This document shows positions 1-64,000 of a stretch of 64,000 nt of DNA, piece after piece; the stretch's first letter is position 1, and every line of letters starts with the position of its first letter. Origin of the DNA: an uncultured bacterium (GTDB lineage: Bacteria; Omnitrophota; Omnitrophia; Omnitrophales; Aquincolibacteriaceae). Location: contig CAYPIR010000002.1 of assembly GCA_964410905.1 (NCBI GenBank), positions 78,665-142,664 on the forward strand, read 5' to 3'. The notes beneath the pieces are model-generated. The model searched no databases. It worked only from the letters and a program-made list of their open reading frames with translations, and was not told where the DNA came from. The position numbers and the translations under genes are program-made.

Positions 1-500
1 GAAAGATCATTGCAATGTGCGGTGAAGCAGTGTCCTTTCTTGATAGTATGCTGGAACGCTTGATTAGATTTTCTGGTGATTTCACGCAAATTGATGAGGA
101 AATGGTTGCTAAGTTTGAAGAGGATTGGGCGGAGATTGATGTTTTTAAATTAGGGAATGCTATTATTGCCCGCGATTCTAATTTGGCGGTTAAATGTTTT
201 AATATTTTATCGAACGCGGGAGAAGCTGAGCCTCTCGCGGTTATTCCAAGACTCCATTGGCAAATTAGACAGCTTTGGCAAGTTGCGATACTTTCAAATA
301 AAGGAGTTTCAGATAAAGAGATTTGTTCTAAACTAAGAATTCCGCCTTTTCGGCTTGCTCAAATGAAAAAAATTTCGCTGAAACGCGCTGAAGCGATGTT
401 GGAAGATTTGTATCAATTAGATATTAAATTGAAAACAGGTCGCGCTGGCGAGAATAAGGAAGCAGCACTTGAAAAATGGATTTTGGAATATTCAAAATAA
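1..500 (+). CDS. holA: DNA polymerase III delta subunit, C-terminal part (5' end cut off by the window edge)
   Basis: The ORF runs in frame to the window start. Its C-terminal helical region resembles the delta subunit (…AVIPRLHWQIRQLWQVAIL…). rpsT lies immediately downstream, as in many genomes. Confidence 0.5.
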   Translation, partial: KIIAMCGEAVSFLDSMLERLIRFSGDFTQIDEEMVAKFEEDWAEIDVFKLGNAIIARDSNLAVKCFNILSNAGEAEPLAVIPRLHWQIRQLWQVAILSNKGVSDKEICSKLRIPPFRLAQMKKISLKRAEAMLEDLYQLDIKLKTGRAGENKEAALEKWILEYSK

Positions 501-555
501 AAAAAGCAGACAACCACGGATGATTGCCTGCTTTTTGATTTGAAAATTAGATTTA

Positions 556-819
556 TTATTTTTTCTTGATTTTAGAAAGGAAGGAAGCGATGCGCGCTTT
601 GCGACGGTTGGCTCGTCCTTTTGGAATAATTCCTTTAAAAGCAGCGCGGTCGTAACGCGAAACAAGTGTTGCTGCGACTTCTTGTGCTTTTACAGAATCA
701 AGCGCGAGTTGAGCTAGCTTTTTGCTTAGGGTTCTAAGTTCAGAGATAACGGCTAAATTTCTTTCTCTTTTTTTCGCGTCACTTCTAATACGCTTTGCGG
801 CAGAACGAATATTGGGCAT
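556..819 (-). CDS. rpsT: 30S ribosomal protein S20
   Basis: 87-aa basic protein. MPNIRSAAKRIRSDAKKRERN… is the classic S20 N-terminus. Confidence 0.85.
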   Translation of the reverse strand: MPNIRSAAKRIRSDAKKRERNLAVISELRTLSKKLAQLALDSVKAQEVAATLVSRYDRAAFKGIIPKGRANRRKARIASFLSKIKKK

Positions 820-850
820 TTGAAAAAACTCCTATAGGTGAAAAATTTTT

Positions 851-2485
851 GTGAATTTATCACGCGATAATAAATCTGTCAACGAACAATCGGTAAATGA
901 AACTCATAACGCGGGGACGCGCCACCTTGTTCGCGCTACCGCTCTTATTGCGGCGCTTACTTTGATAGGACGGATACTTGGGCTCATTCGTGATATTGTT
1001 AGCGCTAAAACTTTTGGAACAAACTGGCATTATGACGCGTTTCTTTACGCGTTTATGCTGCCCAATCTTTTTAGGCGCATTGTGGGAGAGGGCGGACTGA
1101 CTAGCGCGTTTATCCCGATCTATAACTCAATTCATGAAAAACAGGGCGAAAAAGAGGCGTTTCGCTTCGCCAATGTTACGATTAGTGTTTTAGGCGTTGC
1201 GTTGCTTGTTTTTATTTTATGCGTGGAAGGCGTTTTGAGTATTCTCGTAGCCTGCGAGTTTAAATCACAAATTCTCAATCTCACTCTGCAGCTTTCTCGT
1301 ATTCTTTTCCCATACCTTTGGTTTCTTTCACTATACGCGCTAGGTATGGGAATTTTAAATAGCCATAAACATTTTTTCGCGCCTTCACTTGGTCCGGCGA
1401 TTTTAGATTTGACATGGATTCTTGCCGTCATATTTATTCCGCCGAAATTCTCAGGCGATTCTCTTCACGAAGTTACTTGGCTTTCTTACGCGGTTTTACT
1501 GGGAGGGTTGCTTCATGTGATAGTGGAGTTGCCACCGTTGTATGCCATTGGATTTAGGCTTCGCTGGATTTGGGACACGGCTTATGACGGACTAAAAAAA
1601 GCTTGGAAACTTTTATTGCCAGTAATTTTGGGATTTGCTGTAGTTCAAATAAACATTACAGTCGATATGACGCTTGGCATGGTTATTGGTTCTGGAGCAA
1701 ACTCAAGTCTTTGGTACGGAAACAGACTTATGCAGTTTCCGCTTGGGATTTTCGCGCTTGCCATGGGAACGGCGCTTTTACCTCTTATGGCTCGGCAAAT
1801 CGCGCGCGGCGAAAAAGAACTTTCAAAAAAAACATTATCGTTCGCGCTTCGTAATGTGTTCTTTATTATTTTACCGTCATCTGTCGGGCTTATTGTTTTG
1901 CGCGAACCGATTATACAAATGCTTTTTGAACGTGGCGCGTTTGACGCGACCTCAACCGCTAGGTGCGCGGCTGTGCTACTTGGCTATACGATAGGGCTTT
2001 TTGCTTTTGCTGGACAAAAAATTATGAACAGCGGTTATTATGCCGCGCATGATTCTAAAACACCGATGAAAACCGCCGTGTGGTCGCTTCTGTCAAATAT
2101 TATCATCAGCCTTATCCTTATGATTCCTTTAAAAGAGGCGGGGCTAGCGCTTGCGACTTCGATTTCAGGAATTATTCAACTAGGACAACTTATTTATTAT
2201 TACCCTAAAAAAGTTGGCGATTTTCCGTTTGCTAACATAGTAAAATCGTTTTTGAAACTTTTCTTAGCCGCTGTCGCGATGGGTGTTGTGGCGCATTTTT
2301 CGCTTGGAGCATTGAAAGATTTTTTTCCAGGCGAGACATCCGTAGCGAAGGTTTTGCAAGTTCTTGGTTCAATGGGGATTTCCGCGTTTGTGTACTTGGG
2401 AATTTGTTTTGTATTTAAACTTCCCGAGATTAGAGAAACATTGGAATGGTTTCTATTGAAACATAAAAATGAAAAAATTGCGTGA
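851..2485 (+). CDS. murJ: lipid II flippase MurJ/MviN
   Basis: 544-aa polytopic membrane protein with a GTG start. MurJ-like motifs (…LPNLFRRIVGEGGLTSAFIPIY…) and ~14 predicted TM helices. Confidence 0.85.
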   Translation: MNLSRDNKSVNEQSVNETHNAGTRHLVRATALIAALTLIGRILGLIRDIVSAKTFGTNWHYDAFLYAFMLPNLFRRIVGEGGLTSAFIPIYNSIHEKQGEKEAFRFANVTISVLGVALLVFILCVEGVLSILVACEFKSQILNLTLQLSRILFPYLWFLSLYALGMGILNSHKHFFAPSLGPAILDLTWILAVIFIPPKFSGDSLHEVTWLSYAVLLGGLLHVIVELPPLYAIGFRLRWIWDTAYDGLKKAWKLLLPVILGFAVVQINITVDMTLGMVIGSGANSSLWYGNRLMQFPLGIFALAMGTALLPLMARQIARGEKELSKKTLSFALRNVFFIILPSSVGLIVLREPIIQMLFERGAFDATSTARCAAVLLGYTIGLFAFAGQKIMNSGYYAAHDSKTPMKTAVWSLLSNIIISLILMIPLKEAGLALATSISGIIQLGQLIYYYPKKVGDFPFANIVKSFLKLFLAAVAMGVVAHFSLGALKDFFPGETSVAKVLQVLGSMGISAFVYLGICFVFKLPEIRETLEWFLLKHKNEKIA

Positions 2486-3896
2486 GAAAGTAAAAGATTT
2501 CCCGATTACGCCCGGCGTTTATGTCATGAGAAACGCGCGAGGAGACGCGATTTATATCGGCAAAGCCAAATCTCTTAAAAAACGAGCGCTGTCGTATTTC
2601 CGCATTCCCGCGCCTACGCCAAAAATCACGGTGTTGATGGAGAAAGTCGAAAGAATAGATTACATAGACACGCCTACGGAAATGGACGCGCTTTTGCTGG
2701 AAGCGCATCTTGTTCGCAAACACCAACCACGCTACAATCAAGAATTAAAAGACGACAAAAGTTTCCCGCTGCTAAAAATCACAAAAGAAAAATTTCCAAG
2801 ACTTTCCATTACGCGGCGAAAAGAAGATAAGAACGCGATTTATTACGGACCATACACAAGCTCACTTTTGCTAAAACAGGCGATCAATTTAATTCAGGCG
2901 CTTTTCCCAATACGGAAATGCCGAACATTGCCCAAGTCCGCGTGTCTTTATTTTCATATCGGTCAATGCGTTGCTCCCTGCATACATCCCGAAGTCCGAC
3001 CCAAATACGATTTGCTTATAGAAGAACTCAAAACATTTTTAGGCGGAGGGAAGAAAAGTTTTGTTCAATATTTGAAAGAGAGAATGGAAGATGCAAGCAA
3101 GGCGACTAAATTTGAGGAAGCGAAATTCTTTAAGGACCAAATTGACGCTTTGGGGAAGTTGAAGAGAAAAAGATTTTTTCCCAAAAATCCCGGCAAAGGC
3201 ATTTCTCTATCAGCCACTTTGGAATTAAAAGAAACTTTAAACCTTGCTAAAATTCCCGCGCGAATAGTTTGTTTTGATGTGTCGAATGTTCAAGGGAATA
3301 AATCTGTCGCGTCCCGCGTGGCTTTTTACCGCGAGTTTCCAGATAAGGCTTCGTATAGGCGATACCGCATAAAAGACATTTCGGGGATAAACGACTATGC
3401 GATGATTTCGCAAGCGTTGACGCGGATGATACGAGGAATTAACGAGAGGCGAGAAAGATTTATTCCCGACCTTATTGTGATAGACGGCGGGCTTGGACAT
3501 TTGAACGCGGCGATAAAAATATTGCGGCAAGAAAAAATGGAAAATGTGGAAATCGTTTCCATTGCTAAACAGTTTGAATGGATTTATTCGCCGAAATTTT
3601 TGCGGCCGATTGTTTTCGATTCGACTTCGCCGGCGATTTATCTTTTGAAAAAAATTCGCGATGAAGCCCATCGTTTTGCGATTACATATCATAGAAGTCT
3701 AAAGTCTAAATCTTTGGAAGAATCTGAGCTTGATAAAATAGAAGGCATTGGGGTGAAGCGAAAGCGGCTCTTACTCAAAAAATTTGAAAATATAGATAAA
3801 ATTCGAGATACTTCCATCAATGAAATCGCGAAAATAGACGGTTTTGACATTAAAATCGCGAAAAAAATTATAGAATTTTTAAATAGTAAAATATAG
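2469..3896 (+). CDS. uvrC: excinuclease ABC subunit C (short form)
   Basis: N-terminal GIY-YIG nuclease (PGVYVMRN…IYIGKAKSLKKR), an RNase H-like endonuclease domain and a C-terminal HhH. It overlaps the murJ stop by 17 nt. Confidence 0.8.
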   Translation: MKKLREKVKDFPITPGVYVMRNARGDAIYIGKAKSLKKRALSYFRIPAPTPKITVLMEKVERIDYIDTPTEMDALLLEAHLVRKHQPRYNQELKDDKSFPLLKITKEKFPRLSITRRKEDKNAIYYGPYTSSLLLKQAINLIQALFPIRKCRTLPKSACLYFHIGQCVAPCIHPEVRPKYDLLIEELKTFLGGGKKSFVQYLKERMEDASKATKFEEAKFFKDQIDALGKLKRKRFFPKNPGKGISLSATLELKETLNLAKIPARIVCFDVSNVQGNKSVASRVAFYREFPDKASYRRYRIKDISGINDYAMISQALTRMIRGINERRERFIPDLIVIDGGLGHLNAAIKILRQEKMENVEIVSIAKQFEWIYSPKFLRPIVFDSTSPAIYLLKKIRDEAHRFAITYHRSLKSKSLEESELDKIEGIGVKRKRLLLKKFENIDKIRDTSINEIAKIDGFDIKIAKKIIEFLNSKI

Positions 3897-4021
3897 CAAT
3901 TTATAGTATTAAAAATGTTTCAAAAGTTTTAACATCCCACCTTAAGCAGTTTTAATATGTATTAATAGCCTATTTTGCCCTCTCACTACCTTGAAAGTAA
4001 GAAAAAATGTGTTAGCTTCTA

Positions 4022-7000
4022 GTGATGCCCAATCTGATGAAAAAACATCTTTCTAAAACCTCAATACAAAGCTGGATTGAATCGCGATTTGTCCGCAGGC
4101 TGGTCGCGTCTTTAGTAGGGGTGTTTTTTATCTCTTCTAACATTCTTTATCCTACCGCCTTTGCAACGCCTAAGCCCATTGCTTTACAAGAAAAAATACA
4201 AAAGAAAGACGGCTTTGAAATACCCGAAAGTTTGGGAACGGTGATAAGCACAAGTTTAAATGCGCAAGAAAAAATACCGAATGTTTTTTTAATACAAGAC
4301 GCGCACGCGATCCCGAGCGCTCAAAAAAACCTTGGAAAATTGACTCAATATTTACAAGAAAATTATGGAATTCAAACGGTCGCGTTAGAAGGCGCGGACG
4401 GCGAAATTGACGCGACTCTTTTTAAAACATTTCCTGACAAACAAAAACGCGATGGATTTTTTAATGATCTGCTTGAACGCGGCGAGATTTCCGGAGTCGC
4501 GACGGCGAGCGTACTTTCTCAATTTCCATCAAAATACATAGGCTTGGAAGATTGGGCCCTTTATCAAAAAGGGACTGAGAGTTTTCTGAAAAGTATGGAG
4601 ACTAAAAGCGAGAAGATTGGAGAACTGGAGCTTTTAAAACAAAATCTTCAAAAATTAAAAAATAAATATTTCTCGAAAGAGCTGCTTGAATTTAACTATG
4701 AACAAACCAGGTGGGAAGAAGAGACAAGGAACATAGCGAGCTTTTTGAAATATCTTCTGCGGTATAAAAACTTAGCAGATACGGAAAGTGAAATTTTAAA
4801 TATTTTAAAAATCATAGACGAAGAAAACAAAGAACTGGATGCCCAAACTAACGCGGAAATAAAAGCGCTTGCGGAGCGAATCGAAAAGAAACTAAAAGAC
4901 AAAACGGAAATAATTAAATTTAATAAATTAAAACAAGAAGTTCAAACCTCACAAATCAACAAAATAGAATTTTTAAGTGAAAGCGTGAAGCTTTTGCCTG
5001 AGGAAATAGCGGATGTCTCGCCGACGGTTTGGCAAAAAGTTTTACAACATAGACGGCTGAACGCTTTGACAGGAAAAGAGTTTTTAAATTCTCTTGAGAG
5101 TTTCCTTGAGAACGTTGAGAAAAATCTTATTTTTTCCAACGCGGAAAAACAAATTTTAAAAATGGACGAGCAGTTGCTTTTATTGGGCAAGCTTTTTAGA
5201 TTAGAACTTACGCGCGGCTCTTTGAAAAAAATAAAAAAATTTTTTAGTGAAAATGTTTCTAGTAAAAATGCTGACATCGCGGAATTAAACGAAAGCATTT
5301 ATAAGTTTGCCAAGAATTCTTCGAATGATGTTTTTTATAATTTTTACAATATAGCCGAAGAGCGCGAAACTGTTTTTGAACAGAAACTTTTCTTACTAAA
5401 GAATTTATCCGACGTTTTAGTTGTTTTGGGCGGGTTTCACACTGACGCGGTAGCGGAAAAGCTCAGGTCTAAAAATATTTCTTACGCGATTATTTCGCCT
5501 GTCATAAAAGACATTCCCGCGGACGATCGCTACCTTAAACAAATGACGGGCAATGTGTCTTGGTCCAAATATTTTGTTTTGAATAATGGACAAATAAACT
5601 TGTATGACTCTTTAGCAAGAGCGTTTGTCGATAATGTTCGTGTCAAAGGCAATGTCGAGGACGCGAAACTTTGGCGTAATGAAATTATCCGTTTACTCGC
5701 TGGACAAAAGAGAGTTTCTGAATACGGTAAATACGCGGCTTATATTGCGGATGAGAATTTTAAAAAGAAAAAATCGGAATGGATTGTCAAACTCCAATCG
5801 TTTATTGAACGGCTCAAGTTTTTTGACCGCAATGGGCAGCTTACCGAACAAAACATTGCTAGCATTTTTGCCGCGCAAACCCATCAAACCCCATATGCTG
5901 TGGCGTCATTTGTGCCCAATACACAAATACAGGTTTCGTTTCCCTCTGCGCAGAATGACAAAACCGTCCGCTCTGAATCAAGAACTGATTTTGAAACGCG
6001 CCGTTCCTTTCGTTTTAACAATCACTATGGAATTCATATTCGCCCCAGTTCACTTCTCGCAGATTTTGCTTGGAAATCATTTGAAAAACTTGGACTGAAA
6101 GTTTCCATTAGAAAAAATAACGAAGAGCTTATCCCGATGACTTCCACTTTTCTTATTCGCGAACTTGGAATTGCCAGCGGCGACCAAATTGAAATTTTAA
6201 TAGAAGGCGAACAGCCTCAAACGCTTCGCGAGCAAGTCGCGAACCTTATTGAACAAGTTATTTCAGATAGCAATATGCTTGAAGAAGAGGGAATTGAGAA
6301 TCCTAAATATGAGTTATACGTTGAAAAGTTAAATAAAATTTCGGAACAGCAGACGTTTGACATTGATGATGCCGCGCAATCCGCTTTAGAAAATAGCAAT
6401 GGACGGTTTTTAAGTTGGATCGCGGAAAAAGGATTTGGAGGAATTGTTAGTTTTGCAAATGCTGCCGCAGACCACTTTTCAAATATTGGGAAGAAGTCTT
6501 TGGATGTGGATTTTGATGAAATCGAGTTTTATTATCAGAATGAAATAGTTCGCGGTTATCCATCTATAAAAAGCCGAATGCTTGGAATTGTAAACACCAA
6601 AGGAATATTTATTTTTAACGCGCGTGTCCAAGATGAAAAGAACGCGCTCGCGTTTGGTATTTATCCTGAGGATTATCAGCCGTCAAGCCGAAGCGGTTCC
6701 GTTGTGAAAATGAGACATAAAAACATTCCAAATCCCGGGCATGGCGATGGAGTTCTTGAATGCGTCTTCCAAAATGTCGGTGAAGTTCCTAAATTGCTGA
6801 TGGTGCCTGTTTTTCCCGGTAGAAAAGCTGCCGCGGAAGATTTTAGAAAATATACTAGCGATGCCGCGAGACTTGCCAGATTTTTGATTGTGGCTGGAAT
6901 GCCTAAAGCCACCCGCCTTGATGAAGCGACTCAATACGATATTGTTGATTTTATAAAAAAAGGCGGCGGCGACATCCGTTCGGAGCAGCTTCAAACGCTT

Positions 7001-10000
7001 AACGATTTGATCCGTCTTGATGAAGAAGATTTTCTTGAATCTAATTTTGAAAATGATGCTGATGAACAAATTCAGCGAAGTGAGACGCGCGGCAAAAGCG
7101 ATAGCCGGCAAAACTTGGGGGAAATTGAATTTTATGTGCGCGACGAAATGAAGTCGAAGGAAGAGACCAAAAAATTTCTTGCTGAAATTAATGCCAGTAA
7201 TAGAGAGTATATTTTTGTGGCGAAACAGCCAGAAGAAACTCTCCAAATAAACTTTGGAGTTCGCGGCAGTGATTTTCATGATGAACTTGGTTCTGAGATA
7301 GAAGGTTCTTTGTCCGGTGTGATTTATTCAGAATCTGGCGAGCGGGAAATTATTTTGGTGCCCAATTTCGAGAACCGCGTTTTTGGAAATTTTGGAAAAG
7401 CAATTAAAGATATAAAAAGAGTCTCGGGAATTTTAATTGAAAATGGATTGTCAAAAGATATTAAGATCGGTAAAGGTAACAAGAACGGAATTGCCAAGCT
7501 TTACAGACAGGCATTTGATAGTGAACCGCCTAGTTTGCCAGAAACGCTTGGTGATTTAGCCGAACTAATAACTAAGGATGAAATTGACGCAAGACGAGTT
7601 CAAGAGAGCATCGCGAAAAGTGAAGTTCGAAGCTATAGCGAAAGCAATTTTATAAATAAATCCCTAAACGCGATGAAAAAACTCCCTCCTGCCGTAAATG
7701 GCAAACCTCAGAAAGTAAGCGTGGTGATCTCTACAAAAAATGGTGATAGGTTTTTTTCTCCGGAAGAAAACAGAAACGGGCAAGACTCGCTTCTTGTAAA
7801 GATAGAGCAGCTTCAAGAGCTCTTTTCGCTCAATCCATCATATGACTGGGAACTTATTATTGTCGATGACAATTCGCCAGACGGACGAACGGGAAAACGA
7901 ATTTTAGAAAAAGCGAAGCTGCTCTATCCTGATGATGTTGAGAAAGGAAAAATCCGCGTCCTTTTTTCTCAAAATAAAGAGAGTAGAAAAGGCGGAGCTA
8001 TAGTTTATGGGATATCAGACGCGCTGAGCGAATATTCTGACTATATTGTTTACACGGATGTGGATTTATCAACTGATTTGCGGCAAATAGGATTATTGCT
8101 AAACAGTCTTGTAGTTGAGAAAAATGGAATTGCCATCGGTTCACGAAGGCTAAAAAAATCCCAAACTATCGGCAGGACAAATTACAGAGAATTTTCCAGC
8201 TGGTTTTACAATAATCTCGTAGGGCTGATTCTCCCGCTTTTGAGAAATATAAAAGACACGCAATGCGGATTTAAAGCAATGAGCCGTGATGCCGCGCTTG
8301 AAACGATGCCTTTTGTAAAAGATTTCGGGATGTCTTTTGACACGGAAATTTTGTTGCTCGCCAGAGAAAAAGGGTTATCAATTGAAGAGATTCCAATTTA
8401 TTGGGAGGATTATCGCGGCGGAACATCTATTGTGGTCGCGAGCGAGACATTAAAAATGATTCAAGGGTTGCTAGATCAAAGCTTGCGGCATCAAATTCGT
8501 GAATCCCAATATTGGCCTATAGGAACACAGAAACCTTTGGCAATGATAGCGACTCAAGCCGCTAAAGAAGCAATATCTGTACTGAAAGCGATTTTAAAAG
8601 GTTTTATGCCATTGAGGGAGATTGCGGAAAGACCTAGCGGCGTCAAAATTGGCGAGGAGTTACGTTCAATTGAAAATAGTAAAAAAAATCTCGCGGAATT
8701 TATCAAAAATGGAACGAAAGGAAAATTTTGGGCGGAGGATAAAACATCTGTTGAAGACAAAATCGCGATTATTAATAGCGATTATGGCATAAATCTTCTT
8801 AGCGATAGCGAAGTGGTGCTACTCGAGGGCTTTTCGGATAGACCACAGCGTCCGATCTTAATAACAGCTCAAGATGGAAAACAGTATGTGTTCAGACGAT
8901 TTTTTACAGACTTAGAAAAAACTAAATTTGTAGTTTCGTATCAGAAACATTTTAATCAAAAAAATATCGATGAAGTCCCGCGGCTTATTCCGCGTAAAAA
9001 TATGTCGGGCGATCGGGCTGAGGATTATGTTTCTAAAATAGGAGATTATTATTATGTTCTTGAAGAAGCTCGTTTTGAAGGTCATATAGTCGATTACAAG
9101 GACGCGACAGAAAAACATTTTGAAACCATAGGAAAAACCATCGCTCGATTCCAAAATATCTCAGACGGTTTTGCCCCTGAAGGAGAGAAAACGGATGAAA
9201 CGTTAATAGGCGTTTTGAAGGCTAGAGATGATTTGGAAACGTTGCTGAAACTAACGAAACGGAAAAGTGAAATCGCAGGGTTTGAAAATTTATCGTCTGC
9301 TGAAAAAATTTTTATCAAAGCAATTCCATTTTTACTTCAACAAATGGAAATTTTAAGCGCAAATCTCCCAGAATCTCTTTACGAACAATTACCCCAAGCG
9401 TTGACCGAATGCGATATTGGTTTTCACAATATGCGATTCAGTGAAAATGGTGAAGACGCGCCTTCGGTTTACGATTTTGAACTTGTCCGCAAACAACCGC
9501 GCATTCAAGATTTTAGAAATTCAATGACAACTTTTGGGATGTCAACGGGACGCAGATATGACCGTAAGCTAATGGAAGGAATTTTAGGCGGATATGAAAA
9601 AGCGATTAAAACACCTTTGACGGAAGAAGAAAAAAGAGCAATCCCGGAAATCATACGCGGAACATTTTTGTGGACGTTTGTGGGGCTTTTTTTTGTTCAA
9701 GAAGAAAAAATCAATAATAATGAAAACCTTAGAAAGACAGTAGAATTATCGTTTGCCGATTTTCAAAAATTTGCTGAGGATTTTTCGAGCGGGAACATCA
9801 TTGGATTGTCATCTGATGCGGCTCAAGGCGATGGTGCGATAAGAAGCGAAAACCTCTCTGACGACTATCGTCCTTCGCTTATGGCGGAATTGCTTTTTAT
9901 TTCTAACCAAATCGAGGATATCCAAATTATCTTAAATGAATTAAGAAAATTTAGGCACAGCGATGAAGAACAACAAGCGTTAGAAAAAATTGAACAAGCT

Positions 10001-13000
10001 TTAGAAAGAGTATCGTTAGAAGTGATGCAATTTGTAAATGTACAGGGAGATTTTTATGATGAGGAAGGTTATTTTAAGAATGTGTCGGAGGCTTGGAAAG
10101 AAGCTAGACGATGTTTGAATGGATATTCGGAAATAGCCTCGGAAGAAAAACAAAACCGCATTAAAGATGTTGATGTTCGCTTGTATCGTCTAGCGTCGCG
10201 TTTGGCGGGTCTTTTTGAGGCTAAGGAAGTTGCTGTTGTCGAAGAAATAGGGAAGGTTGAAAAAATAAATGACGCGGATGATTTTGAGGGATTTGTCTCT
10301 GATCTTTTGTATAGGCTTAATAAAGACAGTTCGAATTATATTTTTTTGACAGAGATTTTAAAAAATCCACAAAAATATGAAACGAATTTTTTAAATCATA
10401 TTGGCAAAATGATTCTTGGTAAATTAAGCGAAGACTTTGATTCTGCGAAGCAGTTTGTGGATTCTTCTCAGCTGATTTTAGATAAAGAAGGGTTTATGTC
10501 TTGGCGCAAGGCGTTAGTTGAAAACAACAGCATGTTTGTGAAGGAGTTTGAAAAGATTGTGCCAAAAAGAAAAGATGTTTCCATAGATCTTTATGGACAA
10601 ATGCTCTTTTTTATCGGAGAGGGATTTGATCGTTATTTTGAAATTATTTATGACAAGCTTATTGGAACAAAACCTCCTGTAGCTATTTATAACCCTAAAC
10701 GTTCATATCATGCGCGTGCAATGAGCTCGGTTCATATGCGGACAAAGCATTTGCTTTTTGGCGAGAAAACAGCAGACGATAAATATAAAGACAGCCGAAT
10801 AACATACTTGGATGACGAATTTGATCAGCGGTCGTCCGCCAACGCGGAAAAAGTAAAAAAAGCAATTAATATATGGAAAGATGTCGCGGCTAAAGACAAA
10901 CTCGAAATGCTGAGAAGAATAGACAATTTTCTCGAGACAACTTGGGTTGAAGAAATTGCGGAGCAAGGTGAAAAAATATCACCACTTGTGTTGATAGTGG
11001 CTGATGCGGAAGCAAACGTTGCGCGTGTTGTCCACACCGACAGATTGTCCAGGACATTGTTTTTTACTAAAGCGTATTTAGACACGTTAGATATAAATAA
11101 CGATGCTGACATGAGAGAACTGGCTGTTTGGCTTAATGTAAGCCAGAACTGGTTAGACCAGAGCGAAAAGAAATCAGCAGATGTGTCGAATTTGGAAAAC
11201 GATAGAAAAGTAGAAGACAATAAACAAGATTTGAATCGCCGTTTTTTTGAATTGGAAGACACGGGGCTGCTTTCCACGGATGAATTAAAACAAAGGCTTA
11301 GCCGTTTGATGAGAAATCATATTTTGAATCGATATCATTTTTTTGTAGGACGAGTGGCAGAAAAAGAAGAGCAGGCTTTCAAGTTGATAAAACTGGGAGA
11401 ACAGCGGATTCGTGATTTCTCCAAACATCCCGAATGGAATGAAGTCGTGGAATTGCGAGATCCTTTTCGCGATGCGGTAAAACCGCTTAAGGATTTAATT
11501 TTTCAATATGAGGCAATGGGAATGCGCAAGCAAGTTGATATTGCGTTTCAGCGTTTTCTTTACGCTATTTCAATGGTGCAGAAATTTGATCCAGGCGGAC
11601 TTTTGCCTTGGGGATTCCAGGTGGATTTGATTTTTATGTCCCTCAGACTTGATTATTGGGGACACTTTAAAAATGAAGTCGAGCTGTTTCTTACAGGCAG
11701 AGAATCGGATACTTGGGAGCCGAATGCGCGGGAAAATCAAGAAGAACAAAAAAGTTGGAAACGCGGATTTTGGAGAAGAGGGTTTCCAAGAAAGTTTTCA
11801 TCAATTAATGCTTACGAAATAGAATATTACTCGCTGCGCGCTAATGGTTGGCGTTTTTTTAGGCGTCTAAAATTAGAAATGATGGCGCAACTGAGTGCTT
11901 CATATCCTGAGCACCGCTTAAAGCGAAGTGCTATAGTGCGAAGCATTTACGAGCTTCTTGAAGAGTCGCAAAAGAATCCTTTGAAAAGTTTGAAAGAAAA
12001 GATAGCCGCACGAGGAGAGGCTTTAGAACTCGAAGAACTTTTCCCTAAGGCGCGGTCAGTGGAGCGTGAAATAAATCCGCTTGGAAGCAAGCTTGAAACA
12101 GGGGATGGAATGGTAGTTTACGATATTGAAAACGCAAAGAGTCGTCCAAGTGATTTGTTTGAAGAAGAAAAGCCTTGGTGGGTTTGGGGAGGCTCTAGCG
12201 GGCTTATCCGTTATTCGTCTTGGTGGAACGCGTTTCGTAGCCTTTTGCATGTTTATGAAACGGAGTTTAATCGTCTGCCTAAGCATCCCGAGGCGAAAAA
12301 CAAGTTAAATAAATGGAAAAATGTTTTTGCCAAAGACTTGTTGGAAATCGGGGGAATGAAATTTGATAAGTTGAAAACAAAACTAAGCTTGATTGAAACA
12401 AAATTGAGCGAAGGAAACATTGATGCTGTCCGGAAAAACGCGTTTGGTTTGAGACGACTCAGATGGCTGCGTTCAGAGCCTGAATTAAAACCCATGATAA
12501 ATCTTGCGGAGGAAATAAGCCGTTTGGCGGAGGATTCGCCTATTCGTAATAAAATAAAAATGGAAGAAGTAATTAAAAAGTTGAAAGAACGGCTTGCTCT
12601 GGCGGAAAGTTTGATAACCTTTCTAAGGGTTTATCACGAGATTTATTTTAAGTTGAGAATGGAAGAACAAGTACCGCATAGCTTTGCGGTTGATAAGGCT
12701 TTTAGAATGTCTTTAGAGAAATGTCGGGAAACGACAGACGCGATGAAATTACTTTTCTTTCAGTTTGTTTATTTTTCCAGAAAAAGAAACGCAAGTGATT
12801 TTGAATGGTTGTCGCATGTGATTATGTCGACTTTTGTCCGAAAGAACACACAACAAATGCTGCTTCCTCTCGATGAATCTTTCGTGATTCCCCAAAATGT
12901 GGAACGGCAAGCGTTGCCTGAAATTGTCAATGTGTTTATTCGAGTTTTGGATCTTCACAAAGATTTAATTACCCCAAATGGCTATGAGAAAATAGACATT

Positions 13001-13924
13001 GATGGAGCTGTTTTCCGTTCGGAAACTAGAGCGAAAATAATCGAGACTATTGTCGGGAGTGCTGTTGAAAATAAAAAACCGAATGATGAAACCGTTCAAA
13101 AATTCCGCTCGGAAATTTACAGCGAGGGGTTGGAAACAATAGAGAAGCGGCTTTGGGACGCATTTAACAATGTTTTTATCCCGACCGCGATGGCGAATAT
13201 AACGTCCGATGGGCTATTGGTGAACGCTTATGCCGAATTGGAGAAAATGCTTGTTGAAAGTAAAATTTCTTCAACCGAATTTAGCAACGCGGCGGATTTT
13301 ATATTTAACAACCAATTGAAAAGTCTTAGTGAATCTATAGAAAAAAAAGAGATAGAGGTCGCCGCGCCGATTATATTTTATTCGAATACGGAAATTATGC
13401 GTAATAGGCTGTTTGAATTTATTAAAACTATTCAGCAAGGCTTAGAATCGAATAATTATCAAATCTTTATTGTTTGTGAAAGCCGCAAAGAAGTTCAATC
13501 TCTTAGGACAGAACTTGGGCAACGGAAAATGTCGCAAGGGGTGAGAGTTTTAGGGGAAGAGGGAATGGATAACGCGGTCGAAGAAATGAGGAAATCTGTT
13601 TTTGAAAATAAAAAATTCAGTGAATCTTTTGGAGCTTTCTTTCCTTCAGGCGATGTGGCGATGAAAGTTACTGATTGGAAGCGTAAGGTTCATAACGAAA
13701 TTCCTGAAGAGTATGCTATGTTATTGCTGCCCGCGCTTACGAAATATTTTGCGGTGACACGAAACAAGGATTTGAACAGTGAAACTCTTGCCATCGCTTT
13801 GCAAAAAGCGTTTCCTGATATTTCTTCTTCTGTTAAATTTCAAACAGAACGCGGGATTGTCATTGCTATAGAGGTTTTGCAATCTATCATAGCCGCTGTT
13901 CGGCAGATTGCGACAGCTGCGTAG
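4022..13924 (+). CDS. giant 3300-aa multidomain protein: signal peptide/anchor + TraB/TIKI-like + HPr-like + GT2 glycosyltransferase + kinase-like + long unassigned helical C-terminal region
   Basis: One uninterrupted 9903-nt ORF. All antisense ORFs across it are short and low-complexity. The N-terminus has a basic n-region, a hydrophobic stretch and AFA-TP. The embedded domains are listed as separate features below. Confidence 0.8.
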   Translation: MMPNLMKKHLSKTSIQSWIESRFVRRLVASLVGVFFISSNILYPTAFATPKPIALQEKIQKKDGFEIPESLGTVISTSLNAQEKIPNVFLIQDAHAIPSAQKNLGKLTQYLQENYGIQTVALEGADGEIDATLFKTFPDKQKRDGFFNDLLERGEISGVATASVLSQFPSKYIGLEDWALYQKGTESFLKSMETKSEKIGELELLKQNLQKLKNKYFSKELLEFNYEQTRWEEETRNIASFLKYLLRYKNLADTESEILNILKIIDEENKELDAQTNAEIKALAERIEKKLKDKTEIIKFNKLKQEVQTSQINKIEFLSESVKLLPEEIADVSPTVWQKVLQHRRLNALTGKEFLNSLESFLENVEKNLIFSNAEKQILKMDEQLLLLGKLFRLELTRGSLKKIKKFFSENVSSKNADIAELNESIYKFAKNSSNDVFYNFYNIAEERETVFEQKLFLLKNLSDVLVVLGGFHTDAVAEKLRSKNISYAIISPVIKDIPADDRYLKQMTGNVSWSKYFVLNNGQINLYDSLARAFVDNVRVKGNVEDAKLWRNEIIRLLAGQKRVSEYGKYAAYIADENFKKKKSEWIVKLQSFIERLKFFDRNGQLTEQNIASIFAAQTHQTPYAVASFVPNTQIQVSFPSAQNDKTVRSESRTDFETRRSFRFNNHYGIHIRPSSLLADFAWKSFEKLGLKVSIRKNNEELIPMTSTFLIRELGIASGDQIEILIEGEQPQTLREQVANLIEQVISDSNMLEEEGIENPKYELYVEKLNKISEQQTFDIDDAAQSALENSNGRFLSWIAEKGFGGIVSFANAAADHFSNIGKKSLDVDFDEIEFYYQNEIVRGYPSIKSRMLGIVNTKGIFIFNARVQDEKNALAFGIYPEDYQPSSRSGSVVKMRHKNIPNPGHGDGVLECVFQNVGEVPKLLMVPVFPGRKAAAEDFRKYTSDAARLARFLIVAGMPKATRLDEATQYDIVDFIKKGGGDIRSEQLQTLNDLIRLDEEDFLESNFENDADEQIQRSETRGKSDSRQNLGEIEFYVRDEMKSKEETKKFLAEINASNREYIFVAKQPEETLQINFGVRGSDFHDELGSEIEGSLSGVIYSESGEREIILVPNFENRVFGNFGKAIKDIKRVSGILIENGLSKDIKIGKGNKNGIAKLYRQAFDSEPPSLPETLGDLAELITKDEIDARRVQESIAKSEVRSYSESNFINKSLNAMKKLPPAVNGKPQKVSVVISTKNGDRFFSPEENRNGQDSLLVKIEQLQELFSLNPSYDWELIIVDDNSPDGRTGKRILEKAKLLYPDDVEKGKIRVLFSQNKESRKGGAIVYGISDALSEYSDYIVYTDVDLSTDLRQIGLLLNSLVVEKNGIAIGSRRLKKSQTIGRTNYREFSSWFYNNLVGLILPLLRNIKDTQCGFKAMSRDAALETMPFVKDFGMSFDTEILLLAREKGLSIEEIPIYWEDYRGGTSIVVASETLKMIQGLLDQSLRHQIRESQYWPIGTQKPLAMIATQAAKEAISVLKAILKGFMPLREIAERPSGVKIGEELRSIENSKKNLAEFIKNGTKGKFWAEDKTSVEDKIAIINSDYGINLLSDSEVVLLEGFSDRPQRPILITAQDGKQYVFRRFFTDLEKTKFVVSYQKHFNQKNIDEVPRLIPRKNMSGDRAEDYVSKIGDYYYVLEEARFEGHIVDYKDATEKHFETIGKTIARFQNISDGFAPEGEKTDETLIGVLKARDDLETLLKLTKRKSEIAGFENLSSAEKIFIKAIPFLLQQMEILSANLPESLYEQLPQALTECDIGFHNMRFSENGEDAPSVYDFELVRKQPRIQDFRNSMTTFGMSTGRRYDRKLMEGILGGYEKAIKTPLTEEEKRAIPEIIRGTFLWTFVGLFFVQEEKINNNENLRKTVELSFADFQKFAEDFSSGNIIGLSSDAAQGDGAIRSENLSDDYRPSLMAELLFISNQIEDIQIILNELRKFRHSDEEQQALEKIEQALERVSLEVMQFVNVQGDFYDEEGYFKNVSEAWKEARRCLNGYSEIASEEKQNRIKDVDVRLYRLASRLAGLFEAKEVAVVEEIGKVEKINDADDFEGFVSDLLYRLNKDSSNYIFLTEILKNPQKYETNFLNHIGKMILGKLSEDFDSAKQFVDSSQLILDKEGFMSWRKALVENNSMFVKEFEKIVPKRKDVSIDLYGQMLFFIGEGFDRYFEIIYDKLIGTKPPVAIYNPKRSYHARAMSSVHMRTKHLLFGEKTADDKYKDSRITYLDDEFDQRSSANAEKVKKAINIWKDVAAKDKLEMLRRIDNFLETTWVEEIAEQGEKISPLVLIVADAEANVARVVHTDRLSRTLFFTKAYLDTLDINNDADMRELAVWLNVSQNWLDQSEKKSADVSNLENDRKVEDNKQDLNRRFFELEDTGLLSTDELKQRLSRLMRNHILNRYHFFVGRVAEKEEQAFKLIKLGEQRIRDFSKHPEWNEVVELRDPFRDAVKPLKDLIFQYEAMGMRKQVDIAFQRFLYAISMVQKFDPGGLLPWGFQVDLIFMSLRLDYWGHFKNEVELFLTGRESDTWEPNARENQEEQKSWKRGFWRRGFPRKFSSINAYEIEYYSLRANGWRFFRRLKLEMMAQLSASYPEHRLKRSAIVRSIYELLEESQKNPLKSLKEKIAARGEALELEELFPKARSVEREINPLGSKLETGDGMVVYDIENAKSRPSDLFEEEKPWWVWGGSSGLIRYSSWWNAFRSLLHVYETEFNRLPKHPEAKNKLNKWKNVFAKDLLEIGGMKFDKLKTKLSLIETKLSEGNIDAVRKNAFGLRRLRWLRSEPELKPMINLAEEISRLAEDSPIRNKIKMEEVIKKLKERLALAESLITFLRVYHEIYFKLRMEEQVPHSFAVDKAFRMSLEKCRETTDAMKLLFFQFVYFSRKRNASDFEWLSHVIMSTFVRKNTQQMLLPLDESFVIPQNVERQALPEIVNVFIRVLDLHKDLITPNGYEKIDIDGAVFRSETRAKIIETIVGSAVENKKPNDETVQKFRSEIYSEGLETIEKRLWDAFNNVFIPTAMANITSDGLLVNAYAELEKMLVESKISSTEFSNAADFIFNNQLKSLSESIEKKEIEVAAPIIFYSNTEIMRNRLFEFIKTIQQGLESNNYQIFIVCESRKEVQSLRTELGQRKMSQGVRVLGEEGMDNAVEEMRKSVFENKKFSESFGAFFPSGDVAMKVTDWKRKVHNEIPEEYAMLLLPALTKYFAVTRNKDLNSETLAIALQKAFPDISSSVKFQTERGIVIAIEVLQSIIAAVRQIATAA
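4270..5530 (+). other. TraB/GumN/TIKI-like domain inside the giant ORF, with a large coiled-coil insertion
   Basis: The N-terminal motif VFLIQDAHAIPS matches the family GTxHV signature. The following …TVALEG… matches V.vEl. The C-terminal motif DVLVVLGGFHTDAVAEKLRSKNISYAII matches vvVGagHl.G…L…Gy.v. Confidence 0.35.
5996..6270 (+). other. HPr-like phosphocarrier domain inside the giant ORF
   Basis: FRFNNHYGIHIRPSSLLADFAWKSFEKLGLKVSIRKNNEELIPMTSTFLIRELGIASGDQIEILIEGEQPQTL aligns to the HPr consensus N..GlHARPA…KS.m.lm.LGi..G..i.i.aeG.de. The active-site His in GIHIRP is conserved. Confidence 0.6.
7710..8480 (+). other. GT2 glycosyltransferase domain (DPM1/GtrB-like) inside the giant ORF
   Basis: VSVVISTKNG…WELIIVDDNSPDGRTG (DXD), GGAIVYGISDA…DYIVYTDVDLSTD, and QCGFKAMSRDAALE are typical GT2 family-2 motifs. 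Confidence 0.7.
8800..9700 (+). other. protein-kinase-like (APH/choline-kinase family) domain inside the giant ORF, possibly catalytically atypical
   Basis: The N-lobe LLEGFSDRPQRPILITAQDGKQYVFRRF matches the PF01636 consensus L.gG.sN..y.v...dg..yVlRr. The catalytic segment IGFHNMRFSENGEDAPSVYDFE has Brenner-motif H-N-M in place of H-N-D, with the conserved Asn and DFE retained. Confidence 0.4.
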
Positions 13925-13943
13925 CCGTTCTAGATAATTACAT

Positions 13944-13978
13944 AATTCTGGACACTGCAAAGCAGTCGTTCCAGAATT
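13944..13978 (+). terminator. 9-bp perfect stem-loop 20 nt after the giant ORF stop, with no U-tract
   Basis: AATTCTGGA-N17-TCCAGAATT, with an inner ACTGC-aaa-GCAGT hairpin. No T-run follows, so this may be a 3' stabiliser or a Rho-dependent site rather than an intrinsic terminator. Confidence 0.3.
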
Positions 13979-14157
13979 CCTGCTCTATTGAACATTATGC
14001 ACTATATAAAACATGCATTAATTCCAAGCCTCTTCGCTTTTTGAGGCATCGTTTGTCATCAATGTCGGTTTTATACCGTGTTTTTACCCATCCGCAATTA
14101 TGTCCACATTTACTCACTGTTTTGTATAAATTTTTTTTATGCTACAATTCATAGCTT

Positions 14158-17100
14158 ATGACGAGCCCACTTTTAAAACGACTTAGCGAAAAAGTTTTGA
14201 TTCTCGACGGAGCAGTTGGAACTAATATTCAAAAATTCAATCTCAAGCCCGAAGATTTTGGAGGTTATGAAGGCTGCACTGAAGCGTTGAATCTCTTTAG
14301 ACCTGATGTAGTCAGCGATATTCATGAAAGTTTTTTAAAAATCGGCTGCGACGCGATCGAGACAAATACATTTGGCGCTAGCCGAGTAGTCCTCGCCGAG
14401 TATGGCCTTCAAGATAAAGTTGTCCAAATAAATGAAAAAGCCGCGCGTATCGCGAAAGAAATAGCCCAAAAATATTCTACTCCGGAAAAATCTAGGTTTG
14501 TCGTCGGTTCTGTCGGGCCGGGGACAAAATTGCCATCATTGGGACATATTAGTTTTGATGAACTAAAAGATTCTTATAAAGAACAATATCAAGGGCTTAT
14601 TGTGGGCGGCGTTGACGCGATATTGATAGAAACCTGCCAGGATATTTTGCAAGCAAAGATAGCGATTATCGCCGCCGTTGAATGCTTTAAAACCATAGGC
14701 AAAAGACTCCCGATATTCGCGCAGGTAACTTTTGAAGCTTCGGGCACGATGTTGCTCGGAACGGAAATAGAGTCAGTAATCGCTACTTTGGAAATGTTTC
14801 CCGTAGATGTTATTGGGATTAATTGCGCTACGGGACCGAAGGAAATGGAGAAGATAGTTCGCGTTTTGAGCGAAAAAACTACAAAGTTTATTTCCGTATT
14901 GCCTAACGCGGGACTTCCGGAAAACAGAGATGGAGTCGCGCATTATCATTTAACTCCGGATGAACTTGCTGATTTTCACGAGAGATTTGTTAAGGAATAC
15001 GGCGTAACAATCGTTGGCGGATGCTGCGGGACTACGCCTGAGCATTTAAAAGCGGTTGTGGAACGCGTACAAAATGTTGTTCCCAAAAAACGAGAAGTAA
15101 AACGCGAACCATCGTGTTCCTGCCTATATAACGTTTCCGCGTATAAACAAGAACCTGCGCCGCTTATGATTGGCGAGCAAACAAATGCCAATGGAAGCAA
15201 AAAGTTTCGCGAGCTATTAGACAAGGAAGATTTTGACGCGATAACGGAAGTTGCGAAAGAAGCGGTGAGAGAGGGCGCGAAGGTGGTTGATTTGTGCGTG
15301 GCTTATGTTGGCCGTGATGAAAAAAAAGATATGTCGGAGGCGATAACGCGATTTAATCAACAAGTAACAGTTCCCATAATGGTTGATTCCACGGAGGCGG
15401 ATGTCATTGAAGAGGCCTTGAAACGCGTAGCGGGAAAACCGATTATTAATTCAATTAATTTGGAAGACGGCGGCGCGCGACTTCGCAAGATTTGTCCGCT
15501 TGCCAAAAAATACGGAGCGGCGCTTGTGGCTCTTACTATAGATGAGCGCGGAATGGCGAAAACTTGGGAAGAAAAAATTCGTGTTATGAGACGAATTTAT
15601 CAAATGGCGACGCAACAATATGGAATTCGTCCAGAAGATCTGTTTTTTGACTTACTGACCTTTACTGTGGGGAGCGGAAGCGAAGAATTTAGAACGGCTG
15701 CAATTGAGACTTTGAAAGCGCTTCGTAAATTAAAAAAAGATTATCCTGACGTTCAAACTATTTTGGGGGTGAGCAATATTTCTTTTGGACTTTCTCCCGC
15801 CGCGCGGCAAACGCTTAATAGTGTTTTCCTGCATGAATGCGTTGAAGCGGGACTTGATGCCGCAATCGTAAATGCAAAAAAAATTATTCCATTTTTTAAA
15901 ATATCGACAAATGACCTGGATGCCGCGAAAAGACTTTTGCGCAATCAGTGGATTGACGGCAAAGATCCTCTGCAAGCATACATCGAGCGGTTTACTGAGG
16001 AAAAAACAGCTGAGAGGTTGTCCGCGGCGGAAGATTCTTCGATAGAAGAAATTTTAAAAGCGCATATTCGCGATGGAAATTCAGTAGAACTTGATTCGCA
16101 TTTAAAAGACGCATTGAAAAAATATAAACCGCTTGAGATTATTAATAAATTCCTGTTAGAAGGAATGAAAGAAGTTGGAGAACTGTTCGCTGAAGGAAAA
16201 ACGCAGCTGCCGTTTGTTCTTCAGTCTGCTGAAACAATGAAAAAAGCCGTGGCGATTTTAGAACCTCGAATGGAAAAACAATCGAGCGTGGAACGCGGGC
16301 GTATTGTTCTCGCGACTGTTCAGGGCGATGTCCACGATATTGGGAAAAATCTCGTTGATATTCTTTTGACAAATAATGGTTATAAGGTTTTTAACATCGG
16401 GATCAAACAATCGGTAGACGCAATTGTGAACGCGGCGATTGAATCCAAAGCCGATGCCATTGGACTTTCTGGGCTTTTAGTTAAATCCACGTATATTATG
16501 AAAGAAAATTTGGAGGAAATGCGCAGACGCAGAATATCTATTCCTGTTATATGCGGCGGAGCGGCGCTCAATGAACAATATGTTAAAGAAGTGCTTGACG
16601 CGGCATACGGGTCTCCTGTTTTTTATGCCCGCGACGCGTTCTCCAGTCTTCGCATTATGGAGTCTATAAAAGGTCGCAGCTCTGAGGCGACTGCGAAGGA
16701 AACGCCGAAAGAAAATAAAAAAGAGGAAATCGCGCCCAACCTTAAAATCGAAAGCGCGCAATCGAATGTGCCTAAAATTGATACGGGCACACAGTTCCAA
16801 GACAATAATAAGAAAAAAACAAACTCGAATGTCTTGCGGCGAGTTGACGGCGTTCCTTATGGCGAATTGAAGGCGAAGGGACCGGAGTTTTTCATCCATC
16901 GCGACAATTTCATTCCTGAGCCGCCGTTCTGGGGCTATCGGGTTATGAAAAATATAAAATTGAAGGAAGTATTGGCTTGGGTAAATAAGCATGTTCTCTA
17001 TAGATCTCAATGGCAATTTAAGCAAGGCGACAGAACGTCCCGCGAGTTTGATTTTTATTTGGAAGAAAATGTTCGCCCGATTTTTGAAAGGTTTTCTTTG

Positions 17101-17700
17101 CTCGCCATAAAAGACAAAGTTTTTGAGCCCGCGATTATTTATGGATTTTATCACTGCTATTCTGAAAACAATGACTTGGTTATCGTTGACGGTTCGGGAA
17201 AGGCAGAATTGACTCGATTTTCTTTCCCACGGCAGACGAAAGAACCGCGTCAATGTATTTCCGATTTCTTTTTGCCTAAGGGCGAGAAACTCGATGTAGT
17301 GGCTTTGCAAGCGGTAACTATTGGTAAGCGCGCTAATGAATACGGTGAAAAATTGTATAAGAAAAATCGCTATGCTGAATATTTTTATTTGCATGGACTT
17401 TCGACCGCGACGGCGGAAGCGTTGGCGGAATATACTCACAAGATGATACGGACAGAATTGAGCATTAGCACGATGGATAAAAAAACAAAAGATGATATTT
17501 TTAGGCAAGGCTATCAAGGCGCGAGATACAGTTTGGGCTACGCGGCATGTCCTAATTTGGAAGATCATAAAAAAATTTTTGAGCTTCTACCTGCGCAAAA
17601 AATCGGTATATCGCTTAGCGAATCTTTGCAGCTTTTCCCTGAGCAATCAACAACCGCGATAATAATACACCACCCGCAAGCGAAATATTTTTCAGTATAA
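14158..17700 (+). CDS. metH: cobalamin-dependent methionine synthase
   Basis: 1180 aa with all four modules: Hcy methyltransferase (LILDGAVGT), pterin-binding, B12-binding (GDVHDIGKN) and the C-terminal AdoMet activation domain. Confidence 0.9.
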   Translation: MTSPLLKRLSEKVLILDGAVGTNIQKFNLKPEDFGGYEGCTEALNLFRPDVVSDIHESFLKIGCDAIETNTFGASRVVLAEYGLQDKVVQINEKAARIAKEIAQKYSTPEKSRFVVGSVGPGTKLPSLGHISFDELKDSYKEQYQGLIVGGVDAILIETCQDILQAKIAIIAAVECFKTIGKRLPIFAQVTFEASGTMLLGTEIESVIATLEMFPVDVIGINCATGPKEMEKIVRVLSEKTTKFISVLPNAGLPENRDGVAHYHLTPDELADFHERFVKEYGVTIVGGCCGTTPEHLKAVVERVQNVVPKKREVKREPSCSCLYNVSAYKQEPAPLMIGEQTNANGSKKFRELLDKEDFDAITEVAKEAVREGAKVVDLCVAYVGRDEKKDMSEAITRFNQQVTVPIMVDSTEADVIEEALKRVAGKPIINSINLEDGGARLRKICPLAKKYGAALVALTIDERGMAKTWEEKIRVMRRIYQMATQQYGIRPEDLFFDLLTFTVGSGSEEFRTAAIETLKALRKLKKDYPDVQTILGVSNISFGLSPAARQTLNSVFLHECVEAGLDAAIVNAKKIIPFFKISTNDLDAAKRLLRNQWIDGKDPLQAYIERFTEEKTAERLSAAEDSSIEEILKAHIRDGNSVELDSHLKDALKKYKPLEIINKFLLEGMKEVGELFAEGKTQLPFVLQSAETMKKAVAILEPRMEKQSSVERGRIVLATVQGDVHDIGKNLVDILLTNNGYKVFNIGIKQSVDAIVNAAIESKADAIGLSGLLVKSTYIMKENLEEMRRRRISIPVICGGAALNEQYVKEVLDAAYGSPVFYARDAFSSLRIMESIKGRSSEATAKETPKENKKEEIAPNLKIESAQSNVPKIDTGTQFQDNNKKKTNSNVLRRVDGVPYGELKAKGPEFFIHRDNFIPEPPFWGYRVMKNIKLKEVLAWVNKHVLYRSQWQFKQGDRTSREFDFYLEENVRPIFERFSLLAIKDKVFEPAIIYGFYHCYSENNDLVIVDGSGKAELTRFSFPRQTKEPRQCISDFFLPKGEKLDVVALQAVTIGKRANEYGEKLYKKNRYAEYFYLHGLSTATAEALAEYTHKMIRTELSISTMDKKTKDDIFRQGYQGARYSLGYAACPNLEDHKKIFELLPAQKIGISLSESLQLFPEQSTTAIIIHHPQAKYFSV

Positions 17701-17738
17701 AATAAACAAAGACAAATTTAAATTAAGGAGCGAGTGCT

Positions 17739-18101
17739 ATGTCAGATAAAGACATTCGATTTAGTGAAAAAAAAGTAGATGACAGCTGGAAAGAGCAAGT
17801 CGAAACTGCGAAAGAGCAATGCGCGCCTAAAAACACTGAGGCAAATAAGCCGCCGGAGAAAACCTCAAAACTTTTTCTGGGTCTTCTGCAATCCTTAGGT
17901 TATCAAGCTTTGATGCATCTTGGCGAAATTCCGGATCCCACAACTCAAGAGCGAACGATAAATAGTGAAGGCGCGAAAGAAGCCATAGAGCTTTTGATGA
18001 TGTTGAAAGACAAAACGGCAGACAATCTAAGCGATGATGAGAAAAAAACGCTTGAAACACTTTTGACGCAGCTTCAAATAAAATTTTCTCAAGTCGTATG
18101 A
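17739..18101 (+). CDS. DUF1844-family small protein
   Basis: LGLLQSLGYQALMHLGEIPDPTTQE…AKEAIELLMMLKDKTADNLSDDEKKTLE matches the DUF1844 pattern hLGeiPdP.tge…ldlL.mL..KT.gNL…E. Recalled from memory, not searched. Confidence 0.45.
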   Translation: MSDKDIRFSEKKVDDSWKEQVETAKEQCAPKNTEANKPPEKTSKLFLGLLQSLGYQALMHLGEIPDPTTQERTINSEGAKEAIELLMMLKDKTADNLSDDEKKTLETLLTQLQIKFSQVV

Positions 18102-19069
18102 AGCCATTTTTGTCTAAGGCGGTTCGCTTTGCCGTTAGCCTCGCCGTGCTCGGAACCGTTCTTTATCTGATGCGTGATAAATTTCACGATGCTCTTGCCA
18201 TTCTTCAAAATGAAGTTTCATGGCAATGGATTTTTCTGGCGGTTTTGGGGTATTTCTCCGCACTTGCCCTGATGGCTCTTCGTTTGCAACGGATTTTTAA
18301 AGTCCAAAATATTATTCTTCCATTTAAAGACTGCTATCATTTAGGATTTATAGGCCTTTTTTATAACTTGATGTTTCCATCCGCGATCGGTGGCGATTTG
18401 GCTAAGATTTTTTACGCGGCCAAACATTCAGGGAAGTCGGTCGAATCCGCTACGGCTATTTTTTTAGATAGAACACTTGGCGCAGTAGTGATTTTCCCAA
18501 TTGCTTGTGTCGGCATAGCTTTTTTAGGAATAGAGGATAAGAACCCGCGGGTTTTTTATTTTGCCGCGGCATTTGTTTTGGGAATGATATTTTTTGTCTT
18601 ATTTTTTACGAATGACAAATTTGCAGATATGTTCAAAACCGCCGCTAGATTAATTCCCGAAGGAAAAATTAAGCAGAAATTACGCGAGATTTATTTTGCG
18701 GTTAGAGAATATCGCAATCATTCAAAGCTAGTTTTATCGGCGGCTATGTTGTCGTTTTGTGGGCAGATTTTTTATATTGCAAGCTTTTATGCGATCGCTT
18801 GGGCGATTGACGCGAGAATATCTTTTTTGGAGTTTTTCATCTTGATACCTGTTTCATACATTGTTAGTATGGCGCCTTCAATTGGCGGTCTCGGAGTTCG
18901 CGAGGCAGGTTTAATATACCTTTTTAATCGATATCTTCAGCCTGAGCGCTCTATCGCTCTAACCCTTTTAATCGATTTGCTGTTGTATTCATTTAGTATC
19001 GGCGCGGGGATTTGGTATGGTTTCCGCGGCGGATTAAAAGCCCGAAACATAGAGCGGACTGTTTGCTAG
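18098..19069 (+). CDS. lysylphosphatidylglycerol-synthase-TM-like / flippase-like membrane protein (UPF0104)
   Basis: 323 aa with ~8 TM helices. The motif FYNLMFPSAIGGDLAKIFYAAK…FLDRTLGAV is typical of PF03706. Confidence 0.5.
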   Translation: MKPFLSKAVRFAVSLAVLGTVLYLMRDKFHDALAILQNEVSWQWIFLAVLGYFSALALMALRLQRIFKVQNIILPFKDCYHLGFIGLFYNLMFPSAIGGDLAKIFYAAKHSGKSVESATAIFLDRTLGAVVIFPIACVGIAFLGIEDKNPRVFYFAAAFVLGMIFFVLFFTNDKFADMFKTAARLIPEGKIKQKLREIYFAVREYRNHSKLVLSAAMLSFCGQIFYIASFYAIAWAIDARISFLEFFILIPVSYIVSMAPSIGGLGVREAGLIYLFNRYLQPERSIALTLLIDLLLYSFSIGAGIWYGFRGGLKARNIERTVC

Positions 19070-19085
19070 TAAAGGGCAACGATTC

Positions 19086-19541
19086 ATGACAAAAATATTA
19101 ATAATTCACGGGCCTAACCTTCAACTGCTGGGCGATAGAGAAACTTCAGTTTATGGTTCTACTACGCTTGAAGCTATAAACACGACGCTTGGGGCAGAAG
19201 CAAAGACTCTCGGCGTGTCGCTGGATTTTTTTCAGAGTAATCATGAAGGCGAGATTGTCGATAAAGTTGGTACTGCGAAAAAAGATTTCGCGGCGATTTT
19301 AATCAATCCTGCCGCTTATACTCATACGAGTATAGCAATCAGAGATGCCATCGCGGCGTCAAATCTTCCAGTTGTAGAAGTCCATTTGAGTAATATTTAT
19401 AAGCGCGAAGAGTTTCGTCATAATTCCATTACCGCTCCCGTATGCGTTGCCCAAGTCGCGGGATTTGGCGGCGAAAGCTATACCCTTGGGCTTCGTGGTC
19501 TTGTCAGTTACATTCAAAAAAATCAATCAAACAAAAAATAA
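19086..19541 (+). CDS. aroQ: type II 3-dehydroquinate dehydratase
   Basis: ILIIHGPNLQLLGDRE…YG… plus the HxSN motif VEVHLSNIYKREEFRH. Sits upstream of accBC as in E. coli. Confidence 0.85.
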   Translation: MTKILIIHGPNLQLLGDRETSVYGSTTLEAINTTLGAEAKTLGVSLDFFQSNHEGEIVDKVGTAKKDFAAILINPAAYTHTSIAIRDAIAASNLPVVEVHLSNIYKREEFRHNSITAPVCVAQVAGFGGESYTLGLRGLVSYIQKNQSNKK

Positions 19542-19556
19542 GATTCGGAGAAGAAA

Positions 19557-20018
19557 ATGAATCTAAAAGAAATTAAAGAACTGCTTGAATTGATGGAAAA
19601 TCACGGCATTGGAGAAATTGAAATAGAGAAAGAAGACGCGAAAATTAAACTCAGAAAACTCGCAAGCGGACAGCCTCAAGTTGTTTCTGCCGCTCCAGTA
19701 GCAATGCCAGCTCCAGTTGCCGCGTCGCCGGCGCAATTGTCCGTCGCGGCGGCTTCCGCGGCACCTGCAAATGATCCTAACGTTGTAATCGTTCGTTCTC
19801 CTATGGTTGGAACCTTTTATGCTGCTCCGGGCCCTGACCAATCGCCATTTGTTTCTGTCGGCAAAACAGTTAAAGAAGGTGACACCCTATGCATTGTTGA
19901 AGCGATGAAATTGATGAATGAAATCAAGGCGGAAACCGGCGGGACAGTTGTGGAAGTTCTCGTTCAAAATGGACAAACTGTTGAATACGATCAACCTATT
20001 TTGAAAATCAAAAAATAA
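19557..20018 (+). CDS. accB: biotin carboxyl carrier protein
   Basis: Pro/Ala-rich linker and a biotinyl domain with EAMKLMNEI. Confidence 0.85.
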
Positions 20019-20060
20019 CGTTGGTTTTTACACCTTTAACCTTACACAACGGAAAAGATT

Positions 20061-21446
20061 ATGTTCTCAAAAGTTTTAATAGCAAATCGTGGTGAGATAG
20101 CGGTTCGGATTATTCGTGCTTGTCGTGAACTTGGGGTTAAGACAGTCGCGGTTTTTTCTAAGGCTGACAGAGAATCTCTGCATGTAAAACTCGCGGATGA
20201 CGCGATTTGTATCGGCGAATCGCTAAGTTCGGAAAGTTATTTAAATATTCCGTCTTTGATTTCCGCGGCGGAAATAGCGGATGTCGAGGCGATACATCCG
20301 GGCTACGGGTTTTTGGCTGAAAACGCGCACTTTGCGGAAATTTGCGAATCTTGTCAAATTAAGTTTATTGGGCCAAGACCTGAGAGTATCAGGCTGGCGG
20401 GAGATAAATCTGTCGCGAGAATTGAAATGAAAAAGGCGGGAGTTCCAATTATTCCCGGCAGCAAAGGGACTGTTAGCGATCAAGAAGACGCTTTGCGCCT
20501 TGCCAAAAAGTTGAGTTATCCGGTAATTGTGAAAGCGTCTGCCGGCGGCGGCGGAAAGGGAATTAAAATAGCGCATAATGACGGAAAATTAATTAGTGCG
20601 TTTTTAACCGCTCAGGCTGAAGCGCAAGCCGCATTCGGCAACGGCGAAGTTTACATCGAAAAATACATTGAAGAACCGAGACATATTGAAGTGCAAATTA
20701 TCGCGGATAGTTTCGGCAATGTTGTGCATCTTGGAGAACGCGATTGTTCAGTGCAGCGACGGCATCAAAAATTAATAGAAGAATCTCCCGCGCCCGGACT
20801 TTCTTCAAAAGTCCGTAAAAAACTCGGCGAAGCGGCGACTCGCGCGGCAAAAGCGTTTAAATACGAAAACGCGGGAACAATAGAATTTTTAGTTGATAAG
20901 AATGGTGATTTTTATTTTATGGAGATGAATACACGTCTTCAAGTTGAGCATCCGGTAACGGAAATGGTAACTGGTATTGACCTTGTGAAAGAACAACTGC
21001 GCGTCGCGGCGGGCGAGAAACTTAGTTTTACGCAGGATCAAGTTGAATTTCGCGGGCACGCGATTGAATGTCGGTTAAACGCAGAAGATCCGGACAATAA
21101 TTTTATGCCGTCGCCTGGAAGGATTGATGTTTGGAGAATGCCGGGAGGTCCGAATATTCGCTTGGATAGTCATGTTTACAGCGGATATTCCATACCGCCG
21201 TTTTATGATTCGATGATCGCGAAACTGATAGCGTTTGGGAAAACTCGCCACGAAGCGATTACTACTATGTTGAGAGCGCTTCGCGAAATTGAAGTGAAGC
21301 CTATTAAAATCACTGCTCCGCTGCAGACTAAAATCTTAAACCATCCAACCTTTAGACGCGGCGGCGTAAATACTAAATTTATTGAATCTACAATTTTCAA
21401 TGATTCGGCGACGGAAGAAACCATAACAGAAAAAGAAAAAAAGTAA
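20061..21446 (+). CDS. accC: biotin carboxylase
   Basis: [21 protein letters not shown]… ATP-grasp, 461 aa. Confidence 0.9.
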
Positions 21447-21451
21447 GGGTT

Positions 21452-22012
21452 ATGAAAGCATTAAACGTTTTCTCCCATTTTTTTATAACCTTGGCATTTT
21501 TGGTCGTTGGAAGTTTGATGTTTTTGGTTTCTCTTCATTTGCTTGCGTTTGATGACGCGATTATAGAAGTCCAAAAAATTTACCAAAGCTCTCTGAGGTC
21601 GTTTCAAATGGGCGCGACGGGGCTTGTTTTTATCGCGGTAGGTTTGGGATGCGCGAAGGCGCTTGTGAAAATGGCGCGGCCTAATGAAGCGGTTATTTTC
21701 CAAACAGACATTGGGCCGATGGTTGTATCGGTCAAAACGCTTGTTAATGTGTCCATAAAAATCGCTAAAAAATTTTCTTTCGTAAAAACCGCAAAAGCAA
21801 AAGTGCAAATTCATGATAAAAAAGTCGAACTGAAATTAGGTTTAGTATTGTGGGAGGTTGGAGGACAGCCCGCGACTCTTTTATCCGAAGTCCAAGAAGC
21901 AGTTTTGGAACGTATTTCGCGGCTTCTGGGACGGAAAAATCATTTAACCATTGTTTGCTATATCAACGGCATTGATCAGATGCAAGAATCCAATACGGAT
22001 TCAGGGGAATAA
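21452..22012 (+). CDS. Asp23/Gls24-family envelope-stress protein with N-terminal TM
   Basis: Asp23-like beta-rich C-terminal half (…KVELKLGLVLWEVGGQPATLLSEVQEAVLERISRLLG). The accB-accC-asp23 linkage is as in the Bacillus accBC-yqhY cluster. Confidence 0.5.
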   Translation: MKALNVFSHFFITLAFLVVGSLMFLVSLHLLAFDDAIIEVQKIYQSSLRSFQMGATGLVFIAVGLGCAKALVKMARPNEAVIFQTDIGPMVVSVKTLVNVSIKIAKKFSFVKTAKAKVQIHDKKVELKLGLVLWEVGGQPATLLSEVQEAVLERISRLLGRKNHLTIVCYINGIDQMQESNTDSGE

Positions 22013-22017
22013 GAAAA

Positions 22018-22590
22018 ATGAAGACTAAAATTGAAGCGCGGATCAAAGGGCATTTGGATGCGTTCTCGAAGACTTTTTTTGCCGAGCAATATGAAATAAT
22101 GGAAAAAATGTCCCGCGCGATTATTCAGACGCTGAAAGCGGAAAATAAAATTCTTTTGTGCGGGAACGGCGGTTCCGCGTCCGACGCGCTTCATGTCGCG
22201 GCTGAATTTGTCGGCAGATTTGAAAAAAACAGACGAAGTCTTCCCGCCATTGCTCTTACGGCAGACATTGCGGCGTTGACTGCCATAGGAAATGATTTTG
22301 GCTATGACAAAGTTTTTTCGCGGCAAGTAGAAGGATTGGGAAAGAGAGGAGATATTCTTATCGCGATTTCGACTAGTGGAAATTCTCGTAATGTTTTAGA
22401 GGCCGTAACTCAAGCCAAAGAACAGGAAATTTTAACTTTCGGATTTACGGGAAGAGATGGAGGCATTTTAAAGGACGCCGTGGACATTTGTTTTTTATCT
22501 CATGCCGACAAGACGACTTATATTCAAGAAACGCATATCGCGGCGCTGCATATTATTTGTGAATTGGTGGAATCGGTTCTTTTTGGATAA
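22018..22590 (+). CDS. gmhA: phosphoheptose isomerase (SIS domain)
   Basis: LLCGNGGSASDALHVAAEF…ISTSGNSRNVLEA. Confidence 0.8.
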   Translation: MKTKIEARIKGHLDAFSKTFFAEQYEIMEKMSRAIIQTLKAENKILLCGNGGSASDALHVAAEFVGRFEKNRRSLPAIALTADIAALTAIGNDFGYDKVFSRQVEGLGKRGDILIAISTSGNSRNVLEAVTQAKEQEILTFGFTGRDGGILKDAVDICFLSHADKTTYIQETHIAALHIICELVESVLFG

Positions 22591-22591
22591 A

Positions 22592-23068
22592 ATGAAAAAT
22601 ATAAAAATTTTAAATTCTTGTCTTCTCGGAAAAGTTTTAAAATCCATAAAATTAAAAAAAAAATCTATAGCGTTTACGAACGGAACATTTGATATTTTAC
22701 ATTTGGGGCATATAACCTATCTTGAAAAAGCCAAACAGACGGCGGATGTTTTGATTGTCGGAGTAAACACCGACCGTTCCGTAAAAAGTTACAAAGACCC
22801 ATCGCGTCCTATAAATCCTCAGAATGATAGAGTTAAGGTTTTGTCAGCATTGGCTTGTGTGGACTATGCAATTCTTTTTGACGAACCGACGCCTCTTGAG
22901 CTTATAAAAAAAATCCGTCCCGATGTTTTGGTGAAAGGTGCCGATTGGGCGGTAAAAGACATTGCAGGAGCGAAAGAAGTTTTATCTTGGGGCGGAAAAG
23001 TCCGCCGTATTTCGCTTGTCAAAGGACGCTCGTCAACTCGCGTTATAAAAGCGCTTAATCTCGCCTAG
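22592..23068 (+). CDS. D-beta-D-heptose 1-phosphate adenylyltransferase (stand-alone HldE domain II)
   Basis: Cytidylyltransferase fold: FTNGTFDILHLGHITYLEKAK…VGVNTD. ATG at 22592 is 1 nt after the gmhA stop; the upstream extension of the ORF has no plausible start. Confidence 0.7.
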   Translation: MKNIKILNSCLLGKVLKSIKLKKKSIAFTNGTFDILHLGHITYLEKAKQTADVLIVGVNTDRSVKSYKDPSRPINPQNDRVKVLSALACVDYAILFDEPTPLELIKKIRPDVLVKGADWAVKDIAGAKEVLSWGGKVRRISLVKGRSSTRVIKALNLA

Positions 23069-23070
23069 CG

Positions 23071-23751
23071 ATGACGAAAAAACATCGCTTACTTCTTCAA
23101 AAATCGTTACTTTACGCCGTTACCAATTTAAAAATAAAAGACGACAGCATTATCGAAAAAATTGATTCGGCATATCGCGGCGGAGTGGATATTGTTCAGT
23201 TGAGATCGAAGGTTTTGACGGATTCAGAACTTATCCGGTTGGGCTTAAAAATAAAAAAAATCTCGGCAAGACACGGAAAGATTTTTATTGTGAACGATAG
23301 GATTGATATTGCAGCCGCTTGTCATGCGGATGGCGTTCATCTTGGGCAAGACGATTTATCGATAAAAACCGCAAAGACGATTTTGCGCAGAATAGACGAA
23401 AACATTTTAGTAGGAAAATCCACGCATTGCGTAAGGCAGGCTATTGAGGCTGAAAAGGAAGGCTCTGATTATATAGGCGTAGGCCCGGTTTTTTCTACTC
23501 CCACAAAACCGAGCGTTTTGCCCGTCGGGCTAAGATTCATCAAAGATGTTACCCCGCAAATCGAAATTCCATATTTTGCAATAGGCGGAATAGATGAAAA
23601 TAATTTAAACGATGTTTTGAGCGCGGGAGCCAGCCGAGTGGCCGTTGTGCGTGCTATTTTTGATAAACGAAATCCCGGTAAATCGGCTAAAAAAATAAAA
23701 GAAATTTTAAGCAATAAAACGAAAGGACTACGAAATGTTAAAAACTCCTAG
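23071..23751 (+). CDS. thiE: thiamine-phosphate synthase
   Basis: YRGGVDIVQLRSK, VNDRIDIAAACHADGVHLGQDD, GPVFSTPTKP. Confidence 0.8.
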   Translation: MTKKHRLLLQKSLLYAVTNLKIKDDSIIEKIDSAYRGGVDIVQLRSKVLTDSELIRLGLKIKKISARHGKIFIVNDRIDIAAACHADGVHLGQDDLSIKTAKTILRRIDENILVGKSTHCVRQAIEAEKEGSDYIGVGPVFSTPTKPSVLPVGLRFIKDVTPQIEIPYFAIGGIDENNLNDVLSAGASRVAVVRAIFDKRNPGKSAKKIKEILSNKTKGLRNVKNS

Positions 23752-24649
23752 TTTGGTGGTAATTGGAACAGTTGCTATAGATGAGTTGTCTACGCCGTTC
23801 GGCGCGAATAAAACGGTTTTTGGAGGTTCGGGAACTTATTTCTCATATGCGGCAAGTTTTTTTACTAGGGTTGGAATTGTCGCGGTTGTGGGCGAGGATT
23901 TTCCGAGAGAATATCGAAAAATTTTGGAAGAAAAGGGAATTGATTTAAGTCATTTGAGCACTTTGCCCGGAAAGACTTTTCATTGGAAAGGGAAATACGA
24001 AGCGGATATGAATTCGGCGATTACTTTGCAGACGGATTTGAATGTGTTGCTGCAGTTTAATCCGGAACTTCGTTTTGCAACTTCGCCCGAATTTGTTTTT
24101 TTGGCAAATATTGATCCCGATTTGCAATTGAAGGTATTGGATCAAGCTCATGGTTCAGCTTTGAAATTTGTAGCGTGCGACACGATGAATTTTTGGATAC
24201 AGAATAAACGGGACTCTGTTGAGAAAGTCTTAAATCGCGTCCACGCAGTTTTTATGAATGACGCGGAAGTCAGACAGTTTACGGGCGAAGTGAATTTAAT
24301 CAAAGCCGCGCAAGCGATACATAATAAAGGCCCTGAGTATGTGATTATTAAAAAAGGCGAACACGGAGTTTTGCTCTATAGCCACGAGGGGGTTTTTGTT
24401 TATCCCGCGTATCCTCTTGAAACTGTGTTTGATCCGACCGGAGCGGGAGACAGTTTCGCGGGCGGTGTTATGGGATATTTGGCATCCGCAAAAAAAGTGA
24501 ATCTTAAAATTATGAAAACAGCCATTGGCTATGGAACTATTGTCGCGTCTTTTACGGTAGAAAAATTTGGGCTTGAAAAACTTCGCGAAATAAAACGCGA
24601 GCAATTTGATAATCGCTTAAATATTTTGAAAAAAATTTGTAAAATTTGA
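23735..24649 (+). CDS. PfkB-family sugar kinase (candidate heptose-7-phosphate kinase / HldE domain I equivalent)
   Basis: Ribokinase fold with GG motif (VFGGSGTYF) and DPTGAGDSFAGG. The specific substrate assignment rests only on the neighbouring gmhA and adenylyltransferase. Confidence 0.6.
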   Translation: MLKTPSLVVIGTVAIDELSTPFGANKTVFGGSGTYFSYAASFFTRVGIVAVVGEDFPREYRKILEEKGIDLSHLSTLPGKTFHWKGKYEADMNSAITLQTDLNVLLQFNPELRFATSPEFVFLANIDPDLQLKVLDQAHGSALKFVACDTMNFWIQNKRDSVEKVLNRVHAVFMNDAEVRQFTGEVNLIKAAQAIHNKGPEYVIIKKGEHGVLLYSHEGVFVYPAYPLETVFDPTGAGDSFAGGVMGYLASAKKVNLKIMKTAIGYGTIVASFTVEKFGLEKLREIKREQFDNRLNILKKICKI

Positions 24650-24673
24650 ACGCGTAAAAAATTTTTTTCAAGT

Positions 24674-24719
24674 AAAAAAAATAAAAAATTTTAAACTGCA
24701 AAAAAAATAAAAAATTTTT
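24674..24719 (+). repeat. two direct copies of an A-tract motif aaaaaaaataaaaaatttt, ~26 bp apart
   Basis: Read directly at 24674-24692 and 24700-24719 in the 290-bp nrdD upstream region. Phased A-tracts of this kind are commonly UP-element or DNA-bending sequences. Confidence 0.4.
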
Positions 24720-24897
24720 CTTGCGATTAAAAAACAACGGAGTATTATTCACGAAGTTTTCAAGATGAAGTACGTTCGTGAGTTAATGAAAGAGATCTTT
24801 CACAAAATCGGCACTGCTTTTTTAACGCGTTCGCTTCCTTCTTAGAGAAACTCACCTGAAAAAATCCAAAAAATTTCTTCAAGTGGTTGGTCGCTGT

Positions 24898-24912
24898 CTA
24901 TACTAGGTATAG
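24898..24912 (+). promoter_or_regulatory. perfect palindrome CTATAC-tag-GTATAG, ~70 nt upstream of nrdD; candidate NrdR-type operator
   Basis: Seen in sequence. The right half TATAGTG resembles the NrdR box consensus (ACACTATATATAGTGT). No clear second box was found. Confidence 0.3.
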
Positions 24913-24982
24913 TGGCAGCTAATAAAAACCCCTACAGTATGTTGTGAAAATGCCGATAAAGAAAATGTCCAAAGGAGAATCC

Positions 24983-27034
24983 ATGGCTGAGCAATTTCTG
25001 TCCAAAAAAATTACAAGTATCCGTAAACGCGATGGCTCTATCGTTCCTTTTGATGGTGATAAAATCTACAAAGCGATAGCGAAGGCGGGTGCTGCAACAA
25101 GTGAATATGACGGGGCAGAGGCTCAATTACTAACTTTAGAGGTTATAAAAGTTATTGATAACCGTTATTCTTCTGGATTTCTTGATATAGAAAAAATACA
25201 AGATATTGTTGAGCAAGTTTTAATCTCTTATAATCACCTGAGAACCGCACGCGCTTACATTGTCTATCGTGAGCAGCATAAGAAATTACGCCGCGATCAA
25301 AAGACCGTGGTCGATGTTACTTCCTCTGTAAACGAATATCTTTATAAGTTGGATTGGCGCGTTAATGCCAACGCTAACCAGGGTTATTCGCTTGGCGGAA
25401 TGATCCTCAATATATCTGGCAAAGTCATAGCGAACTATTGGCTTTCGCATGTTTATCCTGATGAAGTCGCGAACGCTCACAGACATGGAGACGTTCATAT
25501 TCATGACCTAGATATGCTTTCTGGTTATTGCGCGGGCTGGTCGCTAAAGACTCTTTTGCGCGAAGGTTTTAATGGAGTTCCAGATAAGGTTGAATCTGCC
25601 GCGCCAAAACATTTAAGTTCTGCTGTCGGACAAATGGTCAATTTTCTTGGAACTCTTCAAAACGAATGGGCTGGAGCGCAAGCGTTTTCTTCTTTTGATA
25701 CTTATCTCGCGCCATTTATCCGCATAGATAAACTTCCTTATGAAGAAGTCCGCCAATGCATTCAGGAATTTATCTATAACTTGAACGTTCCGTCTCGTTG
25801 GGGAACTCAAACGCCGTTTACTAATGTAACATTTGATTGGACTTGTCCGGATGATTTGAAAAATGAGCATCCGATTGTCGGAGGCAAGGAAGTGGATTTT
25901 GTGTATGGTGATTTGCAGACTGAAATGGCTATGATAAATAAAGCCTACATAGAAGTTATGATGCTCGGCGACGCGAAGGGGCGAGTGTTTACATTCCCGA
26001 TACCTACATACAACATTACGCCGGACTTTGATTGGAATCATCCTAATTGCGAAGCTCTTTTTGAGATGACCGCCAAATATGGGCTTCCTTATTTTCAGAA
26101 CTTTTTGAATTCTGATCTTAAGCCTAATCAGATCCGTTCAATGTGCTGTCGTTTGCAGCTCGATTTGCGAGAACTATTAAAACGTGGCAATGGTCTTTTT
26201 GGTTCCGCGGAACAAACTGGCTCACTTGGAGTTGTAACAATCAATTGCGCTCGTATTGGCTACTTGTCAAAAGGCGATGAAACGGCATTTTTCAATCGTA
26301 TTGACTTGTTGCTGCAGCTTGCGAAGACAAGCCTTGAGCTGAAGCGTAAGGTGATTCAACGTCATATGGATGCCGGGCTTTTCCCTTATACCAAACGTTA
26401 TTTGGGAACGCTCCGCAATCACTTTTCAACCATTGGCGTAAACGGCATTAACGAGTGCATCCGCAACTTTACGAATGGAACGGATAACATTACAACAGAA
26501 ACAGGGTTTAAATTTGCCATTAAAATTTTAGACCATATCCGCGCGAAGATGACAACATTTCAAGAAGAGACGGGGCATCTTTATAATTTGGAAGCAACGC
26601 CTGCCGAAGGGACGACATATCGTTTTGCAAAAGAAGACATAAAGCGGTTCCCAGATATTCTTCATGCTGGGACAAAAGAGCGTCCTTATTATACCAACTC
26701 TTCACAACTTCCGGCGGCGTTTACCGATGACCCGTTTGAAGCGCTAAAGCGTCAAGAGGAGTTGCAGCGCAGATATACAGGTGGTACAGTTTTGCATCTT
26801 TATATGGGTGAGAGGATGTCTGATTCTGAGTCGTGCAAAAAACTTGTTCGCCGCGCGCTCGCTGGCTATCGCATTCCTTATATAACCGTAACGCCGACAT
26901 TTTCGATTTGTCCGACGCACGGTTATCTGGCGGGTGAGCACGAGTTTTGTCCAAAATGCGATAAGGAACTTATCAACAAGAAAATGATGCAAGAGACAGG
27001 TTCTCCTGCCGAAGCAACAGAAATCAAATTATAG
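24983..27034 (+). CDS. nrdD: anaerobic ribonucleoside-triphosphate reductase (class III), body without the glycyl-radical segment
   Basis: N-terminal ATP-cone (KRDGSIVPFDGDKI), class III RNR core, and a C-terminal Zn ribbon CPTHGY…CPKC. AAGGAG RBS 5 nt before ATG 24983. The ORF stops at TAG 27032 before any RxxGY motif. Confidence 0.85.
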   Translation: MAEQFLSKKITSIRKRDGSIVPFDGDKIYKAIAKAGAATSEYDGAEAQLLTLEVIKVIDNRYSSGFLDIEKIQDIVEQVLISYNHLRTARAYIVYREQHKKLRRDQKTVVDVTSSVNEYLYKLDWRVNANANQGYSLGGMILNISGKVIANYWLSHVYPDEVANAHRHGDVHIHDLDMLSGYCAGWSLKTLLREGFNGVPDKVESAAPKHLSSAVGQMVNFLGTLQNEWAGAQAFSSFDTYLAPFIRIDKLPYEEVRQCIQEFIYNLNVPSRWGTQTPFTNVTFDWTCPDDLKNEHPIVGGKEVDFVYGDLQTEMAMINKAYIEVMMLGDAKGRVFTFPIPTYNITPDFDWNHPNCEALFEMTAKYGLPYFQNFLNSDLKPNQIRSMCCRLQLDLRELLKRGNGLFGSAEQTGSLGVVTINCARIGYLSKGDETAFFNRIDLLLQLAKTSLELKRKVIQRHMDAGLFPYTKRYLGTLRNHFSTIGVNGINECIRNFTNGTDNITTETGFKFAIKILDHIRAKMTTFQEETGHLYNLEATPAEGTTYRFAKEDIKRFPDILHAGTKERPYYTNSSQLPAAFTDDPFEALKRQEELQRRYTGGTVLHLYMGERMSDSESCKKLVRRALAGYRIPYITVTPTFSICPTHGYLAGEHEFCPKCDKELINKKMMQETGSPAEATEIKL

Positions 27035-27064
27035 TTTTAAATAATTCAATAAGAGGAGGGAAGC

Positions 27065-27241
27065 ATGACACGTGATCAAGTAGTTTTAAATGATGAAGAA
27101 AGAACACGCTGCGAAGTGTGGACTAGAGTAATGGGTTATCATCGGCCTGTTGCCGGTTTTAATATTGGCAAAAAGGGCGAATATTATGAAAGAAAAAATT
27201 TTTTGGAACCCAAAGATGGCGGATGCTCTTGCCTTAAGTAA
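27065..27241 (+). CDS. stand-alone glycyl-radical domain ORF (NrdD C-terminal segment)
   Basis: 58 aa: MTRDQVVLNDEERTRCEVWTRVMGYHRPVAGFNIGKKGEYYERKNF… RVMGY…N.GK…E…R matches the NrdD C-terminus (E. coli TRVCGY…). Same frame as nrdD but separated by TAG, TAA, TAA, and preceded by AAGAGGAGGGA. Confidence 0.6.
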   Translation: MTRDQVVLNDEERTRCEVWTRVMGYHRPVAGFNIGKKGEYYERKNFLEPKDGGCSCLK

Positions 27242-27947
27242 TCTTAAGGATATTTGTGTTGCTGGTATAACGCCGTTTACAACTATAGATTTCCCCGGTC
27301 GCTTGGCCGGAGTTTTATATCTCCAGGGCTGTTCTTGGCGATGCGTATACTGCCATAACCCTGAGTTTTGGACGCTTCCTAAAAATCCCTCCGCGATTTC
27401 ATTTGAAAAAGTTTCTGAATATCTTTTAAAACGAAAAAGAGATTTAGATGGCATTGTTTTCTCAGGCGGCGAGCCGCTCATTCATAACCAGTTATGCTTG
27501 TGGATGAAAGCGGTAAAGGATTTGGGATTTCAAGTTGCCTTGCACACGGGCGGAGCGTTTCCTGAAAGATTGAGAGAAGTTTTACCGTTTTGTAATTGGG
27601 TAGGGATGGACATTAAATCCTCGTTTGAGATTTATGACGAAATAACGCAAGTCGCGGGAAGCGGAAAAAACGCGAGTATATCGGCGGAGATTTTGATTTC
27701 AAGCGGAGTTGATTATGAGTTTAGAACAACGTATCACCCGAAACTTTTTTCTGAAGAACAACTTTTGCGATTAGCTCAGGATTTATCGCGGCGGGGCTGC
27801 AAAAATTATTTTTTGCAACGGCTTCGTCCGTCGCATTGTCCGGATAAAAGATTGAGAGAAAGCAAGGCTGTTGGCATTGATATTTCTGCGGAGACTAGAA
27901 TGCGTTTAAAAGAACTAATTCCGCAAATGGGATTCAGGGAACAATAA
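27186..27947 (+). CDS. nrdG: anaerobic RNR activating protein (radical SAM)
   Basis: CSWRCVYCHN (CxxxCxxC) and …FSGGEPL. Start uncertain (27186 or 27216); it overlaps the glycyl-radical ORF. Confidence 0.8.
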   Translation: MKEKIFWNPKMADALALSNLKDICVAGITPFTTIDFPGRLAGVLYLQGCSWRCVYCHNPEFWTLPKNPSAISFEKVSEYLLKRKRDLDGIVFSGGEPLIHNQLCLWMKAVKDLGFQVALHTGGAFPERLREVLPFCNWVGMDIKSSFEIYDEITQVAGSGKNASISAEILISSGVDYEFRTTYHPKLFSEEQLLRLAQDLSRRGCKNYFLQRLRPSHCPDKRLRESKAVGIDISAETRMRLKELIPQMGFREQ

Positions 27948-27949
27948 AT

Positions 27950-28189
27950 ATGATTTCTAAAGATGAATTGTTGGCGGCGTTAAGGCGAAGTTTGTCGGAA
28001 GAAGAGTTTGCCATAGAACTTTATGAGCAAAACAAAAAAGACTCTTTTTTAACGGAAAATTTGCCCGAAGAAGTAAAAGAAAAGATTAAGACCTTATTTG
28101 AATCTTTTTCTAAAAATTCGCAAGAACATAGAGATGCTTATAATCAACTTATAGAAAAAATTGAGGAAACAGAACAAGATGTCTTTTAA
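27950..28189 (+). CDS. small acidic hypothetical protein (79 aa)
   Basis: The ORF begins 3 nt after nrdG. No recognisable family; helical and E/K-rich. Confidence 0.3.
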   Translation: MISKDELLAALRRSLSEEEFAIELYEQNKKDSFLTENLPEEVKEKIKTLFESFSKNSQEHRDAYNQLIEKIEETEQDVF

Positions 28190-28211
28190 TAACGGGAGGC
28201 GCAATTATTTC

Positions 28212-28661
28212 ATGAAATTGGCTAGCCTTGAACGCAGACGCGTTTATAGGATTAAGAGGATTCTTGATAAAGTTGAAGAAACATATATCGCTGGAATATT
28301 GCGCGAAAATTTCTGGGAGGCAAAGGATCGCCACTGCAAAATCACTGATTTGTTGGAATCCGATGCGTTTGTTTATGGAGAAAAGAACCGTCGTATTTTG
28401 TTGCGGCATTCCGAACTAGGGACAATTCGCCTTGTGTATAAAGATAAGGGCGTGTTCAAAGAAATACTTGCCGATTGCGTAGATTTTTCTCATCAAGGGA
28501 TGTGTTTTGAATCAGAAGTCTCGCCTGTCGCGGGTGAATATTATAACGCAACAATTTATTTTTTTAATAAACCTGACCCTGTATATGCCTCTGGGCACAT
28601 TGTTTGGATAAAAGATTTTATGCCGGGTGTGTTTTTGTCCGGTATGAACTTTGACAAATAA
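28212..28661 (+). CDS. PilZ-domain protein (putative c-di-GMP receptor)
   Basis: RxxxR (LERRRVYRIKR) followed by DxSxxG (DFSHQGMCF). GGGAGG SD 12 nt before ATG 28212. Confidence 0.5.
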   Translation: MKLASLERRRVYRIKRILDKVEETYIAGILRENFWEAKDRHCKITDLLESDAFVYGEKNRRILLRHSELGTIRLVYKDKGVFKEILADCVDFSHQGMCFESEVSPVAGEYYNATIYFFNKPDPVYASGHIVWIKDFMPGVFLSGMNFDK

Positions 28662-28682
28662 TCACTTCTTGTATAAAAACAA

Positions 28683-28727
28683 AATCCGATACCTTCTGAC
28701 TTTACAGAAAGTATCGGATTTTTTTTA
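28683..28727 (+). terminator. Rho-independent terminator after the nrdDG-PilZ unit
   Basis: aatccgataccttctg-acttta-cagaaagtatcggatt: 16-bp stem with one mismatch, then a T8 run. Confidence 0.7.
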
Positions 28728-28920
28728 ATACACTTTTATTATCAGAATGGGTTCTGAAACTCCTTGTGAGGGGTTATCTTGAGCCCCTCCTCTGCGCACT
28801 TGTTATAGAACTTTTGTTTTAGTCCTTCTTGGTTAGTTTCCATAAAATTACTATTTAGTAATCATTCCTATTTGTCAACTGTGTTAATTAACAACAATGG
28901 AAATGACTACATAGATCGTT

Positions 28921-28934
28921 CCCCCCCCCCCCCC
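28921..28934 (+). repeat. homopolymeric C14 tract
   Basis: Read directly: 14 consecutive C in a non-coding region. Confidence 0.9.
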
Positions 28935-29030
28935 TTCTGTATAACAGACGTTTTCCAGTGAAGCAAGCGGTCTAGATCAACAGGCGGGATATGAGGAGAT
29001 GTTTATCAAGATCCGGTCTTTTCTCCTGAG

Positions 29031-29761
29031 CTAACTGTCACGGTGTTTTGTGTTCCTTGTAAGAGTTGAGTCTGTAAAGATTGAAAAAGAGCTGGGCATG
29101 TGTGAGTGAGCGTTGATTGGCGAAAGCGAGAAAAAGGACGCCGCAGGATACCTCACGATAAGTGTACTAGACCTTGGGAAGACCGCAGGACTTGGTCTGG
29201 AGGAAATGCTCGGGAATATCCATAAGGTCTTTGGTGTCCTCCATGTCAAACTGGAAGAGTTGAAAGAGTTTTTTAACAACTCGGAGATTGTTTTTGGCGA
29301 CGTGTTTCTTAGGTCGCCTTCTCGAACGGATTAGTTCAGCACCAACGCGTTTGTAGGTAAGCTTTAGGGTGATGACATGGTTTTTGACAGACTGGGGGGC
29401 TCTTGGAAAATGAAGCGCTCCGCGGGAGCAGTCAGCAAGACCGAAGTAGCCTTAGGCATTGAATCGGTGAATCCATTTTCCGATAATAGGCGGGCTTGCG
29501 TGAAAAGACTTCGCGGCAGGTTTGACGCTATGTGAGAAGACGTATTGGAGCAATTGTTATCGCCACTGTTTTTTATCTTTCGTGTGTCGCAAGATTTGAC
29601 TGTGTTGGTATGGACAGATGCAGTTTAGACCTTCTTTGGTTTTGGAGAGACTTTAGGAGTTCTATTAAGTGCCTTTTTTCTTTTTCAAGGTTGATATTTT
29701 CGGTTTCGACTAAATCGTTGTTACCATTTTCTGACTTGCTCCCGGCGGCGTAAGTTGGCAT
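29031..29761 (-). mobile_element. degenerate IS630/Tc1-mariner-like transposase remnant (HTH region, interrupted by stops and frameshifts)
   Basis: Minus-strand translation across ~29370-29500 gives …VFSHSVKPAAKSFHASPPIIGKWIHRFNA*GYFGLADCSRGALHFPRAP…, resembling the IS630 N-terminal HTH …vS..tV.kWv.RfneeGl.GL.DrprsGrP. Local GC is visibly higher than flanking DNA. The + strand ORF 29113..29334 is probably its antisense shadow. Confidence 0.3.
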
Positions 29762-30016
29762 CGTTACAGCGGATAGCGTTTATTGGTTCATAAGGCGTTT
29801 GGGACACAACATTTTTAGTTTTTTCGCCGGCGAGGAGATATGTCCTTTTTCGGCTTTTTCCGTGTTGTTGATAGTTTGAGCAACTGCTGAAAAGAAATAA
29901 AACTCTGATAAACCTCGTCTCATACCTTGGGATTAATACACAAAATCTTTAAAATTCGCTCTCACACAGAGGGTAACGATCTATGGTGCCATTCTCAAAC
30001 AATTAATAAATAGAGT

Positions 30017-30045
30017 TTGACAAACAGTTGTAGATGGTAAATACT
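30017..30045 (+). promoter_or_regulatory. candidate sigma-70 promoter for cspA with a ~185-nt 5' UTR
   Basis: TTGACA (30017-30022), then a -10 as TAAATA at 15 nt spacing or AATACT at 17 nt. Long leaders are typical of cold-shock genes. Confidence 0.35.
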
Positions 30046-30229
30046 CCATATGCTTTTTTAGGAGGTAAGGCGATTTGCAGTCTGCAATTAGTTTCCCGCC
30101 AAAGAAAGTTCCTTGAAAAAGGATCAGTTTAGCAAGACCAGTTCCAACTGTAACAGGTTGATTTTTGCTGTCGTGAAGGTTGAACTTGTCATGCATTAAA
30201 ATCAATACAAATAAGGAGCAACATCAATC

Positions 30230-30430
30230 ATGGTGCAAGGTAAAGTAAAGTGGTTCAACAATTCTAAAGGCTACGGTTTTATTTCTCGCGAAGGCGGAGC
30301 AGATGTGTTCGTTCATCATACCGCAATTCAAGGGGAAGGCTACAAGTCTTTGGAAGAAGGTCAAGCGGTAGAATTTGAAGTAACCAAAGGACCTAAGGGC
30401 GAACAAGCGTCTAATGTTGTAAAGCTCTAA
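30230..30430 (+). CDS. cspA: cold-shock protein
   Basis: [14 protein letters not shown]…VFVHHTAI: RNP1/RNP2 motifs. AAGGAG RBS. Confidence 0.9.
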
Positions 30431-30451
30431 GAACCATACTTGGAACTGGAA

Positions 30452-30487
30452 ACCCCGATAGGCTTCGGCTTATCGGGGTTTTTTATT
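30452..30487 (+). terminator. Rho-independent terminator after cspA
   Basis: aaccccgataggc-ttcg-gcttatcggggtt, then TTTTATTTT. Confidence 0.75.
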
Positions 30488-30783
30488 TTGGGGACACCTC
30501 TATCCCGTAAATCGGTTTAGGCAGCAGCTCGTTTGCGTCATATCATAAATAGAAAATGTTTGTCCTTGAAAATGTATATAAAAAATAATAAAATGTGTAA
30601 AAAATTTGATTGAAAGCGATGCTTTTTTTTATTTTTTTGTTCCTCATTTTGACGCCTTCAATGAATCCTCATAAGCAAGGCCTCGTGTTGAAGTTTAAAG
30701 GGGTAATACGAATTTAGTTTGTGGCGGGGTGTGTAAATTTTTAAGTTTTGAAATTCTAACTTCAAACATAAAGGGAATATCAA

Positions 30784-33700
30784 ATGGCAGACTTTGCAAA
30801 TAAATCTTCCGTAAAGCATCACACAATGGACGCGAGCGAAGCTGTTGCCTACGTCGCTTATCGCGTCAATGAATGTATCGCGATTTATCCTATTACGCCA
30901 TCCTCGACCATGGGAGAATGGGCAGATCAATGGGCAGCGGAAGGAAAAAAAAATATTTGGGGAACGATTCCTTCCGTTGCTGAAATGCAAAGTGAAGGCG
31001 GCGCGGCTGGAGCGGTTCACGGTTCTTTGCAAAGAGGTGCGCTTACCACGACTTTTACCGCATCACAAGGTCTTTTGTTAATGATTCCTAATATGTATAA
31101 AATTGCGGGTGAACTCACCGCGATGGTAATCCATGTTTCCGCGCGCTCTCTCGCAGCGCAAGCACTGTCAATTTTTGGCGATCACTCAGACGTAATGTCT
31201 GTCCGTCAAACAGGGTTCGCACTTCTTTCTTCCGCATCCGTTCAAGAGGCAATGGATTTTGCGCTCATTGCGCATTCCGCGACGCTTGAATCTCGCATTC
31301 CTTTTTTGCATTTCTTTGATGGGTTCCGCACATCGCATGAAGTTCAAAAAATCGCGGTTTTATCGGAAGAACAAATCCGCGCGCTTATTCCAATGAATAG
31401 AGTTTTGGAGCATCGCGCACGCGGACTTACACCGGATAACCCTGTTCTTCGCGGAACCGCGCAAAACCCTGACGTTTATTTTCAAGGCCGCGAAACAGTT
31501 AATAAATTTTATCAAGCATGTCCGGATATTGTTCAAAAAACCATGGACGAATTCGCAAAACTAACCGGACGAAAATATCAACTTTTAAGTTATACAGGTT
31601 CACAAACAGCTGAAAATGTGATTGTCGCGATGGGCTCGGGCGTGGAGGTTGTTGAAGAAACAGTAAACGCGCTAAACAAATTAGGGGCAAATTTTGGCGT
31701 TGTAAAAATTTCTCTCTATCGTCCTTTTGACATAAGCAAATTTGTAAATCTTCTGCCTAAATCCGTCAAAAATATTATTGTTTTGGATAGAACAAAAGAG
31801 CCAGGCTCTATTGGCGAGCCTCTTTATCAAGACATCGTTTCCGCTTTGCAGGAAGCAAGTCAAAATGGTTGGTCGAATTTCAAAAATGCTCCCAAAGTTT
31901 TTGGAGGACGTTACGGACTTTCCTCCAAAGAATTTACGCCTGCGATGGTAAAAGGAATTTTTGACGCATTCGCGGCAGGAAAGGAAAAACACGGTTTTAC
32001 GATTGGTATTAATGATGACGTAACGCACACGAGCATTACTTATGATCCGGAATTTTCCATTGAAGGCGAGAATGTGAAAAGAGCTCTTTTTTATGGGCTG
32101 GGTTCGGATGGAACGGTCGGAGCAAATAAAAACTCTATCAAAATCATCGGCGAAAACACCTCGAATTACGCGCAAGGGTATTTCGTTTATGACTCTAAAA
32201 AATCTGGCGCGATGACGGTATCGCATTTGCGTTTCGGTCCAGATCCAATTCATTCTCCATATCTAATTTCAAAAGCTGATTTCATAGCCTGCCACCAAAC
32301 CGTATTTTTGGAAAAATTTGATATGTTGAAAAATTTGATTCCAGGCGGAACCTTTCTTTTGAATGTCGCGTGGGATACGGATAAAGTTTGGGAAAACTTG
32401 CCTATTGAAGTTCAAAAAGACATTATCGCGAAAAAAGTGAAATTGTTTGCTATCGATGCCTATAAGGTTGCGAACGCGAGCGGAATGGGTATGCGCATCA
32501 ACACAATTATGCAGGTTTGCTTTTTCGCGATTTCAGGCGTTCTTCCGCGCGAACAAGCCATTGAAGAAATCAAAAAAGCAATTCGCAAAACCTATGGTAA
32601 AAAAGGCGAAGATATTGTAAGCAAAAACCTCCAAGCGGTAGATATGAGCCTTGAACATTTGCATGAAATTGAGGTTCCCGCGACGGCCGATAGTAAAATT
32701 AAACGTTTGGAGCCAATATCGGGTAACGCGCCGGAATTTGTAAGAGAAGTCCTTGGACAAATTATTGAAGGCCGCGGAGATGATTTGCCCGTGAGCGCGA
32801 TGCCGGTTGACGGAACTTTCCCGACAGCTACAACTCAGTATGAAAAACGCAATATCGCGCTAGAAATTCCAGTATGGGATCCGGCGACTTGTATTCAATG
32901 CGGAAAATGTAATTTGGTTTGTCCCCACGCGGTAATTCGCATGAAAGTATATGAGCCGAACATACTTGAAAAAGCGCCATCCACATTCAAATCCACAGAT
33001 GCAAAAATGCCGGATTTTAAAGGTAAAAAAATCACCATTCAGCCCGCTCCGGAAGATTGCACAGGCTGCGGACTTTGCGTGGATGTTTGCCCCGCGAAAA
33101 ATAAAAATGACGCAACGAAAAAGGCAATCAATATGCATCCTCAAATGCCGCTTCGCGCGGAAGAAAAAATCAATTGGAATTTCTTTCTTTCAATTCCTGA
33201 TTATGACCGCCGAAAACTTAAAATCACCATGATAAATCAGCAGCAGGCAATGCGCCCACTTTTTGAATTTTCCGGCGCGTGCGCTGGGTGCGGCGAAACA
33301 CCATATGTAAAACTAGTTTCGCAACTTTATGGCGATAGAGCGATTGTGGCGAATGCGACAGGATGCTCTTCCATTTACGGCGGTAATATGCCGACAACGC
33401 CGTGGGCAAAGGATGAGAACGGACGCGGTCCGGCTTGGTCAAATTCGCTTTTTGAAGACAATGCCGAATTTGGATTTGGAATCCGTTTAGCGATTGATAA
33501 ACAAAACGAATACGCTCAAGAACTCTTGTTAAAACTTCAAGACAAAATTGGAACAGAACTCACGAAGTCAATTTTATCCGCGGTTCAAACCAATGAAGTG
33601 GAAATTTACGATCAACGAGAGCGGGTTGTTGAATTGAAAAAGAAACTTGCGAGTCTTCCGCAAGACATTGAAGTGTCTCAGCTTTTAAGTCTTGCCGATT

Positions 33701-34389
33701 CGCTTGTCAAAAAAAGCGTTTGGATTTTTGGCGGAGACGGTTGGGCATATGATATTGGATATGGCGGGCTTGATCACGTTTTAGCGTCAGGAAAAAATGT
33801 TAATGTATTTGTTCTTGATACTGAAGTCTATTCCAACACAGGCGGACAAATGTCCAAGTCAACACCAATTGGCGCCATTGCCAAATTCGCGATGGGTGGC
33901 AAACAAATGTTTAAGAAAAACCTCGGACTTATCGCGATGACTTACGGCAACATTTATGTCGCGTCAATTTCTATTGGAGCAAATGACGCGCAGGCTTTAA
34001 AGGCGATTCAAGAAGCGGAGTCTTATGATGGACCATCTCTTATAATCGCGTATAGCCATTGCATCGCGCACGGTATCGATATGGTAAACGGCCTTCGCAA
34101 CCAAAAAGCGGCTGTGGCATCGGGACAATGGCTGCTTTATCGCTTTGATCCGCGTCGCACGGCAAAAGGGGAAAATCCTCTGCAGCTTGATTCTAAAGCG
34201 CCGACGCTTCCTCTCGAGCAATTCCTGTCGCTTGAAAATCGTTTTAAACAACTCGCGAAGAGCCGACCCGAAGAAGCAAAAAAATTGTTCGCTCTCGCTC
34301 AACAAAATGTAAACGACAGATTTAAATTTTTTGAATTTCTCTCACAAGGTAAAATTCAAGCCGAATCTGCTCAAGCGGCAGCGCGATAA
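30784..34389 (+). CDS. por: pyruvate:ferredoxin (flavodoxin) oxidoreductase, single-chain
   Basis: 1201 aa. N-terminal …AYVAYRVNECIAIYPITPSS…, two 4Fe-4S ferredoxin motifs (CIQCGKCNLVCP, CTGCGLCVDVCP), and a TPP-binding C-terminal domain (GGDGWAYDIG). Confidence 0.9.
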   Translation: MADFANKSSVKHHTMDASEAVAYVAYRVNECIAIYPITPSSTMGEWADQWAAEGKKNIWGTIPSVAEMQSEGGAAGAVHGSLQRGALTTTFTASQGLLLMIPNMYKIAGELTAMVIHVSARSLAAQALSIFGDHSDVMSVRQTGFALLSSASVQEAMDFALIAHSATLESRIPFLHFFDGFRTSHEVQKIAVLSEEQIRALIPMNRVLEHRARGLTPDNPVLRGTAQNPDVYFQGRETVNKFYQACPDIVQKTMDEFAKLTGRKYQLLSYTGSQTAENVIVAMGSGVEVVEETVNALNKLGANFGVVKISLYRPFDISKFVNLLPKSVKNIIVLDRTKEPGSIGEPLYQDIVSALQEASQNGWSNFKNAPKVFGGRYGLSSKEFTPAMVKGIFDAFAAGKEKHGFTIGINDDVTHTSITYDPEFSIEGENVKRALFYGLGSDGTVGANKNSIKIIGENTSNYAQGYFVYDSKKSGAMTVSHLRFGPDPIHSPYLISKADFIACHQTVFLEKFDMLKNLIPGGTFLLNVAWDTDKVWENLPIEVQKDIIAKKVKLFAIDAYKVANASGMGMRINTIMQVCFFAISGVLPREQAIEEIKKAIRKTYGKKGEDIVSKNLQAVDMSLEHLHEIEVPATADSKIKRLEPISGNAPEFVREVLGQIIEGRGDDLPVSAMPVDGTFPTATTQYEKRNIALEIPVWDPATCIQCGKCNLVCPHAVIRMKVYEPNILEKAPSTFKSTDAKMPDFKGKKITIQPAPEDCTGCGLCVDVCPAKNKNDATKKAINMHPQMPLRAEEKINWNFFLSIPDYDRRKLKITMINQQQAMRPLFEFSGACAGCGETPYVKLVSQLYGDRAIVANATGCSSIYGGNMPTTPWAKDENGRGPAWSNSLFEDNAEFGFGIRLAIDKQNEYAQELLLKLQDKIGTELTKSILSAVQTNEVEIYDQRERVVELKKKLASLPQDIEVSQLLSLADSLVKKSVWIFGGDGWAYDIGYGGLDHVLASGKNVNVFVLDTEVYSNTGGQMSKSTPIGAIAKFAMGGKQMFKKNLGLIAMTYGNIYVASISIGANDAQALKAIQEAESYDGPSLIIAYSHCIAHGIDMVNGLRNQKAAVASGQWLLYRFDPRRTAKGENPLQLDSKAPTLPLEQFLSLENRFKQLAKSRPEEAKKLFALAQQNVNDRFKFFEFLSQGKIQAESAQAAAR

Positions 34390-34401
34390 GGAGAAATAAA
34401 A

Positions 34402-36534
34402 ATGAGCGCAGATGGCGTAGTAAATAATAAAAATCTTAAAGCGCTTTTGGAGCCCAAAGTTGTGACGCTTATTGGCGCTTCCAAAAGACCGGAATCCGTG
34501 GGTTATGCTATTATAAAAAACTTTCTCCAAGGCGGCTTTAAAGGAAAGTTTTATCCGGTTAATCCCAAAGGCGAAGAAATTTTGGGCGTAAAATGTGAAA
34601 CCTCAATTGCCGCGATACCAGAAAAGATCGATCTCGCGATTTTTACTATTCCAGGAAAATTCGTGCCCGCGGAACTTGAAAATGCCGCTAAAAAAGGCGC
34701 TACAGCGGCAATTGTTATCTCCGCTGGATTCCGTGAAATTGGCGGAGAAGGCGTTGCTCTTGAAAAAGAACTCAAGCGAATTTCTGATGAATATGGCATT
34801 TCAGTTTTAGGTCCCAATTGTCTTGGTATTATTAATTTCGATTCGGAAGTATCGTGCAACGCAAGTTTCGCGGGAACGATTCCAGCTGGCGGGAATATTG
34901 CGTTTGTTACGCAAAGCGGCGCGCTTGGCACAGCGTTTCTTGACTATGCCCATGGAGAAAATGCTAAATTTTCAAAATTCATAAGTCTTGGGAATAAAGT
35001 CGATGTTTCTGAGCTGGAAGCTCTTCGCTATCTTAAAGATGATCCAAAAACAGATGTAATTATGATGTATCTCGAAGATATCGGCGCAGGCTCGGAATTT
35101 ATAAAAACAGCGCGGAAGATTACAAGCAATGCATCAAAACCAAAACCCATTTTAGTTATAAAATCGGGAAGAACAGCGCAAGGCGCGAAAGCGGCAAGTT
35201 CCCATACCGGTTCGTTAATGGGTTCAGATGAAGTTTATGAGGCGGTTTTTGCCCAATCCGGTGTGCTGCGTATGGAGTCAGCCGAAGAAATGTTTGACCT
35301 CGCGCTTGCATTTGCGAATCAGCCGCTTATCAAAGGAAATAAAATCGCGATTGTTACTAACGCCGGCGGGCCCGGCATTATGGCGACCGATGCTTGCGTC
35401 CGGTTTGGCCTGCAAATGGCAGAACTGAGGCCGGAAACCGTAGCTAAGTTAAAAGAAAAACTTCCGCCAACCGCCAGCTTTTTAAATCCCGTAGATGTGA
35501 TTGGCGATGCTCGAAGCGACCGATACGAACATGCTCTAGAAATTGTTTTACAAGATGAGAATGTGGATGGCGTATTGGTTCTTCTCACTCCGCAAGCGAT
35601 GACTGACGCGGAAGCTACGGCTCGCGCGATCGCCAAATTGGATAAAAATTCCGATAAGACCATCGTTACGTGTTTTATGGGACATTCAAACGTGAAAGCA
35701 GGCGTTCGGATTTTAAAAGAAAATGGTATTCCTCATTGCTCATTTCCTGAAAATTCCGCGCGTACACTCGCCGCAATGAGCCGATTCCGCAAATGGATAG
35801 AAACAGCACACGAAAATGTTACGGAATACAAAGTAAATAGAGATGTTGTCAAAAAGATAATAGCACAAGCAAAATCCGAGAAAAAAACATTTCTCGCCAT
35901 TGATCGCTCAATGGAAATTTTTGAGGCATATTCATTGCCTACAATCCCATGCGGATTTGCTGCTACCCTTGATGAAGCCGTTGCTAAGTCAGAGAAAATA
36001 GGATTCCCATGCGTTATGAAAGTTGTCTCGCAGCAAATTATTCACAAGGTCGATGTCGGCGGCGTAAAACTCAACTTGAACTCTGTTGACGACATTAAAA
36101 ACGCATTTAACGATATTCAAGCCATTGGGGTAAAACTTAATGCGAAAATTGACGGCGTTTTTATGCAACGCATGTCGCCAAAAGGTCGTGAAGTTATTTT
36201 GGGAATGAAGAGGGACGCGCATTTTGGACCTGTCTTGATGTTTGGTTTAGGCGGAATTTATGTTGAAGCATTAAAGGACGTAACTTTCCGCGTAGCGCCG
36301 GTTCGCGATTTGAACGCGCAAAATATGATTAAGGACATTCGCTCATTTAAACTTTTGCAAGGTGTCCGGGGAGAAGAACCCGCCGATCTAGCCGTGATTG
36401 CCGAGTGCGTTAAAAAACTTTCGCAACTATCGCTTGAACATCCAGAAATTGAGGAAATTGATATAAATCCTCTAATTGTCTATGGTCAAGGAAAAGGCGC
36501 GGGAGTGGTTGACGCTCGCATCATTTTGAAATGA
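34402..36534 (+). CDS. acetyl-CoA synthetase (ADP-forming), fused alpha/beta
   Basis: N-terminal CoA-binding/succinyl-CoA-synthetase-like region (…VTLIGASKRPESVGY…), a phosphohistidine segment (AASSHTGSLMG), and a C-terminal ATP-grasp. 710 aa. Confidence 0.8.
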   Translation: MSADGVVNNKNLKALLEPKVVTLIGASKRPESVGYAIIKNFLQGGFKGKFYPVNPKGEEILGVKCETSIAAIPEKIDLAIFTIPGKFVPAELENAAKKGATAAIVISAGFREIGGEGVALEKELKRISDEYGISVLGPNCLGIINFDSEVSCNASFAGTIPAGGNIAFVTQSGALGTAFLDYAHGENAKFSKFISLGNKVDVSELEALRYLKDDPKTDVIMMYLEDIGAGSEFIKTARKITSNASKPKPILVIKSGRTAQGAKAASSHTGSLMGSDEVYEAVFAQSGVLRMESAEEMFDLALAFANQPLIKGNKIAIVTNAGGPGIMATDACVRFGLQMAELRPETVAKLKEKLPPTASFLNPVDVIGDARSDRYEHALEIVLQDENVDGVLVLLTPQAMTDAEATARAIAKLDKNSDKTIVTCFMGHSNVKAGVRILKENGIPHCSFPENSARTLAAMSRFRKWIETAHENVTEYKVNRDVVKKIIAQAKSEKKTFLAIDRSMEIFEAYSLPTIPCGFAATLDEAVAKSEKIGFPCVMKVVSQQIIHKVDVGGVKLNLNSVDDIKNAFNDIQAIGVKLNAKIDGVFMQRMSPKGREVILGMKRDAHFGPVLMFGLGGIYVEALKDVTFRVAPVRDLNAQNMIKDIRSFKLLQGVRGEEPADLAVIAECVKKLSQLSLEHPEIEEIDINPLIVYGQGKGAGVVDARIILK

Positions 36535-36695
36535 CACCAATCCTAATAAACAAATTTCTAACTACCTAGCGGATTGACCGGTTTCTCTTCAAAATTTATA
36601 TGGCGAGTAAAACGAAATTTTGCTTTTATGAGGCCAAGTTACGTGCTAGCATGCGTCAGTTTTTAAATTATTTCCATACAAAAACCTAAATTCAA

Positions 36696-39600
36696 ATGCG
36701 CCTAAAAAAACTCGAAATCTTAGGGTTCAAGTCGTTTGCCGACAAAACAGAAATTGCCTTTGACAAGGGCGTGACTTGCATTGTCGGCCCTAACGGTTGT
36801 GGTAAGAGCAATGTGTCAGACGCTATCCGTTGGGTTTTGGGCGAACGCAGCGCGAAACTTTTACGCGGTTCAACAATGGAAGACGTGATTTTTAATGGAA
36901 CTGAAGTCCGCAAACCTCTGGCGTTTGCCGAAGTATCTCTAACCATCGATAACTCCGACCGCGGAATGCCCATTGATTACAACGAAGTTACTATTGCACG
37001 AAGACTATACCGCACTGGCGAAAGCGAATACCTTCTCAACAAAACTCAATGCCGTTTGAAAGACATACAAGACATTATTCTTGATACCGGCATTGGTTCT
37101 TCCTCATACTCAATGATTGAACAGGGAAGAATTGATTACATTCTAAAAGCGGATCCCGAAGAACGCCGATTTTTGATTGAAGAAGCCGCGGGCATCGCTA
37201 AATACAAAGTAAAAAAAGACGAATCAATTCGCAAACTTGACCGGACGGAAGACAACCTGAAACGTCTTCAGGATATCGTGTTTGAAGTTCAAAAAAATAT
37301 TCAATACGCTGAACGGCAAGCAAAACGCGCGGAAAAATACAAACTCGAACTAGAACGGTTAAAAACGCTTGAAGTCAAACGTGCCTTTTATCAACAAAAC
37401 CAAATAGAATCCGACCGTCAAAACCTTGCCAAAGACCTGCAGCACAAAAAAGACGCCCTAGCGGAGCTTGAAAATAATTTGCAGAAACAGCATCAATTTA
37501 TAGAAGAACAAGAAATGAAAGTTCGCTCGCTTGGGCAACGCTGTCATGTAAAAGAAGGCGAACGATACCAAGTGCTTTCGCAAATCGAAACTAATGAGCA
37601 AAAACTGCAATTTCTGCGTGATAAACGTCTTGAGCTAGCTCAGCAGCGAGGACAATTGCTTCAAGAACAAGAACAGCTGCGTAAAGAAATAGAACTTGCG
37701 ATAGCAAAAAAAATTGAATTAGAAGAACAAATTAAAACAAAAGAAAATGAAGCTGGTTTAGGCGAAACCAAATTCAACGAAACTGCCGAAAAACTAAAAT
37801 CTCATGAGATTTTAATAGCGTCCGCAAAAGAGGCGCTAGAGATTGCGAGACAAAGCTTTTTTGAAGCGGCGCAGTCGGCCACGCAAGCGCGGAATGAGTA
37901 TCACAGAATCAAAGCGCAAGGCGATAATTTTGAACACCAGCACAAACGTTTGGAAGCAAACGCGACGCGTCTTACGGGCATACTTTCAGGCTTCCAAGAA
38001 AAATTTCAACTCTGTTTACGATCTCTGGATGAAACAAACCTTTCTTTGCAGGAAACGCTTAGCGGGCATCAAGGGCTGCGGACAACTGTGCATGCTTTTG
38101 AACACGAACTCTTAGAAGCGGAAAAAAATGCTAATAACCTCCGCCTCGCGCTTAGCGAAAAAGAATCACGGCTTAAGACGCTTACTGAAATTGAAGGCGC
38201 CAGCGAGGAGTCATTTCATAATTTTTTGACGCAGGCGGCAATCGAAGTTCCTGGTCTTGTTCAAAGTCTTCAGGAAATCATAAAAGTTCAAGAGGGCTAC
38301 GAATGGGTAATTGATGTGGCGCTTGGCCAGTTTGCCCGTTCAATTGTAGTAAATGATGTCGCAGTCGCGAAAACACTGATCGCGCGCCTAAATTTCCGTA
38401 AAAATCTTTCCGCCGGAATAATAATGAAAACGTCGCGCAAACAAACTGAAATAAACTCTAGCGCCGAAACGCTTGGCTTTAAGCCCATGTCTCAATTTGT
38501 CCAAATAGCGGAAGGTTACGAAACTCTTTTTGACAATGTGTATATTTCCGAAACTTTTCCTCTTGAATCAATTGAAGCGTTTTTACAAGCGCCTCCGGCA
38601 AATTGGATTTCAAAAGACGGCTTGTTTCTTACATCTGATAGACGATTTTTTTATTGGGACGATCAAAACCGTTCCCGTTTCTTTTTCTCCCGTGAAGTAG
38701 AAATGAAGAAGCTCGGCGAAGATGTTGGCGCGATAAAAACACAGGTTAAAGAAAAAGATGAAAAGATTTCTTTTTTGCGGCAAGAATTAGACAGTTTGGA
38801 AAAACAATCTCAAGAAGTCGATGCCCAAAAAACTTCCGTCCTGATTGAAAAAGAATCTCTGGAAAATGAACATCGCAACATCACGGAACGACTTGGTAGC
38901 ATTCAAAAGGAAATTGAATTGTCAGCCGCGGAAATTGAACAAATAAAATTAGAAACCGAAAAAACTTTAATAAACGCGCAAAACGCGCAAAACGTTTTGA
39001 CGCAAAAAGAGCAGGATGAAAAATTATTTGTCGAAGCGCAAAAGAACAAAGAACGCGAACTTGAAAACGCCCTTCAAATTCGCGACGCGCTATTAAGCGA
39101 TGTCCGCCGCGCTCAAACGAATTTGGATCAATGCAAGCAGGGCATATTGCATTTAAAAGAATCTCTTCAAATGATAGAAGGCCATGCCGCGAAAGACAAA
39201 GACCGTCAGAACGCAATTACGCAAAATACTGCGCGTATCGCGGCAAAAGAAAAAGAATTGGACACAGAAGAGTCGACCTCCGCAAGACTTGCCGAAGACC
39301 TACAGCAAAAACTGCGCAGCATTGACGTTGAATTAGAGCTTTTGCATAAAGATTTGAAAGGGCAGGAAGACTCGTTGGCAGTTTTAAGAACCGCACTTGA
39401 AGAACTTATTCAAAATCAGAAAAAGATTCAGGAAGATGAACATCAAATTTCGATAAAACAAATGGATTTGGATTATAAAATAAAAAATATTGGGGAAAGA
39501 CTTTTGCAGCGTTATCGCTTAAATCTTTCCGAGCTAAACCCTCAAGATTACGCTTTTACCGAAGATGAACTCCCGTCATCCGAAGAAGCCCTCACAGCGC

Positions 39601-40319
39601 TTCAGGGAAAAGTTGAGGCGCTTGGAACGGTAAACCTACTTGCCATTGAGGAATATCAGGAGCTAAAACAGCGCTATGATTTCTTACTTGCACAGCAAAA
39701 AGACCTTGAAGATGCCCGCACAGAGCTGATGGAGGCAATACGCAAAATCAATCAGACAACAAAACAGCTTTTTGAAGATACATTTAAACAAGTCCAAGAG
39801 GCTTTTAAACAATATTATCAAATTTTATTTCGCGGCGGAGAAGCAAAGTTGTTTTTAGTCGATGAAGCGCATCCTCTTGAATCCGGCATAGACATTGTAG
39901 TTCGTCCTCCCGGAAAGAAATTTCAAAATATGTCTCTTCTTTCGGGCGGCGAAAAAGCAATGACTGCCGTGGCTCTTTTGTTTGCTCTTTTCAAAATTAA
40001 GCCTTCTCCGTTCAGTCTTTTGGACGAAATTGACGCGCCGCTTGATGAAGCGAATATAGATAGATTTCTCGCGGTATTAACAACATTTCTTGAGCAGTCG
40101 CAATTTATAATTATCACGCATAATCGAAAAACCATTTCTATGGGCAACTCGCTTTATGGCGTTACGATGCAAGAGCCAGGTATATCAAAAATAGTTTCTG
40201 TGAAAGTCCGCTCTGCCGCGGAGTCTATTACGGGCGGACATTCCGCGGTTACCACAGTTCAAGAAACCACAAGCGCAATTGAAAACGAAAAAGAAAATTC
40301 GGACACTGTCGCGGCTTGA
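36696..40319 (+). CDS. smc: chromosome segregation protein SMC
   Basis: Walker A GPNGCGKSN, long coiled coils, hinge, and the C-terminal signature LSGGEKAMTAVALLFAL…LDEIDAPLD. Confidence 0.9.
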   Translation: MRLKKLEILGFKSFADKTEIAFDKGVTCIVGPNGCGKSNVSDAIRWVLGERSAKLLRGSTMEDVIFNGTEVRKPLAFAEVSLTIDNSDRGMPIDYNEVTIARRLYRTGESEYLLNKTQCRLKDIQDIILDTGIGSSSYSMIEQGRIDYILKADPEERRFLIEEAAGIAKYKVKKDESIRKLDRTEDNLKRLQDIVFEVQKNIQYAERQAKRAEKYKLELERLKTLEVKRAFYQQNQIESDRQNLAKDLQHKKDALAELENNLQKQHQFIEEQEMKVRSLGQRCHVKEGERYQVLSQIETNEQKLQFLRDKRLELAQQRGQLLQEQEQLRKEIELAIAKKIELEEQIKTKENEAGLGETKFNETAEKLKSHEILIASAKEALEIARQSFFEAAQSATQARNEYHRIKAQGDNFEHQHKRLEANATRLTGILSGFQEKFQLCLRSLDETNLSLQETLSGHQGLRTTVHAFEHELLEAEKNANNLRLALSEKESRLKTLTEIEGASEESFHNFLTQAAIEVPGLVQSLQEIIKVQEGYEWVIDVALGQFARSIVVNDVAVAKTLIARLNFRKNLSAGIIMKTSRKQTEINSSAETLGFKPMSQFVQIAEGYETLFDNVYISETFPLESIEAFLQAPPANWISKDGLFLTSDRRFFYWDDQNRSRFFFSREVEMKKLGEDVGAIKTQVKEKDEKISFLRQELDSLEKQSQEVDAQKTSVLIEKESLENEHRNITERLGSIQKEIELSAAEIEQIKLETEKTLINAQNAQNVLTQKEQDEKLFVEAQKNKERELENALQIRDALLSDVRRAQTNLDQCKQGILHLKESLQMIEGHAAKDKDRQNAITQNTARIAAKEKELDTEESTSARLAEDLQQKLRSIDVELELLHKDLKGQEDSLAVLRTALEELIQNQKKIQEDEHQISIKQMDLDYKIKNIGERLLQRYRLNLSELNPQDYAFTEDELPSSEEALTALQGKVEALGTVNLLAIEEYQELKQRYDFLLAQQKDLEDARTELMEAIRKINQTTKQLFEDTFKQVQEAFKQYYQILFRGGEAKLFLVDEAHPLESGIDIVVRPPGKKFQNMSLLSGGEKAMTAVALLFALFKIKPSPFSLLDEIDAPLDEANIDRFLAVLTTFLEQSQFIIITHNRKTISMGNSLYGVTMQEPGISKIVSVKVRSAAESITGGHSAVTTVQETTSAIENEKENSDTVAA

Positions 40320-40855
40320 GTATTCCCAATTACCTCACACTTTTTAGAATTATTCTTACACCCGTATTCTTTATTGCGCTTGTTTCCTACGGTCCAGGAA
40401 AAGAACATCTTCGCCTAATAGCTCTTGTGGTGTTTGCGGTCGCGGCCGTTACGGACGCGCTTGACGGTATACTCGCAAGGTATTTAAAGCAGCGGACGCA
40501 GCTGGGACAAATGCTAGATCCTCTTGCCGACAAAGTTCTACTTGTAACCGCGTATATTGGCCTTCTTTTCGCGACTTCGCTTCCATATCGTCCACCGCTT
40601 TGGATAACAGTGTCAATATTATTTCGCGACATCATTTTGCTTATAGGCTTTTTTATACTTCATCTTGCGGGAAAAAAAATTGAAGTAGAACCAAACAAAT
40701 GGGGAAAAGTAACCACAACTTGTCAGATGCTGCTTCTTTGTTTTGTTTTGCTCGAATGGTCGCTCGCTGTTCCTATTGCGTATATCACAGCTATTCTTAC
40801 TATAGCCTCCGGCATTATATATCTCTCAAAAGGATTAAAATTTCTCAATGAATAA
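40316..40855 (+). CDS. pgsA: CDP-alcohol phosphatidyltransferase (phosphatidylglycerophosphate synthase-like)
   Basis: D…DALDG…(G)…DPLADK motif: DALDGILAR…GQMLDPLADK. Confidence 0.7.
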   Translation: MSIPNYLTLFRIILTPVFFIALVSYGPGKEHLRLIALVVFAVAAVTDALDGILARYLKQRTQLGQMLDPLADKVLLVTAYIGLLFATSLPYRPPLWITVSILFRDIILLIGFFILHLAGKKIEVEPNKWGKVTTTCQMLLLCFVLLEWSLAVPIAYITAILTIASGIIYLSKGLKFLNE

Positions 40856-41459
40856 TCTTATCTTAAGCCTTATTTTTATTGTTGTCGCTTACCTCTTGGG
40901 CTCAATTCCATTCGGACTCATAATAGGTTTTAAAATTGCGAAACTAGATATTCGTGAACACGGAAGCAAAAACATCGGCGCGACAAATGTGTCACGAGTG
41001 GTAGGAAAAAAATGGGGAATTATCGTTCTTGTTTTGGACGCGCTAAAAGGTTTGCTCGCCTGTCTTCTTCCGCTTTTTTTTGTTCAAAATATATCCATCC
41101 CTTTTCAATTGTTACTAGGCAGTACAGCAATACTTGGCCACAGTTTCCCAATATGGTTAAAGTTTAAGGGCGGAAAGGGAGTGGCAACATCCCTTGGGGT
41201 TTTTCTGGCTGTTGCATGGGCGCCAACGCTCATCACTTTTGGCCTCTGGATTATCGTTTTTGCTATATCTCACATAATTTCTTTTGCCTCGCTTATTGCC
41301 GCCGCGGTTTTCCCAATAGTAATAACTTTGAAATATTGGGGGACATCGGACTTAAAATATCTTCTTTCAATCAGCTTGTTGATTACTATTTTTATTTTTT
41401 ATACCCACCGTGCTAATATCCAGCGTTTGATTCGCCGCGAAGAAAAAAAACTTTTCTAA
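40848..41459 (+). CDS. plsY: glycerol-3-phosphate acyltransferase PlsY
   Basis: GSIPFGLIIG…REHGSKNIGATNVSRVVGKKWG. Confidence 0.8.
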   Translation: MNNLILSLIFIVVAYLLGSIPFGLIIGFKIAKLDIREHGSKNIGATNVSRVVGKKWGIIVLVLDALKGLLACLLPLFFVQNISIPFQLLLGSTAILGHSFPIWLKFKGGKGVATSLGVFLAVAWAPTLITFGLWIIVFAISHIISFASLIAAAVFPIVITLKYWGTSDLKYLLSISLLITIFIFYTHRANIQRLIRREEKKLF

Positions 41460-41596
41460 GAAATTCTTGATAATTATTTATTTTCATATATAATATGCAA
41501 ATAAATAAAATGCTATTGACAAATATCGTGTTTTAACTTTACAGTAAACAACTTGATCGATAGAATTGCGAACCTATTTTAAAAGGAGAAGGATTT

Positions 41597-42664
41597 ATGA
41601 GCGAACGTAAAAAAACCGAAAAAACTAGTCCCGTAGCCGACAGCAAAAAGACTTCGGAAAGACAAAAAGCATTAGATCTCGCGCTCTTACAAATTGAGAA
41701 GCAATTTGGCAAAGGCTCTATTATGAAATTAGGCGATCAGCATCACGAAAATGTCGCTTCAATTCCCACAAACGCTCTAAGTCTTGACATTGCCACAGGC
41801 GTTGGAGGAGTTCCGCGTGGCCGAATTGTTGAAATCTATGGTCCTGAGTCGGGAGGCAAAACAACTCTCACACTCAATATCGTTGCCAGAATTCAATCGC
41901 AAGGCGGGGTTGCCGCGTTTATAGATGCCGAACACGCTTTAGATCCTCAATACGCTCAAAAAATCGGTGTAAAAGTAGACGAGCTTTTAATCTCTCAACC
42001 CGACTCTGGCGAGCAGGCTCTTCAAATCGCCGAAATGCTTGTCAGGTCAAACGCGGTGGATTTAATTATTGTGGACTCTGTCGCGGCTCTTGTTCCGAAG
42101 GCTGAAATTGAAGGAGATATGGGACAAGCTCAAATGGGTCTTCAAGCGCGCCTTATGTCGCAAGCGATGCGAAAACTCACGGCTATTATAAGCAAATCAA
42201 AAAGCTGCATTATTTTTATAAATCAATTGCGGGAAAAAATTGGCGTAATGTTTGGAAATCCTGAAACCACACCGGGTGGAAAAGCCCTCAAATTTTTTGC
42301 CTCTATGCGTCTTGATATTCGTCGCATCGCCAGTCTCAAAAAAGGCGACGCCGTAGTGGGGAATAGGGTTCGCGTAAAGGTTGTAAAAAATAAAGTCGCG
42401 GCGCCGTTTAGACAAGCCGAATTTGACATACTTTTTGAAGAAGGAATTTCGCGGTCGGCAAATGTCTTGGAATTAGGCGTTCAGTATCAAGTTATAGAGA
42501 AATCGGGAACTTGGCTTTCGTATGGAGATCACAAATTAGGCCAAGGCAAAGACGCGGCGAGAGCGTTTTTAAAAGAAAATCCCAAATTACTTGAAGAGAT
42601 TGAAAAGAAAATTTTGGAAAAAGTCGCGGCAGGTGAAAGCGCACTTGAAATAACAGAATCTTAA
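41597..42664 (+). CDS. recA: recombinase RecA
   Basis: [27 protein letters not shown]. Confidence 0.95.
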
Positions 42665-42696
42665 TAAACTTTGTTGCTTTAACTTTTCTGTATTTT

Positions 42697-43188
42697 ATGG
42701 ATAATTTTGTCAATCAAGCGTTAATCACATCGCTTCGCCTACTTGCTTCGAGTCCGAAAAGTGAAGCCGAGCTCCGAAAACGCCTTACGCAAAAGGGATT
42801 TCCTTCTGCGCCCATCGAACAAGCATTGCAAAATCTGCGGGGAAAAGGCGTTTTAAGTGATGAAAATTACGCGCAAGACCTTTTGACGAATTTGTTTAGA
42901 ATTAAGGGTGAGGGACGCCGCCGAATAGCTTTTGAAATGAAGCGTCGCGGACTGTCGCAAAAAACACAAAATTTGGTTTTATCAAAAATAACTGAGAAAG
43001 ACGAAATCGACAAAGCGTTTGAAATCGCTCGGAATAAATTCGCGAGTTTCAAGTCCGTTGATGAACAAAAACAAAAAAAACGTTTATACGACTTCTTGAT
43101 GCGAAAAGGATATGACTTCGGCATTGCAAAAGAAGTAACGGAAAAAGTAATAAAAACCTCAAAGGAAACTGACAACGAAGAACTATGA
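42697..43188 (+). CDS. recX: RecA regulator RecX
   Basis: 163-aa helical repeat protein immediately after recA, with RecX-like repeats. Confidence 0.65.
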   Translation: MDNFVNQALITSLRLLASSPKSEAELRKRLTQKGFPSAPIEQALQNLRGKGVLSDENYAQDLLTNLFRIKGEGRRRIAFEMKRRGLSQKTQNLVLSKITEKDEIDKAFEIARNKFASFKSVDEQKQKKRLYDFLMRKGYDFGIAKEVTEKVIKTSKETDNEEL

Positions 43189-45809
43189 AAACCGGAACAG
43201 ACGAACTCAGAAGCGCCTTCCTCGAATTTTTCAAATCCAAAAACCACACATATGTCAAAAGCGATTCATTAGTTCCACAAAATGATCCTTCGCTTCTTTT
43301 TACCGGCGCGGGAATGAATCAATTTAAAGAATATTTTCTTGGCGTAAAAAAAGATTTAAAACGAGCCGCGACTTCGCAAAAATGCCTAAGGACGGGCGAC
43401 CTTGACGAAGTTGGAAAAACTCCTTTTCATCATTCTTTTTTTGAAATGTTAGGTAATTTTTCTTTTGGCGATTATTTTAAAAAAGACGCGATTGCTTGGG
43501 CTTGGGAATTTTTGACCGTTTCTCTCGGCATCGATAAAAACAGACTCAGAGTAACCGTTCACAAAGACGATTCTGAGGCGTTTGATATTTGGACTAAAGA
43601 AATTGGTCTCCCCAAAGACTGGTTGTTTTTGTGCGGCGACAAATCAAACTTTTGGCCTGCGAACGCGCCGTCAGATGGCCCGAACGGTCCATGCGGCCCG
43701 TGTTCTGAAATTTATTATGACCAAAATCCTCAAATAAACGGAACGCCTATTGACAATTCGGGTAAATACGCGGAAATTTGGAATCTTGTTTTTACGCAAT
43801 ACGATCGACAAGACGGCGGCAAATTAGTTCCTCTGGCGCAAAAAAACATTGATACGGGTATGGGTCTGGAGCGGCTAGCGTGTGTTCTACAAAGCAAGAC
43901 TTCCAATTTTGAAATTGATATTTTTCAGCCGATTCATCAAGCAATTTTAAAAGCATTGTCAATCAAACTTTCCGCGTCTGATATAAAGAAAATTTATCCA
44001 ATTTCAGACCACTTGCGCGCTGTGGTTTTTTCGATCGCCGATGGAGTAATTCCATCCAACGAAGGCCGCGGCTATGTCATTCGCAAACTTATTCGCCGGG
44101 CATTTTGGCGGGCGTATGAACTTTTAGACGCGAACGCGAAACAAAAACTCACTTCATTTTTGCATAAGGCTGTCCTTTCCGTCGCGGACGTAATGAAAAA
44201 AACTTATCCCGAAATCCACGAAGCGCAAGACAGCATTCAATCAGTCTTATCACAAGAAGAAGAGCGTTTTGCGGCAAACTTAAAAGACGGACTAGGGATT
44301 TTATCAAAGCATTTGCAAAAACTGGAAGACAGCTCCCAAAAAGTTGTACCCGGCAAAATCGCGTTTGAACTGTATGACACCTACGGCTTTCCCGTGGAAC
44401 TTACGCGCGATGTGGCGGAGCAAAAAAAGTTTGTCATTGATTTTGAAAGTTTTGAGAAGTTGATGGAAGAACAGCGGGCGCGCTCAAAAGAAGGCAGTAA
44501 AATATCCGCTAAAATATTTGCGAGCTCAGGACTGGATAAAATTCCATCTCAGACTCCGCCAACAAATTTTCAAGGCTACGACACGCTTGAAACAACTTCT
44601 AAAATACTTTGGTATCAAACATCGGGCAAACAAGCTACTGTAATTTTGGACACTACGCCTTTTTATGCTGAAAGCGGCGGACAAGTCGGCGACAAAGGAA
44701 TAATTGAAGGCGAAAATTTTAAATTAAAAGTCTTTGATACAAAAAAACTCGATAGGTATTTTTTGCATCAAGCTGAAATCACTAACGGTGAAATTCGTGA
44801 CAATGCGACGGTTAACGCGAAAGTGGAAATCCCAAGGCGTGAAAACATAATGCGCAATCACACGGCAACGCATCTTTTGCACGCGGCTTTACGCGAAACG
44901 CTTGGGGTATCAGTCCGTCAGCTTGGTTCATTAGTAACGCCTGAAAGATTCCGCTTCGACTTCTCTTTTGGAAGGGCTTTAGCAGATGAAGAAATACAAA
45001 AAATTGAGACGATTGTAAATCGTGAAATCTTAAAATGCATACCAGTTAAGAAGGAGACTAAGACATTAGACGAAGCGAAAAAAGGCGGGGCGCTCGCATT
45101 TTTCGGTGATAAATACGACGACAGCGTTCGCATGATTACGATCCCTGGATTCAGCAAAGAACTTTGCGGCGGAACTCACTGCGACAACACCGGACAAATT
45201 GGTTCGTTCGTAATTTTAAGTGAATCTTCTGTGGCTAGCGGCGTTAGACGCATTGAAGCGTTTACGGGAAATTCCGTTTTGGATTATATTCATACACTTC
45301 AAGACCAACTTTCTCAAATATCAAAAATGTTAAAAGTGAGCGCGGCAGACATTCCCACTCGAATCGGGAAAATGCTCGAAACCGCTAAGGCAAAAAAGAA
45401 ATCGGAAGGACAAAACGCGCTGAATACTATCGACATTAAAACTCTCGCGAAAAAAAGCGTGGGCGGCGGAGAAGTCAAAGTTTTTGTAGATTCTTTTAAC
45501 GGTATTGGAATCGACGGGATCAGAGAGCTTGCGGCGCGCATCAGAGAAGAAACCAGCAAACTAATTTTTGTGATTGCCGCTATCGAGGACGAGAAATTGA
45601 GCGTAATAACCGGCGTTACTTCAGATATTGTCAAAAACGGTTTTGATGCTCGCGTTATTTTTAAAACTTTTTCAGGAATACTTGGTATAAACGGCGGCGG
45701 AAAATCTGATATTGTTCAGGCGGGCGGAGCGTTTCAGGGAGATTTTTTATTGGTAAAGCCCAACATAGAAAAAGCCGTTCTTTTATATCTAAAAGAAAAG
45801 GGAATTTAA
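43185..45809 (+). CDS. alaS: alanine--tRNA ligase
   Basis: 874 aa. FTGAGMNQFK, editing domain, HxxxH…CGGTH, C-terminal DHHA1. Confidence 0.9.
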   Translation: MKTGTDELRSAFLEFFKSKNHTYVKSDSLVPQNDPSLLFTGAGMNQFKEYFLGVKKDLKRAATSQKCLRTGDLDEVGKTPFHHSFFEMLGNFSFGDYFKKDAIAWAWEFLTVSLGIDKNRLRVTVHKDDSEAFDIWTKEIGLPKDWLFLCGDKSNFWPANAPSDGPNGPCGPCSEIYYDQNPQINGTPIDNSGKYAEIWNLVFTQYDRQDGGKLVPLAQKNIDTGMGLERLACVLQSKTSNFEIDIFQPIHQAILKALSIKLSASDIKKIYPISDHLRAVVFSIADGVIPSNEGRGYVIRKLIRRAFWRAYELLDANAKQKLTSFLHKAVLSVADVMKKTYPEIHEAQDSIQSVLSQEEERFAANLKDGLGILSKHLQKLEDSSQKVVPGKIAFELYDTYGFPVELTRDVAEQKKFVIDFESFEKLMEEQRARSKEGSKISAKIFASSGLDKIPSQTPPTNFQGYDTLETTSKILWYQTSGKQATVILDTTPFYAESGGQVGDKGIIEGENFKLKVFDTKKLDRYFLHQAEITNGEIRDNATVNAKVEIPRRENIMRNHTATHLLHAALRETLGVSVRQLGSLVTPERFRFDFSFGRALADEEIQKIETIVNREILKCIPVKKETKTLDEAKKGGALAFFGDKYDDSVRMITIPGFSKELCGGTHCDNTGQIGSFVILSESSVASGVRRIEAFTGNSVLDYIHTLQDQLSQISKMLKVSAADIPTRIGKMLETAKAKKKSEGQNALNTIDIKTLAKKSVGGGEVKVFVDSFNGIGIDGIRELAARIREETSKLIFVIAAIEDEKLSVITGVTSDIVKNGFDARVIFKTFSGILGINGGGKSDIVQAGGAFQGDFLLVKPNIEKAVLLYLKEKGI

Positions 45810-45812
45810 GAC

Positions 45813-47066
45813 GTGCAATTGCTTCATTGGGATAAAACAACACAAAAAAAAGTTCTCCGCGACTACGCCACTTTTTTTGATCCGGCAATAGCAAAAAAAG
45901 TTGGCAAAATCCTCTCTGATGTTCGCCAATCGGGCGATTCCGCCATTCGTCGCTATACAAGGGAATTTGACGGTATAAATCTTCCTCTAAAACGACTTTC
46001 TGTTACCGAGGGCGACATTAACCGAGCCTTTGAGAAAATTCGAGTTCAATTTGTGCCTCTTTTAAAACAAATAAAAGAAAATGTTCAGGAATATTATGAA
46101 CGCGAATTAAAACAATCATTTAATATATCGGGCAAAGACGGCGTGGAACTCGGCAAAAGATACAAGGCTCTTGACCGAGTTGGGATTTATATACCGGCTG
46201 GAACCGCGCCTCTTGTATCCACCGTTTACATGACAGTAATTCCGGCTAAAGTCGCCGGCGTTCGAGAAATTGTTCTTGTTTCACCTCCGCGAAAAGACAC
46301 GGGCGATATTGATCCGCATATTCTTGCCGTCGCTAATCTTTTGGGCATAAATGAAATTTATCGAGTGGGCGGAGTTCAAGCGATAGGCGCGTTAGCATTT
46401 GGAACAAAAACTATAGCAAAAGTTGATAAAATTGTTGGGCCCGGAAATTCCTATGTTACCGAAGCAAAACGACAAGTCTACGGTTTTGTTGATATTGACA
46501 TGGTGGCTGGTCCAAGTGAGGTTGCGATTATTGCTGACGACACGGCTAATCCCGATTATGTAACCTGCGATTTGCTCGCCCAAACAGAACACAATGGAGG
46601 GATGTGTTATCTAATAACACCTTCTAAAAAACTTGCCGAAACAATGAAAAAAAGAGTCGATTCCGGAACGATTATTATGGTCAAATCCATTGCCGAAGCT
46701 GTCGAGGCCGCAAACGCCATTGCCGCCGAACATTTAGAAATCATGACCGAAGAACCCAACAAAGTTGCCGAGTCAATACGGCATGCGGGCGCTGTTTTTA
46801 TCGGCGACTATTCTCCGACTGTTATCGGCGATTACTTCGCGGGTCCAAGCCATGTTTTGCCAACAGGCGGAACAGCAAGATATTTTTCGCCGTTAAGCGC
46901 CTCAACATTCATAAAAAGCTCACAACTTATTCACTATACCCCCGAAGCATTAAAGAGCGCGCAGGAACATGTGCGAATGCTCACTGATATGGAAGGACTT
47001 TTCTTACACAAGATTTCTCTTGATGCTCGCCTTATAAAGCGTGAAGACGCATCTCAAAAAGGATAA
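45813..47066 (+). CDS. hisD: histidinol dehydrogenase
   Basis: GTG start 3 nt after alaS. HisD motifs (…DMVAGPSEVAIIAD…). Confidence 0.85.
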   Translation: MQLLHWDKTTQKKVLRDYATFFDPAIAKKVGKILSDVRQSGDSAIRRYTREFDGINLPLKRLSVTEGDINRAFEKIRVQFVPLLKQIKENVQEYYERELKQSFNISGKDGVELGKRYKALDRVGIYIPAGTAPLVSTVYMTVIPAKVAGVREIVLVSPPRKDTGDIDPHILAVANLLGINEIYRVGGVQAIGALAFGTKTIAKVDKIVGPGNSYVTEAKRQVYGFVDIDMVAGPSEVAIIADDTANPDYVTCDLLAQTEHNGGMCYLITPSKKLAETMKKRVDSGTIIMVKSIAEAVEAANAIAAEHLEIMTEEPNKVAESIRHAGAVFIGDYSPTVIGDYFAGPSHVLPTGGTARYFSPLSASTFIKSSQLIHYTPEALKSAQEHVRMLTDMEGLFLHKISLDARLIKREDASQKG

Positions 47067-47069
47067 AAA

Positions 47070-47666
47070 ATGCCCATACGCAAAGCCAAAATTAGTAGAA
47101 AAACAGCTGAAACAAATATCCAAGCCGAGTTCGTCATAGACGGTGAAGGAAAATCAAAAATAGACACACAAATTCCTTTTCTCGACCATATGCTTACGCT
47201 TCTCGCAAAACATGGACTTTTCAATATAAACCTAAAAGCACGCGGCGATCTTGAGGTTGATATTCATCATACAAACGAAGATATAGGAATATCTCTGGGG
47301 ACCGCGTTTGCTAAGGCTTTGGGCAACAAAAAAGGGATTCGCCGATATGGTTCTTTTGCTGTTCCTATGGATGAAGCGCTCGTTAGAGTTACCCTTGATA
47401 TTTCGGGCCGTCCATCGTTTTTTATTACCAAAGCAAAAGGCGTCCGTCTTACAAGGCAGCCGCAATATACATACGAAGATGCCATAGATTTAACACGCTC
47501 ATTTGCCCAAAACGCCGGAATAAATATGCACATAGGAGTTTTGGGGGGAGAAGACACACATCATATCGTTGAAGGAATTTTTAAAGGGTTAGCCAAAGCG
47601 CTTGATATGGCGACTTCAATCGACGCAAGAGTAAAGGGCGTTCCTTCTACAAAAGGTAAGTTGTAA
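47070..47666 (+). CDS. hisB: imidazoleglycerol-phosphate dehydratase
   Basis: RKTAETNI…DHMLT…GDLEVDIHH. Confidence 0.85.
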   Translation: MPIRKAKISRKTAETNIQAEFVIDGEGKSKIDTQIPFLDHMLTLLAKHGLFNINLKARGDLEVDIHHTNEDIGISLGTAFAKALGNKKGIRRYGSFAVPMDEALVRVTLDISGRPSFFITKAKGVRLTRQPQYTYEDAIDLTRSFAQNAGINMHIGVLGGEDTHHIVEGIFKGLAKALDMATSIDARVKGVPSTKGKL

Positions 47667-47724
47667 AAATAATTTTTATTTGTTTTGCAAAAAAAATAAC
47701 CATCGCAAACAATAAGCACTCCAT

Positions 47725-48336
47725 ATGATAGCCATCATCGATTACGGAATGGGCAATTTAAAAAGCGTTCAGAAGGCCTTTGACTATCTTGGCGCGAAAA
47801 CGAAACTTTGCTTTAAAGGCAGCGAAATATCAAAATCCACGAAAGTTATTTTGCCCGGCGTAGGCGCGTTTGGCGATGCCATGAAAGAAATAAAAGCACG
47901 CGGTTTTATTGAACCATTAAGAGATATGGTTAGCAAAAAAAATACGAAAATCATGGGCGTATGCTTGGGTCTTCAACTTTTTTTTGAATCAAGCGAAGAG
48001 TCGCCGAGAATAAAAGGGCTTGGTTTGTTGAAAGGTAAGGTTATTCGCTTTCGTTCTAAAACGGAAAAAATACCGCATATGGGCTGGAATGATTTAATAA
48101 TAAATCAAAAGCATCCAATGCTTCACAATGTAACCAGCGGACAATATTTTTATTTTGTTCATTCGTATTTTGCAAAGCCTAAGGCGAAATCGGCCGCACT
48201 TGCCTGCTGCAATTACGGAAAAGAAACTTTTGCCGCGGTTGTCGGTAACGAAAATCTTTTTGCCACGCAATTCCATCCTGAAAAAAGCCAAGATGTCGGA
48301 TTACGAATTTTAAAAAATTTTATTGACTGGAAATAA
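47725..48336 (+). CDS. hisH: imidazole glycerol phosphate synthase, glutaminase subunit
   Basis: MIAIIDYGMGNL…GVCLGLQ…QFHPEKS. Confidence 0.85.
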   Translation: MIAIIDYGMGNLKSVQKAFDYLGAKTKLCFKGSEISKSTKVILPGVGAFGDAMKEIKARGFIEPLRDMVSKKNTKIMGVCLGLQLFFESSEESPRIKGLGLLKGKVIRFRSKTEKIPHMGWNDLIINQKHPMLHNVTSGQYFYFVHSYFAKPKAKSAALACCNYGKETFAAVVGNENLFATQFHPEKSQDVGLRILKNFIDWK

Positions 48337-48342
48337 CACAAA

Positions 48343-49095
48343 ATGAATCTTTATCCCGCTATAGATATTTTGGAAGGACAAGTTGTTCGACTAATAAAAG
48401 GCGATTATAACGCGCTTACCGTTTACTCAAATAATCCTGCCGAAATCGCTTTGGAGTGGGATAATGCCGGAACAAATTGGATTCATGTTGTCGATCTTGA
48501 CGGCGCAAGAGATGGACGCCTTGTTAATGAAGACTCCATCAAATCTATTTGCAAATCCGTATCCGCGAAAGTTGAGGTTGGCGGCGGAATAAGAACAAAG
48601 TCTGATATTGAAAAAGTTTTAGAGCTGGGAGCGTCTCGCGTAATACTCGGGACAAAAGCGCTTGAAAAGTTTTTTCTAAAATCAATAGTGTCGGAATTTG
48701 GCGATAAAATCGCGGTAGGAATGGATGTTAGAAACGACAAAGTCAAAACAGCTGGCTGGCTGCGCGATGGAAATATTTCTTATACTGAAGCCATTGATAT
48801 GTTCAATGAACTTGGTGTTGCCACTCTAATTTATACCGATATTGAGAAAGACGGCGTTTTGAACGGTCCTAACTGGGAAAAACTCCAACATGTTTTAGAG
48901 AAAAGCAATTCGCGAATTATTCTGTCTGGCGGCATTAGTAAAATAGATGATATTAAACGCTGCTACGAGATGGCGCATACGAGGTTTGAAGGTGTCATTA
49001 TCGGCAAAGCTTTGTATGACAAAAAATTCACTTTAGAAGATGCTGTAAAACTTGGTCAGAACAGAGAAAAAGGAGGCTTCAAAAATGGACGCTAA
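48343..49095 (+). CDS. hisA: ProFAR isomerase
   Basis: LYPAIDILEGQVVRL…VDLDGA…GGGIR. Confidence 0.85.
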   Translation: MNLYPAIDILEGQVVRLIKGDYNALTVYSNNPAEIALEWDNAGTNWIHVVDLDGARDGRLVNEDSIKSICKSVSAKVEVGGGIRTKSDIEKVLELGASRVILGTKALEKFFLKSIVSEFGDKIAVGMDVRNDKVKTAGWLRDGNISYTEAIDMFNELGVATLIYTDIEKDGVLNGPNWEKLQHVLEKSNSRIILSGGISKIDDIKRCYEMAHTRFEGVIIGKALYDKKFTLEDAVKLGQNREKGGFKNGR

Positions 49096-49486
49096 CAATT
49101 TTTTTCAGACTATTTTAGGCGAACGCAATTGGACTTGGGCGCTTGCCGGACTTGCTTATCTTTTTGCATTTCTTATCGTGAGACATTTTTTTATGCGCTC
49201 GCTTATTAAACGGGCAAAAGGGCTTCAGTCAAAATGGCTCAAAGAAATTAAAATCTTATATTCAAAGCAATGCTATGGAGGCTGGATTCTTTTTATGGTT
49301 TCCTTTTTCCTTTTTGTTTTTGTTTGGGAAACAGGAAATTTTAATTCACCTTCTCTATACGAAATAGGCATCGATTCAATTATTGTTCTGACGCTCCTTC
49401 TGGCAATTATTTCTCATATTATCGCGTTTGGATTCTCAACTATTCAAATTCTAAAACGCCTTGAAAACAATCAGATGACGCTATAA
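49085..49486 (+). CDS. hypothetical integral membrane protein inserted between hisA and hisF
   Basis: AGGAGG RBS before ATG 49085. ~4 predicted TM helices. No recognisable family. Confidence 0.4.
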
Positions 49487-49490
49487 CTAT

Positions 49491-50249
49491 ATGTTTGCCC
49501 GTCGAATTATTCCGTGTCTTGATATTGCCGATGGTCGCGTAGTAAAAGGAGTTAAGTTTGTGTCCCTTAAAGACGCGGGCGATCCCGTGTCTTGCGCCCA
49601 AGCCTACAATCAGCAAAACGCCGATGAACTTGTTTTTTTAGACATAACCGCTTCGCATGAAAAACGCAAAACTTTGATTGATCTGGCAGAAAAAGTTGCC
49701 TCATCTATTTTTATTCCATTCACCGTAGGCGGAGGAATAAATACCATAACTGATATTCGCGAGCTTTTAAAAACTGGCTGCGACAAAGTTTCAATCAATA
49801 CTTCCGCAGTAAAAAATCCAAAATTTATTTTAGAAGCCGCAAAACGTTTTGGCAGACAATGCATTGTCGTGGCAATTGACGCTAAAAAAGAAGCGCAAGA
49901 CAAATGGGGCGTTTATACCCATGGCGGAAGATGTTTGGCAAATCTTGACGCCATAAAATGGGCAAAACAAGCTGAAAAACTTGGCGCGGGCGAAATACTT
50001 TTGACTAGCATGGATGCGGACGGAACAAAAAACGGCTACGATTTGGAGCTGACTCGTAAAATATCAGAATCTGTTCGTATCCCAGTTATCGCGTCGGGAG
50101 GAGCTGGAAACTTGCGTCATATTTACGAAGCCTTCAGCAAGGGAAAGGCAGACGCGTGTCTTGCCGCTTCGATATTCCATTTTGGGCAATTCACGATTCC
50201 AGAAACTAAAGCTTTTCTAAAATCAAAGGGCGTTCCGGTGAGGTTTTGA
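49491..50249 (+). CDS. hisF: imidazole glycerol phosphate synthase, cyclase subunit
   Basis: [18 protein letters not shown]…GDP. Confidence 0.9.
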
Positions 50250-50250
50250 A

Positions 50251-51069
50251 ATGAAAAAAATTTCTTTTTTTCTTATTTTCACATTTTTTATTTTTTTTCT
50301 TTATGGTTGCGCATCTAACAAAGAACCTGAAGTTACCTGCGGCGCGTGTGTCGCTCCAAAACCTCTGAATCTTGATACTCTTTCAAACGACCATATTACG
50401 CAAGTAAAAAAAATTATTGCGACTCTCAAACCTTATATTGATTCATTAGATAAATCCGGGAAACTGCCATATCTTTCGCTAACGGATTTGCAATCGCGCC
50501 TTGAGTCTAGAGATTTCACTCTTTTATCATCATTTCGTCTTATCGATCCGGCAGAACTTGGCACCGCTTCAAAGTTTCAAGGTTTCTCGTATGGCGACCC
50601 AGCGCTTGTAAAACTTGAAAATCAAACTATTACTCTTAATGGCAAAAAGACAAAAATTCCTCCACAATTCTTAACCGCGCAAGTCTACGCGGCATATGAG
50701 GCAATGTCGCAGGCAATGGAAAAAGATTTGGGCAAGCGGCTTTATATAGAATCGGCTTACAGGTCAAGCGCTTATCAACTTTATCTCTTCGTTTTCTATC
50801 TACAAAATCACGACTATTCAATACGCGAAACTGCAAAGTGGGTTGCGTTGCCGGGCTATAGCGAGCACGGAAACACAACTCATCTCGCTCTGGATTTTAT
50901 CAATCAAAATGGCATTAGTGGCGAAACAGACCCGCAAGCCTTTGAGAATTTAATTGAATATAAATGGCTGGAGAAAAACGCGCATTTATTCGGTTTTGTT
51001 TTATCCTATCCTAAGTCATCGCAAGATGATGTAACTTTTGAGCCTTGGCATTGGCGTTTTGACCGATAA
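50251..51069 (+). CDS. lipoprotein with M15B (VanY-like) D-Ala-D-Ala carboxypeptidase domain
   Basis: Signal peptide + lipobox (FFLYGC). M15 motifs GYSEHGNTTHLALDF (SxHxxGxAxD) and EPWHWRF. Confidence 0.6.
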   Translation: MKKISFFLIFTFFIFFLYGCASNKEPEVTCGACVAPKPLNLDTLSNDHITQVKKIIATLKPYIDSLDKSGKLPYLSLTDLQSRLESRDFTLLSSFRLIDPAELGTASKFQGFSYGDPALVKLENQTITLNGKKTKIPPQFLTAQVYAAYEAMSQAMEKDLGKRLYIESAYRSSAYQLYLFVFYLQNHDYSIRETAKWVALPGYSEHGNTTHLALDFINQNGISGETDPQAFENLIEYKWLEKNAHLFGFVLSYPKSSQDDVTFEPWHWRFDR

Positions 51070-51187
51070 ACCCGTTTATGCCCAATTTTAAAGTGTGCCT
51101 ACTTGACACATTTTGTAATATAGGGCATACATAGCAGCCGCCTCTTATAAATATCTGCAAATTTAATACCATAAAAGGAGTAATTTA

Positions 51188-51568
51188 ATGGAAAATCTAA
51201 AATATAACGAACAAGGGCTTTTGCCGGTAATTATTCAAGACTCCAAATCCGGAGAAGTCTTGATGCTTGCTTATATGGACAAAACGGCTGTGGAAAGAAC
51301 TCTCAAAGAAAAACACACTGTTTTTTATTCCCGTTCCAGAAATAAATATTGGGTAAAAGGCGAAGAATCAGGGCATACCCAGTCGGTATGTCAGGTGTTA
51401 ACCGATTGCGATAAAGACACTTTGCTCGTTAAAGTGATACAAGAAAAAGGCGGAGCGTGTCATCTCGGCTACCGGACATGTTTCGTTCACGAAATGAATG
51501 AGTCGGGTGATGTTACTCGCGTAACGCAGGAAAAGATTTTTAATCCAGAAAAAATTTATAAAAAATGA
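51188..51568 (+). CDS. hisI: phosphoribosyl-AMP cyclohydrolase (HisI only, no HisE domain)
   Basis: GLLPVIIQD…MLAYM…TVFYSRSR…WVKGEESGH…C. 126 aa. Confidence 0.8.
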   Translation: MENLKYNEQGLLPVIIQDSKSGEVLMLAYMDKTAVERTLKEKHTVFYSRSRNKYWVKGEESGHTQSVCQVLTDCDKDTLLVKVIQEKGGACHLGYRTCFVHEMNESGDVTRVTQEKIFNPEKIYKK

Positions 51569-53037
51569 TTAGTCCAAACTTTGATGATTTTAAAAAAATC
51601 GCCAAAAAAGGCAATCTAGTCGCCGTTGTCGAAACCTTTCCTGCCGACTTGGAAACGCCCGTATCAAGTTTTTTGAAAATCAGTAAAAACTCAAAATACG
51701 CGTTCTTACTCGAATCGGCTGAACAGACAGAAAAAATCGGACGCTTTTCATTTCTTGGAATTAATCCCGCTGCAGTTTACAGCGCCACAAATGACGGGGT
51801 TACTGTTATCGAGAACAGTAAAAAAAATGTTTTGAAAAACAAAAAAATCCTTAGCGTTTTAAATAACGAACTCGCGGCGCGAAAGCTCGCGAATCCCGAA
51901 GCTTTTCCCGGTCTGCCGGGCGGTTTTATCGGTTATCTTTCATATGAAAACGTTCAGGATTTTGAAAAAATAAAACTTACTCCCAAAAAAGATGTCGGTT
52001 TTCCGCTTAGTATTTTTTTTCGCGCAGAAGATTTTGTGGTTTTTGACCATTTTAGAAAAACGCTTTCCGTTGTCGTTCTGGCTGATTTAAAAAAAAATAA
52101 GTCCGAAAAATCCGCTTATGCCAAAACTCTGCAACGAATGAGCAATTACAAAACTCTATTAAAACGTCCAATAGAGATTCCAAAGCCGACAAAAAAAATT
52201 GCCCCTAAGAAAATCACGTCAAACATGACGCGAAATGAATATGAGTCAAAAGTCCGCCGAATTAAAAAATACATAAATGCGGGCGATTGTATTCAAGTTG
52301 TTTTATCGCAAAGATTCCAATTTGAGCATGAGGGCGATGATTTTCAAATTTATCGAGCTCTGCGTTCAATAAATCCCTCTCCTTATATGTTTTACTTTAG
52401 AAGCGGAGATCATCGTCTCATAGGAGCGTCTCCCGAACTTCTTGTAAAAAAGACTGGACGGCTTGCTGAGGTTCGGCCGATTGCCGGAACCCGTCCGCGC
52501 GGAGCTGATGAACAAAAAGACTTGCAACGCGAAAAACAACTTAAATCGTCAGTAAAGGAAATGGCAGAACATCTTATGCTGGTAGATTTGGGCAGGAATG
52601 ATTTGGGACGCGTGTCAGAATTTAAAACTGTTAAAGTAAACGGGTTTGCGTTTGTCGAACGCTATTCCCATGTAATGCATCTTGTAAGCCGAGTGCAGGG
52701 AATACTAAAAAAAGAAAAGTCTACGATGGATCTTTTGTGTTCGACATTTCCGGCTGGAACTTTGTCGGGCGCGCCCAAAATTCGCGCGATGCAAATTATT
52801 GATGAGCTGGAACCCGAAGCGCGCGGTCCATACGGCGGATGTTTTGGCTACTTTGACTACAATGGGGATATGGATATGTGCATTACTATTCGCACACTTA
52901 TGTTGCACAAAAACAAGGTTTTTTTGCAAGCAGGCGCAGGCATTGTCAGTGATTCCAACCCCGAAAAAGAATATATAGAAACTGTCAACAAATCCCGCGC
53001 GCTGTTAAAGGCTATGGAAGAGCGGTTTCTTTTTTAG
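51565..53037 (+). CDS. trpE: anthranilate synthase component I
   Basis: Chorismate-binding domain (…[14 protein letters not shown]…). ATGA overlap with the hisI stop. Confidence 0.85.
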
Positions 53038-53054
53038 AGAGGATATGGCGCAAA

Positions 53055-53624
53055 ATGCTGCTGGTCATCGATAATTACGATTCGTTTACATATAATTTGG
53101 TTCAGTATTTTGGCGAGTTAAACGCAAAGCCGATAACTGTCCGTAATGATGAAATTACTATTGGAAAAATAAAAAAACTAAGTCCCGACCAGATTCTTAT
53201 TTCGCCGGGACCTTGCACGCCGAAAGAAGCTGGTATTTCCCGTGAAGTCCTTCAAGAATTTAGCGGTAAAATCCCAATATTAGGAGTTTGCCTTGGACAT
53301 CAGGCTATTGGCGATGTGTTTGGAGGAAAAGTGGTGCCCGCGAAACGGGCAATGCACGGGAAAATTTCACTTGTTCATCATAATAACGATCCAATTTTTA
53401 ACGGTGTTTCAAACCCTTTTAAAGCCACGCGTTATCATTCACTCTTAGTTGAAAAACGCTCGCTGCCCAAAATTCTTGAAATAACGGCTTGGACTGCAGA
53501 TGGCGAAATTATGGGACTTAAGCACAAGAAACATTCAACATGGGGGCTGCAATTTCATCCCGAATCAATTATGACTGAATCGGGAATGCGAATGGTAAAA
53601 AATTTTTTGGAGCTTTCAAAATGA
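53055..53624 (+). CDS. trpG: anthranilate synthase component II (GATase)
   Basis: [17 protein letters not shown]…[10 protein letters not shown]…FHPES. Confidence 0.8.
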
Positions 53625-54676
53625 AATCGGCTCTCGGCATATCACAAAAAAGAACATTTGAAACACTTGTAGCCAAGCTCGCGAATGGCAAATCTCTTTC
53701 GCGAAATGACGCTCACAGGTCTTTCTCGTGGCTTTTTACTGAACGGCTTTCTTTTCAACAAGCAAAAACTTTTTTGCTTTTGATAACAAAAAAAGGCGAG
53801 ACCGCCAATGAACTTTTAGGCTGCCTTGAAGCATTGCAGGAGCTTGAGAAACCCATAAGAACAAGAATTTCCGGACTCATGGATACGTGCGGAACGGGCG
53901 GAGACGGGAGCCAAACGCTCAATGTTTCAACCCTAGTATCTCTTGTTATAGCCGCGGCAGGAGGAAAAATCGCGAAACACGGCAACCGAGCTGTTTCATC
54001 AAAATCCGGCAGTTCCGACTTGATGGAAGCGTTTGGCGTGAAACTTCACGCCTTTCCGCAAAAAATGATTCAAGCGCTAAAACGCTCGGGACTGGGATAT
54101 TTTCACGCGCCTGTTTATCATCCTGTATTTGCAAAAATGCAGCCTTTGCGGCAAGCAATAAAACGTCGGACAATTTTAAATTTGCTTGGTCCGCTTGTAA
54201 ATCCAATGCGTCTTGACTATCAACTTGTCGGCGTGGCGCAAAAACGCCTTGTTCCGCTTTACGCAAAAGTTCTTTCAAAATTATCAAGAAAAGCGTCTCT
54301 TGTGTGTCATAGCGAAGACGGCATGGACGAAATATCAACTTCTGCCACAACAACCGCCGCGTGGGTAACGCCGGGCCGCGTCCGCATGACCGCTATAAAC
54401 CCGTCATCGCTTGGACTTTTACAAGCAAAAACTGAGGACTTAAAAGTCGATTCAGTTTACAAAAGCAAACAGCGCGCGGAAGATATTTTAGCTGGAAAAG
54501 ACAGAAGCGCGGCGCGGGATATGATTGTCTTGAATGCCGCTTACGGACTTCTTCTTTGCCAAAAAGTAAAATCTGTCCCCGAAGGAATAACGCTGGCCAA
54601 TAAAGCTCTTGATAGCGGAAAGGCGCTTGGCGTTTTGGAACAACTCAAAACGTTATCAAATGAATATGATTCTTAA
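53621..54676 (+). CDS. trpD: anthranilate phosphoribosyltransferase
   Basis: [32 protein letters not shown]. Confidence 0.85.
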
Positions 54677-55478
54677 CGATATTCTCATTCAAAAAAGAAA
54701 AGATTTAGACGAGCTTAAACTTCGCATGCCTCTTGCGCGCTTGCGAAAAATAGTCGAGCAAACGGAACGAAAAAATATCCGCTCGTTCAAAAATGCCATT
54801 TTATCCGTTAAGCATTTAAACATCATAGCGGAACTCAAAAAAGCGTCTCCGTCTGAGGGCGTTATTTGTGAAAACTTTCAGCCGTTGCGCATCGCGAGCA
54901 TTTATGAATTTGCGGGCGCGAGCGCGATTTCCGTTCTTACTGAATCGCATTTTTTTAAGGGCCGTCCAAGTTATTTGAAGACAGTCCGTCAAGTTACAAA
55001 ACTTCCTCTTCTTAGAAAAGATTTCATCTTTGATCCATTTCAAATTTATGAAACAGCGCTCCTTGAAGCCGACGCGTTTTTGCTTATTGCCGCAATATTA
55101 ACCGAGGAAGAATTGCGAAGCCTGATTCAGCTGGGGGAGTCTTTAAGAATGGACGCTTTGGTTGAAATTCATTCTGAGGAAGAACTGAAAAAAGCAATCG
55201 CCGCCGGCGCACGCATCATAGGAATAAATAATCGCGATTTAAGAACCTTGTCTGTCGATTCAAACCGTGGAAAAAATTTAATACCTCATATACCAAAAGG
55301 AATTACGATTGTCATTGAAAGCGGATTAACAAATCATGATGAATTGCTTGCGTATAAAAGCCTTGGAGTAAACGCATTTCTGATAGGAACAAGTCTTGTA
55401 AAGTCTAAGGACATAGCAGCCGCTCTTCAAAACCTTCTCGGACAAAAAAACACATCCAGTGCTGCCGAACTGCCATGA
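54660..55478 (+). CDS. trpC: indole-3-glycerol phosphate synthase
   Basis: …IIAELKKASPSEG…, LIGTSL… The start overlaps the trpD end. Confidence 0.8.
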   Translation: MNMILNDILIQKRKDLDELKLRMPLARLRKIVEQTERKNIRSFKNAILSVKHLNIIAELKKASPSEGVICENFQPLRIASIYEFAGASAISVLTESHFFKGRPSYLKTVRQVTKLPLLRKDFIFDPFQIYETALLEADAFLLIAAILTEEELRSLIQLGESLRMDALVEIHSEEELKKAIAAGARIIGINNRDLRTLSVDSNRGKNLIPHIPKGITIVIESGLTNHDELLAYKSLGVNAFLIGTSLVKSKDIAAALQNLLGQKNTSSAAELP

Positions 55479-56098
55479 CTCGAATAAAAATTTGCGGAAA
55501 TACCGAATATGATACATCACGTTTAGCCATAGATTTGGGCGCAGATTATTTAGGGTTTATCTTTACACCGAAGAGCAAACGGTATATTGATTTCCTGCGC
55601 GCCGCGGATATCTTTTCAAGACTAAAAGATTTCCCAAACAAAGTCGGCGTTTTTTTAAATCAAGATATAAACGAAGTTGAGAAAATAGCCGCGGAACTCG
55701 ATTTGCAAATCCTTCAATTTCATGGCGATGAGTCTTCAGAGTATTGCGGTTATTTTTCCAATAAAGGTTACAAAATAATCAAAACTATTTCAATTCAAAC
55801 TGAATTGGACGCAATCAAAGTCAAAAATTACGCGACTCCATTTTTTTTATTCGATACATACATAAAAGACGAACCCGGTGGGACCGGAAAGATATTTGAT
55901 TGGAGAGGCATAAAAAAGGCTGATTATGTTCACAATAAACTTTTTCTAGCGGGCGGCTTAAATCCCGAAAATGTTTCAACATCTATAAAAACGGTCCGTC
56001 CATTCGCGGTCGATGTCGCAAGCGGCGTGGAGATCGCACCGGGCAAAAAATCTCCGGAACTTTTAAAATCTTTTATAACACAAGCAAAGTCTGCTTAA
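55475..56098 (+). CDS. trpF: phosphoribosylanthranilate isomerase
   Basis: MTRIKICGNT…GADYLGFIF…VGVF… No trpB/trpA follows. Confidence 0.75.
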   Translation: MTRIKICGNTEYDTSRLAIDLGADYLGFIFTPKSKRYIDFLRAADIFSRLKDFPNKVGVFLNQDINEVEKIAAELDLQILQFHGDESSEYCGYFSNKGYKIIKTISIQTELDAIKVKNYATPFFLFDTYIKDEPGGTGKIFDWRGIKKADYVHNKLFLAGGLNPENVSTSIKTVRPFAVDVASGVEIAPGKKSPELLKSFITQAKSA

Positions 56099-56102
56099 TC
56101 AT

Positions 56103-57278
56103 ATGAACGAAAAACTAGAATTCTTAAAGCGTCTTAAACCAAAACTTTCGCTTATCGAAAAAGATTCTTTATACGAACAACTTCTTGATGCTGTCGCTAG
56201 CCAAACGCTTCTGATAGACACTATTGAAAATTTAGAAGAAACCGTTTTTCTAACAAACGATATCGCTCAAACAATTTACGCGAATCAAAAAGCAGCTGTA
56301 ACGCTTGGCGTCTCGCTAACCAAAACTCGCAGATTTGTATGGGAACAAATAGCGGACGATTCAATCAGCCGTTTTTTAGAACATAATTTGTTGAAAACAA
56401 AAAATAAAACGGTTCGTGATTTTAAAGTCATTACACCGCGAGAACTGATTCTTAGACTCACTGTAATTCCTCTTGAACAAAACGATAAAAAAATATTCGC
56501 GCTCATTTTTAACGACATCTCATCGCGACGCAGCAAAGAATCCGAAGCTCTCATACTATCCAAGATGGAAAGTCTTGTCCGTCTTGCAAGCGGGATCGCT
56601 CACGAAATCGGCAATCCGCTAAACGCCATCACAATACATCTTGAAATCTTAAAAAAGCGGCTTTCTTCGTTGCCGAGTAACAAACGGCAAGTATTAAATG
56701 AGTCTTTGATGGAAATCCAAGATGAAACACGAAGACTGGATAAAGTTATTCGAAATTTTTTAAAAGCCACGCGAAAGCCTCCGCTTCGTTTTCGCCAAGA
56801 CAGCTTGAATGAAATAATCGGCGAGGCATTGTCATTTATGAAACCGCAGCTTGCACGCGGCAATATACATTCACAGGTTAAATACGATGAAAGTTTGCCG
56901 TCATTTTTGATGGACAAAGACAGACTTTATTCAGTGTTCATTAATCTCATTAAAAATGCTGAAGAGTCCATGTCGGGACGCGACGGAACATTAAAAGTTC
57001 AAACAGCAAGAAAAAACAACTGCGCGGTTATCAGTATTACCGACACGGGCTGCGGAATAGATAAAAAAAATATCGATAAAATTTTCGACATCTACTACAC
57101 AACCAAAAGAGAAGGCTCTGGGCTGGGATTGATGATGGTATATGATTCAATCGCTGAACACGGCGGAAAAATCGAAGTCAAAAGCAAATTGCAAAAAGGC
57201 ACAACATTTAAAATAATTTTGCCGATACGTGAGCCGCAGCTTCAATTGCCTCATTATCAAAGTAGCGCGGAGGAATAA
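56103..57278 (+). CDS. cytoplasmic sensor histidine kinase
   Basis: H-box SGIAHEIGNPLNAI; HATPase N/G boxes (NLIKNAEES…, TDTGCGI, GSGLGL). No TM segment. Confidence 0.7.
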   Translation: MNEKLEFLKRLKPKLSLIEKDSLYEQLLDAVASQTLLIDTIENLEETVFLTNDIAQTIYANQKAAVTLGVSLTKTRRFVWEQIADDSISRFLEHNLLKTKNKTVRDFKVITPRELILRLTVIPLEQNDKKIFALIFNDISSRRSKESEALILSKMESLVRLASGIAHEIGNPLNAITIHLEILKKRLSSLPSNKRQVLNESLMEIQDETRRLDKVIRNFLKATRKPPLRFRQDSLNEIIGEALSFMKPQLARGNIHSQVKYDESLPSFLMDKDRLYSVFINLIKNAEESMSGRDGTLKVQTARKNNCAVISITDTGCGIDKKNIDKIFDIYYTTKREGSGLGLMMVYDSIAEHGGKIEVKSKLQKGTTFKIILPIREPQLQLPHYQSSAEE

Positions 57279-57280
57279 CT

Positions 57281-58645
57281 ATGTTTGAAAGTATTTTACT
57301 TGTAGAAGACGAGTCATCTTCCCGCAAGGGTTTAACACAGTTTTTGCAAGCATTAGATTTTGATGTAATCACTGCGGAAAACGGCAAAGAGGCATTGGAG
57401 TTTTTTAAGTCAGAAAAACCAGACCTTGTTATTTCCGATATTAAAATGCCTGAGATGAGCGGAACCGACTTGCTTGACTCAATCAAACAAATATCGCCAA
57501 ACGCAAAAGTAATACTTCTCACAGCTTACGGCTCCGTCGAAGACGCGGTAAAGGCCATGAAAAATGGAGCGTTTTATTATCTGACAAAACCGGTAAACCT
57601 CGAAGAGCTTGAGTTTCTTATAAAAAAAGCTTTCAACAGCCATCAGCTGGAAGAAGAAAATCGCGAGCTAAAACAAGAGCTTTTTCGCGAACGTTACGAT
57701 CAAGGACAGCTTGTCGCTCAATCAAAAAAAATGCGAGAACTTTTAAAAACTGTAGATAAAATTGCCGCTTCAAGCGCCTCTGTTTTGATTGAAGGGGAAA
57801 GCGGAACAGGTAAAGAGTTAATCGCCCGCCGCATCCATGAATTGAGCAGTAGACGGCAATATCCATTTGTTGCCGTTCATTGCGCCGCACTTACGGAAAC
57901 GCTTCTTTCAAGCGAACTTTTTGGACATGAAAAAGGTTCATTTACTGGCGCCGCCGACCGTAAAAAGGGACGATTTGAGCGCGCTCACGAAGGAAGTCTC
58001 TTTCTTGACGAAATAGGCGAAATATCAAAAGACACGCAAGTAAAACTTTTGCGCGTTCTTCAGGAAGGCGAGTTTGAGCGAGTCGGAGGAACAAAAACAA
58101 TTAAAGTAGATGTCCGACTTATCGCGGCCACAAACAAAACTCTCATTGATGAAGTCCACGCCGACAGATTCCGTGAAGACCTCTATTATCGAATAAATGT
58201 AATTTATTTAAAAGTTCCCACGCTGCGTGAAAGAAAAGAAGATGTTCCGCTTCTTGTTGAAACTTTCATTAGACAATACTCACAATCCAATTCAAAGAAA
58301 ATTAAAGGTATTGAAAAAGCTGCGTTGGAGGCGCTTGTTAGTTATGATTGGCCTGGAAATATCCGCGAGCTTAAAAATGTTGTGGAACGTATGATTGTCT
58401 TAAGTTCAAGCGAAATGCTGACGCTCGATTTGATTTCCGAAGATATCCGGCAGAATCAAAATAACCAAATTTTCAAAGATGAGAAAAAAACAATTCCGCT
58501 AACAACAATATGCGATGCCGAGAAAGAGTTAATAAAATCCGCGCTGTCAGTCGCCAATGGAAACAAATCTCTTGCGGCAGAAAAGCTTGGAATATCAAGA
58601 CGAACGCTTTATAGAAAACTGCAAGAGTATTCACTGAAAGATTAA
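57281..58645 (+). CDS. sigma-54-dependent response regulator (NtrC family)
   Basis: REC (DESSSRKG…D…K), AAA+ GESGTGKE, a GAFTGA-like GSFTGA, and a C-terminal Fis HTH. Confidence 0.85.
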   Translation: MFESILLVEDESSSRKGLTQFLQALDFDVITAENGKEALEFFKSEKPDLVISDIKMPEMSGTDLLDSIKQISPNAKVILLTAYGSVEDAVKAMKNGAFYYLTKPVNLEELEFLIKKAFNSHQLEEENRELKQELFRERYDQGQLVAQSKKMRELLKTVDKIAASSASVLIEGESGTGKELIARRIHELSSRRQYPFVAVHCAALTETLLSSELFGHEKGSFTGAADRKKGRFERAHEGSLFLDEIGEISKDTQVKLLRVLQEGEFERVGGTKTIKVDVRLIAATNKTLIDEVHADRFREDLYYRINVIYLKVPTLRERKEDVPLLVETFIRQYSQSNSKKIKGIEKAALEALVSYDWPGNIRELKNVVERMIVLSSSEMLTLDLISEDIRQNQNNQIFKDEKKTIPLTTICDAEKELIKSALSVANGNKSLAAEKLGISRRTLYRKLQEYSLKD

Positions 58646-58671
58646 AAGATACAGATAAGTTCCAATTCAGT

Positions 58672-58699
58672 TTGACAGTAAAAACGGCTTTGATATACT
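58672..58699 (+). promoter_or_regulatory. sigma-70-type promoter upstream of mreB
   Basis: TTGACA-N16-TATACT, read directly, ~50 nt upstream of the mreB ATG. Confidence 0.5.
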
Positions 58700-58730
58700 A
58701 TGGCGTTATTGAGACCTTCGACTTCTTTAA

Positions 58731-59804
<1,074 letters not shown>

Positions 59805-59893
59805 ATTATAAGCGGTTTTAGTTTTCCGCGCCTCCGAAAACGGTTCTCGTGTTACGCTTTTAATTTTCTCTTTTACCGTTCTAATGGAGATTT

Positions 59894-60700
59894 TTGCCCG
59901 TGAAACGCTGGCGTTCCTATTACTTTCTTATTATTCCTATTCTTCTTTTGATTTTTTTCTCCCAACAGCTGCGACTAAATCAATTGCTTCAATCTGCTTT
60001 TTTTTCTATCACTAGACCCGTTTTTTTGTTCGGTTCAACAATCCGTCAAGGTATGTATTCTTTTCGCAATTATTCGGGTAATTTCTTTGTCGCTGTCCAA
60101 AAACAAAAAGAATATTTGGATAAAATCTCAGCCTTAGAACGCCAGCTTGATCAATTTCGTGAAATGGAACGCGAAAATGGGAGGCTTAAAAAATTGCTCG
60201 ATTTTGAAAAACCCATAAAAAGTAAATCAGTTGGCGTGCGCGTAATCGCCGAAGACGCGTCTACTTGGAAAAAAAACGTTCTATTGGACAAAGGAAGCAA
60301 AGACGGTATTAAAAAAGACTGTGTTTTGATAGCCCCTGAAGGGCTTGTCGGACGAGTCCTCGAAGTAACCGCCAGAACTTCTCAAGCAATTTTACTAATT
60401 GATCCGGATTTTCGCGTAAGCGCGCGAACAACGGAAAGCCGCGCGCAAGGCGTGATTGCAGGTTTTGGGACTGAAAAAGTTCAGTTGAGATTTCTGTCTC
60501 TCGATTCCGGCGTATCAATCGGCGAAGAAGTAACAACATCAGGAGTGGGAAGCATTTTCCCGAAAGGAATTTTAATCGGTGTGATTGAATCTATTGGGTG
60601 TGATGAAGACGGTTTGCATTTATTAGCCACAGTAAAACCATCCGTGCCTTTTTCCAAACTAGAAGAAATGTTATGCCTCACATCTATTCAACACGAGTAA
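59894..60700 (+). CDS. mreC: rod-shape determining protein MreC
   Basis: N-terminal TM, coiled coil, and a C-terminal beta domain (GLVGRVLEV…). TTG/GTG start. Confidence 0.65.
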   Translation: MPVKRWRSYYFLIIPILLLIFFSQQLRLNQLLQSAFFSITRPVFLFGSTIRQGMYSFRNYSGNFFVAVQKQKEYLDKISALERQLDQFREMERENGRLKKLLDFEKPIKSKSVGVRVIAEDASTWKKNVLLDKGSKDGIKKDCVLIAPEGLVGRVLEVTARTSQAILLIDPDFRVSARTTESRAQGVIAGFGTEKVQLRFLSLDSGVSIGEEVTTSGVGSIFPKGILIGVIESIGCDEDGLHLLATVKPSVPFSKLEEMLCLTSIQHE

Positions 60701-61188
60701 TTTTATATTTCCTCTGTCTCGCTGTTTTGGACTCTACAGTAATGCCTGTTTGTCAAATCGGAGGAGCGTTTCCAAGACTTCTTTACCTATTTGTCTGTTA
60801 TTCCGCTTTTGAATGGCACGCGTCAAAAACAGTTTATGTCGCGTTTTGGGCGGGACTTTTGCGTGATATTATCTCAGGGAGTATACTCGGCGTAGACGCG
60901 TTTATTTTGTCATCTCTCGCGTTCGGTTTGAATTTTCTTGTCCAAAAAATGGAACGCGGTTTACCCGGTATTTATTTTTTAGTCGTGTTTATCTTTTCAT
61001 TCACAGCAGGATTTTTTGAACTGATTGCCGGTTTCATAGGCGGACTGCCTCTTGCCGGGTTAGGAACATTCACAGCTAAAATTTTCGGCACCGCACTTTA
61101 CACATCGGCGCTATTACCAATATTTAATAAAATGACTGCGTTTTTCTTAGGCAGAACCAACGTCAAACAATTTGAACTGTTCAAATAA
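60673..61188 (+). CDS. mreD: rod-shape determining protein MreD
   Basis: Small polytopic membrane protein in the canonical position. Confidence 0.55.
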   Translation: MPHIYSTRVILYFLCLAVLDSTVMPVCQIGGAFPRLLYLFVCYSAFEWHASKTVYVAFWAGLLRDIISGSILGVDAFILSSLAFGLNFLVQKMERGLPGIYFLVVFIFSFTAGFFELIAGFIGGLPLAGLGTFTAKIFGTALYTSALLPIFNKMTAFFLGRTNVKQFELFK

Positions 61189-62913
61189 ATGTTTACCCGT
61201 TTCGATTTTTTTAAATACTGCATTTTTTCGCTCCTCGTATGCCTTGGGTTTGGGCTCTTTTATACTCAAGTAATAAGAGGACAACGTTATAGAGAATTAA
61301 GCAAACGAAACTACGTCCGTTTAATTCCGATGGAAGCGTCGAGAGGTCGCGTTTTTGATAGCCAAAATCGCGCGATAGCCACAAACCGTGCCTCTTATAA
61401 TGTTGTGGCAATCCCCGAAGACGTAAAGCCTGAGGTGTATCCTCGTCTGGCAAAACTTCTCAATATGCCCGAACAAGAGATTCGTCACAGAATGAGCTCG
61501 CGGCGCGAATCTCCATTTTCTCCGGCAATAATTCGGGAAGATATAGAGTTGAAAAAAGCATTTGAAATTGAAGAACGCCGCCCCGAACTCCCCGGCGTGA
61601 GCATACAGGCGAGCGGTATCCGCTACTATCCATATGCGGATGTCGCATCGCATGTAATAGGGTATATTGGAACAATTACGCGTGAAGAATACGACACTTT
61701 GGATAGAGATAGATTTGGGCTGAATTCCAAAATCGGTCGAGCGGGAATAGAAAAAGCCCTTGACGAAAAATTGCGGGGTTGGCGAGGCGGCGAACAAATA
61801 GAAGTAGACGCGCGAGGTCAAATGATAAGGACAATTTCCGAACGTTCGCCAGAGCCGGGCTCAGATATCCATTTAACAATCGACCTTGAATTTCAGAAAA
61901 AAATCGCAGCAATGATTAAGGACGTTACCGCGAGTATTGCTGTTTTGGACTTAGAAACAGAAGGAATTTTAGCACTCGCGAGCTCACCTTCATACGATCC
62001 AAATATTTTTGTATCTCCATCTTCAAGCGAGCAGCGGTTGCAAGTTTTACGCGACCAAAACGCTCCAATGTTAGAACGCGGAACAAAAGCCGCTTATCCG
62101 CCGGGATCGATTTTTAAATTAGTAACCGCAATTGCCGCGCTTGATCTAAATAGAATCACGCCAAATACCCGGTTTCACTGTTCTGGTTCATTTAAATTAA
62201 ATCCAAAATCAAAACCAGCTCGCTGCTGGCTTCAAGAGGGGCATGGCAGCCTCAATCTTTATGAGGCAATCGAACGCTCATGCAATGTATATTTTTACAA
62301 TCTCGCCAAACGCTTAACGCCCGATGAAATTGCTCATTACGCTCATGAACTTGGATTGGGAGAGCCTCTAAAACTGGAAATCTCGCGAATGGCTCCCGGT
62401 TTAATTCCCGATTCGACTTGGAAAAAAACACGCTTCAAACAACCTTGGTATCAAGGCGAAACGCTGAACATGGCAATCGGACAAGGATATATGCTCGTAA
62501 CGCCATTTGAGATTTTGCGGTTGACATCAATAATCGCAAAAGGTGGGAAAGTCGTCGAGCCTCATTTAGTGTCAGAATCCTTAAAAGGCAGAGCTCTTTC
62601 ATCAAAGGTTGCTATAAAAGAAGAAAATTTAGACACGATAAAACGCGCTATGCTGCAAGTTGTAGAATCTGATTATGGGACAGGTCAACTCGCGCGCGTT
62701 GACTTTGACAAGCTGGCGGGAAAAACAGGCACAGCGCAAGCTCCACCCAAAAAAGCACATAGCTGGATGACGGGATTTTTCCCATACAAAAATCCCAAAA
62801 TTGCTTTTGTCGTATTTGTTGAACACGGCGGCTCAGGGGGTATTACCAGCGCATTAATTGTTAAACAAATTCTTGAATCATGGAGAAAAATCAATGCCTC
62901 GCCGGTTAGCTAA
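61189..62913 (+). CDS. mrdA: penicillin-binding protein 2 (peptidoglycan D,D-transpeptidase)
   Basis: Transpeptidase motifs SIFK (STFK-like), SCN, KTGT. Confidence 0.85.
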   Translation: MFTRFDFFKYCIFSLLVCLGFGLFYTQVIRGQRYRELSKRNYVRLIPMEASRGRVFDSQNRAIATNRASYNVVAIPEDVKPEVYPRLAKLLNMPEQEIRHRMSSRRESPFSPAIIREDIELKKAFEIEERRPELPGVSIQASGIRYYPYADVASHVIGYIGTITREEYDTLDRDRFGLNSKIGRAGIEKALDEKLRGWRGGEQIEVDARGQMIRTISERSPEPGSDIHLTIDLEFQKKIAAMIKDVTASIAVLDLETEGILALASSPSYDPNIFVSPSSSEQRLQVLRDQNAPMLERGTKAAYPPGSIFKLVTAIAALDLNRITPNTRFHCSGSFKLNPKSKPARCWLQEGHGSLNLYEAIERSCNVYFYNLAKRLTPDEIAHYAHELGLGEPLKLEISRMAPGLIPDSTWKKTRFKQPWYQGETLNMAIGQGYMLVTPFEILRLTSIIAKGGKVVEPHLVSESLKGRALSSKVAIKEENLDTIKRAMLQVVESDYGTGQLARVDFDKLAGKTGTAQAPPKKAHSWMTGFFPYKNPKIAFVVFVEHGGSGGITSALIVKQILESWRKINASPVS

Positions 62914-63976
62914 CGATTTTTTTCCGCCTCTTTTTTTCTCAATTCTCGCGCTTGTTTCAGTCGGGCTTATTTTTATATACAGCGCGGCATACCACGATGT
63001 CGGAGATTACGAGACAAAGCAAGTTTTTTGGTGCTGCGTTGGCGCATTGGTTTTAATAGCTGTTCCAAAGATTGGTTTTCGCACTTTCTTAAGCGTATCT
63101 TATCCCTTTTACGTATTTACAATTTTTTTGCTTCTTTTCGTTGAATTTTTTGGCAGCACCATCTTAGGCGCGCAGCGTTGGATAAGCGTTGGCTCGTTCG
63201 CTATACAGCCATCAGAATTTGCAAAGCTGGGAACACTTTTAGCCGTTGTTAATTTTTTAGGTTCGCATCATCCTTGGGAAGGACAGGTAAAAACCGTAAC
63301 AATTGCGACTATTATTCTGCTAATTCCGCTTCTCTTAATTATGGGACAACCCGACCTTGGAACAGCGCTTCTTTTTATACCCATGTCTGTTGTTATGCTT
63401 TTTTTATGGGGAGTCCGAAAACGATTTTTGATTATATGTTTCTCTCTGATAGCAATCGCCGCTCCTTTTGCTTACGGCTTTCTGAAAGCATATCAAAAGA
63501 AACGCTTACTTGTATTTTTGAACCCTGAACTTGACCCGTTGGGTTCTGGATATACGGCTCTTCAGTCTAAGATAGCGGTCGGTTCTGGAGGCTTGCTAGG
63601 CAAAGGATACTTGCAAGGGACTCAGACTCAACTTCATTTTGTTCCTGAACATCACACCGATTTCATTTTTTGTGTTATTGGAGAAGAATGGGGCTTCATG
63701 GGAAGTCTTTTGGTTTTGGGACTCTATGGCGTTTTGTTTTATTCGATGTTCCAAGTAATGCAGCGGACAACAGATGTTAAAGCTAAAATGTTGTGCGGCG
63801 GTGTTTTGGCGCTTATTTTTTCACACGTAATAATTAACGTTGGCATGACGATAGGGCTGATGCCTATAGCAGGCGTTCCGCTTCCGCTGATAAGCTACGG
63901 CGGATCCTCATTGTTAATGACCTGTATCAGTCTTGGTCTTGTTTTGAGTGTGTATAAAGAACGTTCCATTTTTTAA
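62894..63976 (+). CDS. rodA: SEDS-family peptidoglycan glycosyltransferase RodA
   Basis: FtsW/RodA/SpoVE family, 10 TM helices. The start may be 62858. Confidence 0.8.
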   Translation: MPRRLANDFFPPLFFSILALVSVGLIFIYSAAYHDVGDYETKQVFWCCVGALVLIAVPKIGFRTFLSVSYPFYVFTIFLLLFVEFFGSTILGAQRWISVGSFAIQPSEFAKLGTLLAVVNFLGSHHPWEGQVKTVTIATIILLIPLLLIMGQPDLGTALLFIPMSVVMLFLWGVRKRFLIICFSLIAIAAPFAYGFLKAYQKKRLLVFLNPELDPLGSGYTALQSKIAVGSGGLLGKGYLQGTQTQLHFVPEHHTDFIFCVIGEEWGFMGSLLVLGLYGVLFYSMFQVMQRTTDVKAKMLCGGVLALIFSHVIINVGMTIGLMPIAGVPLPLISYGGSSLLMTCISLGLVLSVYKERSIF

Positions 63977-64000
63977 AAAACATTTTTATTAATGTTAAAA

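What the first reader, a model, noticed from the sequence alone, without database searches (positions are those of the whole stretch)
27030..27241. Class III RNR appears split: the glycyl-radical motif is encoded by a separate 58-aa ORF after the nrdD stop
The nrdD body ends after the Zn ribbon (CPTHGY…CPKC) at TAG 27032, followed in frame by TAA and TAA. A strong RBS (AAGAGGAGGGA) then precedes ATG 27065, which encodes MTRDQVV…CEVWTRVMGYHRPVAGFNIGKKGE… RVMGY…NxGK is the NrdD glycyl-radical C-terminus, which in E. coli and T4 is contiguous with the body. A trans-acting glycyl-radical peptide would be analogous to GrcA/YfiD for PFL. I do not recall this being described for NrdD. The small ORF also overlaps the nrdG start, which suggests tight coupling with the activase.
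Basis: partly seen in the sequence, partly recalled or inferred. Interest (0 to 1): 0.8.

Follow-up and report, generated by a model that had tools for sequence, protein, structure and literature searches.

The report
Two-gene anaerobic ribonucleotide reductase
The oxygen-sensitive glycine-radical loop of this bacterium's anaerobic ribonucleotide reductase is made as a separate 58-residue protein rather than as the tail of the enzyme, and this conserved arrangement, found in many bacteria and as a lone gene on phages and plasmids, was not described in any paper I could search.

Summary
nrdD (24983-27034) ends just after its zinc ribbon. Three in-frame stops and a strong ribosome-binding site follow. 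A 58-aa ORF (27065-27241) then encodes the whole glycyl-radical segment (RVMGY...NIGK) and overlaps nrdG.

Pfam coverage of the two products is exactly complementary. The identical peptide gene occurs in four independent assemblies.

The split is conserved. All 120 closest NrdD bodies lack the radical domain. All 87 body-containing loci examined have a separate small ORF, in any of the three relative frames and almost always with its own Shine-Dalgarno-like motif. Codon statistics show strong purifying selection. Carriers include Cupriavidus necator H16 pHG1, Ralstonia, Bradyrhizobium and gut Sutterella.

Single-chain relatives with the same signature also exist (Geobacteraceae, Actinobacteria), so the split is probably the derived state within RNRdb subclass NrdDh.

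The small gene also occurs alone on phage contigs and plasmids.

I found no paper describing this. A 2026 review says spare-part proteins are known only for formate lyases.

Most likely it is an obligate two-subunit class III RNR whose radical-bearing subunit is small and replaceable. Assembly, activation by NrdG and exchange are inferred, not shown.

The parts
24898..24912 (+). Palindrome CTATAC-tag-GTATAG upstream of nrdD. It is a possible NrdR-box-like operator (weak lead, not tested).
   Evidence: Read from the sequence. The resemblance to the NrdR box consensus comes from memory only.
24983..27034 (+). nrdD body, 683 aa. It comprises an ATP-cone, the class III RNR barrel with an MCCR finger loop (residues 387-390), a zinc ribbon C643-x2-H646-x9-C656-x2-C659 and a 24-residue tail. 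It has no glycyl-radical motif.
   Evidence: Pfam ATP-cone plus NRDD positions 2-530 of 562, and NCBIfam NF006126 at 1141 bits. The PDB alignment reaches T. maritima residue 617 of 651. The Zn ligands are invariant in alignment A3. No RxxGY is present. An identical 683-aa protein, P0269, exists in public data.
27032..27064 (+). Junction. It holds the nrdD stop TAG 27032, in-frame TAA 27038 and TAA 27050, and the Shine-Dalgarno sequence AAGAGGAGGGA (27051-27061) five bases upstream of the ATG.
   Evidence: Sequence. An SD-like motif precedes the small ORF in 85 of 86 distinct related loci.
27065..27241 (+). Small ORF, 58 aa: the free-standing glycyl-radical subunit. Its features are an N-terminal LNDEERTRC segment, a hairpin EVWTRVM-G24-YHRPV, the motif FNIGKKGEYYERKNF and a Cys-x-Cys tail (GGCSCLK).
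   Evidence: Pfam NRDD positions 532-562 of 562. Alignment A1 has 21 invariant columns. Gly24 aligns to T. maritima Gly621. Codon-position entropy is 0.49/0.41/1.24. In the AF2 model the peptide stretch from residue 8 to about 47 scores pLDDT 78-94 and the turn at G24 is flanked by two strands.
27186..27947 (+). nrdG, the radical-SAM activase (NrdG2 type, with CSWRCVYC cluster motif). Its start overlaps the 3' end of the small ORF. ATG 27216 is an alternative start.
   Evidence: TIGR02495 at 183.9 bits, plus Pfam Radical_SAM and Fer4_12. The same overlap is seen in related loci.
27950..28189 (+). 79-aa ORF directly after nrdG. It is conserved in the closest contigs and gives only a weak ferritin/rubrerythrin-like hit. 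Whether it belongs to the system is unknown.

Best explanation
This is a class III (anaerobic) ribonucleotide reductase made from two separately translated polypeptides plus its activase.

The 683-aa NrdD body carries the ATP-cone, the catalytic barrel, the Cys-containing finger loop and the zinc ribbon.

The 58-aa product of the next gene carries everything that follows the zinc ribbon in single-chain NrdDs. That is the beta-hairpin with the radical glycine (Gly24) at its tip and the short helix after it.

The proposed mechanism has four steps:

1. The small protein docks non-covalently, with its hairpin inserted into the barrel opposite the finger loop.
2. NrdG, whose gene overlaps the end of the small ORF and is probably translationally coupled to it, abstracts the Gly24 hydrogen using SAM.
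3. The glycyl radical then generates the thiyl radical for nucleotide reduction, as in ordinary NrdD.
4. Oxygen destroys a glycyl-radical enzyme by cleaving the chain at the radical glycine. Here that damage would be confined to a cheap 6.5-kDa subunit that could be replaced while the 77-kDa body is reused.

Shown here: the homology and exact complementarity of the two pieces, conservation of the split, independent translation signals, purifying selection and linkage to nrdG. Inferred: non-covalent assembly, activation of the small subunit by NrdG, and subunit exchange after oxygen damage.
For: - **Complementary pieces.** Pfam coverage is 2-530 for the body and 532-562 for the peptide. The joined sequence aligns residue by residue to solved NrdDs, with Gly24 on the radical glycine.
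- **Body is complete up to the zinc ribbon.** It keeps a full CxxH...CxxC Zn site, invariant in 31 homologues. This matches the Cys3His site of T. maritima NrdD, where the Zn ribbon sits between the last barrel strand and the radical loop (PMC4493059).
- **Closest bodies all lack the domain.** The best 120 body homologues (73-100% identity) are 671-700 aa and end shortly after CPxC. The one 748-aa exception is an internal duplication.
- **Small proteins dominate the peptide's relatives.** All of the best 120 hits in the 90%-clustered collection are 52-100 aa. In the 50%-clustered collection 149 of the best 150 are 55-111 aa.
- **Separate ORF in every locus checked.** In 87 loci with body plus small ORF, the body stop precedes the conserved Cys codon by 41-350 nt. 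The relative frames are 25/18/44 for 0/+1/+2. In 85 of 86 distinct loci an SD-like motif precedes the small ORF.
- **Purifying selection.** Entropy at the third codon position is 1.24, against 0.49 and 0.41 at positions 1 and 2, across 86 distinct sequences.
- **Reproducible assembly.** The same gene appears in four independent assemblies.
- **Present in a genetically studied system.** C. necator H16 pHG1 has a 676-aa body, a 66-aa CDS and an overlapping activase.
- **Structure prediction.** An AF2 model of body plus peptide built with alignment A4 has pLDDT 79.8 and pTM 0.76. The peptide stretch from residue 8 to about 47 scores 78-94, and a turn at Gly24 is flanked by two strands. The best PDB matches are all class III RNRs.
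- **Works away from the body gene.** Lone copies on phages and plasmids show that the small protein is kept as an autonomous module.
Against: - There is no experimental evidence here that the two proteins associate, that NrdG activates the free peptide, or that the enzyme is active.
- The AF2 model was made from an artificial concatenation. Its alignment includes single-chain relatives, so it leans towards the canonical arrangement. I could not measure the Gly-to-Cys distance. A first model built with a shallower alignment was uninformative.
- The oxygen-economy rationale does not map cleanly onto lifestyle. Single-chain relatives with the same signature occur both in anaerobes (Geobacteraceae) and in aerobes or facultative organisms (Edaphobacter, Corynebacterium, Archangium).
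- No proteomic evidence for the small protein was examined.
Confidence: 0.8

Rival explanations
1. The split is an artefact or a decaying gene. Either a sequencing or assembly error or a recent nonsense mutation has broken a normal single-chain nrdD.
For: Single-chain relatives with the same CEVWTRVMGYHRPV signature exist, so a fused ancestor is plausible. The small ORF is in frame with nrdD in this window.
Against: The junction has three in-frame stops plus a dedicated RBS. The identical arrangement appears in four independent assemblies. The split is present in all 87 body-containing loci from many phyla, with different gaps and frames. Codon statistics show strong purifying selection on the peptide. 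All 120 closest bodies end at the same place.
Confidence: 0.01
2. Recoding or splicing restores a single chain. Candidate routes are stop-codon readthrough, ribosomal frameshifting, an intron, or protein trans-splicing joining body and peptide.
For: In the window the two ORFs share a frame and lie only 30 nt apart.
Against: Readthrough would have to pass three stops within 21 nt. In related loci the relative frame is 0, +1 or +2 (25/18/44), and the body stop lies 41-350 nt upstream of the conserved Cys codon, which no single recoding mechanism fits. Nearly every small ORF has its own SD-like motif and start codon. Rfam finds no intron or other RNA family in the window. The body tail after the Zn ribbon (8-47 aa) and the peptide N-terminus are too short and too variable to be intein halves, and no intein domain was reported by Pfam.
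Confidence: 0.02
3. The small protein is mainly a GrcA-like repair or booster part rather than a constitutive subunit. It would be made to rescue NrdD molecules whose radical loop is damaged or missing, including NrdDs encoded elsewhere, and the adjacent body would be only one of its clients.
For: Lone copies with no body or nrdG within 4 kb occur in 73 of the best 80 viral contigs, some next to holin/endolysin, tape-measure or tail-fibre genes. Lone copies also occur on Allochromatium plasmids and at a conserved chromosomal site in several Sutterella species. This mirrors YfiD/GrcA and phage T4 Y06I for pyruvate formate-lyase (PMC8683613).
Against: In this window, and in all 87 operon-type loci, the neighbouring body has no radical domain of its own. 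There the small protein cannot be merely a spare. Whether genomes with lone copies also hold an operon copy or a single-chain NrdD was not determined.
Confidence: 0.12
4. The small protein is a regulator or decoy, for example a competitive substrate that titrates NrdG. On this reading it is not the catalytic radical carrier, and the truncated body is inactive or has another role.
For: None directly. It is considered only because radical-SAM activases are known to act on short peptide substrates (general knowledge of PFL activase).
Against: The body retains every catalytic hallmark and is extremely conserved, at 73-100% identity across phyla. From memory of Siedow et al. 1999, which I could not read here, the pHG1 nrdD-nrdG region is needed for anaerobic growth of C. 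necator. That is consistent with the account of pHG1 in PMC2864759. A decoy would not need 21 invariant positions matching the whole radical loop and its flanks.
Confidence: 0.03

Closest known systems
Single-chain class III ribonucleotide reductase NrdD, RNRdb subclass NrdDh (T. maritima NrdD, PDB 4COI/4U3E; N. bacilliformis NrdD)
   Same: It shares the ATP-cone, the barrel, the double-Cys finger loop (MCCR, the variant reported for group NrdDh4), a Cys3His zinc ribbon, the RV(M/V)GY radical loop and an NrdG2-type activase.
   Different: In every characterised NrdD the radical loop is the covalent C-terminus of the catalytic chain. Here it is a separate gene product. Relative to short-linker single-chain relatives, the body gains a short helical tail and the peptide gains an acidic L-x-DEER N-terminal segment.
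GrcA/YfiD of E. coli and Y06I of phage T4 (autonomous glycyl radical cofactors for pyruvate formate-lyase)
   Same: These are also small free-standing proteins that carry only a glycyl-radical loop, act in trans on a large radical-less enzyme body, and have phage-borne versions.
   Different: The sequence family differs: the peptide matches NRDD PF13597, and the PFL-type Gly_radical domain was not among its Pfam hits. GrcA is a spare for an enzyme that has its own radical domain, whereas here the operon-encoded body has none. At about 58-66 aa the peptide is also much shorter than the 127-aa GrcA.
Split class II ribonucleotide reductase NrdJa/NrdJb of Pseudomonas aeruginosa
   Same: It is a ribonucleotide reductase catalytic chain encoded by two consecutive ORFs, with the C-terminal functional module on the second polypeptide (PMC4009431, PMC9669993).
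   Different: [quoted passage not shown] The split point is also different, because here the zinc ribbon stays with the body.
Class I RNR (NrdA/NrdB): radical stored on a separate subunit
   Same: The stable radical resides on a different polypeptide from the catalytic site.
   Different: The resemblance is conceptual only. NrdB is an unrelated ferritin-like metalloprotein that transfers the radical over a long distance. Here the radical loop is expected to sit inside the barrel as in ordinary NrdD.

Membership tests
Class III RNR catalytic subunit NrdD (Pfam PF13597; NCBIfam NF006126/TIGR02487) | Ten-stranded alpha/beta barrel of the RNR/PFL type, here with an N-terminal ATP-cone | tested here: met
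   PF13597 at 596.6 bits and ATP-cone at 80.8 bits. NF006126 scores 1141 bits against a cut-off of 548. The AF2 model's best PDB matches are all class III RNRs, with TM normalised to target of about 0.7.
Class III RNR catalytic subunit NrdD (Pfam PF13597; NCBIfam NF006126/TIGR02487) | Finger-loop cysteine(s) that receive the radical | tested here: met
   MCCR at body residues 387-390, with C388 and C389 invariant in 31 homologues. This matches the MCCR variant of NrdDh4 described in PMC4493059.
Class III RNR catalytic subunit NrdD (Pfam PF13597; NCBIfam NF006126/TIGR02487) | Zn-ribbon between the last barrel strand and the radical loop | tested here: met
   C643, H646, C656 and C659 are invariant. 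This is analogous to the CxxxHx6CxxC site of T. maritima. Metal binding itself was not tested.
Class III RNR catalytic subunit NrdD (Pfam PF13597; NCBIfam NF006126/TIGR02487) | C-terminal glycyl-radical motif RVxGY on the same polypeptide as the barrel | tested here: not met
   The body stops 24 residues after the Zn ribbon and has no RxxGY. The motif lies on the separate 58-aa ORF. The system as a whole has the feature, but the body polypeptide does not.
Class III RNR catalytic subunit NrdD (Pfam PF13597; NCBIfam NF006126/TIGR02487) | Adjacent radical-SAM activase NrdG | tested here: met
   TIGR02495 NrdG2 scores 183.9 bits against a cut-off of 131. The gene overlaps the small ORF.
Class III RNR catalytic subunit NrdD (Pfam PF13597; NCBIfam NF006126/TIGR02487) | Formation of a glycyl radical and NTP reduction | not testable with these tools
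   This needs EPR and activity assays.
[quoted passage not shown] | Homology to the C-terminal radical domain of pyruvate formate-lyase | tested here: not met
   The Pfam scan of the 58-aa protein at E <= 0.1 returns only PF13597 NRDD. NCBIfam returns only NrdD models.
[quoted passage not shown] | Small stand-alone protein carrying a glycyl-radical loop | tested here: met
   The ORF is 58 aa with its own RBS. Relatives are 52-111 aa.
[quoted passage not shown] | Serves as a spare for a client enzyme that has its own radical domain | tested here: not met
   The neighbouring body has no radical domain, in the window and in 87 related loci. For the lone phage and plasmid copies this point is untested.
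Split intein / protein trans-splicing pair | N- and C-intein fragments flanking the junction | tested here: not met
   Pfam reports no intein domain. The body tail is 8-47 aa and variable, and the peptide N-terminus is variable before the L-x-DEER motif.

The most novel reading that the evidence does not exclude
The NrdD radical loop has become a freely exchangeable protein cofactor. Cells would replace the oxygen-killed 6-7 kDa subunit instead of the whole enzyme. Phages and plasmids would carry lone copies as auxiliary 'spare parts' to keep or boost host anaerobic dNTP synthesis. This would be the first GrcA/Y06I-type system for a ribonucleotide reductase. In some lineages the Cys-x-Cys tail of the small subunit might additionally shuttle reducing equivalents, as C-terminal cysteine pairs do in class I and II enzymes.
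Probability: 0.4. Interest if true: 0.85.

Novelty: new variant of a known kind. Interest (0 to 1): 0.78.

Why it matters
[quoted passage not shown] A class III ribonucleotide reductase whose radical glycine sits on a separate 58-66-residue protein would change three things.
- **Activation.** NrdG could act on a small free substrate, so no flip-out of a tethered domain would be needed.
- **Oxygen damage.** The cost of damage and repair would fall on a small, cheap subunit.
- **Experimental access.** A naturally minimal radical domain would be available for EPR, structural and engineering work.

The split also affects annotation and experiments in organisms that matter: C. necator H16, the Ralstonia solanacearum complex, Bradyrhizobium and gut Sutterella. 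Cloning 'nrdD' alone from these would give an enzyme that cannot hold a radical.

The lone phage and plasmid copies point to a possible unrecognised auxiliary gene class. PHROGs lists the family as 'unknown function'.

Tried and rejected
- **Direct PDB search with the peptide.** phmmer with the peptide and hmmsearch with the A1 profile found no PDB match even at E <= 10, because the query is too short for HMMER's filters. I solved this by querying with the body C-terminus joined to the peptide.
- **First AF2 attempt.** Body plus peptide with 31 close body homologues gave mean pLDDT 63, with the peptide below 50, and was discarded. MAFFT also scattered the free peptides along the body in alignment A2, which was discarded.
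- **Single or multiple origin of the split.** Neighbour-joining on the 128 columns shared by split and single-chain forms implied at least 10 state changes. The region is too short and too conserved to trust, so I left this inconclusive.
- **Cultured phages.** tblastn against INPHARED gave no match, although IMG/VR has 332 contigs.
- **Original C. necator paper.** Siedow et al. 1999 could not be read, either by PubMed id or by a guessed PMC id.
- **P0121.** This 988-aa protein was the top hit. It is a repeat protein with ten 'GRCEVWTR'-like stretches and has no relation to NrdD, so I treated it as a chance match.
- **P0334.** This 748-aa protein looked like a possible fusion but is an internally duplicated body without a radical domain.
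- **Oxygen-lifestyle explanation.** I considered it as the cause of split versus fused. I did not adopt it as shown, because single-chain relatives occur in both anaerobes and aerobes.
- **Peptide Cys16 as a fourth zinc ligand.** I rejected this because the body already has four invariant ligands, and the same Cys is present in many single-chain relatives.
Full report
**1. What is in the sequence**

The nrdD reading frame ends at TAG 27032-27034. It is followed in frame by TAA 27038-27040 and TAA 27050-27052. AAGAGGAGGGA (27051-27061) lies five bases before ATG 27065. That ATG opens a 58-codon ORF ending at TAA 27239-27241. The small ORF overlaps the start of the next gene by 56 nt (ATG 27186) or 26 nt (ATG 27216).

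The likely true start of nrdD is ATG 24983, after AAAGGAGAA. This gives a 683-aa product identical to a protein already in public collections.

**2. What the pieces are**

- **Body.** It matches the ATP-cone and Pfam NRDD over profile positions 2-530 of 562, and NCBIfam NF006126 at 1141 bits.
- **Small product.** The 58-aa protein matches NRDD positions 532-562, above Pfam's gathering score.
- **Third gene.** It is an NrdG2-type radical-SAM activase.
- **No hidden radical site.** The body has no RxxGY or NxGK motif, and the window holds no second NrdD or radical-domain copy.
- **Where the body ends.** Against solved structures the body aligns to T. maritima NrdD only up to residue 617 of 651, and to P. 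copri NrdD up to 712 of 743. That is just past the CPxC of the zinc ribbon.
- **Where the peptide fits.** I joined the body, cut after CPKCD, to peptide residues 11-58. The alignment then ran on without a break through the radical loop. RVMGYHRPVAGFNIGKKGEYYERKNF pairs with T. maritima RIVGYLVPVSAFNKERREIEYPRRQF, so Gly24 corresponds to Gly621. It also pairs with the P. copri loop and the T4 (G580A) loop.
- **Zinc site.** The body keeps a complete metal site (C643, H646, C656, C659), invariant in 31 homologues. This is like the Cys3His site of T. maritima NrdD. The structure paper describes that Zn ribbon as inserted between the last barrel strand and the C-terminal radical loop (PMC4493059).

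The gene is therefore cut exactly between the zinc ribbon and the radical loop. The MCCR finger loop places the enzyme in RNRdb subclass NrdDh, in the group reported to have MCCR instead of SCCR.

**3. It is not an error or a pseudogene**

- The identical 58-aa gene, with the stop upstream, is found in four independently assembled sequencing runs.
- The best 120 homologues of the body (73-100% identity; Omnitrophota and many Pseudomonadota) are 671-700 aa long and end a few residues after CPxC. The single 748-aa outlier is an internal duplication, not a fusion.
- All of the best 120 relatives of the peptide in the 90%-clustered collection are 52-100 aa proteins.
- In an exhaustive HMMER search of 1.84 billion cluster representatives, 149 of the best 150 hits are 55-111 aa. 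There were 1402 representatives at E <= 0.001 and 360 at E <= 1e-10.
- A scan of one genome per GTDB species found at least 594 confirmed matches. That figure can include single-chain forms.
- Of the 80 best GTDB loci, 75 have body, then small ORF, then activase. The other five have a lone small ORF.
- I examined 87 loci with both genes, counting the window itself and several loci that are near-duplicate assemblies of the same arrangement. The body stop lies 41-350 nt (median 97) before the conserved Cys codon. The peptide frame relative to the body is 0, +1 or +2 in 25, 18 and 44 cases. No readthrough or frameshift mechanism fits that distribution.
- In 85 of 86 distinct loci, a Shine-Dalgarno-like motif precedes a start codon of the small ORF.
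- Across 86 distinct nucleotide versions of the 41-codon core, entropy is 0.49, 0.41 and 1.24 at codon positions 1, 2 and 3. Many residues are invariant while their third bases vary freely. That is the signature of a translated protein under strong selection.
- The core L-x-DEER-x-x-CEVWTRVMGYHRPV-x-x-FN-x-GKKGE-x-x-ER-x-x-F-x-E has 21 invariant columns among 37 sequences from several phyla.

**4. Who has it**

- The closest relatives are Candidatus Omnitrophota metagenome-assembled genomes, so the window very probably comes from that phylum.
- The same arrangement occurs in cultured Burkholderiales (Castellaniella, Duganella, Janthinobacterium, Massilia, Acidovorax, Chitinilyticum, Vogesella). 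It also occurs in Chromatiales, in Xanthomonas and Stenotrophomonas, in Caulobacter segnis, and in gut Sutterella and Parasutterella.
- A tblastn search found it on 163 plasmids or megaplasmids: Ralstonia 133, Bradyrhizobium 7, Cupriavidus 5, Paracoccus 4, plus others.
- On C. necator H16 pHG1 the annotation shows a 676-aa 'ribonucleoside triphosphate reductase' ending ...CPRCDEEILARKRDQLAA. Then comes a 142-nt gap, then a 66-aa CDS labelled nrdD, then the activase overlapping it by 17 nt.
- From memory, this is the nrdD-nrdG region shown genetically to be needed for anaerobic growth (Siedow et al. 1999). I could not read that paper here.
- The C. metallidurans CH34 genome paper lists NrdDG as Rmet_5137 and Rmet_5139, passing over the locus tag between them (PMC2864759).

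**5. Single-chain relatives exist**

I searched with the joined C-terminus. This brought up many proteins that cover 84-98% of it in one chain and carry the same CEVWTRVMGY(H/F/Y)RP signature. Examples come from Geobacteraceae, Propionibacteriaceae, Corynebacterium durum, Dermabacter, Edaphobacter, Archangium, Legionellales and Asticcacaulis.

- In these proteins the linker between the zinc ribbon and the Trp of the signature is usually 6-15 residues.
- Five have longer linkers of 20-50 residues. The long-linker forms I inspected (P0410, P0452, P0422) contain both the helical D-x-E-I-L-x-x-K segment that forms the tail of split bodies and the L-x-DE-x-R-x-x-C segment that begins the free peptides.
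- The split therefore most likely arose inside an already extended linker of a single-chain NrdDh enzyme.
- Whether it arose once or several times is unresolved. The only shared region is short, and a neighbour-joining tree gave at least 10 changes of state, which I do not trust.

**6. Lone copies**

- Several Sutterella species carry the small ORF at a conserved chromosomal site with no body or activase within 4 kb. An alphaproteobacterial MAG carries it in a prophage-like region.
- Allochromatium vinosum pALVIN01 and A. tepidum pAt1 carry it among plasmid genes.
- In IMG/VR, 332 viral contigs encode a relative. Of the best 80, 73 have no body and none has nrdG within 4 kb.
- Neighbouring genes include holin and endolysin, a tape-measure protein and a tail fibre protein, so at least these contigs are real phage genomes.
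- One phage has two radical-SAM genes directly upstream of the small ORF.
- PHROGs groups these peptides in phrog_4132, 'unknown function'. Cultured phages in INPHARED gave no match.

**7. Structure prediction**

A model of body plus peptide, simply concatenated, was built with an alignment holding split bodies and single-chain C-terminal fragments.

- It reached mean pLDDT 79.8 and pTM 0.76.
- The body tail forms a helix (residues 657-672).
- The junction region is less confident: the blocks spanning residues 671-690 score 65 and 78.
- Peptide residues 8-47 score 78-94.
- Peptide residues 17-22 and 25-28 form two strands flanking a turn at Gly24, followed by a helix at residues 34-42.
- The best PDB matches are all class III RNRs, with TM normalised to target of about 0.7 for T. 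maritima, T4 and P. copri.

This is consistent with the canonical placement of the radical loop. It is not independent evidence, because the alignment contains single-chain relatives and I could not inspect the coordinates.

**8. Mechanism proposed**

Shown:
- the two genes together encode every part of a class III RNR;
- they are translated separately;
- both are conserved and linked to the activase;
- the small one can also persist on its own on mobile elements.

Inferred:
- the small protein docks its hairpin in the barrel opposite the finger loop;
- NrdG installs the radical on Gly24, either on the free protein or on the complex;
- catalysis then proceeds as in other NrdDh enzymes;
- after oxygen cleavage at the radical glycine only the small subunit needs replacing.

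Speculative: the acidic L-x-DEER segment of the peptide may replace the covalent tether by pairing with the basic helical tail of the body.

**9. Literature**

- Full-text searches for NrdD with 'split', 'spare part', GrcA or 'autonomous glycyl radical', and for phrases such as 'split NrdD' or 'truncated NrdD', found no description.
- RNR reviews and family analyses describe class III as nrdD plus nrdG with the radical on the C-terminal domain of NrdD. The only split RNR they treat is P. aeruginosa NrdJa/NrdJb.
- An earlier paper notes only that spare parts for other such enzymes are conceivable (PMC8683613).
- The library searched excludes most subscription-journal papers, so a prior mention cannot be excluded.
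- Databases already contain the small proteins under generic names: 'anaerobic ribonucleoside-triphosphate reductase' or 'hypothetical protein'. NCBIfam has no dedicated model that the peptide passes.

**10. Verdict**

The feature is a real, widespread and apparently undescribed variant of a known enzyme. Its biochemical consequences are directly testable.

Noticed in passing
L094-L173 (IMG/VR contigs), e.g. L116:4001-4171, L096:3992-4177, L104:4001-4141, L154:4001-4126: Lone NrdD-type glycyl-radical peptides occur on phage contigs. There are 332 contigs in all. Of the best 80, 73 have no NrdD body and none has nrdG within 4 kb. Neighbours include holin and endolysin, a tape-measure protein and a tail fibre protein. 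PHROGs files the peptides under phrog_4132, 'unknown function'.
   Followed up: partly
L096:1737-3991: In one gut phage contig, two radical-SAM genes (336 and 432 aa, Radical_SAM plus Fer4_12) lie directly upstream of the lone peptide gene. They may be a phage-encoded activase, but no NrdD body is nearby.
   Followed up: partly
L092:3501-3710 (Allochromatium vinosum pALVIN01); L093:2460-2645 (A. tepidum pAt1); L029, L032, L035, L057 (Sutterella); L064 (Alphaproteobacteria MAG): Lone copies of the small gene sit on plasmids (beside CHAP-domain, DUF4942 and ProQ/FinO genes), at a conserved chromosomal site in several Sutterella species, and in a prophage-like region. Whether these genomes also have an operon copy is unknown.
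   Followed up: partly
window 27221-27238 (GGCSCLK) and the tails of related peptides: The peptide ends in a Cys-x-Cys tail. Among 277 small peptides collected, 59 have two or more Cys in the tail (46 as CxC), especially in Omnitrophota and phage versions (for example KKCSCRK, KKCCCRK, GCGCS). This recalls the C-terminal redox-shuttle cysteine pairs of class I and II RNRs. It is not universal in the family.
   Followed up: partly
window 27110-27112 (Cys16 of the peptide): A Cys eight residues before the radical Gly is present in 277 of 277 small peptides and in most, but not all, single-chain relatives. The body already has four zinc ligands, so the role of this Cys is unexplained.
   Followed up: partly
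window 24898-24912: The palindrome CTATAC-tag-GTATAG lies about 70 nt upstream of the nrdD start. It may be an NrdR-type operator, but it was not compared with a curated motif.
   Followed up: no
window 27950-28189: A 79-aa ORF lies three bases after nrdG and is conserved in the closest contigs (L007-L009). It gives only weak ferritin/rubrerythrin-like and EncB-like hits (E about 0.002-0.009). It is not conserved in proteobacterial operons.
   Followed up: partly
P0410, P0452, P0422 (metagenomic proteins): These single-chain NrdDs have unusually long linkers (20-50 aa) that contain both the split-body tail motif and the peptide N-terminal L-x-DE-x-R-x-x-C motif. They are either intermediates towards the split or re-fusions of it.
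   Followed up: partly
P0269-P0388 versus the window body: The NrdD body is 73-76% identical between Omnitrophota and Beta/Gammaproteobacteria. That is unusually high across phyla and suggests horizontal transfer of the whole three-gene module. Many copies are on plasmids or megaplasmids.
   Followed up: no
PMC2864759 (C. metallidurans CH34 genome paper): The paper names NrdDG as Rmet_5137 and Rmet_5139, skipping Rmet_5138. That tag sits where the small gene would be expected, so the small gene was probably passed over. I did not inspect the CH34 sequence.
   Followed up: no
P0121 (988 aa) and P0334 (748 aa): P0121 is a repeat protein with ten 'GRCEVWTR'-like stretches that topped the exhaustive search by chance. 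P0334 is an NrdD body with an internal duplication of about 70 residues, probably an assembly artefact.
   Followed up: yes
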